From: Paramoeba atlantica
Taxonomy: Eukaryota; Protista; Discosea
Direction of reading: 5' to 3'
Assembly: GCA_977017575.1 (NCBI GenBank)
Contig: CDRNVI010000066.1
Location: 186,001-250,000 of the forward strand
DNA: 64,000 bases
Shown here piece by piece: positions 1-64,000 of this stretch. The notes beneath the pieces were generated by a model, which ran no database searches, was not told where the DNA came from, and saw nothing but the letters and a program-made list of their open reading frames with translations. Numbering within the stretch: the first letter of the stretch is position 1; the number at the start of each line of letters is the position of its first letter. The position numbers and the translations under genes were made by a program.

Positions 1-534
1 TGCCGACGGTCCGACCCTGTAAAAGAGCAGCTAGGTGAGCTGGAAGCGTGGGTAGGGGGCGATGGTATAATGGTGTGGATGGGGGTAAGCATAAAGCATG
101 GATTTCATCTGCACATTTTTCCTAATAGAGATGAGCAGGGAAATAGAGTTACTGTGAACGGGGCTGTTTTCGAAGCTGCCATGACCAAGCGTAATGGTCT
201 TTTGAACCTACACAGGCACCGTGCAGTTGTTGCTATGGACAATTGCCCTGCGCACAACTTGGCAAGGCGTACTTTTCAGCAGCAAAACGTGCGAACGCTC
301 CCCTGGCCCGCAAAGTCACCGGATCTCAACCCCATCGAAAACTTGTGGAATATCATGGATCAGCACAAGGATCGCATGCGACCACGCAATCGCGCAGATC
401 TCCTCTCTTCTATCGAGAGTGCATACGAGGCACTTCAAACCGATCTCAAAAGTACTTGCGTGAAGACCATAAAGAGTGTCTCCAAGCGCTTTCAAATCGT
501 TATTGAGAAAAAAGGGGGAAATTGTGGGTACTGA
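1..534 (+). CDS. Tc1/mariner (DDE_3-type) transposase, C-terminal part; 5' end lies outside the window
   Basis: Frame is open from base 1. Motifs GGDGIMVWMG, MDNCPAH and WPAKSPDLNPIENLW match Tc1-family catalytic motifs. 32 residues lie between the second Asp and the Glu. Confidence 0.92.
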   Translation, partial: CRRSDPVKEQLGELEAWVGGDGIMVWMGVSIKHGFHLHIFPNRDEQGNRVTVNGAVFEAAMTKRNGLLNLHRHRAVVAMDNCPAHNLARRTFQQQNVRTLPWPAKSPDLNPIENLWNIMDQHKDRMRPRNRADLLSSIESAYEALQTDLKSTCVKTIKSVSKRFQIVIEKKGGNCGY

Positions 535-753
535 GATTTTTTTTTGGAAAAAAAGGACTTTTTCGCTTAAAAAATAAAGTTGCAATTCGTGTTTGGGACC
601 ATTCTAGCTTTCTTTGATTCCCGTAAACTTTCGCAGAGTGCTTTTTACGATTACACCAGACTATTTGAGAGCTCTCGAATGCGCTATTACTTTCCAAAAT
701 TGAACAAGTTTTACGAATTTTAGACCCCCCCACTCTGAAGGTGCCCACCCATG
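1..753 (+). mobile_element. Right part of a Tc1-like DNA transposon; right TIR about 667-753, followed by TA (754-755)
   Basis: 667-753 (GAGAGCTCTCGAATGCG...CAAAATTGAACAAG...CCCACCCATG|TA) aligns with the right TIR of the element at 60330-61105 and ends at a TA. Confidence 0.75.
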
Positions 754-1018
754 TATGGGCCCTACTATTATTATAAACATTAGGACGTGGATGACCCACT
801 TCTACGCGGGCAACATATTCTAAAGTATATTTTACTATGTGATAAAGTCAGACAGGGAGAAGAACGTTTGCAGTTAACTAGGCAGCAAGATGATAATCAA
901 AAAGATTAATTATCATTGAAGCATATGTATATCTTTGTCTCGATAGTTTATGAAATGCTCCACCGCGCGAGTTAAGTTCTAGTACATTTTCGTCATTACA
1001 AAGCCGTAATCGATTCCT

Positions 1019-2212
1019 TCACCCCATACTGACTAGATGCAGTTCCATTCTTTTCAGATAGTAATCCCCACAGCACGTTTGTACGGGTTGTACAGTACGG
1101 GACACGGCGTCACCTCCTCCATCCCCCTGCTGCTCCCCTGCGGACCGGTATCGGCCTTGCGTGATCCGTAGGACAGCGGGACCAACCTGGAAGCTCCCGA
1201 GCGGGACATTTTTCATTTTCCCGACCAGCACGGAGTGAATTGCATTCGCCAAAGGATTGTGACGATGAGTCGTCATCGTAGTAGAAGCCAATGTCGACGA
1301 CGAGCGCACTCGAGAAGACCAATAGGGAGCCTCTCCCGATAAATCATCCATGACCTCCTTGGTCGTTAATTTGTTCAGATCGCTATCGGGTGAACTCCAG
1401 TATTGGATTCCGGCCTGATCAACAAACATGGATAAAGTAGCGTCCACTGGGGTATCAAAATCAATGGGAGTGGTCTCATCTATTTTGGTAAAGCAAAGGT
1501 CAGGAGAGGGATGGGAGGGAATTTCTGTATGTTCGCCGCCTATCTCTGCTTCTGCGTTTGTGGCATCGTAAACGGGTGCGCAGTCACTATTGGATTCATT
1601 TTGATTCGTTTCCCGTCCCTCTTCGCCAAGTTCTTCAACAGGATTCTCGGATGAGGTCAGTGCATCTTGCATTAAGGCTTCCATCGAGACATCGGAGGAC
1701 GCCTTCGTGAAAGAGATTCGAGGGATTTTATTTCTGACTCCCTTTCTTTCGAAATTAGTAGGCCCACCTGTATGAGAACGGATATGATTTTGATTCATCT
1801 TTTGAATGCACCGGCACTCATTCACTACAATGAAGGGCATTACAGGAATAAAATCACTGAAGGTTAGCACGTTTCTTGATGTCTGCGAAGCCTTCGCTGA
1901 CATTGTTGATGTGCTGGGATCAGGTGCTGCAAGTGGAGCGTTTTCTTGGTGTAGTTCGCCTTCAGTGCCACCGTTTGCTTCTTGAGTCTCGCGGTACATC
2001 GTATGAAGCGGCATGAACCGTGTCAGTGAACGAATGTTATTGCTTTTTTCTCTCCAAACTTCTTCAAGCTCAAAAAGACGATCTGCGATAGTGCTGATCT
2101 TTTCAATTCCGAAATTTTTGTGCAGCGACAATGTACGGACTTGATGGAGTACATCGTTTATGATATGGTCGTTGTACTCGTGAAGCCAAGAGGAACCGAC
2201 AAGCGGTTGCAT
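1019..2212 (-). CDS. Probable divergent TFIIA large subunit (alpha/beta, TOA1-like)
   Basis: N-terminal YNDHIINDVLHQVR...LFELEEVWREK matches the TFIIA-alpha helices (Y..VIEDV..VR...LMELKTLWENK). It is followed by a long low-complexity acidic linker and a beta-strand-like C-terminus ending DYYLKRMELHL. Confidence 0.5.
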   Translation of the reverse strand: MQPLVGSSWLHEYNDHIINDVLHQVRTLSLHKNFGIEKISTIADRLFELEEVWREKSNNIRSLTRFMPLHTMYRETQEANGGTEGELHQENAPLAAPDPSTSTMSAKASQTSRNVLTFSDFIPVMPFIVVNECRCIQKMNQNHIRSHTGGPTNFERKGVRNKIPRISFTKASSDVSMEALMQDALTSSENPVEELGEEGRETNQNESNSDCAPVYDATNAEAEIGGEHTEIPSHPSPDLCFTKIDETTPIDFDTPVDATLSMFVDQAGIQYWSSPDSDLNKLTTKEVMDDLSGEAPYWSSRVRSSSTLASTTMTTHRHNPLANAIHSVLVGKMKNVPLGSFQVGPAVLRITQGRYRSAGEQQGDGGGDAVSRTVQPVQTCCGDYYLKRMELHLVSMG

Positions 2213-2382
2213 TTCAGTCTTTTATGGGCGCCGCTACGTCATTAATAATCATCTCTTTGTATTTATTCAAACTCTATGCAATAGATTCTATGAAATTCTA
2301 ATATGATGGTGTCTGATATCTTAACATCTTAATATCTTGCATCAAGCTGAAATACGTTCAGTGAAGAACTCTTGAATAGGGC

Positions 2383-3432
2383 TCAAATGTCATGGACCAA
2401 TGGCTCTAGTTCATTATTTCCGTACAACGGAATTAGGGCGTACAACGTGAGTGCTTGTAGTAAAGAGTTAAAATAGATAAGTGTCGTTGTATATGGACTC
2501 TTCAGTTCAACAAGAGTGCACATAAGGAGTCCGCACATGCCCCCCAAGGCGTTACAGTGAATAGATAAAAAGCTGATTCCCTTCATGCTGCGTTCACGGA
2601 TGCAGGTCGCTAATACGGGGAAATGTGCCACTATTTGAGTTATTGGTTTCAACCATGTGCTATATGTCATTGTACTCGGGTAGAAAGTAGCCAGCCACCA
2701 ACAAGGGACGGGGGTACAGCAAAAGTAAAGATACAACCGACGCCTTTCATATAAAGCAGCCTGAATCAATAAAATAAGAAGCTGTACTACACATATGACC
2801 GCGTAGACACGGGTCGGTAAGCGTTCACGAAGGACCATGTAATTCGTCATTAGAAATGAAGCGCCGAGCATTTTAATGCCAACAGCCAGAGAGCTATAAC
2901 CACGTACGCTCCCGCGTGAGCGATTTAACGCTATTTGGGGAACAGGCTGTAAAAGAAATATTACTGTTGCGATATACCCCATAAAATCTCCGAAGTAATG
3001 TCGCGGATGTGGCTTGTCAGTACATGAATCTCGGTCCACTTCGCATAAATTACTATGCCAATTTCGTGGTACAGGTATAGTTTTATTTATGGGCTGGTCA
3101 TGTTCTTCTAGTTCAGTACGCGGCAAGGAAACTATTTTTGTCGTGGCATTCTCATTCGATGAGCTCAAATGCGCCTCGGCAGGCTCTGTACTCGACTCGG
3201 TATCTTTCGCGTTGAGGCGTCTAATCTGAAGCATAGAGCTTTTCAGTCGTGCAACGTGCGTCGTCTTTGGAGAAGTCGACGAACATGATTCTTGCCATGA
3301 ATACACGTATTGTGAGGGCCTCCTAAACTTGGATGTGCGATAAATAAAAATATTGTGGTCACCACAGAGAAGTGCGATTACAAGTATGATGAAAATCCCG
3401 TTACGTATACGATTAGTTCTTGTACAGCACAT
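2383..3432 (-). CDS. PQ-loop repeat membrane transporter
   Basis: LLQPVPQIALNRSRGSVRGYS and a second degenerate loop (HFPVLATCIRERSMKGISF), with several hydrophobic helices. Confidence 0.8.
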   Translation of the reverse strand: MCCTRTNRIRNGIFIILVIALLCGDHNIFIYRTSKFRRPSQYVYSWQESCSSTSPKTTHVARLKSSMLQIRRLNAKDTESSTEPAEAHLSSSNENATTKIVSLPRTELEEHDQPINKTIPVPRNWHSNLCEVDRDSCTDKPHPRHYFGDFMGYIATVIFLLQPVPQIALNRSRGSVRGYSSLAVGIKMLGASFLMTNYMVLRERLPTRVYAVICVVQLLILLIQAALYERRRLYLYFCCTPVPCWWLATFYPSTMTYSTWLKPITQIVAHFPVLATCIRERSMKGISFLSIHCNALGGMCGLLMCTLVELKSPYTTTLIYFNSLLQALTLYALIPLYGNNELEPLVHDI

Positions 3433-3720
3433 TCTTTCATCGAACGATACTTCAGGCCCTATAGAAGCTCCATCTTTGAAGTCTGACGGATTTTTTCAGT
3501 TACGTTTTCACGAATCTGTAAGGTCCAAGTTTCGATTATCTCGGCGTATTCGACGAAAAACAAACATCTAGTTAACTGGGTAATATTGAATTCACCGTCA
3601 CTATATTGTATTATAAAATGTTTCGAATATTAGTAAAGGAGAAATGTAAAAGAGGACAAGGGGGGAAAAGTCGTAATTGTCTAAAGGGAGACCGTTCCTA
3701 TTTACACGTTTCTTTGACTA

Positions 3721-4212
3721 CTCCCCTTTCATAATTCTCTATAAATATAAATTATAAGTGTTTCGGCGATTTATATTTATATTATATAAAGCTTTATAAG
3801 TGTTTGGTACCAAGATGGATTTACTTATAAAAATATTTATATAAATTATGATCATTAGTTCTACTAGTTCTTATGCGCTTTCATGGGATGTTTGCATGAA
3901 TAGGTGACCGAATTTGATATGTAAAGTCACACACATTTGACCACATTGATGAATTTGATAAAAAAAGAGGACCGAAACAAAGAACCGAAAACGAAGTTTC
4001 TAAAACTATTAGACTGCTTAATGTCTGAAAAAGAAAAATCAAAATATGCATTTGACACGCGAATCAGAATGAGAAATACGCAAAGCGCCGCGAGCTCCGT
4101 ATTTTACCCTGCTCTTTTAGCGTTTTTCAGGCGTTTCAAAGTTTTATACAAATTTATATTAAACCATGAATCATTTTGGGCTCGAACTCATAAAGAATTA
4201 TGAAAGGGGGAG
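3721..4212. mobile_element. Non-autonomous TIR element (MITE), 492 bp, TA target duplication
   Basis: Left end TA|CTCCCCTTTCATAATTCTCTAT; right end reverse-complemented TA|CTCCCCCTTTCATAATTCTTTAT. AT-rich interior. Confidence 0.8.
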
Positions 4213-4781
4213 TATTCTTCTCATAAACTTCTATAAATACCTTTTCCAATTTTTCGGAAAATTTTTTTTACCCTCAACATTAACTTTGCCATCTCTCAAA
4301 AAGATTTTTCCTACGTAATAAATTGAACATACTTGACTTGGAAAAGCAGTACAACCTCCTCGCCAACGCACGAAGTAAGGGGAAGCATATGTGAAAGCCA
4401 ATGTGTGTGATGCGATTGAGTGGTTAGTCTCAAATGTTCCCTATTGAAACCCTCTCTGAAACAACACTTCAATTCATTATTTAAGAAATGCGTCGGCGAA
4501 TCTGACTTCTTCGGTATCCCCGTGCGCGAACCATATCTTTCGATGTTAGTGAATCAATTATTTATAATTTGACGGCGATTCAGATTCGGCTCAAGTAGTT
4601 GAGGAGCTGAAGGGAGTTCAGGAGGATACGAAAGAAATATTGACACCCTCATATCCTTCTTTGGTGCTCTAGATAAAGGATTTTGGCGTAGTTTTTATAC
4701 TCTGCCACTTCCCGGAGCTGGAAAAAAAGAAAATCAACAAAAATATTCCTCTCTTGTGCGGCCCTAGAGGGAGAGTAACAA

Positions 4782-6509
4782 TTATTCAAAAATCTCGGCA
4801 AATATATTTTTGTTGCCTAGCAGTTTGGGTGAACAGAATAAAGCTTCATTTTCTTTGAGACTTTTCTTCATAGTATAAGCAGACGCATTTATCAAACATC
4901 GTTCACCCTCATGTTCATTTCCACTGTAGGCACAAAAGGGTGGAATACAAAATCGTACAATGAAATTTCGTAGTATATTGAGGCTACTGTGACAAACCGC
5001 GAAAATCGTATGCATCACGCTCTCATCAACTGATGCACTTACGTAAGTTGATTCAATATTGGAGATGTCAACTGCAGATGCTACCTTAATCAAAATTTTG
5101 GGAATCATAACGTACAGCATAAGCTCATATTGGCCAAAAGAAAGTTCACTGTGCCTCACATCCCATTCTCGAAAAACACTCAATACTCTTTCTTCGCAAT
5201 ACCTCAACATTTTCCTAACAATTAAAATTCCGTCACATCTGTCACACAAATCACACAATTTTTGGCAGAAAATTGTAGAGCATGTAAGTGCGTCATTTGA
5301 GTCGTGGGAACGCGTGGACGGAAAATCTATAATATGCACGTAAAGAAACATCAATAATAAATCCCAAACTTCAATGTTGTGAGTCTGAAGATCGCATTGC
5401 TGTAAATTCCATTCAAATAGATGGGAATTGTAAAATGTAATGGGGAAAGATTCGTCATTAGTAGAATGCGAATTGTGTCCGGTATTACTTCTTCTGATTA
5501 AAAGAGCTTGGAAAGTGAGGGCGGTTCTAGCCTTACTGGCTGTCGAGTCCAATATCAAGAAGACAGAGGAGCACGACTCTAGCAATGCATCCCATATGCT
5601 GATTGCTCTTTTGGACAATGATTTATTGAAGCCTTCCTCAATCATCAGTAAACGACTAGCGTGAGAATAACATCGTAGCAAAAGCTCGTACCATGTGATA
5701 TTCCGTACAGAGTTAGACAATTTTCTCTGTTCATGTATTGGTGTCTGTACCTCCTGAATACTCCTATCTGCGCAAAAACGCGAAGAAAGGATTCGTAGCA
5801 ACTCTCCTATCCTTTCGAGAGGTAAAATTTCTAAGCGGTTAACTCCTAATAAAAGATTCAAACACCGGAGTGTCGCCCAAGTTCCTTTCTCAGCAAAACC
5901 TATACTGTGGACCAATAGCAGAGATAACAGCGTTGGGGCATTGGAACAAAAACATTGAAGCGCTTCATTATGCCGTGGGGAACAGAGGGGATCTAAAGTG
6001 AAGTGTAGCCAACTATCCAAAAGAAAGACGCCATCTAGGCGAATCGAGCTGTTCGCATCTGACAACGCAGTCCGGATCAAAGACTGTACAAGAGTTGCAA
6101 AAATTGGTGCATTACATCCATCTGATTGACATAAGAAACGAAATATAGCTCCCGCTTTTCGACGAATACTAGAATTCTCATGAACAAAATGACAGGAAAT
6201 TGCGCTTAGAAGCTCGTAGGACTCTAACGAGTCAACTGGAGCATCTAACCCTGTTACCAAAGTACGCTCAATGTTAGTAAGCGCTTGCAACTGCACTTTA
6301 TAGGAATAGTGCCGCAAATTCACAAGATAGAATTTCCACGTCTTTGCAGACTCTGGACTATCTTGTGCAACATTCGAAAAGGGGTCCTTCAAATGCAGCT
6401 TTACAGATGAGATTTCAATTTTTGTTGCTGTAGCTGGAGCAAGCTTCGTTTTTCCTATCTTTCTCTTTCGCGAAGTAAAATCTGCATTCTTCCGCTTTGC
6501 TTTTGTCAT
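4782..6509 (-). CDS. Ipi1/TEX10-like pre-rRNA processing protein (Rix1 complex)
   Basis: From ATG 6509: MTKAKRKNADFTSRKRKIGKTK...LVNLRHYSYKVQLQAL matches the Ipi1_N pattern, followed by HEAT-like helices. Confidence 0.7.
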   Translation of the reverse strand: MTKAKRKNADFTSRKRKIGKTKLAPATATKIEISSVKLHLKDPFSNVAQDSPESAKTWKFYLVNLRHYSYKVQLQALTNIERTLVTGLDAPVDSLESYELLSAISCHFVHENSSIRRKAGAIFRFLCQSDGCNAPIFATLVQSLIRTALSDANSSIRLDGVFLLDSWLHFTLDPLCSPRHNEALQCFCSNAPTLLSLLLVHSIGFAEKGTWATLRCLNLLLGVNRLEILPLERIGELLRILSSRFCADRSIQEVQTPIHEQRKLSNSVRNITWYELLLRCYSHASRLLMIEEGFNKSLSKRAISIWDALLESCSSVFLILDSTASKARTALTFQALLIRRSNTGHNSHSTNDESFPITFYNSHLFEWNLQQCDLQTHNIEVWDLLLMFLYVHIIDFPSTRSHDSNDALTCSTIFCQKLCDLCDRCDGILIVRKMLRYCEERVLSVFREWDVRHSELSFGQYELMLYVMIPKILIKVASAVDISNIESTYVSASVDESVMHTIFAVCHSSLNILRNFIVRFCIPPFCAYSGNEHEGERCLINASAYTMKKSLKENEALFCSPKLLGNKNIFAEIFE

Positions 6510-7024
6510 TTTGAAAAAATGATTACAGTACAACAAAATTTGTTTTACAGGTGTAATCTGAACTGTGTAAGCCACTAGGAACAACATGAAAAGGGTCACG
6601 CAGAACTGTGCGAAAACATATCGATCGAAATAGAGCTATACATGTATGTTCATCAGGATGTATGTCCATCCTGGATGTATGAACTATACGGACAGGAATA
6701 TAACACGAATATGACCATACAATTATCTGTTACAATAAACTTAGAGGAGAGTTGCTCTCTGGAGAGCTCTTTCTAGCGAGGGTGGTATCACCACCTTGAT
6801 GACATATCATGTCATCACTCAGCTCTGCGATAAACAATGAGACCAATGAAGTCAAAACCATGACGAGTTCCAATATTTACTAAAAGAAGCGATTCCGCAG
6901 ATACGTGCGCTCTCATTAATTTTTATGAATGACCTTTGGCACTTTTTTGCAAAATATTATAGTTTTTTTTGAGAGTAATATCCTTTTAAATTTTACTGAA
7001 GTACATTATTTCTATGTCCCCGAA

Positions 7025-7053
7025 ACGTCCTACGTCCCCAAGACGTAGGACGT
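7025..7053. repeat. Perfect hairpin with 12-bp arms
   Basis: ACGTCCTACGTC-CCCAA-GACGTAGGACGT, at the left edge of the antisense GC-rich block. Confidence 0.9.
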
Positions 7054-7195
7054 GAGCTTATCAGCTAAAGTGTTGTATATCACGTCTTCCATCTACCCTC
7101 TCTCATTACTATATCCCTGTACCTTGTTGTTTGTTTTCACTCCCTATTTGCGTAAGGAAAGCTCTCCCCCGCGGACGATTCCTCCTCTTTTCCAG

Positions 7196-8068
7196 ATGAA
7201 AGAGATATCCAATTTGTCGCCGAGCCACATTACTCCTCGCCCGGCGACCCCACCAGTCGAGCGCGTTCCTCAGTCTTCCACAGAAGTCAACACTTCGGAA
7301 CTAAGAAAAAGGACTCCCATTCCGATCGATTCGCCTTTCCCCCAACCGATTTTCCTTCCCGACAGCGAGAGAAAGGTTCCTTCCCCTCAGTCTGTTTTGC
7401 ACCCACCTCCATCCCCACCTCCCGTATCGCCCGCCCGAATTCACAATCTGCTATGCGAGATAGATCGGACGACCAATTTTCAGGGCACGCCGGACGGTTT
7501 CAGGACTCCACAGGTCGGGACTCAACAAACCGTATCGCCCGGGAGCGAGAACCACAATCGACGAAACCACTCCGAGAGGAAATGCTCGACAATTGACGAC
7601 TCCGGTCTTGTGGGACGAGATGTTATTCAGTCCTATCCTAACGGACACGGATTTCCGCCAGCCGGACATGGGAAGGTCGAAAAGGGGATGGTTGTCTCCA
7701 GTGTGGATGAGACGATCGGAGGAGCCAAGTGTGCAAACTCCTCCACGAGTGGAAGAAATAGGGGATCCAAATGTAGTGTCCTCAGAAAGCAGTTTAGGGA
7801 TCGTTCGAATGCTGCCGACATCCCCGCAAAAAAGAGCGAGCATTCCCTCCTATCTCAAAAACCCGCTCAGCTTAAGTCTGGATACGCCTCTGCGAACACG
7901 CAAACGCCACCGAGAACACCCCGTAGAGCTATCCCGCTATTTGAGGGACGAAGCAGAAGCAGCGGAGATTCACAATCAGCATTCTTGGGAGCCAGAGGCT
8001 CCTCCGACGAAGATCCACAAGAATACGGGGTTCAGCACCAATACGGGCGAGCCTGCACCAATCGGTAG
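7196..8068 (+). pseudogene. Pro/Ser-rich antisense ORF of unknown origin, probably a mobile-element relic
   Basis: Long plus-strand ORF (ATG 7196) overlapped by a second open frame (7593-8444). No recognisable domain; orientation is opposite to all host genes. Confidence 0.3.
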
Positions 8069-8866
8069 CCGCACCAATCGGTGCAGGCACCTTTCCTTGG
8101 GCAATTATGTACGCATTTGCGTCCTACCACTACTCCCCTGTACCTTGTTGCACCTTGTTTTTTTTCATTTTCCCCCATGCACCCCTTCGCCCCTGGGGAA
8201 GTTACCCCCCTTCCGCCGCCCACTTCACCCCCTAGCGCCGCCCCCTTCGCTATCCCCTCCACCCTGCTGCGTCGCCCTTCCCGCCACCTGTTCGCCCCCC
8301 CTCTTGGGGAGGGAGCTTGAGCTACCCCATACGCCGCCGCCGCGCTCCCCGCCACGCTCCCACCGTGCCACCCGCCACGCCTCCCGCCCTGCTTCCCCTT
8401 CCGCCGCCCCCTTCGCCGCCACCATTTCCGCCCCCACCGTCTAACCTTCTCCGTTACGCCCCACTTCGCTGCTGCGTTCGCCGCCCTTCCTCCGCCGCCG
8501 TTTTTCCCTCTTCCCTTACGCCCCACCCCCTTCACCCCTCATCAGCCCCCCGTGCCGCCCCGTGCACCGCTCCCCTGTGCCGCCCTCTTGGCCGCCCCTT
8601 CGCCGCCCTTGTGCAGCCCCTGACAACGCAGAATGAGAATGGCACCGCCCGGTACCGAATATAACAAGGTACTAGGTAACTAGGGTGGGTGCCATTCGGG
8701 CTAATGTTTTAGAGGACATTCTTCTCGGATGGACCCGGAGTGCACTCTGAAGATGAGCCCCTAAGGGGAACTTCATACCGCATTTCGGGTCGAGTACCGC
8801 TCATCTGCGGCTTGCAACTAGCCCACGAAAACGAGGCTAGGGCAATGATTCGGAGAGATAAGAGAT

Positions 8867-8980
8867 CGTTGAAGCTGAGGTTTAACCCTTTGAAGCTGGG
8901 GAGTCAAGTCCGCTCGAGGGTATGCCACCTTAGAAGACTTGATCCGTTGAAGCTGAGGAGCCTAAACCGTTGAAGCTGAG
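8867..8980 (+). repeat. Four copies of CGTTGAAGCTGAG in a 2x2 arrangement
   Basis: Copies start at 8867, 8888 (degenerate), 8945 and 8968. Confidence 0.8.
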
Positions 8981-9327
8981 ACTCGACACTCCCGAACTTT
9001 GGCAGCAAGCAGGCGGTGATGCAGTACTGATGCCTGCCTTTTTTACGGGTTTCCCCAAAAAACTGGCCATCTCCTATTGGAGACAAATACAAAGCCGCTG
9101 AATAAAGCGACGCCGGTAGTATTCATTGATTTAATCAGTGAGATACAAGCCAAAGTCATGGAAACATGGCTGGCTCGCACAGAAAATGGATTGCTAATAT
9201 TGGAAGTTCTCGACACTTAAATCGAGCAGCCCACAGCCCTTAGTGGCCAAAGCTCAGGGTGTTGGCTTAGCTTTATGTTGAGCCAGCGCCCTGTAATAGG
9301 GCTTAACATTTTAACATTTTAACATTA

Positions 9328-9668
9328 CTATATCCCTCTTGCTTATGAGTTCCCGGGTTTTGAGAAAAAGGAATTCATAAGCGTACCAGACCAGAATTCG
9401 AGCCATAAAAACTTCGAGCCATAAAAATTCGGTCCCACGGCGCTTCGCGCCGTGGGTTCTCCGTGACAATGATACGGGCGCTTAAAAGATTATCCGCTCG
9501 GTAAGCGAGTCCGTAGAGCAGCCCGACGTACGGTTGTTGGAAATTTTATGATTTTTTGTTCAGTGCAAAAATCGCTTCGCGAAAGGTGTGTACAAAGACA
9601 TTCGCCTTAGAAAAAGGAACTCATAAACGTACCAGAATTGGGGGAACTCATAAACAGGGGGGGTATAG
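9328..9668. mobile_element. MITE, 341 bp, TA TSD, CTATA-type ends
   Basis: Left TA|CTATATCCCTCTTGCTTATGAGTTCCC; right (rc) TA|CTATACCCCCCCTGTTTATGAGTTCCC. Internal direct repeat GAAAAAGGAA(T/C)TCATAA(G/A)CGTACCAGA near both ends, and a perfect 10-bp stem at 9434-9456. Confidence 0.8.
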
Positions 9669-10566
9669 TAATTTATCCCCCCCCTATTTGGTGTTTAGTA
9701 GAATTGGGCAAAATTAAACACTAGATAGGGAGAGAGATAAGATCAATGAAAAAGACGTGAAAAATTGATAAAAAAGGAAAACAATGAACGAAAAAAAACG
9801 TTGATGCCGAAACTACTCTCGAAAATTTTCGAAACGAACCAGCTGATGGTTCACCTACAACTACCTTGTTTTTTACCTCTCGTTTATTAGTTTAGTGAAA
9901 CGTTTTTAATTCTGACACTCCACGCGAGCGTTTGCATTGTCCTACTTTAAAAATTGTAATTTGAGTTCTATTTCTGTTCTCCGCGCTTCGGCCTCCATGA
10001 AATCCCCCACACTCTTAGTTCCACGCTTTTCAAGAGTTCTAACCTTTTGTTTAGTCTTGCAGAGTTTGTTACGCAGCCTCTTGATAAATTGTATTCTTGG
10101 CATTGATTTGTTTCTCCAAGGACTTCAATTGTTCGTCACTTGGATCTGAAATTAATTGTGGAACGGGTGCTTCCTTTTCAGGGGATAAAGAATCAAGGCT
10201 GGTATCGTCATCAGCTCCGCACGATACATCGGAGTTAAGACCCTTTATTCCCCCTACCGCTTCTAAAGGCTTTGCGTCTAACCCAAGCGACAATGGTCCA
10301 TTTCCTTGCGCTTCGGCACTATTTTTCCGGTGTTCTATGGTAATCTGAGTATGCCTGAAAAACAATTAACTAAAAACAAGTCTTGCAGCTCTTTCAAGGT
10401 TGGTCCCATTTTTCGTAAACGGGGTTGTACAAAAAAAATTTGCGGCGCCAATTTCTACGAAGCTTTGAAATTAGACACTAAATAGGGCGGGCAAGGTACT
10501 AAATAGTAAATAGGGGGGACGGTAATATAAATAAATTTTTATTTATAAATTCTTATTTTCGTTGTA

Positions 10567-10901
10567 CAGTGCGGGGCTTTAATACGGGACGGGCTAATTA
10601 AGGGACACCCCCCATCAGGGCCAAAGTGTCCCGTAATTAACCGTCCCTTAATTCTCCATTTTGTTTTCTAAGGATCTACTATACCTTTTTCTTTCAATTA
10701 TCTTCCTTTATTTACCTTCTTTTTGCTCAGGTTTCTTACAAATACATTTTTATGTGTGCCTGATAACTTGCGCGCTCTGTTACTTGGGCGCTACAATCGT
10801 AGTTCTTTTGTCCCATTCCAAAGGTGTATGACCCCACCCCTATATTGTCCCTTAAATACCCGCCTCGTAAGTAACCCGTCCCGTAATAACACCACGCACT
10901 G
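10567..10901. mobile_element. MITE, 335 bp, TA TSD, Tc1-type CAGTGC ends
   Basis: Left TA|CAGTGCGGGGCTTTAATACGGGACGGG; right (rc) TA|CAGTGCGTGGTGTTATTACGGGACGGG. Confidence 0.8.
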
Positions 10902-10926
10902 TAATTTTTATACTCTTTTAGATACT

Positions 10927-10985
10927 TTTTATACTTTTTAGATCTACTCGACACTTGAGTTGAGTAGATCTAAAAAACTATAAAA
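10927..10985. repeat. Long hairpin (15-bp perfect core, about 23-bp arms)
   Basis: TTTTTAGATCTACTC (10935-10949) pairs with GAGTAGATCTAAAAA (10962-10976). Confidence 0.85.
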
Positions 10986-11460
10986 TTGAGCATTGAAAAA
11001 TAGCGCAGCATTGCAGGAAGTATAAAAAGTCTGGGTCAAGTGACATAAAAATGCACCCCAAAAAAGGTATTTTTTGAGTACTGGTTTTCAATACCCCATG
11101 TATGCCAAATGGTAAAATAATAGATTTTAAGATATTGCACGCCATTAGTCGTCGTCAGGGGGCACGTTGCCCAGGATTAATAAAGAAGTTCAATCGACGC
11201 TTGCTCCCATCTGCCAATCATTTTAACAAATTTTATAACAAAATCTGCCCCGAGGTGCAGTGAAGTGAAGGATACCGGGTTCTTGAAAACGCTGCCCCCC
11301 TCAGGAGGTTGTGCCTCCTTTGGCAAGTTGCCATCTTCCATCAAGGGTGGCACGCCAGGCTCCTCACAGGCGGTTTAGTGAGAAATTTTTCATTGAGCTC
11401 ATAGTTCAAATAATAATTTATGGGTCATACCAATCAGGGGCTGCGGGTGAGGCCCAGGGC

Positions 11461-11570
11461 GAGATCACGTGAGATCACGCGAGATCAGTGAGATGACGCG
11501 AGATCTTTCGATAGCGAATTTGGATCGGGAGGGTGGTTGGACGACCTCAAAAAGAGATCGCGTGAGATCA
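11461..11570 (+). repeat. Degenerate GAGATCACGC 10-mer array
   Basis: gagatcacgt gagatcacgc gagatcagt gagatgacgc gagatc, plus two more units near 11554-11570. Confidence 0.75.
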
Positions 11571-11742
11571 TACTCGCGGCCCCTCAAATGTAAAGTGGAT
11601 TGGACAAATCTAAAGCGGGTCGAATAAATCTAAGGTGGTTCAAAAAAATCTAAGCTGTATCGAATTTCTGACTGACTGAAAGACATGGCACGAGTAAAAA
11701 TCTGTCTCAGGGGCAATCGCGTGTTTTACACTGGGTCGTATA

Positions 11743-12693
11743 TTAAGCCTGATTATGAAAAGTCGTTCTCAATTTTTGAAAGATGGACATTGTAAGGGCG
11801 GCATTCGGAGCCGAAAATAACACCCGAGCATACCAGCCGCGATATAATCTTTTGAATCCTTCTTCATGCATCACTGATAGAAGGGCATTGAAAATTCCTG
11901 AATATTTGAACTTAAACTGGTGTGAAAGTACTACTTGTCCGCGGCCATCTAGAAGATGGGTTCTCTGAATTTGTAGCCGAATCTTGATAACATCCAAAGG
12001 ACAAGTGATTCCCGATGCTAACGCATTCGCTACCAAAGCACTTCTCATGTTTGATGCAAAACTCTTACACGCGTCATCATTCGTAAAAAGGGTTTGCAAC
12101 GTCTCGTAAAATGCAAAATAAAGAGCTGAAGTTGGTGCGTAGCAAAGTAAAGTTGACCAATATCCTCTATAAAGACCGACGATGCCCTCTGCCTTGATGC
12201 ACGTACAGAGAGCGTTCCACGAGCCCCGGTAGCCGTATTTCGTGTCGCGTGTTTGACACTGTAGCCTTTCCTTAAGAACATCAACAGGTACCCATAATAC
12301 ACAACTAATCGCTTCAGCAAAACATCCGCTTGCGAGTGAGATCGCAAAGGCGTTGGCATAATGTATCTGGTATACAAACCGGGATGATTGCAGATTACAA
12401 TCAGTATGTGAATACTCCAAAAGAGTTCGACGGCATATTTCGTAGGTTGACAAGTACAAGCATACACCCGGAGCACTCCCACAAACTGCGATACCAAAGC
12501 CACGGTAAAAGCCCTTCAAGCCTTCCTCTTGCCAAAGTCTATGTATCATTTGAGATAATGTAAACGAAGAAACTTGGCATGACATACTTCGCGCTTTAAT
12601 TGTATCGAACGGATGAAGAGGAATCACAGCTAAAATACCGGATAACGCGGAGGCAACGACATCGGAACTGAAAGATACTTCGTTGTTATTCAT
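11743..12693 (-). CDS. Mitochondrial carrier family (SLC25) protein
   Basis: Three PX[DE]XX[KR] signatures: PFDTIKAR, PVDVLKER, PLDVIKIR. Confidence 0.93.
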   Translation of the reverse strand: MNNNEVSFSSDVVASALSGILAVIPLHPFDTIKARSMSCQVSSFTLSQMIHRLWQEEGLKGFYRGFGIAVCGSAPGVCLYLSTYEICRRTLLEYSHTDCNLQSSRFVYQIHYANAFAISLASGCFAEAISCVLWVPVDVLKERLQCQTRDTKYGYRGSWNALCTCIKAEGIVGLYRGYWSTLLCYAPTSALYFAFYETLQTLFTNDDACKSFASNMRSALVANALASGITCPLDVIKIRLQIQRTHLLDGRGQVVLSHQFKFKYSGIFNALLSVMHEEGFKRLYRGWYARVLFSAPNAALTMSIFQKLRTTFHNQA

Positions 12694-12997
12694 GGTGCAG
12701 CCGCGAGATCTCTGTCTTGTATTCCAACGTTACTCGGAGTAACGTTGGATGGAAGTAACTCCCATATGTATGAGCTTCGTTTATAGTATGATGAGTTGTG
12801 TTGTAGCACTTTTAGCGGGAACTTGTTTCCCCGTCATTCATTTTCAATGTCAGAAAAGTATCAACAAAAACATGGGAGTTAAAAAAATCACTACGACTGC
12901 GTTGTACGCCCTTGACTAAAAAAAACAAGTGCGATATGCAGAGGAACGCAAGAAAGAAAAACAAATAAAAAAAAGTTCGAATAGAAAGAATTTGACG

Positions 12998-14218
12998 CTA
13001 AGCAGGCCCGTTCTCGACTCTGGGAGGTGGCGGCAAACACGCAGAGGTGGAGAGTCCTTCAGTAAGCTTCCACGCACAGACTGCAGCCGCAACCTTCACT
13101 CGTACGTCAGACTCGCGAATATCATGAAAACCTTTGACCGAGCCCTGTTGCTTCGTGTTAAAATTCTCCTCCAAGTGACTAAGTCGCAACATTTCATTAG
13201 TTGAAAGAAGTGAGCCGTTCGTAAACAGCACCGCAAGAGGGAGAATCAAAGATGCGGTATATTGCACCAGAATACAAAGAGAAACTGCCTGAAATGAATT
13301 AAGATCCAGCTCACGCAACACGCCTTGCACCTTAGACATAGTCCCTGGCGAAATATTCGGATACCGCAGCTTTTCAACCCGAGGGAGGGTAGCGACTTCA
13401 AAGGTGCGTTCAAACCAGTCATGAATCGGTGCGAAACAGCGATCTTGCTCTTCTTCTAATGGAGAGCACCTGAAAAATGTGTTGTCGCTGCGTAGGAAGC
13501 CGGCAATATAGTCCACACGTGGGGCTATCCCACCGGGTCCGACATGATACATTGCAGCGGAGGCTATGTCCGTCAGAGGCATCAATGTTTTGTCCAACAC
13601 GTCTTGCTGAGTAGCCCACTCTCGAGCAACTGCAAAGGCGTAATCCTTTGTCGGTAGCAATAAATTTACTTTCGGAGTTGTCTCAAATGCCTTAACAAAG
13701 CGACCATCCACCTGTACACCATGAAAAGAACTGCTATGATTCCCTAGCTCTTCCTGAGATGTATTTTTGTGAGTGATAGGAACAACGGAGACCGATTTCC
13801 AAAAGATTTTTGCGGCAACTCCACCTGACTGAGTACTATCCTTCGTGGAGATATCCATTTGAAACAGATTGTCTTGGTTGAGTATGCGCTCTTCTCTTTC
13901 CGTCCGTTGAAGCGTCTCGCGTTCCACTTTACTGAATTGTTGGGGTGTAAGCTTTGACAAAATATCCGGGAAAACCGCTTGTGAATTCGTACTACCCGCT
14001 TCTGTCACTTGCGGCACTGCTTTTAGACCGTTTCTAATCTTTTCTGCTGCGGCAAGTATATTCGTAGCTCGTGTGGGGGAACTTTTTTCAGAGGCTAGAG
14101 ACACTGGTGAAATACTGGATTTCGTCGTACAATACGGTCGCAGAATATGACAATAATCGTATTTTACAGGTGCAAGGGTAGACAAACACCTTAAGGGCTT
14201 GGTCGAATAAAATTTCAT
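12998..14218 (-). CDS. ATP12: ATP12 / ATPAF2, F1-ATPase assembly chaperone
   Basis: HGVQVDGR...LLLPTKDYAFAVAREWATQQDVLDKTLMPLTDIAS and LEENFNTKQQGSVKGFHD. ATG 14218 gives a presequence-like start; the ORF-track start 14287 is TTG. Confidence 0.85.
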   Translation of the reverse strand: MKFYSTKPLRCLSTLAPVKYDYCHILRPYCTTKSSISPVSLASEKSSPTRATNILAAAEKIRNGLKAVPQVTEAGSTNSQAVFPDILSKLTPQQFSKVERETLQRTEREERILNQDNLFQMDISTKDSTQSGGVAAKIFWKSVSVVPITHKNTSQEELGNHSSSFHGVQVDGRFVKAFETTPKVNLLLPTKDYAFAVAREWATQQDVLDKTLMPLTDIASAAMYHVGPGGIAPRVDYIAGFLRSDNTFFRCSPLEEEQDRCFAPIHDWFERTFEVATLPRVEKLRYPNISPGTMSKVQGVLRELDLNSFQAVSLCILVQYTASLILPLAVLFTNGSLLSTNEMLRLSHLEENFNTKQQGSVKGFHDIRESDVRVKVAAAVCAWKLTEGLSTSACLPPPPRVENGPA

Positions 14219-14737
14219 GGCAAAGAGTTCGGTAAAGTAAAAGGAAATAGCTACATTTCTTAAATTCTTCTCTTGAGGCGTGACCAAATACAGACTCTTT
14301 CAAACTCCAATTATTCAACCAATAAGAACTCTAAATATTGCTTGACAAGTCTGAGACAACGTTTCGTGAATCTTAAACTTGCATGCAAATTTCCCGTGCA
14401 AACCGGGCAAATTATTTCTGTTTTTGCTTCATGCGATTGCTGATGCACTTTCATAAGCATTTTAATGCCTTTGACAACTTACTAAAGACAAGAAAGAACA
14501 GAGCACAGGTGTTGACTATCTGATAAACTGCGACTACATATTGGCGAAACAGTGAGAAAACACAACAGTGCGAGTGACATACATACATGGTAGCTAAATA
14601 CCAAAAACATCATACTTGAGAATCTCGTGTGAGAAAAACGGTGAAGCCCTGATCTCCTATCTCCAGTCCTCCGATCCAATGGCACAGCGTTATCCGGGGG
14701 CCCTTCCTCCGAGACCCCTTTACATCGACCGTGAAAT

Positions 14738-16567
14738 CTAGTCCTCAGAAAGTCCTCTTCCCCTCCCTCTCCCCCTTCCACCTCCCTTTCCCCTTTTCCC
14801 TCCGCGGGCCTGTCGACTCTCCGCGTGATGTCGTTTCCCGCGACCACGCGCGTCGGCACCACCCTTTCTCCAGGGGCTTCGGGAATCTCTCTCCCCCCTC
14901 CACTCCCCCCTTGGAGGTGACAACCCCCATCCTCGAGGTCGGCTTCTCCTCCTCCCCCTCGTCTCCTCCCGATCCTCCCATGGTGGACAAGGTCTTTCCC
15001 TATGGCTATAAGAGTCGACACTACCCTGTCTCTTGGGACTACGGGAATCCCCCCTCCCCTTTGGAGGTGAAGGCCACCCCCATCCTCGAGGTGGACTCCT
15101 TCCCCCTCTTCTTTCCCATCCCCTTCCCCTCTCCTCCTGATCCTCCCACGGAGGACACTGTCGTTCCCGAGGAACACGCGAGTCAACACTTTCCCTTCTC
15201 CGGGGACTTCGGAAATCCCTTCCCGCCCTTCGGGGTGAGCACAAGCCCCATCCTCGAGGTGGGCTTCTCTCCCCCCTTGGAGGTGAAGGCGGCCCCCATC
15301 CTTGTGGTGGGCTTCTTCGCGGTGGGCTTCTCTCCTCCCTTGGAGGTGAAGGCGGTCCCCATCCTCGAGGTGGGCTTCTTCGTGGTGGGCTTCTCTCCCC
15401 CCTTGGAGGTGAAGGCGGCCCCCATCCTCGTGGTGGGCTTCTTCGCCGTGGGCTTCTCTCCCCCCTTGGAGGGGAAGGCGGCCCCCATCCTCGGGGTGGG
15501 CTTCTTCGTGGTGGGCTTCTCTCCCCCCTTGGAGGTGAAGGCGGACCCCATCCTCGGGGTGGACTTCTCTCCCCCCTTGGAGGGGAAGACAACCTCCACC
15601 CTCGAGGGGGGCTCCTTCCCCCTCTCCCTCTTCCCCTTCGTCTTCCCCCTCCTCTCCCTCCCCCCCTCCCCTCTCTCTCCTCCTCCCACAAAGGACCCCC
15701 ACACGCCTCCCCGGGCGCACACCTCCATCGGTGGTTCACGAACTCCATCACGTGTAGCGGTCGCTCCCTCCCGTGGAACGCACACCGTACCCGGTCACAG
15801 TCCCGTATGAGAAGATCCCTGCCTCCCCTACTACCGGATCTGTCACGGGATTGGACAATGGTGAAGTACACAGAAGGATGGTGAGAAGTGGGGGGGTGGA
15901 AGGGAGAGAGGGTTCTTCCTCTTGTTTCCCTACTTGGACTTCGATTTCCGCTTCTACCTCTTCCTGTTCTGTTATCCGAAGGGAAGGGATGAGACGGGGA
16001 GAAACGCGGGGAGTGTCGGGAAGGAAGGGGGTCCCTGTGCGAATCGTTGGGTCGGGGTATGTATCGTGTAGATGGGTTCGTGTAACATTGTGGAGAGGAG
16101 AGGGATGGGTTTCGTCGGGGTTCAAAGTCGGGGTGCTCTGGGTGCTTGTGGGTAGCGCTGGATGTACGGGGTGAGGAAGGAGTTGATGGGGGGTTGGGCG
16201 CACAGATTGGGGAACGTTCAATAGATGTGGTGGGGAGGGGAGGGGAAATACCGGAAGAAATGGCACAAGGGTTGTCAAGGGTGCAGGTGTAGACAGAGCC
16301 GTAGGGTGTGGATTGGAGCTGGAGGTCGTGAACGGGTCGTGGTATGTGGTGGGCGGAGCACAGAATGGTGTCGAGGAGATTGGGTGGGGAAGGTTGAGTA
16401 TGGGTGGTGGTGTTAGTGGTTTCGGATTTTAGCTTTTCTGGCTCCGCAGGTGTCTCCTCGCGGTAACAGTGGTGTTCGGGGAGACAACGCAGTCGACCGG
16501 TACCCTCGGGGTCGTGGAGGCGATCGGTGGAGCGGATGCGTCCGTGTATGAAACAATATTTGAACAT
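14738..16567 (-). CDS. Protein with three C-x2-H...C-x5-C putative zinc fingers and an Arg/Ser/Pro (RRSPPR) repeat tail
   Basis: Fingers at 16466-16555, 16265-16360 and 15701-15784. ATG 16567 follows a pyrimidine tract and AG. Differences between repeat units are mostly synonymous in this frame. Confidence 0.7.
   Translation of the reverse strand: MFKYCFIHGRIRSTDRLHDPEGTGRLRCLPEHHCYREETPAEPEKLKSETTNTTTHTQPSPPNLLDTILCSAHHIPRPVHDLQLQSTPYGSVYTCTLDNPCAISSGISPPLPTTSIERSPICAPNPPSTPSSPRTSSATHKHPEHPDFEPRRNPSLSSPQCYTNPSTRYIPRPNDSHRDPLPSRHSPRFSPSHPFPSDNRTGRGRSGNRSPSRETRGRTLSPFHPPTSHHPSVYFTIVQSRDRSGSRGGRDLLIRDCDRVRCAFHGRERPLHVMEFVNHRWRCAPGEACGGPLWEEEREGRGGGRGGGRRRGRGRGGRSPPRGWRLSSPPRGERSPPRGWGPPSPPRGERSPPRRSPPRGWGPPSPPRGERSPRRRSPPRGWGPPSPPRGERSPPRRSPPRGWGPPSPPREERSPPRRSPPQGWGPPSPPRGERSPPRGWGLCSPRRAGRDFRSPRRRESVDSRVPRERQCPPWEDQEERGRGWERRGGRSPPRGWGWPSPPKGRGDSRSPKRQGSVDSYSHRERPCPPWEDREETRGRRRSRPRGWGLSPPRGEWRGERDSRSPWRKGGADARGRGKRHHAESRQARGGKRGKGGGRGRGRGRGLSED
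15246..15590 (-). repeat. 63-bp coding tandem repeat (21 aa, RGERSPPRRSPPRGWGPPSPP)
   Basis: CCCATC anchors at 15295, 15358, 15421, 15484 and 15547; degenerate units also near 14900 and 15050. Confidence 0.9.
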
Positions 16568-16785
16568 CAAGAGTAAAATACAGAAGATGAGTGCCTCTTT
16601 GTCAAAAGAAAAAGAATCCATAGTTACACAATGTGTCTTTACGCGTAATTTTAATATATGATTATTTTTAAGAGCTTTCATAAACAGTATCAGAGTGGAG
16701 ATCTAGTACAATATGTTTCTTATCACTTGGTGAAGTACATGCTTTATTGCCTACTTTACTTGCAGCTCATCTTACATAGTTCGTC

Positions 16786-17424
16786 TTATTTTTTCTTGCT
16801 CTTCTTCTCGGTCTTCTTCAAATAGAATTGAAGCTCTGTACCCTCCAGGAGTTGTCCATCCGAACGTCCAACTTGACCAGGACGCGAAGTGATCTTTGCA
16901 AGCACACGACCAACGCGAAATTGGTGTTCCAATGTCTTGTCCAGATGAACAGCGCGCTTGGAGTGTTGGGACAGGACACGTTGACGAGACTTCGGGAGAG
17001 ATGCGGCCTCCTCCTTGTGAGTGGCATCCTTACTCTCTCCTTCGCTCTTCTTCTTACCCAGGTGTACCCCGTAGAACTTGAAGTACCAGTCTCGAAATGG
17101 GGCGGCATCAACAGAGACGACGCAACCCTTCACGAGGGTCTTTGTTCGGATGAGCTCATTAGACGTCGCGTTGTAGACCACGTCAAGAATTTTGCATCGC
17201 CTGGTGATAGTTTCGGAACCCCACGCGAAGTTCCCTTCGTGAAGTCGCAGGGCTCGAAACTTTGTGTTTCCTCCTCGAACCCGTACTTTACGGACACGAG
17301 TTTCGGGTAGCAGACGAGTGTTTGCCGGTAGTCGAGCAAGTTCGTACTTCTTCTTCTTGCGGTGGACCGACATTTTTCCTCCGGAAACACGTCTCTTGTG
17401 GAGACGAGAGCGTGTAAGGCCCAT
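16786..17424 (-). CDS. RPS8: 40S ribosomal protein S8 (eS8)
   Basis: MGLTRSRLHKRRVSGGK...ILDVVYNATSNELIRTKTLVK...SRPGQVGRSDGQLLEG. Confidence 0.98.
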   Translation of the reverse strand: MGLTRSRLHKRRVSGGKMSVHRKKKKYELARLPANTRLLPETRVRKVRVRGGNTKFRALRLHEGNFAWGSETITRRCKILDVVYNATSNELIRTKTLVKGCVVSVDAAPFRDWYFKFYGVHLGKKKSEGESKDATHKEEAASLPKSRQRVLSQHSKRAVHLDKTLEHQFRVGRVLAKITSRPGQVGRSDGQLLEGTELQFYLKKTEKKSKKK

Positions 17425-17551
17425 GTGAAGCTAAGAAAAAATACAAGAAAAGAAACTCTAAATAGTTTTCAATCCGTTTTATTTGTTCATTTACAGTATT
17501 CAAGCATTTGTGTTGAAAAACGTGAAATGTGGTGAAACAAAGAGACACATA

Positions 17552-20320
17552 TCAATCTTTTTCGTTTACATCCCCAGTAGTATGCAAAGCCTCATACAGA
17601 ATGATTGCGTCACTCTGACTAACAGAGGCGCACAAGTCTGTTTTGGAGGCTCTAGCAAGGTGTCGCAAGGTTGGAAAATGTCGAACGATACCTGAAACGT
17701 TCGTCCTGGATACACCAGGTAGTTTCATAAGAAGCTCAAGAGCGGAAGTGGAAGAAGGAGACTCGGCGTCGCTGTCGTCGACAGACTTAAGACTTAGCAC
17801 TCTCCCTGCAACTTGCTTTGCTGCAGTCGATGTAGCTTCGTTAATAACGATACCTTTATCTTCGGGGATCGCTGGCTCTGGGAGGCCTTTCTTGATTGTC
17901 TGAAACAGGCGGGCTGAATCAGCACCTCCCAAAGTCCAGAACACGCGTAGAGTGGGAAACCTTACTGCCAGCAACGCCAGCCGATCAATCATCTTTTCGT
18001 CTCGAAGAAGAGCAGAAACCACACGATCTTGCGTCATGGCAGGATGTTCTCCCGTTAGAGTTTCTTTCTGGAATCCTGAGTACCAGCGATCAGCTGAACT
18101 AGCTGCAGCTTCAATTAGCAGAACGCAGGCCGAATAACTTTTCGACATTTCAACCAGTTGGTCATACAGGCGTCCACTAAAAAGCGACGTTTCCAGATCT
18201 ACAGCAGATTTTCTTTCAACAGCAATGTCCCCCGAAAGCAAATAGTCTCCACATTTTAACGTTCGGGGAACAACCTTAAAATTTGTGGTTCGACAGAGGT
18301 GGTAGGGTAAATTGCTTCGAAATTCTCTCTCATCGACTATTATGATACCACTACCAAGAAACGCAGAGCTTTTTTTCTCAGAAGGACTGGTATTTGAATT
18401 CGTCACATCCTGGGTGGAGGAATATTTCTGAGGTTGTGTATCGTCATCTGCACCTACAGCCTCTTGTTCTGTTGGCGTTTTCTTGGTAAATTCGCTCGAA
18501 GTATCCACCATGCCATCCAGAGTAATTGTTGTCAACTCTTCTGTGCCACAAGAAGCTGGAATGTCAACTGAGGGAAGGACAAGGTTGGACTTCGATGCCA
18601 CAAGTTCTTGAAATGCTTCACGTTCCGATTTCACGGCGTGAAGGTATAACATTTGCTCTATACTTCCATCGTAAGACACGGCGAACACATGGAGTTCCAT
18701 TGCAGGGGCTAATGCCTGGGCTACTTCCAGGCGTCGTACTGTTGCGAGATCGATCCCGCAAAGAATAATACTATCGATTAGTGCAAGATTCTTATTCTGG
18801 GACAATAAAGAGCCACCAGAGATTCCATTTTTATCGTTTTCCAACAAAGCACTCTTGTTTACACTGAGCAGATTAGAGTCAGCATATTCTGCAATATCAT
18901 AGAAAATATGTTCATCATGTTGTCTCCATCCAAAAGTGAGCGGGAGTTCCCGACACACACCGTAACACGCAGAGGAGGAAGTAAACTTCTGAAGAGCGTA
19001 TGCAGGACTCCAATCCCCGTCATAGTCGCCCCCCATGTTACCATCCTGAACTGAGGATGAAACCATCGGGCTTGTCCCCGACCAACCTGACAACACCACC
19101 AAGCCATGTCGTCCTTGCCTCTCAAGTTTACGCAAGATAGAGAGAACGGCGCGCTCTTTTGAAACAAAGTCGCCTTGAAATCTATCTTGTGAAGGATCCT
19201 TGTCCTTCGATGTTTTGACCCGTTTTGCTACCGTGCCGTCGTCTTCCTCCTTTTGTTGATTTTGCTCATACGCACGTTTCCAGTCATGTGCAGCAGGTAT
19301 GAGTCGGTGAGCTTGTTTGCAATGAAGCCATGAGGCGACATGAACACCGTCTTGTCGCGCAATAGACAGAAAATTTTCACAGTATCTTTGAAAAAGAGGT
19401 GGTGGCAAAAGATAAAGTTTGTGCAACAAACTAACGATATCTTCAAGGGACTCCAGCAGTGAGTACATCGCGCTCGACCAAACGCCTTTCATACTTTTTG
19501 CTCGTCCGCGCGAGGCATTCATGGCTTTCCGACAGCTCCTGAAGAGGACACCGGACACTGCGTGTTCAATCGACAACTCTTCGTTGTTCAAACAACCACT
19601 TGAACTTGTCCGTGTCCTGAGATCGTGAATCAGTTCCGTAATCATAGAGAGCAAAGTCGTTTGTACGGCTCGCATGGCAGGAGGCATTGAGACACGAACC
19701 TCTGTGAATAGAATAGGCTTTTTCTCTAACGATTTCTTCAGCGAGACGTGAAAACGTGGGTAGAGATACACCTCCGAGCAGTGTAACACAGAGGACATGA
19801 TCTGGGCCAGACGACCAGGACCGATGAATGCCTCTGGGGTCTCAGATAGAGCACAGAAAAAAACACGATTTCCGCTGATTTGACGTAAATAGTGAAGTAA
19901 AAAGAGCTCCGATCCGCTGTCGGCATTAACGAGGGAATGCGCACGTAGCATTACAATTCCCTGCACCCGGAGTGGCGAGATGCGCTCATGCAAAATATCC
20001 ATGAGAATAGGTTTCGCACTATACAAAACAAATATTCCTCCTTTATGATACATATCCACCCGATCGCGAATGCTGGAAGTCGACGTAATCACATGCACCA
20101 GTGCCTTGGAGTCCTCTTCTCGAATGTATTTAGCCACACAGTGAAGTATACGCTCCTCATCGGAGAGACCTAAAACGACCAGAAAGTGACGCGCATCTTG
20201 ATAGCCACGGCATAAGTGGCATACAACGTGCTCGACGCCAATCCCCCGAGCCGTGATAAGCAAGCTGCTTCGACCAATAGCTTTTTCTAGAATTTCACTA
20301 TAGTGAGACGCAAAGTGCAT
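17552..20320 (-). CDS. ERCC4: DNA repair endonuclease XPF/RAD1 (ERCC4)
   Basis: Inactive helicase-like N-terminus, nuclease motifs IIVDEREFRS and GDYLLSGDIAVERKS, and a C-terminal HhH (KLPGVS). Confidence 0.93.
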   Translation of the reverse strand: MHFASHYSEILEKAIGRSSLLITARGIGVEHVVCHLCRGYQDARHFLVVLGLSDEERILHCVAKYIREEDSKALVHVITSTSSIRDRVDMYHKGGIFVLYSAKPILMDILHERISPLRVQGIVMLRAHSLVNADSGSELFLLHYLRQISGNRVFFCALSETPEAFIGPGRLAQIMSSVLHCSEVYLYPRFHVSLKKSLEKKPILFTEVRVSMPPAMRAVQTTLLSMITELIHDLRTRTSSSGCLNNEELSIEHAVSGVLFRSCRKAMNASRGRAKSMKGVWSSAMYSLLESLEDIVSLLHKLYLLPPPLFQRYCENFLSIARQDGVHVASWLHCKQAHRLIPAAHDWKRAYEQNQQKEEDDGTVAKRVKTSKDKDPSQDRFQGDFVSKERAVLSILRKLERQGRHGLVVLSGWSGTSPMVSSSVQDGNMGGDYDGDWSPAYALQKFTSSSACYGVCRELPLTFGWRQHDEHIFYDIAEYADSNLLSVNKSALLENDKNGISGGSLLSQNKNLALIDSIILCGIDLATVRRLEVAQALAPAMELHVFAVSYDGSIEQMLYLHAVKSEREAFQELVASKSNLVLPSVDIPASCGTEELTTITLDGMVDTSSEFTKKTPTEQEAVGADDDTQPQKYSSTQDVTNSNTSPSEKKSSAFLGSGIIIVDEREFRSNLPYHLCRTTNFKVVPRTLKCGDYLLSGDIAVERKSAVDLETSLFSGRLYDQLVEMSKSYSACVLLIEAAASSADRWYSGFQKETLTGEHPAMTQDRVVSALLRDEKMIDRLALLAVRFPTLRVFWTLGGADSARLFQTIKKGLPEPAIPEDKGIVINEATSTAAKQVAGRVLSLKSVDDSDAESPSSTSALELLMKLPGVSRTNVSGIVRHFPTLRHLARASKTDLCASVSQSDAIILYEALHTTGDVNEKD

Positions 20321-20852
20321 CAGGGAGTGCTATTTTCACACGTATTTTTCCCACATGTATTTTCACATGTGGGATATGTACAAAAACAATTTCACGTGGA
20401 TTACGTACTGCATTCTGTGAATTATTCAACGTAACGCAGACAGGGTCTAGCCGTAGTATCTGCTGTGCGTGTCGTGATCATTGGATAAAACAAATAAAAT
20501 CTCTAAACAGATTGATTGATGGAAGATCAGATACGCTATTCTGTTTAATTAATGTAGCGCTCGCAATGCTCTTAAAAATATGGTCATTGGGCACCATTAT
20601 AATTCAATTAACCTTAATATTTTATTATGATTATGGTGAGTGCAAGTATTTAATATACTTGCCTTCTTATTATTCGCTACTTACTCGTTCTACTTATTCG
20701 CCTTCTTCGTTACTCGTTAGAACAATAAAATTTACAAGAATCTAAAAGATTCTTCTTCTAAGACTAACCTAAAGTATTTGTACAAAATTTGGTGGGTCTC
20801 CTAGAACGAAATGCTACATGAGTCTACAAGTTGGGAATTCCGAACAGATATT

Positions 20853-21413
20853 TCATTCCTCACTTGAAGTTCCTCGTGCCATTCTGATCCATCGATTCAC
20901 CTTCCCTTTTTGCACTTTTCCCTTTGCCTTGGGTGTTCGAAATCCTGGACTGGATACCTCACGTACTGGAGTTACATTCTGAAAATGAGTTGGGGGCAGT
21001 TTCTTCTCGTTCAATGGACGAACATTGGACAGCACAGGGGCAGCAACGCGCCCAGGGCTTCTTGAGACGGTCTGCAGCTTTCGATACTCCTTTAAGTGCT
21101 CCATTTTCCAGTCTTTGGCTTTTTCAGATTTCGTTAATGTGGTTCGTTTCGTGCTCCAGTCTGGACCCCACATCAGGCGTTGAGTGTGCTCGTAGTGCCG
21201 AAACTGAGAGCTGGGTTGATGTCGAATCCATTTATGCCATTCAAAACAAACTTCCTCCGCACGACATAAATCTTCAAGAGGAATAAATGAGATTACTTGG
21301 CCACTAAGAAGAATTTTCACGTCGCTTCCATCGGCAAGGTTTCTAGGGGGAAGTTTCACGACAAGTGACGATCCATCGGCGAGGTCCTTATTGTGGCTCT
21401 GTGATTGTCCCAT
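20853..21413 (-). CDS. Small protein with an F-box-like motif and a probable N-myristoylation signal
   Basis: ATG 21413 gives MGQSQS; ILLSGQVISFIPLEDLCRAEEVCFEWHKWI resembles the F-box consensus. Confidence 0.5.
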   Translation of the reverse strand: MGQSQSHNKDLADGSSLVVKLPPRNLADGSDVKILLSGQVISFIPLEDLCRAEEVCFEWHKWIRHQPSSQFRHYEHTQRLMWGPDWSTKRTTLTKSEKAKDWKMEHLKEYRKLQTVSRSPGRVAAPVLSNVRPLNEKKLPPTHFQNVTPVREVSSPGFRTPKAKGKVQKGKVNRWIRMARGTSSEE

Positions 21414-21927
21414 TAATGTGAGTAGTGAGTATACTCTATGGTATGCTATAATACATATTAAACGAATATGCACGTCAACAAAGGGTTCTTGTACCACGAA
21501 CGAAACATTAACTTACGTGCACCTAATCTCAAGAATCCATATATTTTTTCAATAAATAATTCCTCCCAAGGTAATAAGCAAAGAATAGGAATATATTCCT
21601 TGAATGTAAACCTAAGAAATCCTTTAGCCATCCACGAAAAGCCCAGCGCTCATGAGTCTCCTTTAGCCTATAATTCTAAACACCGGCTAAGCAGAAATCA
21701 AGTGACAGGCTAAACAAAGAGAATTATTTCTTAATCATCCTTCGCATTACTTGTGTCCATCAAAAAAAATTCCATTATAACCATTTTCTGCATTACCAAC
21801 TACAAAAAGACTAAAACGCCCAAAACAATTTATCTCCTTTACAAAATACGTATCCCATACGGGCTACACCACCCGGTCTTATCTCCATCACTTTCCCACT
21901 TTCCTTTTTCTTTTCCATTTCATAATC

Positions 21928-23340
21928 TTACTTTGTGATCGTGCAAACCAAGTGCGTCGTGAACCCCGCAATCGAGAACACAATCCCGGACACAATCGTG
22001 ACCCAGCACAACACGCGCTCCCACGTACTCATTGTGTTCTTAAACACCCGGTAGTACATCACCGCAGGAAACGTCATAATAATATGAAGCCCAAACAACG
22101 ACCCAATAAACGCCAGCACCTGGGAAATCCCACTCGACAACGCCGCCAGCAACGACGAAAGCGCCACAATCGTAAACGCCTCCGCCACCCGGGTCCACGT
22201 CGACACATGGCTATCCCCCTCAAACATGAACAGGTTAAACGACCGACGACACCCCACCGCCAACAACGGGTACACACAGGCGAAGTGCAGCAGCATCACC
22301 AGCCGCCCAATGTTAATCAGCAGGTCGTTCTGCGGGTACTGCGCTAGCAGATCCCCCCCGTGGTTGCGCACGTCGGCGCCGAAGTAGAGGTACCCCATGG
22401 TCCCGAGCACGAGGTAGAACAGTGTGATCGTGGAGAAGGCGGGGATCAGGGCCCGGTCCATGCGCTTCACGGAGCGCTTCTGGAGCTCGTGGTACAGCGG
22501 GGGGATGTTGTAGTGCATGCCGAAGCACACGGTGAGGAGCGGGATGGCACGGCAGAAGTCGGAGGTGATGGAGGCGACGCGGACACTCTCGGGGACGGCG
22601 GCGGTGATGAGGGCGCCTTGGGTGTGTGCCCGGGCAATGTAACGAATCGCCACCGCGACCCCGGCGTAGAAGATGGTGCCGAAGGCGACGATGGAGCTGA
22701 ATTTAAGCTCCGTGATGTGTTTGGCGCAGGAGAGGACGAAGAGAAGGGGGGCGGTGCAGATGATCCAGAAACGGGCGTCGGCGTAAAACCCGGTGAGGCT
22801 CATCCAGGATGCGGCGAGAGGTTGCATGGAGTCCCCGATGACCACGATGTACATCACGGCACACCCAAAGGTGTAGAGCAGGATGGTACCCTCGGCGACG
22901 ATGCGCATGAAACGGAGCTTGGAGGGTTTGCCGTCGGTGACGATCTCCGCTGGGGTGTCGGGAGAGTCCGTCAACGAGTGGGGCTTTCCTCCCTCGAAGG
23001 CATAGCGGCAGAGACCCATGTAGGTGAACTGCTGGGTGTGCTGCGCGAGGCGAACCAAAAAGCGCATCGCGGAGAAGCTAAGGAAGCCAGTGTACAACAG
23101 GAGCAAAATTCCGGGTATCAGGGAGGCAAAGTGGAACGCGACGGAGAGGGCAAGGACACCACCTCCGATGACGTTGCACAGTACGGTGATAATCGTCGTC
23201 GCGACTGTACCGTGGCCCTCGTTGTGCACAGGAACCTTGACGACTTCCGATTCAGGGGCCTCGGAGACGTTGCAGTTCTCAATGATACCACAAGTGTCAT
23301 CGTCCTCGATTTGTGTAGCGTGAGGATCGTGTTTCGTCAT
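21928..23340 (-). CDS. Amino acid transporter, AAAP/SLC38-like (paralog 1)
   Basis: NVIGGGVLAL, FGMHYNIPPLYHEL and HFACVYPL motifs; about 11 hydrophobic helices. Confidence 0.92.
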   Translation of the reverse strand: MTKHDPHATQIEDDDTCGIIENCNVSEAPESEVVKVPVHNEGHGTVATTIITVLCNVIGGGVLALSVAFHFASLIPGILLLLYTGFLSFSAMRFLVRLAQHTQQFTYMGLCRYAFEGGKPHSLTDSPDTPAEIVTDGKPSKLRFMRIVAEGTILLYTFGCAVMYIVVIGDSMQPLAASWMSLTGFYADARFWIICTAPLLFVLSCAKHITELKFSSIVAFGTIFYAGVAVAIRYIARAHTQGALITAAVPESVRVASITSDFCRAIPLLTVCFGMHYNIPPLYHELQKRSVKRMDRALIPAFSTITLFYLVLGTMGYLYFGADVRNHGGDLLAQYPQNDLLINIGRLVMLLHFACVYPLLAVGCRRSFNLFMFEGDSHVSTWTRVAEAFTIVALSSLLAALSSGISQVLAFIGSLFGLHIIMTFPAVMYYRVFKNTMSTWERVLCWVTIVSGIVFSIAGFTTHLVCTITK

Positions 23341-23657
23341 GGGTTGAGTAGTACGAAAGAGGAGTTAAAATCTATTTACGACACTCTGAGAACAAGTTGA
23401 AGAACGGTAAAGTTGAAAAGGTAAATTCGTGTGCGAAAAACAAACCTACGTATGAGGTCGTGATAGGTTCAATTTTTCGATGGTATATATTTTTATTCTC
23501 ATAAAGTAACGTAGGAACATGTGTGTTATACTCTAGCTGTATGCACTCTAACTCTACGTCTAGTGGTTCAAGAGCTATTTCTAGCGGTTCTATGACTCCA
23601 AAAGCAAGAGTCGGCTACATCTTTGAAAACGAAAATGCTACAGTCTCGTTTTCCACA

Positions 23658-25280
23658 TCACCCGCCGAGATCTTTTATCTGTACCACGGTGCCCGCGATA
23701 CAAAACAAAATCCCGGAGGCAATAAGCACCGAAAGCCCCACATACTCATGGGGACGGAGGCTCCCGCGGAATAGACGCCAGTACATCAACGCTGGATAAG
23801 TCATGATAATATGCACCCCAAACAGGGACCCACAGAACCCCAGCACCACCGATATGCTACTGGCCGCCACCGCCAACCCGCAGGAGACCCCAACAATCAG
23901 AAATGCCTCCAGCACCCGTAACGGTGTCGAGACATGCTGATCCCCTCCAAACAAAAACGTGTTCAGTGAGCGTCGACAGCTCACCGTACACAGCGGGTAG
24001 ACACACGCGAAGTGCAGCAACATAATCAGCCGCCCGACATTCACCCAGGTGTCATCGGCGGGGTACTGCGCGAGCAAATCCCCACCATGGGAGAGAATTG
24101 TCTCCCCAAAGTAAAGATACCCGCAGATACCGATTTGGAGGTAAAAAAGCACAATAATCACCATGGAGGGGTAGAGCGCCCGATCCATACGAGCCACCGA
24201 GCGGTGCCGGAGCTCATGGTACAGCGCGGGGAGGTTGTAGTGGACCCCGTAGGCTACCGCATGTAGCGGAATCGCTTTGCTAAGGTCCGCAGTCCACTGA
24301 TTCACCCGGGTAGGGGCGTCTGCGACCAGGCAGTGCTGAAGCTCAACTGCGCGTTTGACGTAGTAAACTAACACAAGAAACCCGACGTAGAGAACCGTGA
24401 CGAACGCGAGCAAGGAGCTAATGCGGAGCTCGGTGAGATGCCGTGCACAGGTCAACGCGAAGAGCAGGGGGAAAGTGGCAAGAATCCAAAACCGACCATC
24501 CGCGAAGAAACCAGAGAAGTGCATCCATTGTGCGGCCAGTGGTTGCATGGAATCAGCGATGATGAGAACGAACATCACGGATGCTCCAAAGGTATAGAGT
24601 AAGATGGTAGCCTCGGCGATGTAGCTCATGTACTCTGTTCGTGGTGAGCTACGACGAAGTGAGTGAGATTGTGGAGAGCGCAGAGCTGCGCTTTGATGTG
24701 CCTGCAGTTCTCGGAGTGTCGTAGCGGTGCCCTTTATCGATGTCTTTGGTGTGGTCAGGTGTGTCTCCGATGGGGGAATCTCTGTGATGGAGTCTTCTTG
24801 AATAGAGGCATCACGAGTGGCAATAGGGGTAAATCGCCTTGCTGGAGCATTCTCATGATCATGTTCCTTGAGCGTGACAATCGGATTTTCCGTATCATGC
24901 TGAAACGCGGCGCGGCAAATGCCCATGTAGGAAAACTCTTGCGTGTACTCCGACATTTTGACAATGAGTTTCATGCTCGCAAAGCTGAGAGCTCCCACGT
25001 AGAGCAGCATAAGAATTCCGGGAAACAGAGAAGAGTAGTGGAACGCCGCAGAGAGGGCAAACACTCCGCCTCCTATCACGGTGGATAGAATAGAGATGAT
25101 CGTGCTGTATATCGTACCATGACCAGTGCTGTCTTCGAGGGCACGCAACATCACACCCACGTGCGTGGTAATCTTACTGGAGGAGGAATCAGTGTCCGTG
25201 TAGTCTGAAGAAGAGGACTGCGATAACGTCTCATCGGTCCAAAGAGGAGACTGACTTTTCGGTGGTAGGGTTGGCTCCAT
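23658..25280 (-). CDS. Amino acid transporter, AAAP/SLC38-like (paralog 2)
   Basis: TVIGGGVFAL, YGVHYNLPALYHEL, HFACVYPL; longer loop after TM2. Confidence 0.92.
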   Translation of the reverse strand: MEPTLPPKSQSPLWTDETLSQSSSSDYTDTDSSSSKITTHVGVMLRALEDSTGHGTIYSTIISILSTVIGGGVFALSAAFHYSSLFPGILMLLYVGALSFASMKLIVKMSEYTQEFSYMGICRAAFQHDTENPIVTLKEHDHENAPARRFTPIATRDASIQEDSITEIPPSETHLTTPKTSIKGTATTLRELQAHQSAALRSPQSHSLRRSSPRTEYMSYIAEATILLYTFGASVMFVLIIADSMQPLAAQWMHFSGFFADGRFWILATFPLLFALTCARHLTELRISSLLAFVTVLYVGFLVLVYYVKRAVELQHCLVADAPTRVNQWTADLSKAIPLHAVAYGVHYNLPALYHELRHRSVARMDRALYPSMVIIVLFYLQIGICGYLYFGETILSHGGDLLAQYPADDTWVNVGRLIMLLHFACVYPLCTVSCRRSLNTFLFGGDQHVSTPLRVLEAFLIVGVSCGLAVAASSISVVLGFCGSLFGVHIIMTYPALMYWRLFRGSLRPHEYVGLSVLIASGILFCIAGTVVQIKDLGG

Positions 25281-25437
25281 TTCTGAGTTGAATAATTACG
25301 GAGCGGGAAATTTGAAGAGTTACGGAGCAATAGTGAAGTGGTCTAAAGACTTGCGTCCATAAATGAAGCATGACAATGTTGATTTTTTTCTGGAAAATAT
25401 TTACAATGAATTCAGGTACAAGACTCATGCAAATATC

Positions 25438-26678
25438 GGTGAAAGTAAAGGAAAATTCGCTTTTTTATGACTTTTTAGCTTGACATTTTCCTTTTCAACA
25501 AAAAGACATTATCTACATGTACATATACTGTATGACTATTTTACACCCTTTTTCCGTTATTTTCCATGGCATGCCAGGGGTGTCGGGGGTTTGCTTGTCG
25601 AAAAAAGTTCACCCTCAGCCGTATATCACGCTGGACCGAAGCACAGTGCGAGCAGTGGCTTCGAAGCCATGGGCTTGTCGCGAGAAGGGTTGTCTGTGGA
25701 AAACGGACACATTCATCACCAAAAGAAATGGAATTAGAGGGTGGTGCGTGGCACTGTACTAAGAAGTGCAAGGGTAGATACGGTGCCATGGGGCCTCTTT
25801 TGACTGGGAAGTCGAAAAAAAGTGCAAGACAAACTCTGCAGTTCATCCTGCTGTACTCTCGTGGCGAAGCTCACGCGGTTTCCGAGGCAGAGACCGACCT
25901 AAGCCATCAAATTATTGTCAGCCTTAAGCAAATGATTGATGCGATCATGAGCACCGCTCACGTTCGTCGGAAGATTCGACGGCGCGGCACTGTTAATTCC
26001 ATGCAGTGCGACGAAACTTTTTTCTCGGTACGAAAGCGAGGTGGGAACAACCGTGCCAGGCGGGTGCGACAGGCAGGAACCCAGCTGGCTCAAACCATTG
26101 TTGAAACAACTAGGGACAATAAATTACGAAACATTTTTATGGAAATCGTCCCTGATCGTAGTGCAGATTCACTACTTCCAGGTATAACGACCTTAGCTGC
26201 AGGTCCACGCACTAAGATCTGGACTGACTCGACTCGACATAACCTACAGCTAAACGGGCAGTACAAGTGGGAAAGTGTGGTTCACCGCCGGGAATGGGTG
26301 ACCTCGGGGAGTGTTCACACAAACACGGTAGAGGGAGCTAACTCTCTCGTTAAGAAATCTTTGAAACGCGAGGGAAGTGTTCTCGGGAGAAAGGCGGAGA
26401 AGCGGTGTCACCGGGTACGCGCTTTGGCGGAGAAGTGTAACGGGAAGTTGAAGTTGAACGGAAACGATGTTCTGCTAAGAATGTTTGAAGACATTCATGA
26501 TTTTTGTGATTGTATTCATATCTAAGAGTCCAAGAAAGAAAGTTGAGGAAGTAATAAAAGTGAAGAGTGCGAAGTCGTGGCGATTTTTTACTTATGAAAA
26601 CAATATAAGCATACTTAATTTGCTTTACCGACATAAACCTTTTTTTTTTTTAAAGGCGAATTTTTCTTTACTTTAACC
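25438..26678 (+). mobile_element. Complete Merlin (IS1016/ISXO2-like) DNA transposon, 1241 bp
   Basis: 27-bp TIRs GGTGAAAGTAAAGGAAAATTCGCTTTT and rc GGTTAAAGTAAAGAAAAATTCGCCTTT (24/27 identical). Perfect 8-bp TSD CAAATATC at 25430-25437 and 26679-26686. Confidence 0.92.
25566..26525 (+). CDS. Merlin / IS1595-family DDE transposase, intact, 319 aa
   Basis: QCDETFF, IWTDS and HTNTVEGANSLVK catalytic motifs; Cys-rich N-terminus. Confidence 0.9.
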   Translation: MACQGCRGFACRKKFTLSRISRWTEAQCEQWLRSHGLVARRVVCGKRTHSSPKEMELEGGAWHCTKKCKGRYGAMGPLLTGKSKKSARQTLQFILLYSRGEAHAVSEAETDLSHQIIVSLKQMIDAIMSTAHVRRKIRRRGTVNSMQCDETFFSVRKRGGNNRARRVRQAGTQLAQTIVETTRDNKLRNIFMEIVPDRSADSLLPGITTLAAGPRTKIWTDSTRHNLQLNGQYKWESVVHRREWVTSGSVHTNTVEGANSLVKKSLKREGSVLGRKAEKRCHRVRALAEKCNGKLKLNGNDVLLRMFEDIHDFCDCIHI

Positions 26679-26940
26679 CAAATATCGAATGGGAAATCCG
26701 AGGTGAACAAATAACGCTAACTACACTGTACTTTTTACAGAGTTGTTACTTTTTATGAAAACAAAATTTGTTTTTTGGTGTATTTTTTGGAGTGCAGATG
26801 AACTCTTTTAGCCACAGTGGAAGCCCGGCAAAAAAGATGAGGAGCGCTCCCAGGCACTCTCACCTAGTTTCAACCCTCTAAGTCTGATAGGTAGCGGGCG
26901 GTAAGGCAGCATGCATTCTCATGCACACGTTCCTAACTAA

Positions 26941-26994
26941 AGATATACATGTACGTTCCTAACAGACATACAGATATACATGTACGTTCCTAAC
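26941..26994 (+). repeat. 23-bp direct repeat AGATATACATGTACGTTCCTAAC x2
   Basis: Copies at 26941-26963 and 26972-26994; partial copy at 26927-26937. Confidence 0.9.
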
Positions 26995-27394
26995 TTAAGT
27001 TTTCAGACCTACTGTAGTTCTTACGTACCTCAAGATGTTCTACAATGGGCACGAGAAATGGGGATTATCCTTTTACAGGCCAAATGATGATGGTGTGACT
27101 GCCTCAGACTTAGGCGCAAATTATGTGACGCAAGTGGACATGTATTCAATGCAGTACAAGCGGTATACTGAACAAAGGAAAGTTACGACACCTTGAGATC
27201 TGAAAAATGCAACAAGAATTATCCGAAACGGGCACATTGTCAAATAAGAGTGGGGTTACTTTCCATTCGGTGGATTTATAGGATGAACGAGCAAAACAAA
27301 TTCTTTCATAAAACTACGCCTTTTTTAACTAAATAATGATGTCACCATGCTTTGATCACTCCAACTTTGCTAACCTAAACTATTGTGGAAAGAA

Positions 27395-28738
27395 CTATTC
27401 CTTCAAAATGGTCTGTCGTAGCTGAACGACAAACCCACAGATTGCGAAAAAGCACCCTGATATGCCCAGAAGCAGGATCCCTGCCTTTTCCCATAAACGC
27501 ATACTCTCTCGGAACACTCTCCAGTACATCCACGCCGGGATAATCATCACCAACGGAATACCAAACAGTACCCCGTTAAATACGAAGACCTCCGTGATCC
27601 CGCTAGCGACCGCAGCCAACGCACACGAGGTCGCGACAATCAGAAAAGTCTGCGCTGTCCGTATCCACAAATTACTCTGCGTCTCACAATGAAAAAACAG
27701 CAGATTCACCGTACGACGACACGCAATCGAGACCATCGGGTACCCTAACACGAAGTGAAACAGCATTAAAAACCGCCCAATATTCATCAGGATATCGTTT
27801 TCTGCATACAGAAATAGAATATCCCCTCCATGAGTGTGGGTCTGAGGTCCAAACTGTAAATAGCCCATAATCCCTACCTGCAGATAGAGCGCCATAATAA
27901 TCACCATGGCGGGTAGAATGGCTTTATACATGGTGGCGGGTCGTCGATCTTCCAGCTCCGCATACAGCTGCGGGAGGTTATAATGCATCGCGTAGGCTAC
28001 CGTGAGTACGGGAAAGGCCTGGAAGAAATCGGTCGAGGGATTAGCAACCCTTAGCGGGGCTAATGAAGGCACAATTTGATGAATTCCCACAGCCGCACCA
28101 ATATATCGTATCGCGACCCCAATGGCCACATAAATCATCGTGGTCACGGAGAGGAAGGAGAACCAGTGAAGCTCGGAGATGTGCTCGGTACAGGAGATGG
28201 CAAAAAGCAGAGGGGCGCTGAGGAGAATCCAGAAAGGGGCGGAGGCGTAGAACCCGGAGAGTCTCATCCAGGAGGAGGCTAGGGGTTGCATGGAGTCCGC
28301 AATGATCACCACAAAGGAGACGGACACCCCGAAGGTGTACCAGAACACAATGGCCTGGATGAGCCATTGGAGGGAACGAGATCGAAGGGATTTGCGGGTT
28401 TGGGTATTGTTGCTAGTCTTGCTATTGTTGTCGTTTTCATCCTCCCCAGGAGGGGCATGCTTTTCGAAAGCATGTCGAAATAACCGAATATAGGACCACT
28501 CCTGGGTGTGATGGGTAAGCCGCGTGAGTACGACAAGGGCCGCACCGCTGAGGATGCCGACATAGAGAATCAGAAGACAACCGTATACGAGGGAGGCATG
28601 GTGGAGGGAGGCGGGAAGGGCAAGGATGGCACCTCCTATGATGTTGCACAGAATGGTGTTGATGGAGGTGGTGACGGTACCAGTGCGTTTGACGTGTTCC
28701 GTACGGAGAGGAACGTGTACGGTTGCGGACTCGGACAT
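27395..28738 (-). CDS. Amino acid transporter, AAAP/SLC38-like (paralog 3)
   Basis: NIIGGAILAL and YAMHYNLPQLYAEL. First ATG is 28738; the track start 28783 is TTG. Confidence 0.92.
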   Translation of the reverse strand: MSESATVHVPLRTEHVKRTGTVTTSINTILCNIIGGAILALPASLHHASLVYGCLLILYVGILSGAALVVLTRLTHHTQEWSYIRLFRHAFEKHAPPGEDENDNNSKTSNNTQTRKSLRSRSLQWLIQAIVFWYTFGVSVSFVVIIADSMQPLASSWMRLSGFYASAPFWILLSAPLLFAISCTEHISELHWFSFLSVTTMIYVAIGVAIRYIGAAVGIHQIVPSLAPLRVANPSTDFFQAFPVLTVAYAMHYNLPQLYAELEDRRPATMYKAILPAMVIIMALYLQVGIMGYLQFGPQTHTHGGDILFLYAENDILMNIGRFLMLFHFVLGYPMVSIACRRTVNLLFFHCETQSNLWIRTAQTFLIVATSCALAAVASGITEVFVFNGVLFGIPLVMIIPAWMYWRVFRESMRLWEKAGILLLGISGCFFAICGFVVQLRQTILKE

Positions 28739-29192
28739 AATGGAGGTAGAGGAGAGAGGAGTGTTGAAACAACGACGACTCAAGGTAATTAGAACTGCTC
28801 AAAAGCTAATTCTCTGGGTGGTCTCAACGTGAGAGTATGATCTGTAAAATAATACTACAGCATCGCATACCTGCAGATAAATTTTACATGGAGCAAAAGG
28901 TGTGGACGCTCCACCAGTTTGTGAATGTGAGATGCAAAAAAATCGTTCAAAAATATTAAACTTTATTCAAAACTAAGTGAGATACCCATAACGAATAAAA
29001 GCATATTAAAGCAAACTCCTTTATAAAAACCATAAAATGGCAAGAAAACCTCGTGTCAGCGTATAAACATGTAGTATAGAACACTGGAAAAACTAGTACA
29101 AAAAGAGTAAGAAAGGAAAAACAATAAAAAACACCTTTGGTAATAAGCGCATTCAGTAGTTTCTTCGAAAAAAAAAGCTCTTACATGTATTA

Positions 29193-29237
29193 ATTACAAA
29201 CAAGATATTACAAACAAGATATTACAAACAAGATATT
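29193..29237 (+). repeat. 14-bp tandem repeat ATTACAAACAAGAT x3
   Basis: Exact units starting at 29193, 29207 and 29221. Confidence 0.95.
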
Positions 29238-29323
29238 CTTTTTTAAACGTTTAAAAAGGAGAAAGAAAAAGAAAACCAAAAATCCAGAAAGCGAGTTATA
29301 GTAAATGTGATTGTTAAACTAAC

Positions 29324-32300
29324 TTAATCGGTCCATAGTATTGTGTCATACAGGTTTTCTCCATATGAAAGTTTCCATCCTACACCGTTTTTAAATGTCG
29401 CACTTGGGCGGAACGCTTCAGGCTGCGACTCATCGAATAAAGCGGAAGGGTCGATTCCATATACTTCATCTAGCCACTCGCCGTAGTGTTCCAGGTAATT
29501 CACTGCTTCCTTAATAATTCCGACTAAGGATTTTAACTCATCTTTGCTACTCGTATCAAACCACATAATGGGACTGCGCACTGTTCCCTGGTGCACACTT
29601 TCGAATTGGGATGCATAAATCATTCTAATATTAGATAAACAAGTGGACTTTGACAAGTTCGCAAGTTTTTGAATTTGCGAATGTATGCGCGTCATAAGCA
29701 TCAGAAACATTTCGTTTTGAAATCCTTTTAAGCATGCATCAAGATATTGTGGGCGATGAAAATATATGAACGGCGTTCTCTCAGATTTACGCTCATTATC
29801 ATAATCTTCACTTTCACAATCTTGTCGCGACTCTTGATATATTTCTTCATGGAAACGAAATCTTTGCCCCGATGGTGGTATAGCAACTTCTCCCACGTAG
29901 AGTGTACCATGAGCTCGTGTCTCCGGGTCTCTAGACTGCTGTAAATGAGCTCGAAATAAATAGACTTGACGCGTTAATTCTTCACTGCAGTTGAGCGAAT
30001 CCATAGTTTCTTTCCATATTCTCAATGATACTGGACAAGTAACAAGCCCTGCGTTATGTCTCGTGCGTAGTAAGATGACACAGGTGGTGTAATACATTAT
30101 CCTTAATGCCATTTTCCTAAAAGATTCGAAGTCGATTCGAAGCTCCGCTAAAAGTCCCGTAGGAGTTTTCTGAAGGCCTACGTCAAGATGTTCAACGTTG
30201 CTTTTCGGTCGAGGAGCAAATATTTTTCTAATCGGATCCTTTTCATACGCGCTTAAATGGTGAGAGGAACAGCTCAAAGGTCCACCTTCTTGCGGTTTTC
30301 CGCAACGAAAATCTACGCTTAACCATTTCACGTTCCCCCGAACAAGATTGCGTCCTGCGATCAAGGCAAATTCATCAGATTGAGAAACACAACAGGATTT
30401 TACTATTGACAGGCGCTTTGCAGTTCCAGCATAGCGAAAAATATGAACAAGGTAATGAGCTAACAATAACCCTTCTGATTCCAGTTCAAGGCAAGAATTA
30501 AACACGGCTAAATCATTGTTAAGATTACTTTTAGTGATCTTTGGGAAGTTGAGACGATTCTTCCCTATGCTTTTCAATAATTGAGTAAGATAGCCCTTCG
30601 ATACCGTGACACATCCATTCTTGGGAGCGTTATTGATCTGAGTCCCGCTTGTTTGTGCACCCTCTTTAATACAAGACGTATCATTACGTCCTGCTGAGCG
30701 ATCACTAATAATCGGGTCAGATTCCACTGATTCTACATAAAAAGGTAGTTTACCGACTAAATTTTCTTTTGACTCCTTAAGTGCCTCATTCTCCAGTTTT
30801 TGTCCCTCATGAATTTGTCTAGTTGGTGTCCCAGCTATTGTGTTATTTCCACCTTTTGACTCGCGATTAACTGCGCTATTCGGAGAAAGCACAAGTACTT
30901 TACGAAAGCCAAGAAAAACATGAATCCCAAGCTCTACGAATATGGAAAGGGTACGTAAACTGGCTACCCTGTCAGTGTTGAAAAGCCAAGACGTGTTTAC
31001 TTTGTGGCATTCCTTAACATCAAATCCGGTTCTTAATGCCTCCCAAATATCATGACGCATAAGATGTGGAGGATGGCTTGAAAGGAAATTCCAAATATGA
31101 ACCGCTTCATCCTGAAGACTTTTATAAGTTCGCGGAGTATCATGGTTCGTACTACATTTCGCGTTCGCTACTGAGATGGCTGATTCTGTATTTTCCACAC
31201 AGTCAGTGGCATCGCTGTATTTATAAGGTGGAGAAAGAGCAAAGGAATGCGTGCCACCCAATGTAGCAGCGAAACTACGTGACTGTACGAAATGTCGAAG
31301 ATTAGCAAAGAGTAAATGTGGAGACAAGCTGTTTCGCAGTTGTGGAAAACGATCAAAAAATAGGGTTTCCGCTAGGCAAGGGAAAAACGAAAGAATGACA
31401 GCGGTCGGAGGAAGCTTCGAGCTTATGGAGTCTATGTTTTTAGACGGCGATAAATGCAGAATGTCCTGTACGTTCTTTTGACTCAGAGCACTACGTGGTA
31501 GTATTATCTGCTTGTCTGCCACTTCCATGTTGCGTGAATCGGGAGTATCGTTCTGTGTTGATGACGTATTCGAAGCTCGAAAAAACTTCTTTATGCTATT
31601 CTCCGACTCACAGTTGCAAAAGGTTTTTGTCGCAACGTTAAACAGAACGATTCGTTCCTCTGTGTTCCTGGCAGGTAAGTGTTCGCTAAGACTTATCAAT
31701 ACTGAGGAGTCTGCGTTACTGACCATAATCAAAATTTCGTACGGAAACCTTGTTAAAATAGTGGGGGAATCCATAATTTCGTTTAACTTCGTATCATCGG
31801 CTGAATTACATGACCGACCTGAAGAACATTTTGATAATGCTGAGTCGTAAAGCAATTTCCTGGCGAGTGCATATTCAAATTCACGGCGTTTTATCATCTT
31901 TTCAAATAGTGAACCTGAAGGAATTGGGAAATTCTCCGGTGCAGAAATGCTTCGCGTGTTCGCATATGACTGGAAGTATTCTCTCCAAAATGATTTGTTC
32001 AAACGTATTCTTGGATTCTTTACGCGAATAGGCATAAGCGTGGTCTTCGGAACAATAGGTATCTCTCCAGACCTCGAATGCATGATGTTTTTTAGATCAA
32101 GACAACCGAGACACACAGCCAAAGTAAGCGAATGCATAACCATATCCAGAGCTTGTTGTGCCACCAAACTTTCTGACGAACGTTTCTCAAAGACTTGCTC
32201 CTCTTGTGGCATCTCCTTGATATATTCTGTAATAGGTTTTGCTGCTTTTTCAGTACATAAAGATGTATCCTGAAGAACTAAGTCACCACCAAGCAGAACG

Positions 32301-35300
32301 GTTTGAATATGCGAGATATTAGTCCAATTTAACTGCGGAAGAAAACGATCAGGAAATATCGCGGAATCTTTCAGTAATTCACTTGCAGATGTTTCAGCAC
32401 TAATTTGTTCATCCCTCACTTCCTTTTCCAGTGCTAGCATCGACGAAGCTTTCGTGTGCTCCCCATTTTCATACAGACAAAAAACACCGTTCCCCGCTAT
32501 CCTGATACTCAGGAACAATCCCAGCATCATTTGAGACAGATGAATGAGGCATTGACCTTGGGCCGCACAGGACACTTGATGGTAGAAAATTTCAACAAGA
32601 AACTGTGCCTCTAAAGGGACCAATTTCGGACCGATGGTGTGATCGTTATGATAAATATCCGAAAAAGGAAGCGGTGCAGCGCATAAATGGCCAGATAGTA
32701 TTTGTGTTGCGTAGTTTATGCACCACAACCGAGGCGGTATTCGAAAATAGAGCTTTGATATAATGAGCTTTAATATAGAAACCTCTGAATCATGCACGCT
32801 TTTTACTATGCCATCCTGTGGCGGGATTTTACTTGGGATACGCTCTTTTCTCGTCCAATCGTGCCCCACAATGACATCCACATTTGCAAGGATTCCTTGA
32901 AGTAAGTCAATTTGTAGAGCGCTTTCCAATAAATCTTCTATATTATAGCAGAAGTACTCAAAATCAGACTGTCCAATCGCGCCAAGCTGATGAAGAAGAC
33001 AAGAATTACGTGTCATGTGCATAGTAAAGTTTTCTCCTGAATAATTGTTGTTGAGCCAAAACGCTATAGGGAGAATAGACTTGAGAAAACCAGACGTTTC
33101 ATTCTCGGCTGGTGTGAGGCCTTTTTCAGGAAATTGATAAATCCACAATCCAAGGCGAAAGCTGTGTGATACCCAAACAAAACACACACGTCGTAAGTAT
33201 GCGTCTTTCAGCGAATCCTCTTTTTGACGTCTCTCAGGTAATTGACTCAAAGCGCTCCAATACGAGGAAAATCGTTTCCTTGCTCCACTAACACAAGAGC
33301 CCTTTTCTTTGAAAGAACACCAACAATCTTGTAACTGATCTTTAATAAGGCTAGTAGCACGCTTTTGCATTGATATGCTATCGATTTGAATGAAGGGCTG
33401 TTGTATTACTGAAGATGTGTATCCACTGATTTTACTTAAAATACCGGATGGCAAGAGTGACAAATGCAGTTCGGCTTTGGAAAAAGGCGCCGAAAACATA
33501 GGTCGGATATGGGGATTACATCCTGTGGAGTAAGTGCTTGTCAGATGCCCTTGATGATTGTCCACTAAATGACAGTCAGGAACCGGACTTCTTTTGCAGT
33601 CGTTCTTTTGCATCATTTGAAGACTTAGGCAATGTACTAGATACCGTTTTAGAGACAGGTCCGTCTGAAATCGTGCCACCCATGCGTTCCAGGTATCGCA
33701 AAGTTTGCTATACTTACCAATCGTAATGTCCGAAGGCATCGTGCAAGGTGCAGCTGCGTTTGCATATTCTGTAGGTAGCGGAAGCAATTGACACTCGGTA
33801 GCAGATAGCGTGTAAACTAATTTGCCAAACTTTTTCTGACCGTGGACTACAAAAAAATCCAGTACACTACTTTTGGGTTGCTTTTCCTTTAAAAAGAGAT
33901 TGCGTATGGTCGTTTCAGTCGCACTGTCTGCAGCCAAGAGGAGTAAAACTGGGTAGTTTGAAGTCTCAATTAGAAGTCGTTGTAATGCATGGTGACTTCG
34001 CATGACGATGTGTGAATATGATTTTGCCGTCCGGGTGTTGAAGAACTCGATTTTATAAACACTCCGAGAAGTGCTAAAACGTGCACGTAGCAAAATAGTT
34101 TCCTGAAGTTCAAGATAAAACGCAGCAATATCAGGAAACGTTTCCTCTTCATCACGGCTTTTCGCGTGTCCATCGGAAGTATCTCCTAAATCGAGGTTGT
34201 CGCTTACGAAAGTGCTCTGACTGAAAGGAAGCCTTTCTGTCACATGTAGATGAGCAGTATATTGGATGAGTAGCCTACATGCCTGCGAAGTTTCTCGAAT
34301 AGAGTGATCGAAATTTAATGGACGTGGGTCAGAAACTGGAGTAAGTCGTAAATGTGAATAATCAATCATGTCCTCAGAGATTTGTGACGGAGCCAAATAT
34401 CTCTGCTTGTCAGGGGATTGCATTCTTCGAGATGCTTGCAGTCCTGCAGCAAGCTTCGAGGTATCGCATAGAACACCGTCTTTGTAAGATTCCCCATCAT
34501 GGGCACTCGAGGTACAACACTGCGTTGAAGCAACATGTTGCAAGGATCGGACCCGTGAGTGATGGACGTGGTAGGCTTGCAAGATAATCGGCAATGGGGG
34601 CAAAAAGGTACAGAAAGGTTTTTGTGTTTCAGTTGAGTGCCGGGAAGACTGCAGGAGGTTGCGATTTTGTTCAATATTACAAGTACTTAAGATACTAAGG
34701 AAATACTGCGCTGGGGTTTGTGAGATTGGAACACTGCGTGCTGACACGCGTCTAGTTGCGAGGAGAGCACACAACCACGAACCAGTCTTTTCATCTCGAA
34801 AAATAGCCCCCCCTGCGTCAGCATAGAGGTCACATCTAAACAAAGCGGAACTTGGTTCATGTTCGTCCCACTCCGAAACAAATCTCTCTAAGCCAACATC
34901 ACTGCATGCCACTTTTCCGGCCTGAGATTTGAAATTCGACGCAAGGGCTAACGTTAGATTGCCACAAGGGATTAAAGAATAATGAAATCTTTGTGATTTA
35001 GTGTGTTGAATGGCGCTGCCCCGTACTGAGAGTGGTTGATGAAATTTCTGTGCAAAATTGAAAAATGATTGAAGGTGATAGGCGTGTGAATATTTTCGTG
35101 ACAAGCTATGAATTGAGCGTGCGTTCACACCCGTAAAGTTGAATATAGAATTTGAAATACACGTTGTAAGTGCAATAAGGATGATGTGACGCTGTTCTGT
35201 CCAAAAGCATCCATGTGTGCTGTGTGATAAATCGCTTGTTTCCGCAATAGCGTCACGACTTCTACCAATGTCATGTAGGCAACCTGAAAAGTGGCACATT

Positions 35301-35326
35301 ACGTGAGCGGCCTTTAACCACGACAT
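29324..35326 (-). CDS. Large hypothetical protein, 2000 aa
   Basis: 6-kb uninterrupted ORF on the same strand as its neighbours; no motif recognised with confidence. Confidence 0.85.
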   Translation of the reverse strand: MSWLKAAHVMCHFSGCLHDIGRSRDAIAETSDLSHSTHGCFWTEQRHIILIALTTCISNSIFNFTGVNARSIHSLSRKYSHAYHLQSFFNFAQKFHQPLSVRGSAIQHTKSQRFHYSLIPCGNLTLALASNFKSQAGKVACSDVGLERFVSEWDEHEPSSALFRCDLYADAGGAIFRDEKTGSWLCALLATRRVSARSVPISQTPAQYFLSILSTCNIEQNRNLLQSSRHSTETQKPFCTFLPPLPIILQAYHVHHSRVRSLQHVASTQCCTSSAHDGESYKDGVLCDTSKLAAGLQASRRMQSPDKQRYLAPSQISEDMIDYSHLRLTPVSDPRPLNFDHSIRETSQACRLLIQYTAHLHVTERLPFSQSTFVSDNLDLGDTSDGHAKSRDEEETFPDIAAFYLELQETILLRARFSTSRSVYKIEFFNTRTAKSYSHIVMRSHHALQRLLIETSNYPVLLLLAADSATETTIRNLFLKEKQPKSSVLDFFVVHGQKKFGKLVYTLSATECQLLPLPTEYANAAAPCTMPSDITIGKYSKLCDTWNAWVARFQTDLSLKRYLVHCLSLQMMQKNDCKRSPVPDCHLVDNHQGHLTSTYSTGCNPHIRPMFSAPFSKAELHLSLLPSGILSKISGYTSSVIQQPFIQIDSISMQKRATSLIKDQLQDCWCSFKEKGSCVSGARKRFSSYWSALSQLPERRQKEDSLKDAYLRRVCFVWVSHSFRLGLWIYQFPEKGLTPAENETSGFLKSILPIAFWLNNNYSGENFTMHMTRNSCLLHQLGAIGQSDFEYFCYNIEDLLESALQIDLLQGILANVDVIVGHDWTRKERIPSKIPPQDGIVKSVHDSEVSILKLIISKLYFRIPPRLWCINYATQILSGHLCAAPLPFSDIYHNDHTIGPKLVPLEAQFLVEIFYHQVSCAAQGQCLIHLSQMMLGLFLSIRIAGNGVFCLYENGEHTKASSMLALEKEVRDEQISAETSASELLKDSAIFPDRFLPQLNWTNISHIQTVLLGGDLVLQDTSLCTEKAAKPITEYIKEMPQEEQVFEKRSSESLVAQQALDMVMHSLTLAVCLGCLDLKNIMHSRSGEIPIVPKTTLMPIRVKNPRIRLNKSFWREYFQSYANTRSISAPENFPIPSGSLFEKMIKRREFEYALARKLLYDSALSKCSSGRSCNSADDTKLNEIMDSPTILTRFPYEILIMVSNADSSVLISLSEHLPARNTEERIVLFNVATKTFCNCESENSIKKFFRASNTSSTQNDTPDSRNMEVADKQIILPRSALSQKNVQDILHLSPSKNIDSISSKLPPTAVILSFFPCLAETLFFDRFPQLRNSLSPHLLFANLRHFVQSRSFAATLGGTHSFALSPPYKYSDATDCVENTESAISVANAKCSTNHDTPRTYKSLQDEAVHIWNFLSSHPPHLMRHDIWEALRTGFDVKECHKVNTSWLFNTDRVASLRTLSIFVELGIHVFLGFRKVLVLSPNSAVNRESKGGNNTIAGTPTRQIHEGQKLENEALKESKENLVGKLPFYVESVESDPIISDRSAGRNDTSCIKEGAQTSGTQINNAPKNGCVTVSKGYLTQLLKSIGKNRLNFPKITKSNLNNDLAVFNSCLELESEGLLLAHYLVHIFRYAGTAKRLSIVKSCCVSQSDEFALIAGRNLVRGNVKWLSVDFRCGKPQEGGPLSCSSHHLSAYEKDPIRKIFAPRPKSNVEHLDVGLQKTPTGLLAELRIDFESFRKMALRIMYYTTCVILLRTRHNAGLVTCPVSLRIWKETMDSLNCSEELTRQVYLFRAHLQQSRDPETRAHGTLYVGEVAIPPSGQRFRFHEEIYQESRQDCESEDYDNERKSERTPFIYFHRPQYLDACLKGFQNEMFLMLMTRIHSQIQKLANLSKSTCLSNIRMIYASQFESVHQGTVRSPIMWFDTSSKDELKSLVGIIKEAVNYLEHYGEWLDEVYGIDPSALFDESQPEAFRPSATFKNGVGWKLSYGENLYDTILWTD

Positions 35327-35705
35327 TTTTAATCTATGAATTCAACACCCGTGTGATGGCTCGTTGCACGTTTCTATTCCTTGCTTAGAATTGCTTGGAC
35401 ATTAATAATCTCAAGTAGAACAAGGTAAAAATTCTCGCAATCACATAATAATGTAATACATTTTAGCGCATACGCGAATTCATTCGTCATACTAAAGGAG
35501 TTGTATGCACAGTGTTTTGTATGTAGACGCTGTGAATTTCTTTACGACGTTTCATGATCCTTTTTAATACATATCGCTTGCATTTGAATCTCAATGAAAT
35601 GGTGTTCAATAGAAGATCAGCAAGAAAAAAAAGACAGTGTCCAAGAAGTAAGGTTAACTGACAAATCCAATCTATGCAGAACGACGATGCACCATTAAAA
35701 CAGTT

Positions 35706-35879
35706 CTACCTTTGAGATGTACTTTCCCGCCGTTGAGCTGCCTCTCGAAATCGAGGAGCAACGATAAACCGATTGACGGAAAATAGCACCAACATTAAGG
35801 CATAGGTTCCAAATATCATTTTCGCTGCCGTGGGTCTAGCCTTGAAGGGGTTATACATAGCCTTAAACGGGTTGTACAT
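35706..35879 (-). CDS. 57-aa single-TM microprotein
   Basis: MYNPFKAMYNPFKARPTAAKMIFGTYALMLVLFSVNRFIVAPRFRE...; the two 21-nt units differ only at three synonymous sites; located on the gene strand. Confidence 0.65.
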   Translation of the reverse strand: MYNPFKAMYNPFKARPTAAKMIFGTYALMLVLFSVNRFIVAPRFREAAQRRESTSQR

Positions 35880-36120
35880 TGCACAAATAGTGTTATGTAG
35901 ATTGATGAAACTAAAATTCGAAATGCACACGAAATACCACGTAAGTAGTGCTGGTACTATGGTAGTAAGTGGTAGTACGTGATAGAAAATGATATATTTT
36001 GGTATAGTGTCACTGTGGTAGGTGGATCATAAGAAACTGTACTGCCTCCAAGAGACAAGCTTTGGAAATTCCACTTGTAATTTATTAGTTGTCACTTATT
36101 AGTTGTCATTTTACAAAGAT

Positions 36121-38859
36121 TTATGTGCCACGGGTAGAAAATTTCTGCTTTTCTACTTCGACTGGAAGTTGGATCTCAGAAGATATTCCTTTGCTTATTC
36201 GAATTTTACTGAGGAGTTTTCGAATAATGTCATCATTGGAATCAGACAGAAAAGAACCCCTCTCTGGGGATGTACACTGTTCGGCGTTATTAACAATCTT
36301 CCACCCAGCAGTGGAAAAAGAACAAGTTGCTTTCCCACTTGTGCACTCGCGCAGGGACTGCACCAAACCGATGCTTTCAACAATAGGAATACGACACTGC
36401 ATTATGAACCTTTGAGAAAAAGTACTTTCCCCGTAAAATACTTCCACATCTGTTATACAGCCTCGACGCTGTTTGATGAGTGAAGTGATGGCTCCCTGGA
36501 TGCCCTCGCCAAACCATCTGATCTCACATTTGTAAACAGGCTCTACGAGACTACTTGCTCCTTGTGCGATAGCAGACTCACATGCACGACGCATTGCAGT
36601 TCCAATATTAGATCCTGTAAGCAACTCATATAATTTATTCTCATGTCCAAGGTACTGATCCGGCACAGTAAGGTCGGAAACAATTGTCGCAATGCCGGTC
36701 AAGGGTTCTCCGCAAAGTCGTCCGGAGGACATAGCAAGATTAAAGCCAGAGCAAAAGGAGCCGACAGTGCCTGTTCTCGTTAGTACCTCAGAGACAGTAG
36801 GGCTGATGAAAAGCGCGTTTGAAAAATGGCTTTGTGGCGGTCCCAGCCAAGTAAGATTGGAAATGGCCTCTGTCCAGAATCTGAGCTCTCGTTTTTTCAT
36901 TCCTTGTTCGTCTTCCAAACTCTTTTTCAGCTTCTCCTTCAAAGGTTCTAGAATATCGGAGCTGACATAGTCATATTGCTTGACGTAGTCTTCCATAGTT
37001 CGTGACGGAATGCATGGCATAGGTATGGCAAGGAGACTGATCGTTATGCCTTCCACCAAAACACACGTCACCTCTTCAGACAAATAAGTGACGCTTCCTT
37101 TGGTCAAAGTCTCTCTAAAGGAAACAGTGGGTTCTTCAATGTTTAACTCTATCTCTTTAGTGAGAGATAAAAGGTCCGTCACGCATCTTTCGTTGTGCAC
37201 CTCACCGGCGGTACTCATGATGTATTCGCCTGAGTCACGGACATGAATATCCAATTGAAGGTCCATACGATTTAGTTTATGCAACGCAGACGATAGTGTG
37301 TTAATATCCTTCACAGATTTGGCTCGAATGACCGTCTGCATGACACTCTCTACTGGTCGAGCAATGCTACGCATGGAAGGGAATGACGGCTCCGAGCATA
37401 GCGTAGCACATTTACAAAGGCGTGAAACAATTGGTCCACCGATTGCGCAAATAGAACCCGCCGAGACCGACTCTACATCGTGCAGGCTCCCCCCACAGAA
37501 AAAAGCAACCCGGGAAACTAAGTTAGAATCTGATTCAGTATTGTCGGAACTTGCTTGTTTTTCATCTGAATGAAAATACAGTCGTTGGTCTTTGCGTATT
37601 GCCCCACAAAAAACTCGGGTTAGGCCAAATAGGACTGCCTCATTTTCTTCTTGAATCTCTACTAATTTTACAACGTAGGCAAAGGTTGGAGACAACGATG
37701 AGTCGTCACATCTTCCAATGTGTCTCAAAATGTCTTTTGAAGAGCTTCCTTGATGAGCTTCCGAAAAGCGCGCACTTTCATCAGATGCTAAATCCTTTGA
37801 AAACGTGCACGATGGAAAAAGTCGTTCTAATCTATGTCTTTGGGAATGTATAGGACTTGGCAATTGCATCTTAACGGCCTCCAGTAAACAACGAGCCAAT
37901 GGCAGCCATGAATACATGATATGCTTCGTCAACTCATCCTTGTCTTTTTTAAAAATAAGCGAGGTGCTCGGGTCGACCGCTTTTATAGAAAACAAGAGAT
38001 CCGTCAGAGCCTTCTCGTTGAAGGGTGTGGAAAACGTACAGTCAAACATTCTCCACATTGTACTAATTATAAGACGATCAAAAAGAGATCTACGCCCCGG
38101 ATCGGTTGGAACGATTGTTTGCTTGTTCTTATCGATCGTGTACGGCCCCCATAGCCCTTTGAGTAGTTTCTCTGCTTTCCATCCAAATTTGGATTCGTAC
38201 TGCGTTGCAAAATCATGAAGAGAGAACCCGAATCCCCATAGTCCACTAGTAAAAACAACGTTACCTTTGATTGGGCAGAACCATTCTTCGGAGGTTGCAT
38301 TGTCTTGAATATCTGTCGATCTTACTTGAGGTAGCGCATCAAACGTTGCAGCTTCCTCCGACAGTGTGTCCATAAACGTATTCGCATTCGCCACAATCGT
38401 GCACAGATGGGACTCTGCTTCAGTCGGGGATAATTGTAATGAACTGTAGAGTAAGTCAATTTTATTTAACACGAGGCAGAGAGAAATGTTTTCCTCGAAT
38501 GCATGCCGGAGCACACTTTGTGTCTGCGACGTAATTCCATCAATCACGTCAACGACCACCAGAGCCCCGTCACAGAGTCGAAGAGCAATGCTAACCTCCA
38601 CACCAAACTCAACATGCCCAGGAGAGTCAACCAGATTATACATGCCATCTTGAAAGGAAAGAGCAAGAGAGGATGTCTTTACCGTAATCAGTTTTTCTTG
38701 TTCATCCTCGCGGACATCAAGGTATCGTACCTTACCCGCCATGGCGGGGGAGACAATGTCGCAGTGCGCTGCAAGGTAGTCACATAAGGTTGTCTTTCCG
38801 TGATCCACATGGGCTAACATGCAAAAATTGCGCACGCAATTCGGCGATACTGCCTCCAT
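36121..38859 (-). CDS. EFL1: Elongation factor-like GTPase EFL1/Ria1 (60S maturation)
   Basis: AHVDHGKTT, DSPGH and NKID G-motifs, EF-2-like domains (GRLCGEPL). Far more divergent than a true EF-2 would be. Confidence 0.8.
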   Translation of the reverse strand: MEAVSPNCVRNFCMLAHVDHGKTTLCDYLAAHCDIVSPAMAGKVRYLDVREDEQEKLITVKTSSLALSFQDGMYNLVDSPGHVEFGVEVSIALRLCDGALVVVDVIDGITSQTQSVLRHAFEENISLCLVLNKIDLLYSSLQLSPTEAESHLCTIVANANTFMDTLSEEAATFDALPQVRSTDIQDNATSEEWFCPIKGNVVFTSGLWGFGFSLHDFATQYESKFGWKAEKLLKGLWGPYTIDKNKQTIVPTDPGRRSLFDRLIISTMWRMFDCTFSTPFNEKALTDLLFSIKAVDPSTSLIFKKDKDELTKHIMYSWLPLARCLLEAVKMQLPSPIHSQRHRLERLFPSCTFSKDLASDESARFSEAHQGSSSKDILRHIGRCDDSSLSPTFAYVVKLVEIQEENEAVLFGLTRVFCGAIRKDQRLYFHSDEKQASSDNTESDSNLVSRVAFFCGGSLHDVESVSAGSICAIGGPIVSRLCKCATLCSEPSFPSMRSIARPVESVMQTVIRAKSVKDINTLSSALHKLNRMDLQLDIHVRDSGEYIMSTAGEVHNERCVTDLLSLTKEIELNIEEPTVSFRETLTKGSVTYLSEEVTCVLVEGITISLLAIPMPCIPSRTMEDYVKQYDYVSSDILEPLKEKLKKSLEDEQGMKKRELRFWTEAISNLTWLGPPQSHFSNALFISPTVSEVLTRTGTVGSFCSGFNLAMSSGRLCGEPLTGIATIVSDLTVPDQYLGHENKLYELLTGSNIGTAMRRACESAIAQGASSLVEPVYKCEIRWFGEGIQGAITSLIKQRRGCITDVEVFYGESTFSQRFIMQCRIPIVESIGLVQSLRECTSGKATCSFSTAGWKIVNNAEQCTSPERGSFLSDSNDDIIRKLLSKIRISKGISSEIQLPVEVEKQKFSTRGT

Positions 38860-39143
38860 GTGTTCGAATTTTCGGGATCTGCTTTTGTGGAGTCGCGTCC
38901 TACGTTCCTATAAGGATTACATTACGCTTTTGTCAAAGCAACCATATTGAAAGCGTATCCTTCAAACGAGAAACTGTACTGTAAATAATGTTAAATTTGT
39001 GCAAGAGTCACGTATTGTATCAGTGTTCTATGAATTTGTATGCAGCTTTGCTTGTTGTAATTCCTACAGTTTAATTTATTATTAAGATTTTTTTCATCCC
39101 GATGTCCTTTCCCCTCTACCTCTCTATCCCATCACCTAAAAAA

Positions 39144-40145
39144 CTACGACACACGGGTGGACGCGGTGTGTGTATTCTTCCATTCCGTGTAGTAATCATA
39201 CATGTCAAGCGCTAGCACACACGAATCCCGCACGAGCGCACACTTCTCATGTTTCGGGTTCGCAAAATACTTAATCGTATCCCAGCACGAGGCTGTGGCG
39301 ACGGCTCCCAGTGCCTCCGCAGCCTCATGCCGCACCATCGGGTGTTCCCCACAACGACGAAGCACCGTTTTTAACACCTCCGCACTCCCAGGACTTTGCA
39401 TTTGTCCCAGAACAAACGCAATCTCATGCCGTAACAACGCAGAGGAGGTATCCGTCTTCAACACCTGAGCAAGCCCCTCGACATCATTCTCCTCACGAAG
39501 ACGAAACATGGCGCGGTAGCGTTCATACAACGAGGGGATTTCCTCCCCTTCCCTCCCTGGCCTCCCCGCCAACACCTCCCGATTCCACTCCACATTTCTA
39601 TTCGTATGCGGGGGTGCGGGATCAATACTCGTGTACGCACTCTCCCCCTCCCCCACACCCCGTGCGCACCTCCCCTCCCGTACCTCCTCCATACGTCGCA
39701 GGGCGAGCTCACACGTCTGGAGTAACTCCACGGGAACTTTCATCACCCCCATCTCATCCAACTCCGCCGCGGCGTCGGGGCCCAGATCCTGTCGCACGGC
39801 ATAGACCGCTTTCACGTTCTCCAGCATCCGCGTGCCCTCCGCGGAGGCAATCGCCCCGAGAGCCTCCGCGGCCTCGTGGCGGGTGACGACATCGAGCGCG
39901 GAGTCGGCGACTATATCGGAAAGGAACGCGACGTCGTCGGGGGTGCCGATTTGCCCCAACACGTACATGAGCTCGTGCTGGAGGAGTACGCCCTGGGAGG
40001 GGGTGTAGGCGTCGCGGAGGGTGCGGCGGAGGGCGGGGAGGGGGAGGGGGTGGTCGGGTTCACGCAGGTGGTGGAGGGCGCGGATACGGCGGGGAAGGGG
40101 TTGGGAGGGGTCGCAGAGGGTGTCGCCGTCGGGGTGGGTGGGCAT
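39144..40145 (-). CDS. DOHH: Deoxyhypusine hydroxylase
   Basis: Four HE motifs in HEAT-like repeats: LQHELMYVLGQ, TRHEAAEALGA, LRHEIAFVLGQ, VRHEAAEALGA. Confidence 0.95.
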   Translation of the reverse strand: MPTHPDGDTLCDPSQPLPRRIRALHHLREPDHPLPLPALRRTLRDAYTPSQGVLLQHELMYVLGQIGTPDDVAFLSDIVADSALDVVTRHEAAEALGAIASAEGTRMLENVKAVYAVRQDLGPDAAAELDEMGVMKVPVELLQTCELALRRMEEVREGRCARGVGEGESAYTSIDPAPPHTNRNVEWNREVLAGRPGREGEEIPSLYERYRAMFRLREENDVEGLAQVLKTDTSSALLRHEIAFVLGQMQSPGSAEVLKTVLRRCGEHPMVRHEAAEALGAVATASCWDTIKYFANPKHEKCALVRDSCVLALDMYDYYTEWKNTHTASTRVS

Positions 40146-40294
40146 GGAGGGTGGGGAGTAGAAATAATGTTTTTTTTGTTTTCTGATTTTAATAAAGGGG
40201 GGGTACGTCTAGGGTTGGCAATCATCTATTGTCGGTAAACGAATAAAAACATCTATTGTTGGCAATCGGCTATTGTGGACTGGGCCATCAAGTA

Positions 40295-41019
40295 CTGTAA
40301 CCCCCCTACTTAATTGTCACCCGTCTACCCCCCCTACTTAATTGTCCTTTTTGACAGAGCCTTGGGCACGAGGCACCGCGAAGCGACGCCGATTTTTTCT
40401 GTTCATTTTTTCATTTTCTAGTGTAATGTGATATACGTCCTACGGGCACCGTATTACATCTTGTTACACAATATTTGACTCATTTTTTACTCTTTTGCAC
40501 TGATGGTTCTCCGAGGTAGGAACCGATTGGTATGATGGCTAAGCCGTCCAGCCAATCCCTTTCATCTCTTCCCCTACCGGAAAATGGTAACCTTTCAGTT
40601 GACTTCCATTCATCTTTCTCTCTTCCGGAAAACGTTAATGCTCCCGGTGATTACCCTTCATCTCCCCCCTTCCTGGAAATGGCAACTCTCCCTCAGAGCC
40701 CCATTCATCGGACAAGGGAACTACCTTCAATGAACAACGGGTTACTGGTCCTCTGGGGCGTTGAGTGAGAATACGGCCTCCTGTCTCTCGGGTAGGGCCT
40801 CTAGAAAATCCTCTAGTGGGACCCATCGCGAATTTTTTAGTGTCTCCATTGGACCTACGCTTACACAAGAACAATAATAGCAGATAGTAGCATAGAGTGA
40901 AACATGCGGCGCGAAGCGTGGCTAATTTTTTTCTCCCTACTTTCTTCAAATTTTGCACCCCCCCTATTTAATTGTCCTTTTTCCCGAAAAGCGGAGACAA
41001 TTAAGGAGGGGGGGTACAG
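40295..41019. mobile_element. MITE-like element, 725 bp, TA TSD, CTGTA-type ends
   Basis: Left TA|CTGTAACCCCCCTACTTAATTGTC; right (rc) TA|CTGTACCCCCCCTCCTTAATTGTC. Extra CCCCCTA(C/T)TTAATTGTC copies near 40329 and 40960. Same family as 61388-62666, in the opposite orientation. Confidence 0.8.
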
Positions 41020-41619
41020 TACATGAAACGACAAGTGTCCAATCTAAGAGGGTTGAAACCTATGAAAAGCAAAACCTGGCAAAACCCGCATATTCCTCAT
41101 TGACGTGGCAAAGAAAAGTACTTTGTCAAAAAAATAGTGAAGAACATACATGGTCTCCATCGTGCGCTGCAAAACATTTTCGCGCCACAAAAAATGAAAA
41201 TTTTGAAAAAAACCATTTTTCGAAATAAACCCCCAGAAAGGGTATCGGGGGTCTTGGCACACATTTTCCACCCCCGTACTCGGGGACGACTCCCCCTGGT
41301 ATCAACAGGACGGGGCCGCCAAGTTCGGTTTTTTCTGAAAAGAAATTGGAAAAAAGGCCAACTTGGCGAAAAACATGGCTTGAAAAATAGTTTCATAAAA
41401 TCGTTTCACTATAGTAGTTTGAGAGTTTGGGACCTATACTAGTTTTCTACGCCGTTGTTTTCACAAGATACCCCTTCTTGAAGCCGTGACACGGCTCTAA
41501 AAATGACGCCCCATAAAATAGGTGTCCTGGCAAAACCAGGCAAAACTTGGCAAAACCCGGCAAGACTTAACAGGTTTCACCCCTCTAAATAAAGGAATGC
41601 TACACGACAGTACTGACCT

Positions 41620-41810
41620 GCAACGCCCTTCTGTTGCGCTTGGACAATTAAAAGGGAGGTGCCAGAAGGTGCAACCAAACCATTGGCGAAAATATCAAAA
41701 GTTCATTTCAGAGAAAGCGGTCTTGTTTACAGATGCATCTCTTGATGGTTGGGGCGCAGTTCTGTTTTTGGACAATGGAGCCGTGTGCGTATATTGTATC
41801 ATACAGGTAA
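41620..41810 (+). pseudogene. RNase H fragment of a tyrosine-recombinase retroelement (DIRS/VIPER/TATE-like)
   Basis: VLFTDASLDGWGAVLFLDNG matches the TDAS..GWG RNase H motif of DIRS-type pol; truncated. Confidence 0.55.
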
Positions 41811-41976
41811 GCCTGCAGAGATTTATAAGGTGAAGACGCGCACAAAACGCGTTTTTGTCACGTATCGACTCCCCAGGGGTGATCTTGCAGAAAGCGGAAA
41901 AGTGTTATTGCGCATGAGGCTTGGCCAAGGGGTTGCGACAAGGCAACTAGCCCGCGAGTTTAATGTCATTGTGAAT

Positions 41977-42135
41977 GGGAGGGGGAGAGGGCAGTCGGGA
42001 TCACGCAGGTGGTGGAGGGCGCGGATACGGCGGGGAAGGGGTTGGGAGGGGTCGCAGAGGGTGTCGCCGTCGGGGTGGGTGGGCATGGAGTGTGGGGGGT
42101 AGGAAATAATGTTTTTTTTCGTTTTATTATTTTAA
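41977..42135 (-). pseudogene. Partial duplicate of the DOHH 5' end (first ~37 codons plus upstream sequence)
   Basis: Aligns to 40036-40197 at offset 1941; 42002-42089 is identical to 40061-40148. Confidence 0.9.
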
Positions 42136-42512
42136 TACAACGGGTGCCCTCCGATTTTGAGCAAAAAGCCGTGTTAAGGGTGGGGTACATGGAAAATTAT
42201 CTTGGAAAAAGCCGCTTCGCGGCGCCTTTTTTTATCGTTGCTACACTAGGTCATTCTCCTTTTGATATTCTTTTTGGTGCCTGGGTAGCTGTGGGGAAAA
42301 AAATCCGCCGCTTCGCAGCGGACTCCACAAATATTGGTCCTTCCCAGAAATTGTTTTTGGCCTTCTAGACAAAATGGCCCTGTGAAAAGGAGGGCCGAGC
42401 GTAGCCCTATTAGATAGGGGGGATAGTCTCTTTCTTCGTGACGTAAGATATTTTTCGGTGTTATTTCTTTATTCTCTTTGTTTGCTTTTTATAAATCGTT
42501 GTACGTTCACAT

Positions 42513-43163
42513 TCATAAGAAAAGGGGGGCTTTTTCACAAGGATCCGATATTTCCACACAAGAAGGAAGCTTTCCAGAAGGAAATGTTAGTTTGGTGTCG
42601 GTGAGCGTAAGCCTTTGTAGGCCATGCGGAAGTTTCGAAAAATCAGGTACTCCTTGAATAGGATTGCCACGAAGAAAGATCTCGATCATCGTTTCTGGCA
42701 GAGCGGTAAAATCCACACTACCTTGTATGTTGTTTCCATAGAGATCCAATACGCGAAGCGACGGAGGAAGATCGCTTACTTCAAGGGACCCGCAGATACC
42801 CAAGTCATAAAGAAATAGCTCCAAGAGACCTCGCGGTAATGATGCAAAGTCCACATGTGAAATCTCACCCTTTAAGTACTTGAAAGTGCCATCACTGCTA
42901 TAATCTGAACTCAAATTCAAATGCAACAAAGAGTTCGGTAGACAAGACCATTGGAACTCACCAGAAAGACCAATACCATACCACTCCAACCTTTCAACAT
43001 TATTTTTCTCATCACACATCACACGATCCCATTCACACGCGGGTGTGTGCGTAGACCATGATTTTTGGGGATTCGGAATATCTTTGATGAAGAGGGCGAG
43101 AGCGTATTCTTGCGGCAAACCTGCACCACGAACTCGATGTGGCACACCGTCCGACATATTCAT
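42513..43163 (-). CDS. Leucine-rich repeat protein
   Basis: Five LPxxLxxLxLxx(N) repeats after a CEWDRVMCD cap. Confidence 0.85.
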   Translation of the reverse strand: MNMSDGVPHRVRGAGLPQEYALALFIKDIPNPQKSWSTHTPACEWDRVMCDEKNNVERLEWYGIGLSGEFQWSCLPNSLLHLNLSSDYSSDGTFKYLKGEISHVDFASLPRGLLELFLYDLGICGSLEVSDLPPSLRVLDLYGNNIQGSVDFTALPETMIEIFLRGNPIQGVPDFSKLPHGLQRLTLTDTKLTFPSGKLPSCVEISDPCEKAPLFL

Positions 43164-43447
43164 AAATCGATAGACGCACTGTAAAAGACTAGAAGCATTC
43201 GAAATAGTTTTTTTATCAAGGTTGTTTCAAAATATTAATAGTCTATAGTGTGCTGATGATATTATTAGCACCCTAGTCCGTGAACCCGGATGGACGTACA
43301 AAACTAGGGGTTATATTCTTTGTAGAGTGGATCAAGTCTTCTGCTTACTGCAGTTCTACTCACTGGGGGCATTCATCACCTAGAAATCGTCCGTCGTCAT
43401 TCACATCCACTATTACGAGGTGCAGACAGATTTCAGACGGGATTTGA

Positions 43448-43996
43448 TTAAATTGTTTTAACCCATCTTCTTGATTTAATTTTTGTAAAGTCTTTATGTG
43501 GAGCAGATTTTTCACGTCCGTTGCTCTCCGCGGAAGCGTTACTTTTAGAAGATGAATTCGTATTTTCGATATGTACGTTTTCATTCCACCTGCCAACACT
43601 TCTTAACATTTGTTCTACCGCTGTGTGATCATCATCCTTAATGTAATCCTTAAATTTGGTTACGAAGCTCTGACCATCAACTGGCTCAACGTGGTTATCA
43701 CTCCCTTTGAGAATTTCGTGGTCTACCTTGTGATATTGTCTCTGTTTATCTTTTCTAGATTGATAAATCGGAATAATTCCTTGTCTAATGGTACGCTCGA
43801 CGCCAATTGCTTTCTGTTTCAATGCTTCAAGTTTCTTCTTATCTTTCTCGTAACCGCTGCGCAAAAATTCAGCTTTCGTGGTTTTCCATGCCCGAATTAT
43901 TAACTCGTGGTCTGTATCGAACTTTTTAATGATCGTTTTCAACAGTCGGCGATAAAGGGTCGGAACCGTACTTAAGCTACGTGAGGTAATTTTCAT
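43448..43996 (-). CDS. LYR-motif mitochondrial protein, LYRM7/Mzm1-like
   Basis: LYRRLLK...FDTDHELIIRAWKTTKAEF follows the LYR plus F..D...A....EF pattern. Confidence 0.6.
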   Translation of the reverse strand: MKITSRSLSTVPTLYRRLLKTIIKKFDTDHELIIRAWKTTKAEFLRSGYEKDKKKLEALKQKAIGVERTIRQGIIPIYQSRKDKQRQYHKVDHEILKGSDNHVEPVDGQSFVTKFKDYIKDDDHTAVEQMLRSVGRWNENVHIENTNSSSKSNASAESNGREKSAPHKDFTKIKSRRWVKTI

Positions 43997-44312
43997 TTAC
44001 ATCTATATCGGGATGTAAAGAGAATAAATGAAGAAAATACAAGAAGGTAAGAAAGCGCAAAAGCCCGGAAGTGGGGAAGGGAGAACGAAGGTTAAATTCT
44101 TAATTATATTCAATAAAAAGAGTTTTCGATGAGAAACTGGCAGATAAAAATATGCCAAAACAAAGCCCAATAATGGTGAAACATTTGTCTGCGTGAAGGT
44201 GCGTAACACAGTAATTTTTTGCTGTATCATACAGTAGACATGCAGTATGTCTCTAGTTTACTGTACTATTCGAAGACCTAGTATCTTGCATGCCACATGG
44301 ATATCTTACAGT

Positions 44313-45653
44313 TTAATGTTTCGAATGTGTACCTGAACTCTCTCCTGCTATGGAGAACCCAGCGTATTTAATACCACTGCTACAAGCGTCTCTTGGACAA
44401 AAAGAAAATCTCGGCGAAGTCGTGGTAAACTGGCGATCAAAATTCAGTTGAGAGTGATCTGGTACAAACGGAGGTTTGATCTCACGCCGCAGCAGCATCT
44501 CAAAGTCCAAACTCAAGAAGAAAGGTTGGCAGGAAAATGTCTTCATATCATTGAGACGTTTCGTCGGGTCTCGTTCCAAAAGTTTTCGACATAAGTCCTC
44601 AGCTTCGGGGCTGCAATCCGAGGAAAACTCCAAGTTCTTGTGTAAAATCAGTTCATACATGTCACAGACATTCTCGCTGTACAAAGGGGGAAGACCATGT
44701 AGCATTTCGTAGAGAAGAACTCCAAGTGACCACCAGTCCACTTCCTTTCCATGTGCCGTGGCGGTTAAAAACTCGGGCGCGAGATACTCCGGAGTCCCGC
44801 AGAAAGTTTTCGCAGAACATCCTCTCACGTTGGTCTTGGCTAAGCCGAAATCTGTCAGACAAACATGACCATCTTTATCCAAAACAACATTTTCTGGTTT
44901 AAGATCGCGATAAATGATATTGTGTGAGTGGATGTGCCCGAGGGCAAGACCGATTTCGGCCGTGTAGAAACGTGCACGGTCCTCGCCAAGTCGGCCTGTG
45001 TTCTGCATGTGATAAAAAAGTTCCCCACCGCTTAGAAAATCAAGCACCAGGTGTAGCTTGCGGCTCGTCTGGAAGGCATAGTGAAGACCCACAATGAAAG
45101 GGTGTTGCAACTTCTCAAGAATGCTCTTCTCCGCAATGGTATGTTCGATCAGATTTCGCTCCTCAATCACGTTCTTACATAACGTTTTCATAGCAAAAAT
45201 TTCGTTCGTATCCTTCTTGCGTACTTTCATCACTTTGCCAAATGCACCTCGTCCGATCACCGCTAACGCTTCGAAATCGTTTAACGCAACTGTCGATGTC
45301 GCATGACGGCTGTAGAGAATTGAACTCTTGCTTCGAGAAATCGAATCCCTATATTCTTCTAATACACATTGTAATTTATGTACCCAAGCGACTTTTTCTT
45401 TTAATGTTGGTGCTTCAAAGACATATTTCCTCTTCAATTGTGGTCCTGAGAGTGAGAATCGGTGGTCTCCCTCGTCTTCGCAAAAAGATTGGTCTAAGTT
45501 AAGTACACCATCTGGTTTTCCTTTACCACAATTTACGCAGTCTCGAAAATATGTGAGACAGCAACCATAGAGCTCAAAATAGCGTTCCGTTTTCAGCCCA
45601 CGGAACGTACCACACTGCTTTTTTAACACCCCCGAGTAATCAGGAGATCCCAT
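44313..45653 (-). CDS. PH-domain AGC-family Ser/Thr kinase (PKB/RAC-like)
   Basis: N-terminal PH domain; GRGAFGKV, YRDLKPEN, DFGLAK and TFCGTPEYLAPE; AGC C-tail FDRQFT...YAGFSI. Confidence 0.93.
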   Translation of the reverse strand: MGSPDYSGVLKKQCGTFRGLKTERYFELYGCCLTYFRDCVNCGKGKPDGVLNLDQSFCEDEGDHRFSLSGPQLKRKYVFEAPTLKEKVAWVHKLQCVLEEYRDSISRSKSSILYSRHATSTVALNDFEALAVIGRGAFGKVMKVRKKDTNEIFAMKTLCKNVIEERNLIEHTIAEKSILEKLQHPFIVGLHYAFQTSRKLHLVLDFLSGGELFYHMQNTGRLGEDRARFYTAEIGLALGHIHSHNIIYRDLKPENVVLDKDGHVCLTDFGLAKTNVRGCSAKTFCGTPEYLAPEFLTATAHGKEVDWWSLGVLLYEMLHGLPPLYSENVCDMYELILHKNLEFSSDCSPEAEDLCRKLLERDPTKRLNDMKTFSCQPFFLSLDFEMLLRREIKPPFVPDHSQLNFDRQFTTTSPRFSFCPRDACSSGIKYAGFSIAGESSGTHSKH

Positions 45654-46261
45654 CTTGCGATGCGCTGTCCTTCAAAATGGAGTGTATTCAAGGGCCCATT
45701 GGACACCAGGGCTCTTTTGATCCTTCGCCCTTGGAGTTGCAAAAAGCGTGCAGTTCAGCATGAGACGGAGGAAGGCAAGTCGCGTGTTTGCATTCAAAGA
45801 CAAAGAGAAAGAAATTGCAATCGTCTGACCCGTCAATTTACGTCACCCACAAATTTTTACACTCAAGTCAGCCAACTCATGCTATACATTTACGACTTAA
45901 TAGGTCGCATTTATTTGTCATGGAGAGACACATTTTTGATAAGAACCACTTATGTTTAAGTGCTACTAAGTTTCTATTGGACCAGAAAGTATTAAGAATA
46001 GAGCTTAAATAGAAACGTCAAGTAGGAGATCGTGCTCAAAGTTCTGCTCTCAATAAAAACACCTTTGTCACCTTTTTCCGAGATTTAGACCACTTCTGAC
46101 CACATCCGCATTTCATTCGTTTCAATTTCTCGTCCAATTTGGATCAACAAACAGTCTTTTTCTGTCAAAACATTTCCCATTGTCCATGTCCAATCCAGCC
46201 AAGTACAAAGTACCTACTCACACCCACGCTAACCCACCCCCCTTCACTCTCACATACCCAT

Positions 46262-48181
46262 TCAGTTCTCTCCTTTACCCTCTACTGGGCCATACGCCGG
46301 CTCATACATCCTCTTCCTTATTTCCTCCACACTCGGCGTAGCCTCCTCACACCCTCTCTCCCGATTTGCAATTTCCACAATCGCACGCGCAATCGGGGCC
46401 GACCCATTCCGTGCCTTTGAGACGCCCGGAAACAGCTGCTGTGTTTTCAAAAGCGACTCGGTCGTCACCGTATTGGCCAGCGCATGGGCTGCGGCTGCAA
46501 ACATCTCATCCGTTAACACTGGACTGTCTGCGAGTATCGCCCCGAGCCCGATTCCCGGGAAAACATACATATTATTCGCCTGGTTCGAGTAGCGCATCAC
46601 GCCGTTGTATTCTACCGGCTCAAATGGACTCCCAGAGGCAAAAATGCAATTTCCAGCGCTCCACTCCAAGGCTTGTTGAAACGTACACTCCGCACGTGAG
46701 GTAGGATTGCTTAGCGGGAACACAATCGGGTAGGGGTTGATCTCACTCAGCAAACGAACCACATCCTCAGAGAACGTCCCTGGGGCTCCGGTAAGCCCAA
46801 TCACCCCGGCCGGCTTTACTTTACGAATCACCTCGAGGAGATTATCCGAGGGCGTGACCCCACAACAGGTCGAGGGGTTCTCCAAATCTTTGGCCACAAA
46901 ACGGAGCGGTTTCTTATCCCCGACCGCCCGACGGATCGGCAACACCCCTTTGGTATCCATTACGAACAGATTCCCCGCCGCTTCCTCATCGGACAGCCCC
47001 GCGGTGGCCTTCATCACGTGGTGCAGGGCGTAGCTTACCCCAAACCCCGCACTCCCCCCTCCCACAATCACAAACTTACTGTCCCGGAGCTGTTGCCTCA
47101 CCCCCTCCCCCCCTTTTCCCTCCTTCAACCGCATCGCGTTCAAAATCCCCGCGGTGACCACGGCCCCGGTGCCCTGGATATCATCGTTGAAACAACACAG
47201 CTTCTCCCGGTACGCGCGCAACAGAATCCACGCCTGGGAACTGCTGAAATCCTCAAACTGCACCACACACCTCGGCCACAGCGCATGAATCCCCCGCAGC
47301 AACTCATCCACCATACGGTAGTACTCCTCCCCGGAGAGCCGGGGGGCGTCACACCCGAGATAGGTGCCATCGTTTCGTAGCTTCTCATTGTTCGTTCCCA
47401 CATCCAGCATCACCGGGAGCGTCCTCGAGAGGTCCACGCCCCCTATCGCACCGTACAGCGCTAACTTCCCCATCGGGATCGGCATCCCGTGGGCGCCGAG
47501 ATCCCCGAGGCCCAGGATCCGCCCCCCATCGGTGACGACCACAACCTGGGTCGCTCGGTCCCGTCCATGGACGTTTTGTAGAATCGATAGAAACCGGGTC
47601 TGGTGCCTCGGGGTGAGGTACAGCCCGTTGGGGGTCTCGTAGAGCTGGGCGAACCCCAGGCAGGCGTCCGCGACGACGGGGGTGTAGACGGAGGGGGCGA
47701 CCGCGGCGAAGTGGTCGATGAGCCAGCGGGAGAACAGCGTGTGGTTGGCGGCGGCGAGACGCGCGGCGAAGGCGTAGCGCGGGAGCCCGGGGGGGAGGGC
47801 GAGGAAGGCGGCGTGGGTCGCCGCGACGTGGGCGGGGAGCGCGAGGGTGCGGTCGGGGAGGAGGCCGGAGAGGCGGAGGGTGTCGCGCTCGCGCGGGGTG
47901 AAGCCGAGGCCGTGGTTGCGGGTGTTGTCGTGGAGGAGGGCGAGGGGGGAGGGGGGGGAGGGGGGGGTTGAGGTTGAGGGGTGCGGGGGAGAGGCGGGGG
48001 GAGGGGAGGTTGGACCCCAGGAGGGGGTGATGCGGGAGGAAACCGGGGAAGGGGTGGGGTTCGGGGAGGGGGTTTCGTTGGCAATGGTCGCGCAGAGCTC
48101 GGGGTGGGCGCCGTGACGTGCGGCAGGGTTTTGGTCGGAGAGGGGGAGGGGGTAGCGACAGGGAAAGGGGAAGGTAGTCAT
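46262..48181 (-). CDS. NAD(P)-dependent malic enzyme
   Basis: VTDGGRILGLGDLG, QFEDF, FNDDIQGTG, GGGSAG, PLSNPT and QANNMYVFPG motifs. First ATG is 48181; the track start 48211 is TTG. Confidence 0.96.
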   Translation of the reverse strand: MTTFPFPCRYPLPLSDQNPAARHGAHPELCATIANETPSPNPTPSPVSSRITPSWGPTSPPPASPPHPSTSTPPSPPSPLALLHDNTRNHGLGFTPRERDTLRLSGLLPDRTLALPAHVAATHAAFLALPPGLPRYAFAARLAAANHTLFSRWLIDHFAAVAPSVYTPVVADACLGFAQLYETPNGLYLTPRHQTRFLSILQNVHGRDRATQVVVVTDGGRILGLGDLGAHGMPIPMGKLALYGAIGGVDLSRTLPVMLDVGTNNEKLRNDGTYLGCDAPRLSGEEYYRMVDELLRGIHALWPRCVVQFEDFSSSQAWILLRAYREKLCCFNDDIQGTGAVVTAGILNAMRLKEGKGGEGVRQQLRDSKFVIVGGGSAGFGVSYALHHVMKATAGLSDEEAAGNLFVMDTKGVLPIRRAVGDKKPLRFVAKDLENPSTCCGVTPSDNLLEVIRKVKPAGVIGLTGAPGTFSEDVVRLLSEINPYPIVFPLSNPTSRAECTFQQALEWSAGNCIFASGSPFEPVEYNGVMRYSNQANNMYVFPGIGLGAILADSPVLTDEMFAAAAHALANTVTTESLLKTQQLFPGVSKARNGSAPIARAIVEIANRERGCEEATPSVEEIRKRMYEPAYGPVEGKGEN

Positions 48182-48485
48182 GGCGGCGAGGAGGCGAGAG
48201 TTGACACGCAAGGTGGGGGAAAGGGAAGAAAAAGGTGAAAAAAAGTGGTTTCTAGGATGCTAGACCATAAAAAAATGCATTTCGATGGCGAACAATACGG
48301 ATAAAATAGGAGAGTTTTCTTTTGATTTTGCATTACGATCTACCGTTTATCTAGACGGGACGATCACGCTACTGTGCAATTCATATTTCCTTAGGAAAGT
48401 TGCCTACAATAAATTTCGTGTTGCAGAGTCTACGGATGCCTCGTTCTCAACCGCCTCTTTGAAGAACAGCCCATCCTTGCCATCC

Positions 48486-51400
48486 TTACCCCCCTTCCCT
48501 CTCTAGCATCACCTCTCCCATATTTGTCCCCACTTTCGGACTCCTCCCCACAATCAGGGAGCCACTAAAAGAGTGCAACCGATCCTGGACCGCCTGCACC
48601 ACCCCATCATGCAGGAACTTTCCTCCGGTCTCAAACGTCATTTGATAGAACGGCATACTCACGGCTTGTTTCACAATCCCAGTACGGTGAAACCCCAGGC
48701 ATTTCCCGGTATGGGTGGCTGTATCCGCGAGCACGGTAATATGCCGTAAATCCACTTTATAACTCTGTAGCAGTCGCACCATATCGGTAACTAAGTAATT
48801 TGTGGCGCTTTCAATCCCAAACGTTTCTGCCATATCGTTGGGGTCGGTGGAAAAAATCCGGTGCCACTCAATAGAGGCAGGGGTGAGAGGAGGCAATGTG
48901 GAGAGCTCGCAAAAAGGGGCGATCGGATCAGGGCACGGACAGTCGAGGCTATTCTTGTGGCTGTACTCTAGAATACGCTCCGCAGGGGTACGGAAGAGAA
49001 TGGATTCCATCCAGGAACGTAGACGAAGGGCTAAGGAAAGTTTCGCGGCGGTTCCTTTGATGGCAATTTCTCCGGAAGAATCTGTTCGGCTACGAAGCAA
49101 ATCAATATGGGAAATCTCTCCGGAATAGTCTAGTTTGGAAGAAGATAGTGAGACCTCACGAAGGGAGTGAGTAAGAATATCATCCACAGCAACCACAGCG
49201 TCCACAGGAAGGGTAAGGGAACCGGAAAGCACAAAGCAGTCACGCTCGGTGTCGTAGGAATGCGCTCGGAAGTTTTTTGCGCGAACACAGATCCCGCTGC
49301 GGGAGAGGGAAATGGTGATGGCGCTTCGGGCCCATTGGGTGAAAGGAGGCGCGCCCCCCTGTACTGCGCCTTCGGCAGAGATAGCCGGATGGGTGACCTG
49401 TGCCGGATGAGGTGTTTTACTGCGCTCCGTGTTTGCTGCATTCCCGTGAACGCTGTTACCAGAAAAAGCAGAAGATTGACATTCCAAAAACTGTGCAATG
49501 TCGTCCACAGTATCTTGGTGAGATTCTGTCCTGTGTGGCACTGCGTCGCTTGTAGCCTCTTCAGAAGATTCATTTGTGTGACTCCTCTGATGGGCAGCAC
49601 TGTGTGTCGTGTTACCACCCGCTGTTGAGTTGTCCTCCTCTGCTCCCGACGACTCTCTTAGGATTCCGGATTTACGAATGTCCCGATGAGCCACAAGCAC
49701 AGCACTTCGAAACAAATTCTGAGCGCTGTAGATAAAGTCTTCACAGAAGGTATGGGGCGACGCGCCTAACAGCGACCTTCTATTTTCCAATTCCGTTACT
49801 GAAAACAAAATGTCGAGTTCAATTTCACAATAACTTCCACGACGAACACTTCGATGTCTGTAGGGCACGCGTGCGGCTCCGGAAAGGGCATCATACATCT
49901 TAAGAGGGGTGAGAATCTCACGAAGACAACAAAAGGCAAATTGCTCGGTAGCGCCGATGTTTTTAATTGGGAGAACAATCGTCGGTTCACTCACATTGGC
50001 GTAGGTCAGTAATTCGCGGAGCCGAGGAATACCCTCTGTGACATGCGCAATCGACGTGCCTGCATGATGAAACGTATTTAGCGTCATTTGTGTGGACAGC
50101 TCACCGATACTCTGCGCCGCGATAATACCAACAGGTTCACCTGGGTCACACCGAGCGTGGAGCAGACGGCACGACGTCGCCTGACGAATCTCCTTTTTCC
50201 ACTGCCGCTCGTTTCGTTGCTCATCCACAAAAGGCTTTAGCTTATCACTGGGAGAAAACCCTTTCATCCCGTTGCGTAGCCCTCGCAGGCCCACGTGCAT
50301 AGTGTCCTTCATCACACGAATTAACGAGGCGTACCTTCGCCTTAAATCCGTCGCATTTCGCGCGACAAACTCCCAATGGGCCAGGGAAGATGACTTACAA
50401 GGATCCAAACCATCTCCACCGTATTTAAACTGCAGCACCTCCCCTTCACCGGTACGCACGGTTTCATCCCAATGCAGCGTGGTGGTCTCCATGCCTTTCA
50501 CCAGACCCCGTTGTAAATACCCCGAGCGCGCGGTTTTAATCGCCGTGTCAATAATCCCATCCCGCCCGGCAGCTGCATGGATGAAATACTCCCCGGGATG
50601 CACACCACTGAGGAAACGGCCTCGTACGAACCCCCTGGCTCGAGCTCTTTGATCCTGCGGAAACACACACGGCAGGACTTTTTCCGAAGCCATCGGACGA
50701 ATCCGCTGGTGATCAAACAGCTGCTGGGCTAAGCAAACCGACATTTGTGTGGCATTCGACGCCGATCCACGAGAACCGGACAGCGTCATTAACAGCAGAC
50801 TATTCCGCGGGTAGCTCACATAGGTCCCATGGGGGAACAGCCTCCGATTCATTACGTCAGTTAACTCCGAGATGCTTCGCAGTACCGTTCGTTCGGTGGA
50901 TCCTCGTGAGCAGTTATCTACATTTTGCAGCATGTGGGAGCGGGATTTATTCAGCTTCGGGTTCGCCACGAGGTCATCTTTTAACAACACATCATCCAGA
51001 TTAAGTGAGAACCCGCGGGTGCGACAGAACACCGTAAGCATGCGACCGAGACCAGAGAGCAGCATCCCTCCCGCGGAGTGGCCGTAGGTCTCCACGACGT
51101 ACTGAATAAACGATTTCTCGCAGCTCCCCATGTTGGCTTTGTCCAGCACTCCGGCAAGCAGCTCACTGGATTGAATCGTAATTGTCCCATCCTCCTGATC
51201 CGTTGGATTCATTCGAAGAAATGAGGCGGAGAGATGGGAACGGTTCCGGAGCGACAACCCATCGTTCTCACTGTGTCGAGCAGACGTCGTAAGCCGCAGG
51301 GCCTCGGAGAACACTTGCTTTCCCGACCATAATGGACAAGGTTTTAAAATATGAGGTGTGGGGAGTGAAATCGTGAGTTTCATCGGGTGAGCGAACGCAT

Positions 51401-53516
51401 AAAGATACTCCCCGAATTGAGTACGGGTTACCGTACGACCACGACTGGAGAGCAGAAAAGCCCCCACAATATGGTCCTGAATAAGACCCCGAATCGGTTG
51501 TCCGGAACTTGGGACGTAGTACTGCAGATTAGCATCCATCAGAGTGAGCGCCTCGACTCTTGCGGCCACACTTTGCGGAACGTGACAATTCATCTCATCC
51601 CCGTCGAAGTCTGCGTTAAAACCTTTGCAGGTGGCATAGTGAAACCGCACAGTGTAGTCATTTCCTCGGACAATAATGCGCTTTCCGACAATAGAGGGTT
51701 TGTGTAAGGTCGGCTGCCGGTTGAACAAAACCACATCGCCATCCATTAAATGACGATGCAGGATGACATCGCCTCCCATGGCTACGTGGGTAAGCATGCG
51801 AGCCGCGATTTGCTTCAAATGTCGCTCTTTTCCCGCCAGCGCAATGGTTTCGGTGTGTCCATCTTTTTGAATTTCCACATGGGTACATCCGGGGTACCGC
51901 ATGGTTCCGTTCGTAATACATTTCGTAAGCAGCGCTCGATGAGAGTCCGAGCATAGCGACATGCTATCGGGAAAGGTCATCCGGACGGCCATGCGACGAG
52001 GCAGACACAGCTGGTTGGTGAAAATATACGAGTCCGGGGTGATCACAGTTCGACAAGCCTGGTTCACGCGTTTTCCCATCATGTTACTCCGGAACAGTCC
52101 TTCTTTTTTGGTGAACGAGGTGATCTTCTCCTCATAGAGCATATTGACCGTGGCCTGGAGCTGTTTGTAGGCGCGCTCCTTTAAAATACTCACGTTTTCA
52201 GCCTCCGAGTGAGCACAGGCCGTGTACTCTTTACTGTACCGAATCACATTACTCAGAAGTTGGGTTACAGTGTCTACGGTAGACCCGGGACGGTTTGTCT
52301 CCGGGTGGATATAACGTGTGTGATTCGGGGGCACCAGAACTTGTTGAGGTAAAAACCGCGAGGCCCACTCGTCGGGTTTGTGATCTGGCCACTCTGTAGA
52401 CTCGATCCATGGCTTGAGTACGCCTGAAGGCGGGTACGCCATGCGGATAAACGCCTCCTTACTCCACGCACTCGCAAGCAGTTTAAAGGCCTCATCCGGA
52501 GACAGCCACGCAAACGACCTGCGGAACAGTTTGAGTTCCCGTGAGATCCGGTCCAGAACTGCGGAAGGAATATCCCTCTTATCCTGCGGTAGAGTGAAGT
52601 ACAACACGTTGTCCAAAAGTCGTATATCCCGGGGCTGCATATGATTGCAATGCACACATTTATTCGCCATCGAACGCTTTAAAACCGCTCGTATAATTTT
52701 CCCTCGCAACAATAACCCATAATTATCCACCTCACCCGTTTTGCCTCCTCCCGCTCTCTCGCAGTTACTCTTCTCCAGCACATTCTGAATACTCCCCATG
52801 GTCGCACTCGAACACAACCCCGGGTTCGTCTCCTCCGGCATGATCACCTCCTCTCTTTTCGCCCCGGAAACCGTAATCTTGGCGGTACGAAACACAATAT
52901 CCTCCAGCACACTCTCCCCTTGCTGCGTGTGGCCGTGATCCGCACACTGCAGCGCTTGCACCGCAAGCGCCGTAATCGTCTCCCCACAGCGCAGACGCTG
53001 GCAATGCCAGCAAAGCACCCGGAGAAGAGTAAGCACCTCCGGGGCCACGACGGGGTGACACACACGGAGGGGAAGACGGATAATCCCAAAGTGGCCCCCA
53101 CATCGGGGATGGACCGCGTCTCGAGTAGAAAGCGTAGAAAATTTACTACCATTTTGAGTATTATGGGGTCCTGAAGTGGAGGAGGAAGAAAACGAGGCCA
53201 CACACGTCGTACACCCTTTATGCAGGTCCCGTCCCATGTCAATGTTCCCCATTCGTGGATGAAAAAGAGTGATGCGTTCAGCAGCAGGCTCTGAGGCGCT
53301 CTTTTCGGGGCTTGGATCCGTAGTGAGAAGTTTCGGCATCCACGGAAATTGGGGGTCGCATTCAAAATGGGTCGTATTCACGGACACGGTGGAGAGGTGG
53401 AGCATTTCGGCATCGCTCATCAGTGCGGTTTGCATGGCGTGAATGACAATGTCGGACTCATAGCGGGAGGCGTCACAGGCGAAGTCACGGTGTCGAAAAC
53501 CGCTGAGAAACGACAT
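48486..53516 (-). CDS. RPA1: RNA polymerase I largest subunit
   Basis: NADFDGDEMNCHVPQ active site, MMGKRVN, Pol I-type YYVPSSGQPIRGLIQDH and TQMTLNTFHHAG. First ATG is 53516; the track start 53603 is TTG. Confidence 0.93.
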   Translation of the reverse strand: MSFLSGFRHRDFACDASRYESDIVIHAMQTALMSDAEMLHLSTVSVNTTHFECDPQFPWMPKLLTTDPSPEKSASEPAAERITLFHPRMGNIDMGRDLHKGCTTCVASFSSSSTSGPHNTQNGSKFSTLSTRDAVHPRCGGHFGIIRLPLRVCHPVVAPEVLTLLRVLCWHCQRLRCGETITALAVQALQCADHGHTQQGESVLEDIVFRTAKITVSGAKREEVIMPEETNPGLCSSATMGSIQNVLEKSNCERAGGGKTGEVDNYGLLLRGKIIRAVLKRSMANKCVHCNHMQPRDIRLLDNVLYFTLPQDKRDIPSAVLDRISRELKLFRRSFAWLSPDEAFKLLASAWSKEAFIRMAYPPSGVLKPWIESTEWPDHKPDEWASRFLPQQVLVPPNHTRYIHPETNRPGSTVDTVTQLLSNVIRYSKEYTACAHSEAENVSILKERAYKQLQATVNMLYEEKITSFTKKEGLFRSNMMGKRVNQACRTVITPDSYIFTNQLCLPRRMAVRMTFPDSMSLCSDSHRALLTKCITNGTMRYPGCTHVEIQKDGHTETIALAGKERHLKQIAARMLTHVAMGGDVILHRHLMDGDVVLFNRQPTLHKPSIVGKRIIVRGNDYTVRFHYATCKGFNADFDGDEMNCHVPQSVAARVEALTLMDANLQYYVPSSGQPIRGLIQDHIVGAFLLSSRGRTVTRTQFGEYLYAFAHPMKLTISLPTPHILKPCPLWSGKQVFSEALRLTTSARHSENDGLSLRNRSHLSASFLRMNPTDQEDGTITIQSSELLAGVLDKANMGSCEKSFIQYVVETYGHSAGGMLLSGLGRMLTVFCRTRGFSLNLDDVLLKDDLVANPKLNKSRSHMLQNVDNCSRGSTERTVLRSISELTDVMNRRLFPHGTYVSYPRNSLLLMTLSGSRGSASNATQMSVCLAQQLFDHQRIRPMASEKVLPCVFPQDQRARARGFVRGRFLSGVHPGEYFIHAAAGRDGIIDTAIKTARSGYLQRGLVKGMETTTLHWDETVRTGEGEVLQFKYGGDGLDPCKSSSLAHWEFVARNATDLRRRYASLIRVMKDTMHVGLRGLRNGMKGFSPSDKLKPFVDEQRNERQWKKEIRQATSCRLLHARCDPGEPVGIIAAQSIGELSTQMTLNTFHHAGTSIAHVTEGIPRLRELLTYANVSEPTIVLPIKNIGATEQFAFCCLREILTPLKMYDALSGAARVPYRHRSVRRGSYCEIELDILFSVTELENRRSLLGASPHTFCEDFIYSAQNLFRSAVLVAHRDIRKSGILRESSGAEEDNSTAGGNTTHSAAHQRSHTNESSEEATSDAVPHRTESHQDTVDDIAQFLECQSSAFSGNSVHGNAANTERSKTPHPAQVTHPAISAEGAVQGGAPPFTQWARSAITISLSRSGICVRAKNFRAHSYDTERDCFVLSGSLTLPVDAVVAVDDILTHSLREVSLSSSKLDYSGEISHIDLLRSRTDSSGEIAIKGTAAKLSLALRLRSWMESILFRTPAERILEYSHKNSLDCPCPDPIAPFCELSTLPPLTPASIEWHRIFSTDPNDMAETFGIESATNYLVTDMVRLLQSYKVDLRHITVLADTATHTGKCLGFHRTGIVKQAVSMPFYQMTFETGGKFLHDGVVQAVQDRLHSFSGSLIVGRSPKVGTNMGEVMLEREGG

Positions 53517-53802
53517 CGGGGTGAGAAAGTAAAGAAAGAAATGGGTGGAAGGTTCGTCGACGAAGGAAAGTGTTAAAAAACAAAATAGAAAAGGTATTTG
53601 CAACAGATGTACTTAAAACATTAAAACAGAGCGATGGATTTCAAAGAACCCGTCCCGGGGCCTTCAGTCACATACAAATTTTCAAGGGGTCCGTCACGTA
53701 TCTATTTCAAAAATTATCAAGAAGAGTTATCTCTAATGTTTTATCAGAAAATGGTAAGACAAGAAGGTCACAAGAACGGTGTACCACCTCTGATTATATT
53801 TC

Positions 53803-54591
53803 TTATTCTATGATAGCATTCTTCTCTTGCTCTGTACTCTTTTCAAGATCGCGGTTCGTACGTTCCGCTTTCGGTCTCCACTCGTTAACGTTTAACGCGT
53901 AACACTGAATGTAGTCCCCAACATCCGTCTTTACTGAAATCTTTTCGAGCATCTCATTGGACTCCAAAAAGTCCTGCACACTGAGGCTACTCTCGATCAA
54001 AGCCGAGACCAGGGACGAGAGCGCCGGGATAGTGTAATCCGGGTGCTCCCCACCTTCGTAATCCGACACCAGGACGCCGTTTTGCTGGTACCCACGGATA
54101 CAATCCGGGGTGTTTTCAATAATAATCGTCTTCTCCAGGGTGCGCCCGAGGGTGCGTAAATCCTTCCGGTATCCGGCCTTTCCGGTAAACCACTTGGCAT
54201 GACGATAAATACAGTGTCGAATCTTACTTAACGGGTCGACGTGGCGGATAATCGCCTGGGCGTAGGCCCGCAGTCCGGCAGTCCACACCACAATCTCACA
54301 GTTCTCGCTGAGGTCGGTGAGGAAATCCTCCAGGCCGGGGCGGGCGTACAGCGGTCCCTCTCGGGCGTAGATCAGTGTCTCATCGAGGTCCAGCACGACA
54401 GTGTATTTATTCTCATCGGCAGCCTCCGGGGAGGGGAGAATGTACTCCGAGGTGGCATCATGGGCCATGGAGGGCGCTCGGGAGCGAGTGGGAGTAGAGG
54501 GGGGAGGGGGGGCAAGGTGACCCCCTGAGGCGTACTCCTGTCGAAAGGAGATCCCACGTCGCCGTTGAGGCGAGGTCTGGCCGTTCATCAT
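53803..54591 (-). CDS. SCP/NIF-family (FCP1-like) HAD phosphatase
   Basis: VVLDLDETL, RPGLEDFL, VWTAG, KDLRTLGR, IIIEN. Confidence 0.92.
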   Translation of the reverse strand: MMNGQTSPQRRRGISFRQEYASGGHLAPPPPSTPTRSRAPSMAHDATSEYILPSPEAADENKYTVVLDLDETLIYAREGPLYARPGLEDFLTDLSENCEIVVWTAGLRAYAQAIIRHVDPLSKIRHCIYRHAKWFTGKAGYRKDLRTLGRTLEKTIIIENTPDCIRGYQQNGVLVSDYEGGEHPDYTIPALSSLVSALIESSLSVQDFLESNEMLEKISVKTDVGDYIQCYALNVNEWRPKAERTNRDLEKSTEQEKNAIIE

Positions 54592-54822
54592 CTCAGAACA
54601 TGCTCATGGGGGAGAGAGAGTAGCATTAGGGACAAAGTTATGCTAGTGATTCTGTTTATGTGTGAAAGTAACAAAAATAAGGTGTATTCTTGGAAAGAGT
54701 TATGGAGAAAAGAGGATGAAGTATCGACGCACAGTTTTCCAAATAACGCGTTCCTATTGCCCAACCCAGACTTTGATGGAAACTCCTCCTCCCCGTTGCA
54801 TGTACTTTCGGTATTTCCAATC

Positions 54823-57141
54823 TTACCCCTCCTTTTTCTCTTTCTTTTTATTTTCCTTCGGATCCCCCGCACTCACCACAAACAACACCGGTACCCGCCA
54901 TGTCTGTACCGACACCACCCCTGCCATCCCCTCATGCCTACACCCCCCCACCTCCCGCTCCCCCTCCTCCTCCACGTTCACCCCCACCGCCCGCTCCAAC
55001 CTCCTCCTCATCCCCTCCCTCCACCGTGTCCCCCTCCTCCACCGCCTCACCGCCCCCACCTCCACCCTATTCGAGGTCGACACCCCCGTACCCTCCCCCC
55101 CTCTCCGGTACCTCCCGAAATGAAACCCCACCCCATCCAAGGGGTAGGCCAACCCCGTACTCGCCACCCCGACGGTTTCCCCACACCCCCCTCCCCCTCC
55201 CCCCATGCTGTACACCCCGCAGTACGCCCCCTCCGGGAGCCTCCACCAGTACCGCGTGCCGGGGCGCAGCGGGGCGACGTACGCGGCGCCGTGCCCCACA
55301 CACGCGAGCGGGGAGAGCCACGGGGACCACGCGAGCAGGGCGTGGTAGAGGTTGAGGGTGTGGTCCACGCGGGTGGGGGGGGCGTGGGCGGGGGGGCTGC
55401 CCGCGTTAAGGAGCAACACACGGGGAGGGGGGAGGGGGAGGGGGAGGGGGAGGGGGAGGGGTAGAGTTTGTGGTGGTGGTTGTGAAGTTTGTGGTGGTGG
55501 CTGTGGTTGTGGTTGAGAAGTTTGTGGTTGAGAAGTTTGTGGTTGTGGTTGTGGTTGTGGTTGAGAAGTTTGTGGTTGAGAAGTTTGTGGATGTGAAGTT
55601 TGTGGTTGTGAAGTTTGTGGTTGTGGTTGTGGTGGTATGTTTTTGATACGGGTTTGTCGTGAGTATTGTTGTGGTTCTTGTGTAGTTGTTTGTGGTCGTT
55701 CTTGTGTGGTTTGTTCTTCCCGTTGTTGTTGTTGTTGATGGGTGTTTTGTTCTTGGTTGTTGCGGTCTTCTTCTTGTTGTTGTTGTTGTTGTTGCTTTTG
55801 ATACCACTCATAGATATAGTATAAAGATTTTTCTAAATCCGTAGAGTTTTGTTCGGGACAGTGTTCGAAATGGAGCGGGGAGTGGGAGGGGGGCGGGGAG
55901 GGGAGGGAGGCATAGGTTAGGGAGTCAAAATCCCCCACCACGACATCTGGGGGTGTGAGGAAAGGGGTGTGAAGGGCTCCGTCCGCACACACAAACAGGG
56001 GAGGGGGGAGGAAAGTGGAGCGGGGTTGGTTTCGGAGTCGATTCCAGAGGGTGGTGTCGGGGGTAGGGGTGGGGGTGAGGGGATGGCAAGGGCTGTTGAG
56101 ATAGAGAAAGGCGTCAAAGACGGTGGAGCGCACGAGGTGAGAATGGGAACGGAGGTCGAGCACGTTGTCAGGGGTTGTGTTTGTGAAGGGGAGCTTGATG
56201 CGACTTGAACAGACCAGCCGTGTTAAGGAACCGAGGAGGGGATGCAGAGGTGCGGGGTTCCTTTCGAGGTCTAGGCGAATAGAACGGTTCAAGGTTTTAG
56301 TTCGAGTGAAAGATTTAATACATTTAGCAAGGATGGAAAGGCCGTGGTCATACGATACCCAATATGTATGGACCCTGCCTTGGTGTTCATCGTGCGCAAT
56401 ACATCGATGCAAGCAAGAGGGGCAGGCAATGTCGCTAAAGTTCGTAGGGCTGTTTAAAAAACGAAAGAGTGACTTCCATGTGCTAAGACAAAGCGTTTTC
56501 TGTTTGCTTTTCTCATACGCGAAACGCTCGGCGTCCCTTTTTCTTGTTGTTTGGCGCAAGTTAACAGACAACTTCGTGTTCCTCTGGTCATTCTTTTGCA
56601 TAGCTGTTAGCACATGAATAACGCGATCGTGGAACTTTTGTGCGGCAGCGATTTCGAGAAAAGCTTCTCCCAGAGAAACGGAACGCTTTTCCTGCAATGA
56701 TCGAAATCGGTCTCGTAAAGTAAAATCGTCAATCAATATTGTGCAATCAAAAGATCCTATTGTTCTTGCTTCGCTCCAGCGTGCACATTGTTTTTTGATC
56801 GTGTTTTCGACGGAACGCCAGAATCGAATGCCATCCTTAGGAGCGTTCGTGCTGCAGAATAAAGAGTGAAAACGGCTCTCATATCCGTTCGACGAGACCA
56901 TTTTTTCCACTCTTAAATTATTTGATAACTTATTCTTTACACACAACACTAGACACACACTTATGCTGGTACGTTCCTGGCCCGCGTCGTCTAACATTAC
57001 CTCATTGAGAAACATTTCCCATACGTCCGACAACTTCCACGTCCCGCACGACGTAACCAGGTCCTTGGTTTCACGATCAAGACAACTGTTCAGGTCTAGT
57101 ACCACTAAAACTTGGTGTGGCTTTGAAAAAGACATGTCCAT
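54823..57141 (-). CDS. TPK1: Thiamine pyrophosphokinase with a long, possibly HAD-like N-terminal extension and a Gln/Pro insert
   Basis: TPK motifs ADGA, GDFDSL, QNSTDLEK, RVDHTLN, GLAYPL and STSN lie in about 54900-56000. The N-terminus has VVLDLNSCL and ILIDD. Confidence 0.8.
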   Translation of the reverse strand: MDMSFSKPHQVLVVLDLNSCLDRETKDLVTSCGTWKLSDVWEMFLNEVMLDDAGQERTSISVCLVLCVKNKLSNNLRVEKMVSSNGYESRFHSLFCSTNAPKDGIRFWRSVENTIKKQCARWSEARTIGSFDCTILIDDFTLRDRFRSLQEKRSVSLGEAFLEIAAAQKFHDRVIHVLTAMQKNDQRNTKLSVNLRQTTRKRDAERFAYEKSKQKTLCLSTWKSLFRFLNSPTNFSDIACPSCLHRCIAHDEHQGRVHTYWVSYDHGLSILAKCIKSFTRTKTLNRSIRLDLERNPAPLHPLLGSLTRLVCSSRIKLPFTNTTPDNVLDLRSHSHLVRSTVFDAFLYLNSPCHPLTPTPTPDTTLWNRLRNQPRSTFLPPPLFVCADGALHTPFLTPPDVVVGDFDSLTYASLPSPPPSHSPLHFEHCPEQNSTDLEKSLYYIYEWYQKQQQQQQQEEDRNNQEQNTHQQQQQREEQTTQERPQTTTQEPQQYSRQTRIKNIPPQPQPQTSQPQTSHPQTSQPQTSQPQPQPQPQTSQPQTSQPQPQPPPQTSQPPPQTLPLPLPLPLPLPPPRVLLLNAGSPPAHAPPTRVDHTLNLYHALLAWSPWLSPLACVGHGAAYVAPLRPGTRYWWRLPEGAYCGVYSMGGGGGGCGETVGVASTGLAYPLDGVGFHFGRYRRGGEGTGVSTSNRVEVGAVRRWRRGTRWREGMRRRLERAVGVNVEEEGEREVGGCRHEGMAGVVSVQTWRVPVLFVVSAGDPKENKKKEKKEG
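55470..55800 (-). repeat. Coding low-complexity insert (poly-Gln, QTSQP 15-bp units)
   Basis: Repeated GAGAAGTTTGTGGTT units and GTT/TGT tracts on the plus strand. Confidence 0.9.
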
Positions 57142-58149
57142 TAACCTAACATCATATGCCCGTATTTATACGTGTGTGTACAAAATAATATGCGTAGAAG
57201 AAAATGTCATGTGTAGAAATAAATAATTTCAAATTATTATGTGTACAAAATTATATAAACCCCCGATACATATTCCAATATTTGTAATCTTCCAAAATAT
57301 ATGTTTGTTAAACATTTGGGTTCACCGGCACTATAAATGTAGGTTGAAAACAAGTAAAATTTGTTTGAACAATCATGCCCAAAAGGACTCAGGAAAAAGT
57401 TTTTGATCTTTCGTTGATCTCTTTTCTTATTTATTTTTTTAGTTTACTTGCCAGACCACACGTTTTTTCGATCAGATGTGCCCCCTACCTCTAATGGTAA
57501 GACCCCAAAAAACGTCCGAAATATGGGGAGAATACGAAATATGGGGAGAATCGGGTGTTTGTACCAAAAGTTGGATTATTCTGGATCGTTTCGCAAATTT
57601 TTCCTTTTTAGTCTCTTCATTAAACGCGGAAGCAGTTCTCAACGCGAAGGGGGTAGCCGTGGTGGCTTCCAAGAGGGTTCAAACTGGATGGGAGTGTCTG
57701 GGAGCGCCTGGGAACGCACCTTATCCTTTTTACAGGTCACCAATACCAAGTAGACCAATGTAGTAGACCAATGTAGTATATCCTGGGCGGTCCATTGAGT
57801 ATTCCAGGCATTGAAATATAAGTTGGAACGTCATGAGTATGAGTGGAAACGTTTTAAAAAGTCACGTAAAAGTTTTTTCGAGCGGAAAAAAATCATCAGA
57901 AAAAAATGGATTTTAACCTATATTTATAGTGCCGGTTACCCAACATTTGCGACAGCGATTAGTAATGTCTTTAGGGGGTATACAAAGGTCACATTGGCAC
58001 TATCGTCCCTAGCAGGCGGTCGATCAAAGTTATGAAAGTGGTGCGGTAGTTTAGTTTATAAAAAGAAATCTGAAATGGGGATACCCCCTTTAGGGGGCAC
58101 AGTATCGTATGCCGTCACTATTCCACAGAGTGCAGCGCTCACAAGCGGA

Positions 58150-59316
58150 CTAAGTGGCAGTTTCATGTGGATCTAAAATTAGTTCCTTTTCTTTTGACAT
58201 CAAAAAGTATGAAACTAGTTTTTTGTAGCCCCAATACACAAGTGACATAGAAATTACAACCACTACAAACGTAGAACTAGTTTGTCGCGCACGGCATTTG
58301 GAACAATCGCATTCAAAATGCCAACGTTGTTTTAAATATTCTTGCTGGAGCGAAATAGGACGACTCGAGTCAGACAAATAAGTAACGAAGAGTTCCTCAC
58401 CCGCGTCGATCGGACGGAGAGTACGGGCAACAAGCCCAAAAGTAGCCCTCGGGCTTGCTACATCGAGCATTCCGGCCTCGATAGGGCATATGATTTCAAT
58501 GCCTACATTAGGCGAACAAGAATGATTGAATAGGGAGGCCTCCGGAAAAATTGCGCGACCGTTTCGTCCGGCATACAGCGTATCGAATCGGCAAAACTCG
58601 TACACAGACGCGATTCGTAGAACAACGTCCGTGGGATTTCCCTCTAAGCTCAAAAAGTTGTCCAATTTTGGAAACTCTTTCAGTATCTGCGAAGCTTCGT
58701 ATTGGGTAATTATCGGAACCCTCTCCTTTTGACATAGCAAGTTCAGTACGCCACGTATGTAATACCAAAAAACGAGAAAATTTGATGAGACGTTCGACTT
58801 GTTCGACTTTTCATCGCAACACTTGACATCTATTAGGTCGTTCAACACTTTGAGAGTATCGTGTACACAACGCATAACTTGATTGTGTAAAGAACTACCA
58901 TCACCTTGGCATGAAAATGCACAGAGTCGCATGATTTCTTTATCGTAAGCTAAATTGCGCATGGCGAATAGCCCCCTTCCTTTTCCAAATGAATTCCCTA
59001 CTTTAATATCCTTCGAAATGTAAGGTGTAAAACTGGACATGATTGCTTTGTTGCGCATGACAGTCTCAAAATTTGCGGGAAAACGCGGTGTGTGTCCCAT
59101 GTTTTTGGTGTCTTTGGATTCAATCAGGTGGCTCGTCGATAAAGCACCTTGACTAATAATTAGCTTATCCCCTAAACACCAGAAAAAAGGAGTTGTTATC
59201 TGTCTGAAAGAATTCAATCCTCCACAATGAATATTCCTCCTCTCTTGCAGCCTTGTCCTGGTGCAAAAATTAATAAACGTCGAAGGATTATACATCTTCA
59301 TTCTCCGGAAACCCAT
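58150..59316 (-). CDS. SMYD-like SET-domain methyltransferase with a C-terminal hydrophobic helix
   Basis: KGRGLFA, FNHSCSPN, GEELFVTYL, post-SET HFECDCSKC, then TFVVVVISMSLVYWGY. Start uncertain; the track start is TTG. Confidence 0.85.
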   Translation of the reverse strand: MGFRRMKMYNPSTFINFCTRTRLQERRNIHCGGLNSFRQITTPFFWCLGDKLIISQGALSTSHLIESKDTKNMGHTPRFPANFETVMRNKAIMSSFTPYISKDIKVGNSFGKGRGLFAMRNLAYDKEIMRLCAFSCQGDGSSLHNQVMRCVHDTLKVLNDLIDVKCCDEKSNKSNVSSNFLVFWYYIRGVLNLLCQKERVPIITQYEASQILKEFPKLDNFLSLEGNPTDVVLRIASVYEFCRFDTLYAGRNGRAIFPEASLFNHSCSPNVGIEIICPIEAGMLDVASPRATFGLVARTLRPIDAGEELFVTYLSDSSRPISLQQEYLKQRWHFECDCSKCRARQTSSTFVVVVISMSLVYWGYKKLVSYFLMSKEKELILDPHETAT

Positions 59317-59609
59317 TATTTCCTGACAATTCAAGCACAAAAACAAAAATCCAAAATACTACATATTGCAACAAAAATAGGTTAATTTTGAGTCTGAACT
59401 TGATCTAACTTGAACTTTGAAGCTAAGGTACCTACTTGATTCAATGTTTGATGAATCTTTAGATTGTTGAACGTGACAGCAAAATAAAAATTACCGTTCT
59501 AAAAAGTGAGAAATTTATAAAAAATCATACTGTTACCCCCCCTTTATAATTCCGCCGGTTTCGGTGCTTTTAGAAGTATAAACGTTGGAACCTGACCTTT
59601 GGAAGTATA

Positions 59610-59925
59610 CATGGTGGGCCACGAAAACTGACTAGCTTTTCATGACTTTGCCTTTTAGCCTTATGAGCCCGTTTGAGCCAATTTTTTTTACAAACGAGAG
59701 ATCTCGCTCTGAATATCGTGTCTACGCTATTTAGAGCTCGCTTCTACTAATCAGATACTTTTTATTTACAAAACATTGAAATTTGGGGCAAAAAGTACCG
59801 AAAATCGTAAAAAAGGCTCTTTTTTTGTCTTACTTTTTGGGCTGTAGGCAGGAAAAGGTACTATTTTAGAGGCATATAGACTTCGGAAGTTTAAAAGGGG
59901 GTCTGAATTTTCGAAAAATACGCGA
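59610..59925. mobile_element. Degenerate relic related to the Tc1/MITE TIR family
   Basis: TA|CATGGTGGGCCACGAAAA at 59610, GAGAGATCTCGC near 59697 and GGGGGTCTGAATTTTCG near 59897 resemble the TIRs at 667-753 and 60330. No right end found. Confidence 0.4.
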
Positions 59926-60329
59926 AAGTAATTTCAGCGATTATTCTACGCGGAAGCCTCCGAGCTACTTTCCTACAAGACCACTGCCAATCGCTTGTCT
60001 GGAATCGTTAAAAGCACTAATGGCATTCACTAATGGTCTCTTCAAGTGGGGCGCGAGTCACAGCTTGCTGCGACTAACTTCGTCCGATTTATCGGGCTTT
60101 CCCACTTAGAGAGTCGAGGGGTCATAATTCTTCGGAGTCAAACGGCCAAGTCCAACAGCAGTCCAATAACAATGGCATTATACACACATACAATAACAAG
60201 GCTCTACACTTTTCACCGCTTACTTTTGCGTTTTCCTGCAACCGATCCTAGAGATGGTTCTAGAGATGGTCCTCAGCCTAGTAGTCTCCGACCATAAAAG
60301 GATGCGACTCTCAAGCTTCCTTTGATTTA

Positions 60330-61105
60330 CAGGGGGTGGCGAAAAAATATGGGGGGCGTCAAAATTCTTATAAATTGTCCAATTTTGGAAAGTAGCACCG
60401 CATTCGAGAGCTCTCGCAGAGATACCCACATGTACGTGTCACCTGATACTACGTTTCCCGTGTTTTAAATTTTTTTATTTCGGGACAAAAAAAATACGTT
60501 TTTGGAACTTGCAATTTTCTTCAGATTCTTCGATTTTTTCGATATTTTAGGTAGTTTCCTTCTATTTTTTTACCTTTCCGCTTCGTTATCCCACAGAAAC
60601 AGGATATTCCAATAGCACGGGTGTACAGCACCGTGATCGGAATTGTTACAGTACTCGAGGGCAGCTTAAAGTCACCCACCACATACTTTTAGTAAGGAAG
60701 TATGAAGAATATATTTGTGGGATAACTGATGCCCACAAAAGCTCATTATGCCCCACAAATCGGTCAGAGTTGCGATCGGCGATCGCATATGGGATTGAAT
60801 TGTTGAAAGGAGAACAGAAAAAATCATTTTTAGACACTTTAAGGACAGTTCCAACTCGTATTAAGATTACATTAACAAAAATATGGAGGATATTAAATGG
60901 ATATAAACGAGATATTTTTCAAATTTTAAAACTTGGAATTGGTGTTTTCAGCCCCTTTGGCATAGGGACCTACCCCCCTGGATACGGGAAACGCATTGTC
61001 AGGTGACACGTATCTCTGCGAGAGCTCTCGAATGCGTTGCTACTTTTCAAAATTGGACAAGTTATAAAAAATTTGACCCTCCCCATATTTTCGTGCCACC
61101 CCCTG
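60330..61105. mobile_element. Non-autonomous Tc1-like element, 776 bp, TIRs of about 110 bp, TA TSD
   Basis: 60330-60446 (CAGGGGGTGGC...GAGAGCTCTCGCAGAGATAC...GTGTCACCTGA) is the inverted counterpart of 60999-61105; TA on both sides. Confidence 0.9.
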
Positions 61106-62057
61106 TATATTGTGAGCTCCTGTGCGCTAGTGTCTGTATCACTAGGCGAGCCATCTAAATCCGGTACAATTTCGACCTTGCTCCAAATTTCCTCGAACAA
61201 ACATCTGTATGGCGATCACATCGCTATCCAGCGAAGCCCGGCGCGGATTGAATTCTCATCCCATGATCGAATAAAGAAAATTACATGCGGTGCCGAGAAG
61301 ATGAGCTCCTTAATACCAAGCGAAGTTTTTTTCTACTTTAAATGGGATACGAAAGAGGTGTTGTAAACCACGATATACATGTAGATACTATACCCCCCGT
61401 ACTTATTTGTCACCCCTTTTTGGAGAAAAGTGACAAATAAGTAGGGGGGTTGGGTATTTGACAAATAACTAGGGGGGTGGCGTTCGGTGTGTGACAAATA
61501 ACAAATAATAGGGGAGTAAGTGTCGTTGAGCGCGCCCAAAATAGAAACACTTTGCGACCTGGAAATCAGTACAGAAACGGCATCGGTGAAAGGGGACTTT
61601 TTTTCCCCCGAAAAAAACTTAAATTGTTTTCATGGCGGTTTTTCAAACAAGATTTCAGTATTATCCAAGCGAGTGATTAAACATCGTATTTTTGCTACTT
61701 ACACGACTCCGCCCTATCTTTTTTCTTTACACAGGCTGTAAAATGTATGACAGTATCACTTTTTGTAGTTGGGAACCTTGGATGAAGTGATGATAGAAGC
61801 CTGTACCGTACGATGTGAATTAAGGAGTTCTTGTAATCCGCTGTTTAAGGAATTTGAAATTATTGTCCAGGCTCAGAACCAGAACCAAGATAGAGCTCAT
61901 ACATTTTCTTGTTTGGTATATTTTATTAAGGGAAGTACGAAGTTAATTTTTTTGGGGGGAAAAAGAGTCCCTTTTGACCACGGTATCTTTTTCTCCATGT
62001 AAGTTCTTTTCTTGCCATAATAGATAAAGGCTCGCAACAGAAGCCTACATGTATAAT

Positions 62058-62149
62058 ATTGTTGTCAGACTCACATCAGGAGCCTATATTATTGTTGTCA
62101 GACTCACATCAGGAGCCTATATTATTGTTGTCAGACTCACATCAGGAGC
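62058..62149 (+). repeat. 33-bp tandem repeat, about 2.8 copies
   Basis: ATTGTTGTCAGACTCACATCAGGAGCCTATATT starting at 62058, 62091 and 62124. Confidence 0.95.
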
Positions 62150-62164
62150 GTACCTTATCAACTA

Positions 62165-62390
62165 ATGTGCCCCCCACTTATAGTACCGCGGTTTTCGACC
62201 GAACGGCACTGCTTTAATTCTAATTACCCTTAATTGAAGTTTCACCGGTAACCCGCCCACATTTTCCTGTGCCCCCCCACTTATAGTGCCGCGGTTTTCG
62301 ACCAAACGGCACTATACAGTGAGTGTTAAGCCCCACAGCGAGTGTAAGTGGGGGGGTACCCCGCGGCACTATAAGTGGGTGGGGGCACAG
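62165..62390. mobile_element. Nested MITE, 226 bp, TA TSD
   Basis: Left TA|ATGTGCCCCCCACTTATAGTACCGCGG; right (rc) TA|CTGTGCCCCCACCCACTTATAGTGCCGCGG. Internal direct copy of about 45 bp near 62270. Confidence 0.8.
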
Positions 62391-63540
62391 TAATATCAAA
62401 CTTTTTAGGGTGGACACTTTAATATCAAAATTGCCAGCTTAATATCAAACTTTGATTTTGATATTGGAGTGAACCGCGGTTTAAATAGGGTGTAATGGGA
62501 CAATAATTTTTTTGAACATAAATCGGGAAAAGAAAATCGGCGCCGCTGCGCGGCGCCTGTTTTGTCTGACTGACAATTGTGTAGGGTGGGGTGAATTCAC
62601 TATATTTTCCCACATGACAAATAAGTAGGGGGGTGGGAGGGTGACAATTATGTAGGGGGGGCATAGTAAGTCCACATTATTTGTAAGTAAGATAAAGGAT
62701 TCGTGCGCGAGTTGTACGATTCAATACTGTTCAATACTATTGTCGACGCAGTTCGTCAAATCAGGAGCACTCCACTGCTTACGGAGCGGGGAGAAAGGGA
62801 AGAGTATCGACCTCTGAGGGAAGATGTCCGACACAACAATATTGATCAATATTAATAAAAGGCAGGGTAGGGGAGGGCATCGAAGAACAGGTTAGGTAAG
62901 GACGTGCCAAGTAAGATCTAACCCAAAAGTTATAATTTTTTTGCAGCGTCTTCGCTCATCATAGAAAGTAGCTTGTGTCTAATTAGATTGTCTAATTAAA
63001 TTGAATGTCTAATTAATTTTTATTAAAGCATTTAAAGCATTTAAAAAACGAAAAAGACGTTTGAGCACATTTTTTAGTTAACAAAGGGGTTAGCCTTACT
63101 TTTTCATGAAGCTGAAAAACGAGGATAAGTCAGGGGAGAAAAAAGTCACCCCCTGACTAAACAACTTCAGAAAAACTCAAAAATATAGAGAAATAAAGCT
63201 GCTATTCAAATCTAGTTCGCGCACTGCACATTTATTGACTCGTATACAGTGTATGTAGGCTCGTAAATATAGTTTACTAGTCTGCCTGTCTTCAAATTTT
63301 TCGGGGCAGAATAAAAGCTCTATAAAATGCAGCACAATGGCTGCGTTTCAAAAAAAGTGCATTATTCCTCTTCATAAAAAATAACATCGAATTCTCATTC
63401 ATTTTTTAATAAATAACACACTATTCTGAGTAAGGTATTAATAGTGTTCAATTAAATCTTAGCTACAAAATAGATTATTGGTAGATTAAAAGGTTATTAT
63501 TGATTTCATGAATTTAGCAGCATGACACGCAAAACAACTT

Positions 63541-64000
63541 TTAAACACTACAATTACGACGATGCCATGCATTTGGACCGTATCGCTCAAGCATTGACGG
63601 ATCGGCAAATATTCTTTTCCGACACGCAGCCTCGCCACACACACAATCAAAAGGTTTCATAATTTCATCACGAAACGTAGCATAATCGATAGTCAGTTCT
63701 TCACCTTTCACGATGTCACGAGAGGCAATAATATTGAGCGAATTCGGTGCCTCAAACATCGTATTCGGGGAGCAACTATGACTAATTGGACGCCACTTTG
63801 TGTGGTCCTCGTCCCGCACTACATAGAGATGCCGGTCGTCGGACAAAGGCCAAGCGTATCGCTCAAAATTGGCCTTATCATCACCCCTCCAGTGCTTCGT
63901 GACGTGAGCCAACGTCGCAATAGACATAGGCCTTCCTTCGTCGACAAAGACTGGACCAAATTGAAGAACATTCCGAGTTGCTTTCAAGTAATATCCTTTT
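63541..64000 (-). CDS. SET plus post-SET domain protein, C-terminal part; 5' end lies outside the window
   Basis: Frame is open to the window edge. ISHSCSPN, KGEELTIDY, FDCVCGEAACR. Confidence 0.88.
   Translation of the reverse strand, partial: KGYYLKATRNVLQFGPVFVDEGRPMSIATLAHVTKHWRGDDKANFERYAWPLSDDRHLYVVRDEDHTKWRPISHSCSPNTMFEAPNSLNIIASRDIVKGEELTIDYATFRDEIMKPFDCVCGEAACRKRIFADPSMLERYGPNAWHRRNCSV

What the first reader, a model, noticed from the sequence alone, without database searches (positions are those of the whole stretch)
1..753. Tc1-like transposase with D32E spacing whose TIR matches a MITE 60 kb away
Seen: 32 residues between the second catalytic D (MDNCPAH) and E (NPIE), and the right end 667-753 is roughly 80% identical by eye over its first ~55 bp to the TIR at 61020-61105. 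Known: Tc1 is typically DD34E, and kinetoplastid genomes are considered nearly devoid of DNA transposons (Merlin in Bodo/Perkinsela is the exception I recall). Inference: an autonomous/non-autonomous Tc1 pair is, or was recently, active in a kinetoplastid-like genome, possibly after horizontal transfer.
Basis: partly seen in the sequence, partly recalled or inferred. Interest (0 to 1): 0.78.

Follow-up and report, generated by a model that had tools for sequence, protein, structure and literature searches.

The report
Young Tc1-like transposon in a kinetoplastid
Window 1-753 is the end of a very recently inserted, internally deleted cut-and-paste (Tc1-like) jumping gene from a large, probably still active family in an early-branching kinetoplastid, a group in which the papers I could search report almost no DNA transposons.

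Summary
The second catalytic D (238-240) and the E (337-339) are 32 residues apart. Window 667-732 matches 61020-61085 at 83.6% over 67 bp.

The pairing and transfer readings are not supported. Window 1-753 is the 3' part of a 1,250-bp copy (C66:185504-186753) of a ~1,558-bp Tc1-like element with 107-nt TIRs and a TA duplication. An in-frame deletion has removed its DNA-binding region, so it is non-autonomous. It differs from the majority of full-length copies at 1 of 1,249 bases. A 99%-identical sister locus on contig C44 has the site empty with a single TA.

At least 8 full-length copies keep an intact 370-aa ORF. The 32-residue spacing is shared by six in-genome subfamilies down to about 38% identity, so it is a lineage trait.

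The 61-kb element (60330-61106) derives from a different subfamily with its own masters. The TIR match reflects a 65-bp inner block conserved in all subfamilies.

The host is a kinetoplastid, sister to Perkinsela by RPA1. Recent horizontal transfer is not supported. The same spacing also occurs in pseudoscorpion elements, and a common origin is unresolved.

The scan had already noted this family on other DNA of this genome.

The parts
1..753 (+). 3' 753 bases of a 1,250-bp internally deleted (non-autonomous) copy of the subfamily A Tc1-like element. The whole copy is C66:185504-186753, which is window -496..753.
   Evidence: the copy matches full-length ~1,558-bp copies at 99% except for a 309-bp internal deletion; 1 substitution in 1,249 bases against the majority of full-length copies.
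1..534 (+). C-terminal part of the transposase reading frame, equivalent to residues 193-370 of the intact 370-aa protein. The stop codon is at 532-534.
   Evidence: Pfam DDE_3, E 9e-10; tblastn 98% to the intact subfamily A protein.
238..240 (+). Codon of the second catalytic Asp (AMDNCPAH), D273 of the intact protein.
   Evidence: invariant in all five aligned subfamilies.
337..339 (+). Codon of the catalytic Glu (SPDLNPIENLW), E306 of the intact protein, 32 residues after the second Asp.
647..753 (+). Right terminal inverted repeat (~107 nt), ending ...GGTGCCCACCCATG. The family-wide conserved 65-bp inner block lies at about 660-725.
754..755 (.). TA target-site duplication. The partner TA lies just left of the element, upstream of the window.
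   Evidence: TA|element|TA in nearly all copies; the empty sister site on C44 carries one TA.
60330..61106 (+). 777-bp non-autonomous deletion derivative of subfamily I, flanked by TA at 60328-60329 and 61107-61108.
   Evidence: About 14 full-length relatives at 82-99%. Masters of ~1,579 bp at C87:321602-323185, C157 and C49 match at 86-91%.
60330..60461 (+). Left TIR of the 777-bp element.
   Evidence: (pairs I1 and I3; 89-90% complementary).
60984..61106 (-). Right TIR of the 777-bp element.
   Evidence: 94.6% to the subfamily I right TIR.
60590..60880 (+). Remnants of the subfamily I transposase frame: residues 2-41 at 75% and residues 310-367 at 81%. Residues 42-309 are deleted.
   Evidence: tblastn.

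Best explanation
Window 1-753 is the right-hand part of a young, non-autonomous copy of a cut-and-paste DNA transposon of the IS630/Tc1/mariner kind.

Shown: the full-length element is about 1,558 bp. It has 107-nt inverted ends beginning 5'-CAGGGGTGGG and inserts at TA, which it duplicates. It encodes one 370-aa transposase with two N-terminal helix-turn-helix units and an RNase-H-like catalytic domain with D177, D273 and E306 (D-95-D-32-E). The window copy carries an in-frame 309-bp deletion that removes residues ~18-120, which is most of the DNA-binding part. It keeps both ends intact. The same deletion form sits at three different TA sites.

Inferred: the deletion form was moved in trans by transposase from the at least 8 intact full-length copies. 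The insertion in this window is very recent, because a 99%-identical sister locus is still empty.

Shown: the family is one of at least six subfamilies of a diversified lineage in this kinetoplastid genome, and all share the 32-residue spacing. They also share a 65-bp inner block of the inverted repeat that is far better conserved than the coding DNA. The 61-kb element is a 777-bp deletion derivative of a different subfamily.

Inferred: the shared block is probably the binding site for the conserved N-terminal domain.
For: Transposase identity:
- Pfam DDE_3 is above its cutoff, with weaker HTH_28, HTH_23 and HTH_Tnp_Tc3_2 matches.
- phmmer matches the Sleeping Beauty catalytic domain at E 5e-12 with a 2-residue gap.
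- An AlphaFold model (pLDDT 80) matches full-length Mos1 and the Sleeping Beauty and SETMAR catalytic domains.

Ends and target site:
- TA|CAGGGG...CCCATG|TA occurs in about 25 copies at unrelated sites.

Copy classes:
- 11-12 full-length copies, 8 of them with an intact 370-aa ORF.
- 3 copies of 1,250 bp.
- 6 copies of ~752 bp, plus 2 older ones.

Age:
- Full-length copies differ pairwise by 1.0% on average.
- The window copy differs from their majority at 1 of 1,249 bases.

Empty site:
- C44:198517-199220 and C44:197771-198518 match the left and right flanks at 99%. They abut with a 2-bp overlap, which is the single TA.

Lineage trait:
- Subfamilies A, B, I, K and L (42-58% identical, apart from the close K-L pair at 84%) and P0157 (100% encoded in this genome) all have 32 residues.

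TIR block:
- It is 74-95% identical among subfamilies whose coding DNA is 50-59% identical, with third codon positions at 31-38%. The terminal ~25 bp are mostly 41-57% identical.

The 61-kb element:
-.

Host:
- The RPA1 gene in the same window is sister to Perkinsela inside kinetoplastids, with SH-aLRT 100.
- All 20 of the window's ORFs above 400 aa are on one strand.
Against: - No transposition or expression data exist here, so 'active now' is inferred from intact ORFs, sub-1% divergence and one empty site.
- The empty site could be a second haplotype or a recent segmental duplicate.
- The HTH Pfam matches fall below their curated cutoffs.
- Binding of the transposase to the conserved TIR block is an inference.
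- The RPA1 tree is a quick tree with long branches and composition warnings.
Confidence: 0.9

Rival explanations
1. One reading: the element at 1-753 is the autonomous partner of the short element at 61 kb, and the pair entered a kinetoplastid recently by horizontal transfer.
For: The two ends share 83.6% over 67 bp. Copies are very young. Outside this genome no protein exceeds about 32% identity, so there is no evidence of vertical relatives in other kinetoplastids.
Against: The copy at 1-753 lacks its DNA-binding region. The 61-kb element's TIRs match subfamily I masters at 91-95%, and it keeps subfamily I protein remnants at 75-81%. The shared stretch is conserved in every subfamily. At least six subfamilies down to about 38% identity, with more than 110 matches on dozens of contigs, point to long residence and in-genome diversification. 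No viral or metagenomic relatives were found.
Confidence: 0.05
2. The 32-residue spacing marks one ancient 'DD32E' family shared by kinetoplastids and arachnids, spread by old horizontal transfer, rather than two independent 2-residue losses.
For: Cordylochernes scorpioides gene models hold repeated D-88-D-32-E transposase units. An AU test does not reject a tree with all DD32E rows together (p 0.435, lnL difference 6.6).
Against: In the best 119-row tree the pseudoscorpion rows sit inside a group with DD34E rows (SH-aLRT 95). The kinetoplastid rows group with a DD33E row and a DD35E row. Identity between the two groups is only 25-26%, no higher than to DD34E relatives at 27%. The first-D to second-D spacing also differs (88 versus 95-98).
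Confidence: 0.2
3. The element is a contaminant or a chimeric assembly join, not part of the kinetoplastid nuclear genome.
For: None was found beyond the general risk in protist assemblies that include prey and bacteria.
Against: The copy lies 266 bp from a host ORF and on the same contig as kinetoplastid RPA1. Its two flanks are contiguous at a 99%-identical locus on another contig. Relatives lie on dozens of contigs. T-rich tracts followed by AG precede the start codon in all five subfamilies, as at kinetoplastid trans-splice sites.
Confidence: 0.01

Closest known systems
DD34E/Tc1 family of the Tc1/mariner superfamily (Tc1, Tc3, Sleeping Beauty)
   Same: It has one transposase ORF of similar size, a bipartite N-terminal HTH region and a DDE RNase-H-like domain. 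The DE...F, DNxPxH and SPDLNPIE...W motifs are present. It has TIRs starting with CAG and a TA target duplication with a palindromic ACATA|TA|TATGT-like preference. Its best solved-structure match by sequence is the Sleeping Beauty catalytic domain.
   Different: [quoted passage not shown] The two residues are missing right after DNxPxH. Identity to any DD34E protein is 27% or less. The TIRs are 107-135 nt with a long conserved inner block.
Other named Tc1-like families defined by spacing (DD35E/TR, DD36E/IC, DD37E/TRT, DD38E/IT), as listed in PMC8533490
   Same: It fits the same practice of defining a family by D-to-E spacing plus phylogeny. The nearest outside rows in my tree have 33 and 35 residues.
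   Different: No listed family has 32 residues. The term 'DD32E' occurs in no transposon paper of the searchable library. I had no curated reference sequences for these families, so placement relative to them is untested.
Merlin elements of Bodo saltans and Perkinsela (PMC8101967)
   Same: These are DNA transposons in non-trypanosomatid kinetoplastids. The paper calls them the first DNA transposon in the group.
   Different: Merlin belongs to a different superfamily (IS1595-like, different TSD). It is described as preserved yet inactive in Perkinsela (section heading seen). Here the family has many young copies with intact ORFs and an insertion that is absent from a sister locus.
Tc1-like D-88-D-32-E transposase units in the pseudoscorpion Cordylochernes scorpioides (UYV73704.1, UYV76639.1 and others)
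   Same: The D-to-E spacing is the same at 32 residues, with no gap in pairwise alignment across that interval.
   Different: Identity is only 25-26%. The first-D to second-D distance differs. The two groups fall in separate places in the best tree, although their union is not rejected.

Membership tests
IS630/Tc1/mariner (ITm) superfamily | DDE/D catalytic triad in an RNase-H-like fold | tested here: met
   D177, D273 and E306 are invariant in five subfamilies. Pfam DDE_3 is above its cutoff. The AF2 model matches Mos1, Sleeping Beauty and SETMAR.
IS630/Tc1/mariner (ITm) superfamily | TA target-site duplication | tested here: met
   TA lies on both sides of about 25 copies at unrelated sites. 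The empty sister site has a single TA, seen as a 2-bp overlap of the flank matches.
IS630/Tc1/mariner (ITm) superfamily | Terminal inverted repeats flanking a single transposase gene | tested here: met
   The TIRs are 106-127 nt at 92-97% complementarity in five subfamilies.
IS630/Tc1/mariner (ITm) superfamily | N-terminal paired-like bipartite helix-turn-helix DNA-binding domain | tested here: inconclusive
   HTH_28 (24.5 bits against a cutoff of 25) and HTH_Tnp_Tc3_2 (27.1 against 31.5) fall just below their cutoffs. The model shows two three-helix units at 28-68 and 85-132, and it aligns to full-length Mos1.
DD34E/Tc1 family in the strict sense | [quoted passage not shown] | tested here: not met
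   All in-genome subfamilies have 32 residues. There is a 2-residue gap against Sleeping Beauty.
DD34E/Tc1 family in the strict sense | Placement inside the Tc1 clade in a tree with curated ITm reference families | not testable with these tools
   No named reference set was available. In a tree of database hits the clade stands apart with DD33E and DD35E neighbours, at modest support of SH-aLRT 83-89.
MITE (the 61-kb element) | Short, with TIRs and a TSD, many copies and no coding capacity | tested here: inconclusive
   The element is 777 bp with TIRs of ~130 nt and a TA TSD, and has about 14 full-length relatives. It still carries recognisable transposase remnants. It is therefore better described as a deletion derivative.
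Autonomous/non-autonomous pair (1-753 with 60330-61106) | The non-autonomous element shares its ends with that particular autonomous element | tested here: not met
   Its TIRs are 61-64% identical to subfamily A over ~135 nt, against 85-91% in that alignment (91-95% by BLAST) to subfamily I masters.
Kinetoplastea (host) | Host marker genes branch within kinetoplastids, with single-strand intronless gene arrays | tested here: met
   RPA1's best named hit is Perkinsela at 47%. The tree places it sister to Perkinsela inside kinetoplastids with SH-aLRT 100. The window's large ORFs lie on one strand. An SL-like ATACAGTTTCTGTACTT occurs at 11 loci (weak, because the control count was 9).

The most novel reading that the evidence does not exclude
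The elements belong to a family-rank lineage of Tc1-like transposons defined by a D-32-E catalytic spacing. This lineage has long resided and diversified in prokinetoplastids and is transposing today. It does so in a genome type (polycistronic, trans-spliced) that was thought to carry essentially no DNA transposons. Its 65-bp inner TIR block, conserved far beyond the coding sequence, would be a shared cis-element that lets subfamilies mobilise each other's derivatives.
Probability: 0.4. Interest if true: 0.65.

Novelty: new variant of a known kind. Interest (0 to 1): 0.6.

Why it matters
Kinetoplastid genomes are a textbook case of genomes shaped by retroelements only. The one paper I found on DNA transposons in the group reports Merlin, in Bodo saltans and Perkinsela (PMC8101967).

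A large, diversified Tc1-like lineage with intact genes and an insertion still absent from a sister locus shows that cut-and-paste transposition can persist in a kinetoplastid. It also gives a natural, host-adapted transposon that could be tried as a genetic tool in these organisms.

It adds a 32-residue spacing class to a superfamily whose families are named by that spacing. It also offers a clean case for asking why part of an inverted repeat is conserved more strongly than the transposase itself.

Tried and rejected
I showed instead that they are encoded in this genome.
More divergent subfamilies and the C44 empty site could therefore be studied only through coordinates and database proteins.
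- Rfam found nothing in the window.
- The published prokinetoplastid SL motif gave only one-mismatch hits with a high control count, so it is weak support.
- Scans of viral contigs and JGI metagenomes with clade-specific peptide patterns found no relatives. These scans need exact patterns and are not sensitive.
- Private 6-bp deletion: rejected, because all subfamilies have 32 residues.
- Unique DD32E: rejected, because the pseudoscorpion also has it.
- Convergence versus common origin of the spacing stays open.
- Literature searches for 'DD32E' and for Tc1/mariner in kinetoplastids returned nothing relevant beyond PMC8101967.
- The species could not be named. The Tikhonenkov 2021 prokinetoplastid assemblies are far more fragmented than this one.

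Full report
**1. Observation**

Frame 1 of window 1-534 is the C-terminal part of a DDE transposase (Pfam DDE_3, E 9e-10).
- The second catalytic Asp (AMDNCPAH) is at 238-240 and the Glu (SPDLNPIENLW) at 337-339, so 32 residues lie between them.
- HMMER aligns the intact protein to the Sleeping Beauty catalytic domain (5cr4, E 5e-12). A 2-residue gap falls directly after DNxPxH.
- DD34E relatives from the databases show the same gap.
- The claimed TIR resemblance is real. Window 667-732 matches 61020-61085 at 83.6% over 67 bp (E 1.6e-12) and 60350-60415 at 86.6% (MAFFT view).

**2. The whole element**

The window is G000:C66:186001-250000.
- The copy runs from C66:185504 to 186753, which is window -496 to 753.
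- Full-length relatives are about 1,558 bp with 106-107-nt TIRs. They hold one ORF of 370 aa counted from the ATG.
- The window copy lacks 309 bp in frame. Its ORF reads MPQKRVRSRTSRFPFQR|GFQCSR.... This removes residues ~18-120, which are the first HTH, the linker and most of the second HTH. D177, D273 and E306 remain.
- The first D (WCDEKKF) lies about 55 bases upstream of the window start.

**3. Protein**

- Pfam gives DDE_3 above its cutoff. HTH_28, HTH_23 and HTH_Tnp_Tc3_2 fall just below their cutoffs.
- An AlphaFold2 model built on an 11-row alignment (pLDDT 80) shows two three-helix units followed by an alpha/beta catalytic domain.
- Foldseek matches full-length Mos1 transpososome chains (E ~3e-12), the Sleeping Beauty catalytic domain (TM 0.70 on the target) and SETMAR (TM 0.82).

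**4. Family structure and age**

In the fetched loci, subfamily A has these copy classes:
- 11-12 full-length copies, 8 of them with an intact 370-aa ORF.
- 3 copies of the 1,250-bp deletion form at unrelated sites (L001, L002, L003).
- 6 copies of a ~752-bp form.
- 2 older short copies.

Nearly every copy is flanked by TA on both sides. Many flanks have the palindromic ACATA/TATGT look of Tc1 targets.

Full-length copies differ pairwise by 1.0% on average. The window copy differs from their majority at 1 of 1,249 positions.

**5. Empty site**

I searched the genome with the copy plus its flanks.
- The left flank matches C44:198517-199220 and the right flank matches C44:197771-198518, both at 99% on the same strand.
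- The two matches overlap by exactly 2 bp. Each flank piece carries one copy of the duplicated TA, so this is the signature of an unoccupied site with a single TA.
- C44:~133.6-199.2 kb is collinear with the window region. The 61-kb element and its neighbours recur there at 99%.
- C44 is therefore either the other haplotype or a recent duplicate. The 1,250-bp copy entered C66 after the two diverged.
- This also rules out a false assembly join at the element.

**6. The spacing is a lineage trait**

- The genome holds more than 110 matches to these transposases, in subfamilies from 100% down to ~38% identity. Many have no internal stops.
- Representatives of subfamilies A, B (P0002), I, K (P0003) and L are 42-58% identical (K and L, 84%). 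All have D-95/96-D-32-E.
- P0157 is encoded at 100% in this genome and is far more divergent. It has D-98-D-32-E.
- The 'private 6-bp deletion' alternative is therefore refuted.

**7. The 61-kb element and the TIR match**

- The element spans 60330-61106 (777 bp). It has TA on both sides and ~130-nt TIRs at 89-90% complementarity.
- It keeps remnants of the subfamily I transposase: residues 2-41 at 75% and residues 310-367 at 81%.
- Its ends match subfamily I masters of ~1,579 bp (C87:321602-323185, C157, C49) at 91-95%. They match subfamily A at 61-64% overall.
- About 14 full-length relatives occur at 82-99%.
The 65-bp inner block is GGGGGGGTCTAAAATTCGTAAAA..TTG.CCAATTTTGGAAA.TAATAGCGCATTCGAGAGCTCTC.
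- That block is 74-95% identical between subfamilies whose coding DNA is 50-59% identical, with third codon positions at 31-38%.
- The terminal ~25 bp after CAGGGG are mostly 41-57% identical.
- The A-to-I match is among the weaker ones. Subfamily A matches subfamily B at 92-95% in the block.
- I infer that the block is the binding site of the conserved N-terminal domain and that the variable terminal part may give subfamily specificity. This was not tested.

**8. Host**

- All 20 of the window's ORFs above 400 aa lie on the minus strand. They include RPA1, ERCC4, an EF-G-like GTPase, malic enzyme and amino-acid transporters.
- The RPA1 segment's best named hit is Perkinsela sp. at 47%, followed by Bodo, Trypanosoma and Neobodo.
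- A quick ML tree places it sister to Perkinsela inside kinetoplastids, with SH-aLRT 100 for both nodes. There are long-branch and composition warnings.
- An SL-like ATACAGTTTCTGTACTT occurs at 11 dispersed loci. This is weak, because the control count was 9.
- T-rich tracts followed by AG precede the transposase ATG in all five subfamilies, as expected for trans-splice acceptors. That reading is an inference.

**9. Relatives elsewhere**

- The word-indexed search found nothing above 27% identity outside this genome.
- The exhaustive profile search found 20,971 hits. Only 44 reach E 1e-30 or better, and the top hits are this genome's own subfamilies.
- The nearest outsider is P0170. It is an unnamed NCBI protein on a 1.5-kb contig, with D-33-E spacing. 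It is 27% identical over the full length and at most 32% identical to anything in this genome.
- Among the 150 best hits the spacing is 34 in 94, 32 in 26 and 35 in 9.
- The non-kinetoplastid 32-residue hits that I looked up (P0160, P0174, P0176, P0178, P0186) are gene models of the pseudoscorpion Cordylochernes scorpioides. They string together D-88-D-32-E units and are 25-26% identical to subfamily A.
- In a 119-row tree of the catalytic domain, with the insert columns excluded, the kinetoplastid rows plus P0157 group together (SH-aLRT 88). The next rows out are P0170 (89) and a DD35E row (83).
- In the same tree the pseudoscorpion rows sit within a group with DD34E rows (SH-aLRT 95).
- An AU test does not reject uniting all DD32E rows (p 0.435). 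Independent loss versus common origin remains open.
- Scans of viral contigs and JGI metagenomes found nothing.

**10. Literature**

- PMC8533490 lists the classical ITm families (DD34E, DD35E, DD36E, DD37E, DD38E, DD34D, DD37D, DD39D, DD41D), and none has 32 residues.
- 'DD32E' occurs in no transposon paper of the library.
- PMC8101967 calls Merlin in Bodo and Perkinsela the first DNA transposon in kinetoplastids. It states that only retrotransposons were reported before.
- No paper combining kinetoplastids with Tc1/mariner elements turned up.
- The prokinetoplastid genome paper PMC7859406 does not mention transposons.

**11. Earlier notes of this scan**

Several notes on other pieces of this genome describe the same family, including intact copies and the 32 spacing. 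One note covers this same stretch read from the neighbouring window. I re-tested their main claims here. They do not count as independent support.

**12. Verdict**

This is a real, young, non-autonomous copy of a Tc1-like transposon from a diversified and probably active lineage with D-32-E spacing in an early-branching kinetoplastid. The specific pairing with the 61-kb element and the recent-transfer idea are not supported.

Noticed in passing
window 61583-61980: A ~395-bp short element with 33-nt inverted ends (GGTGAAAGGGGACTTTTTTTCCCCCGAAAAAAA...). It has more than 25 genomic copies at 82-94%. It looks like a separate MITE family, and I did not classify it.
   Followed up: partly
window 61386-62668: A ~1.28-kb repeat bounded by 30-nt inverted ends (TACTATACCCCCCGTACTTATTTGTCACCC), with several GTGACAAATAAGTAGGGGGG motifs. 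The 395-bp element is nested in it. Partial copies occur on C40, C51 and C60. The stretch 60.3-62.7 kb is a cluster of mobile elements.
   Followed up: partly
window 62048-62150: Three tandem copies of a ~34-bp unit (tattgttgtcagactcacatcaggagcctata), seen when reading the sequence.
   Followed up: no
G000:C44:133613-199220 versus window: A ~64-kb block on contig C44 is collinear with the window in inverted orientation and 99% identical. It shares the 61-kb element but lacks the copy at 1-753. It is either a haplotig or a recent segmental duplication.
   Followed up: partly
L004:2299-3245 (C44:554659-555605): A 947-bp deletion derivative of yet another subfamily lies 40 bp from a full-length subfamily A copy. 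Its TIRs are 98% complementary and it has a 134-aa HTH-only ORF.
   Followed up: partly
G000, 11 dispersed loci (e.g. C3:645507, C10:202831, C51:68764): Identical ATACAGTTTCTGTACTT, one mismatch from the published prokinetoplastid spliced-leader motif, is scattered over many contigs rather than in one array.
   Followed up: no
protein P0169 (database hit): This relative is 31% identical to subfamily A. It has only 29 residues after the second D and Ala in place of the catalytic Glu (NPVATAW). It may be the 'DD29E' group that another reader noted in this genome. Its origin was not established.
   Followed up: partly
proteins P0160, P0174, P0176, P0178, P0186 (Cordylochernes scorpioides): These pseudoscorpion gene models of 740-1,363 aa are made of two or three near-identical Tc1-like transposase units with D-32-E spacing. 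They are probably read-through annotations of clustered transposon copies.
   Followed up: partly
window 58653-58674: A 22-bp match (95-100%) to the conserved inner TIR block lies inside or beside the ORF at 58150-59346. It could be a remnant or chance.
   Followed up: no
L004:860-924 and the equivalent positions in L031, L067, L041 and L045: All five subfamilies have T-rich tracts followed by AG within ~50 bases upstream of the transposase ATG. This looks like a trans-splice acceptor region.
   Followed up: partly
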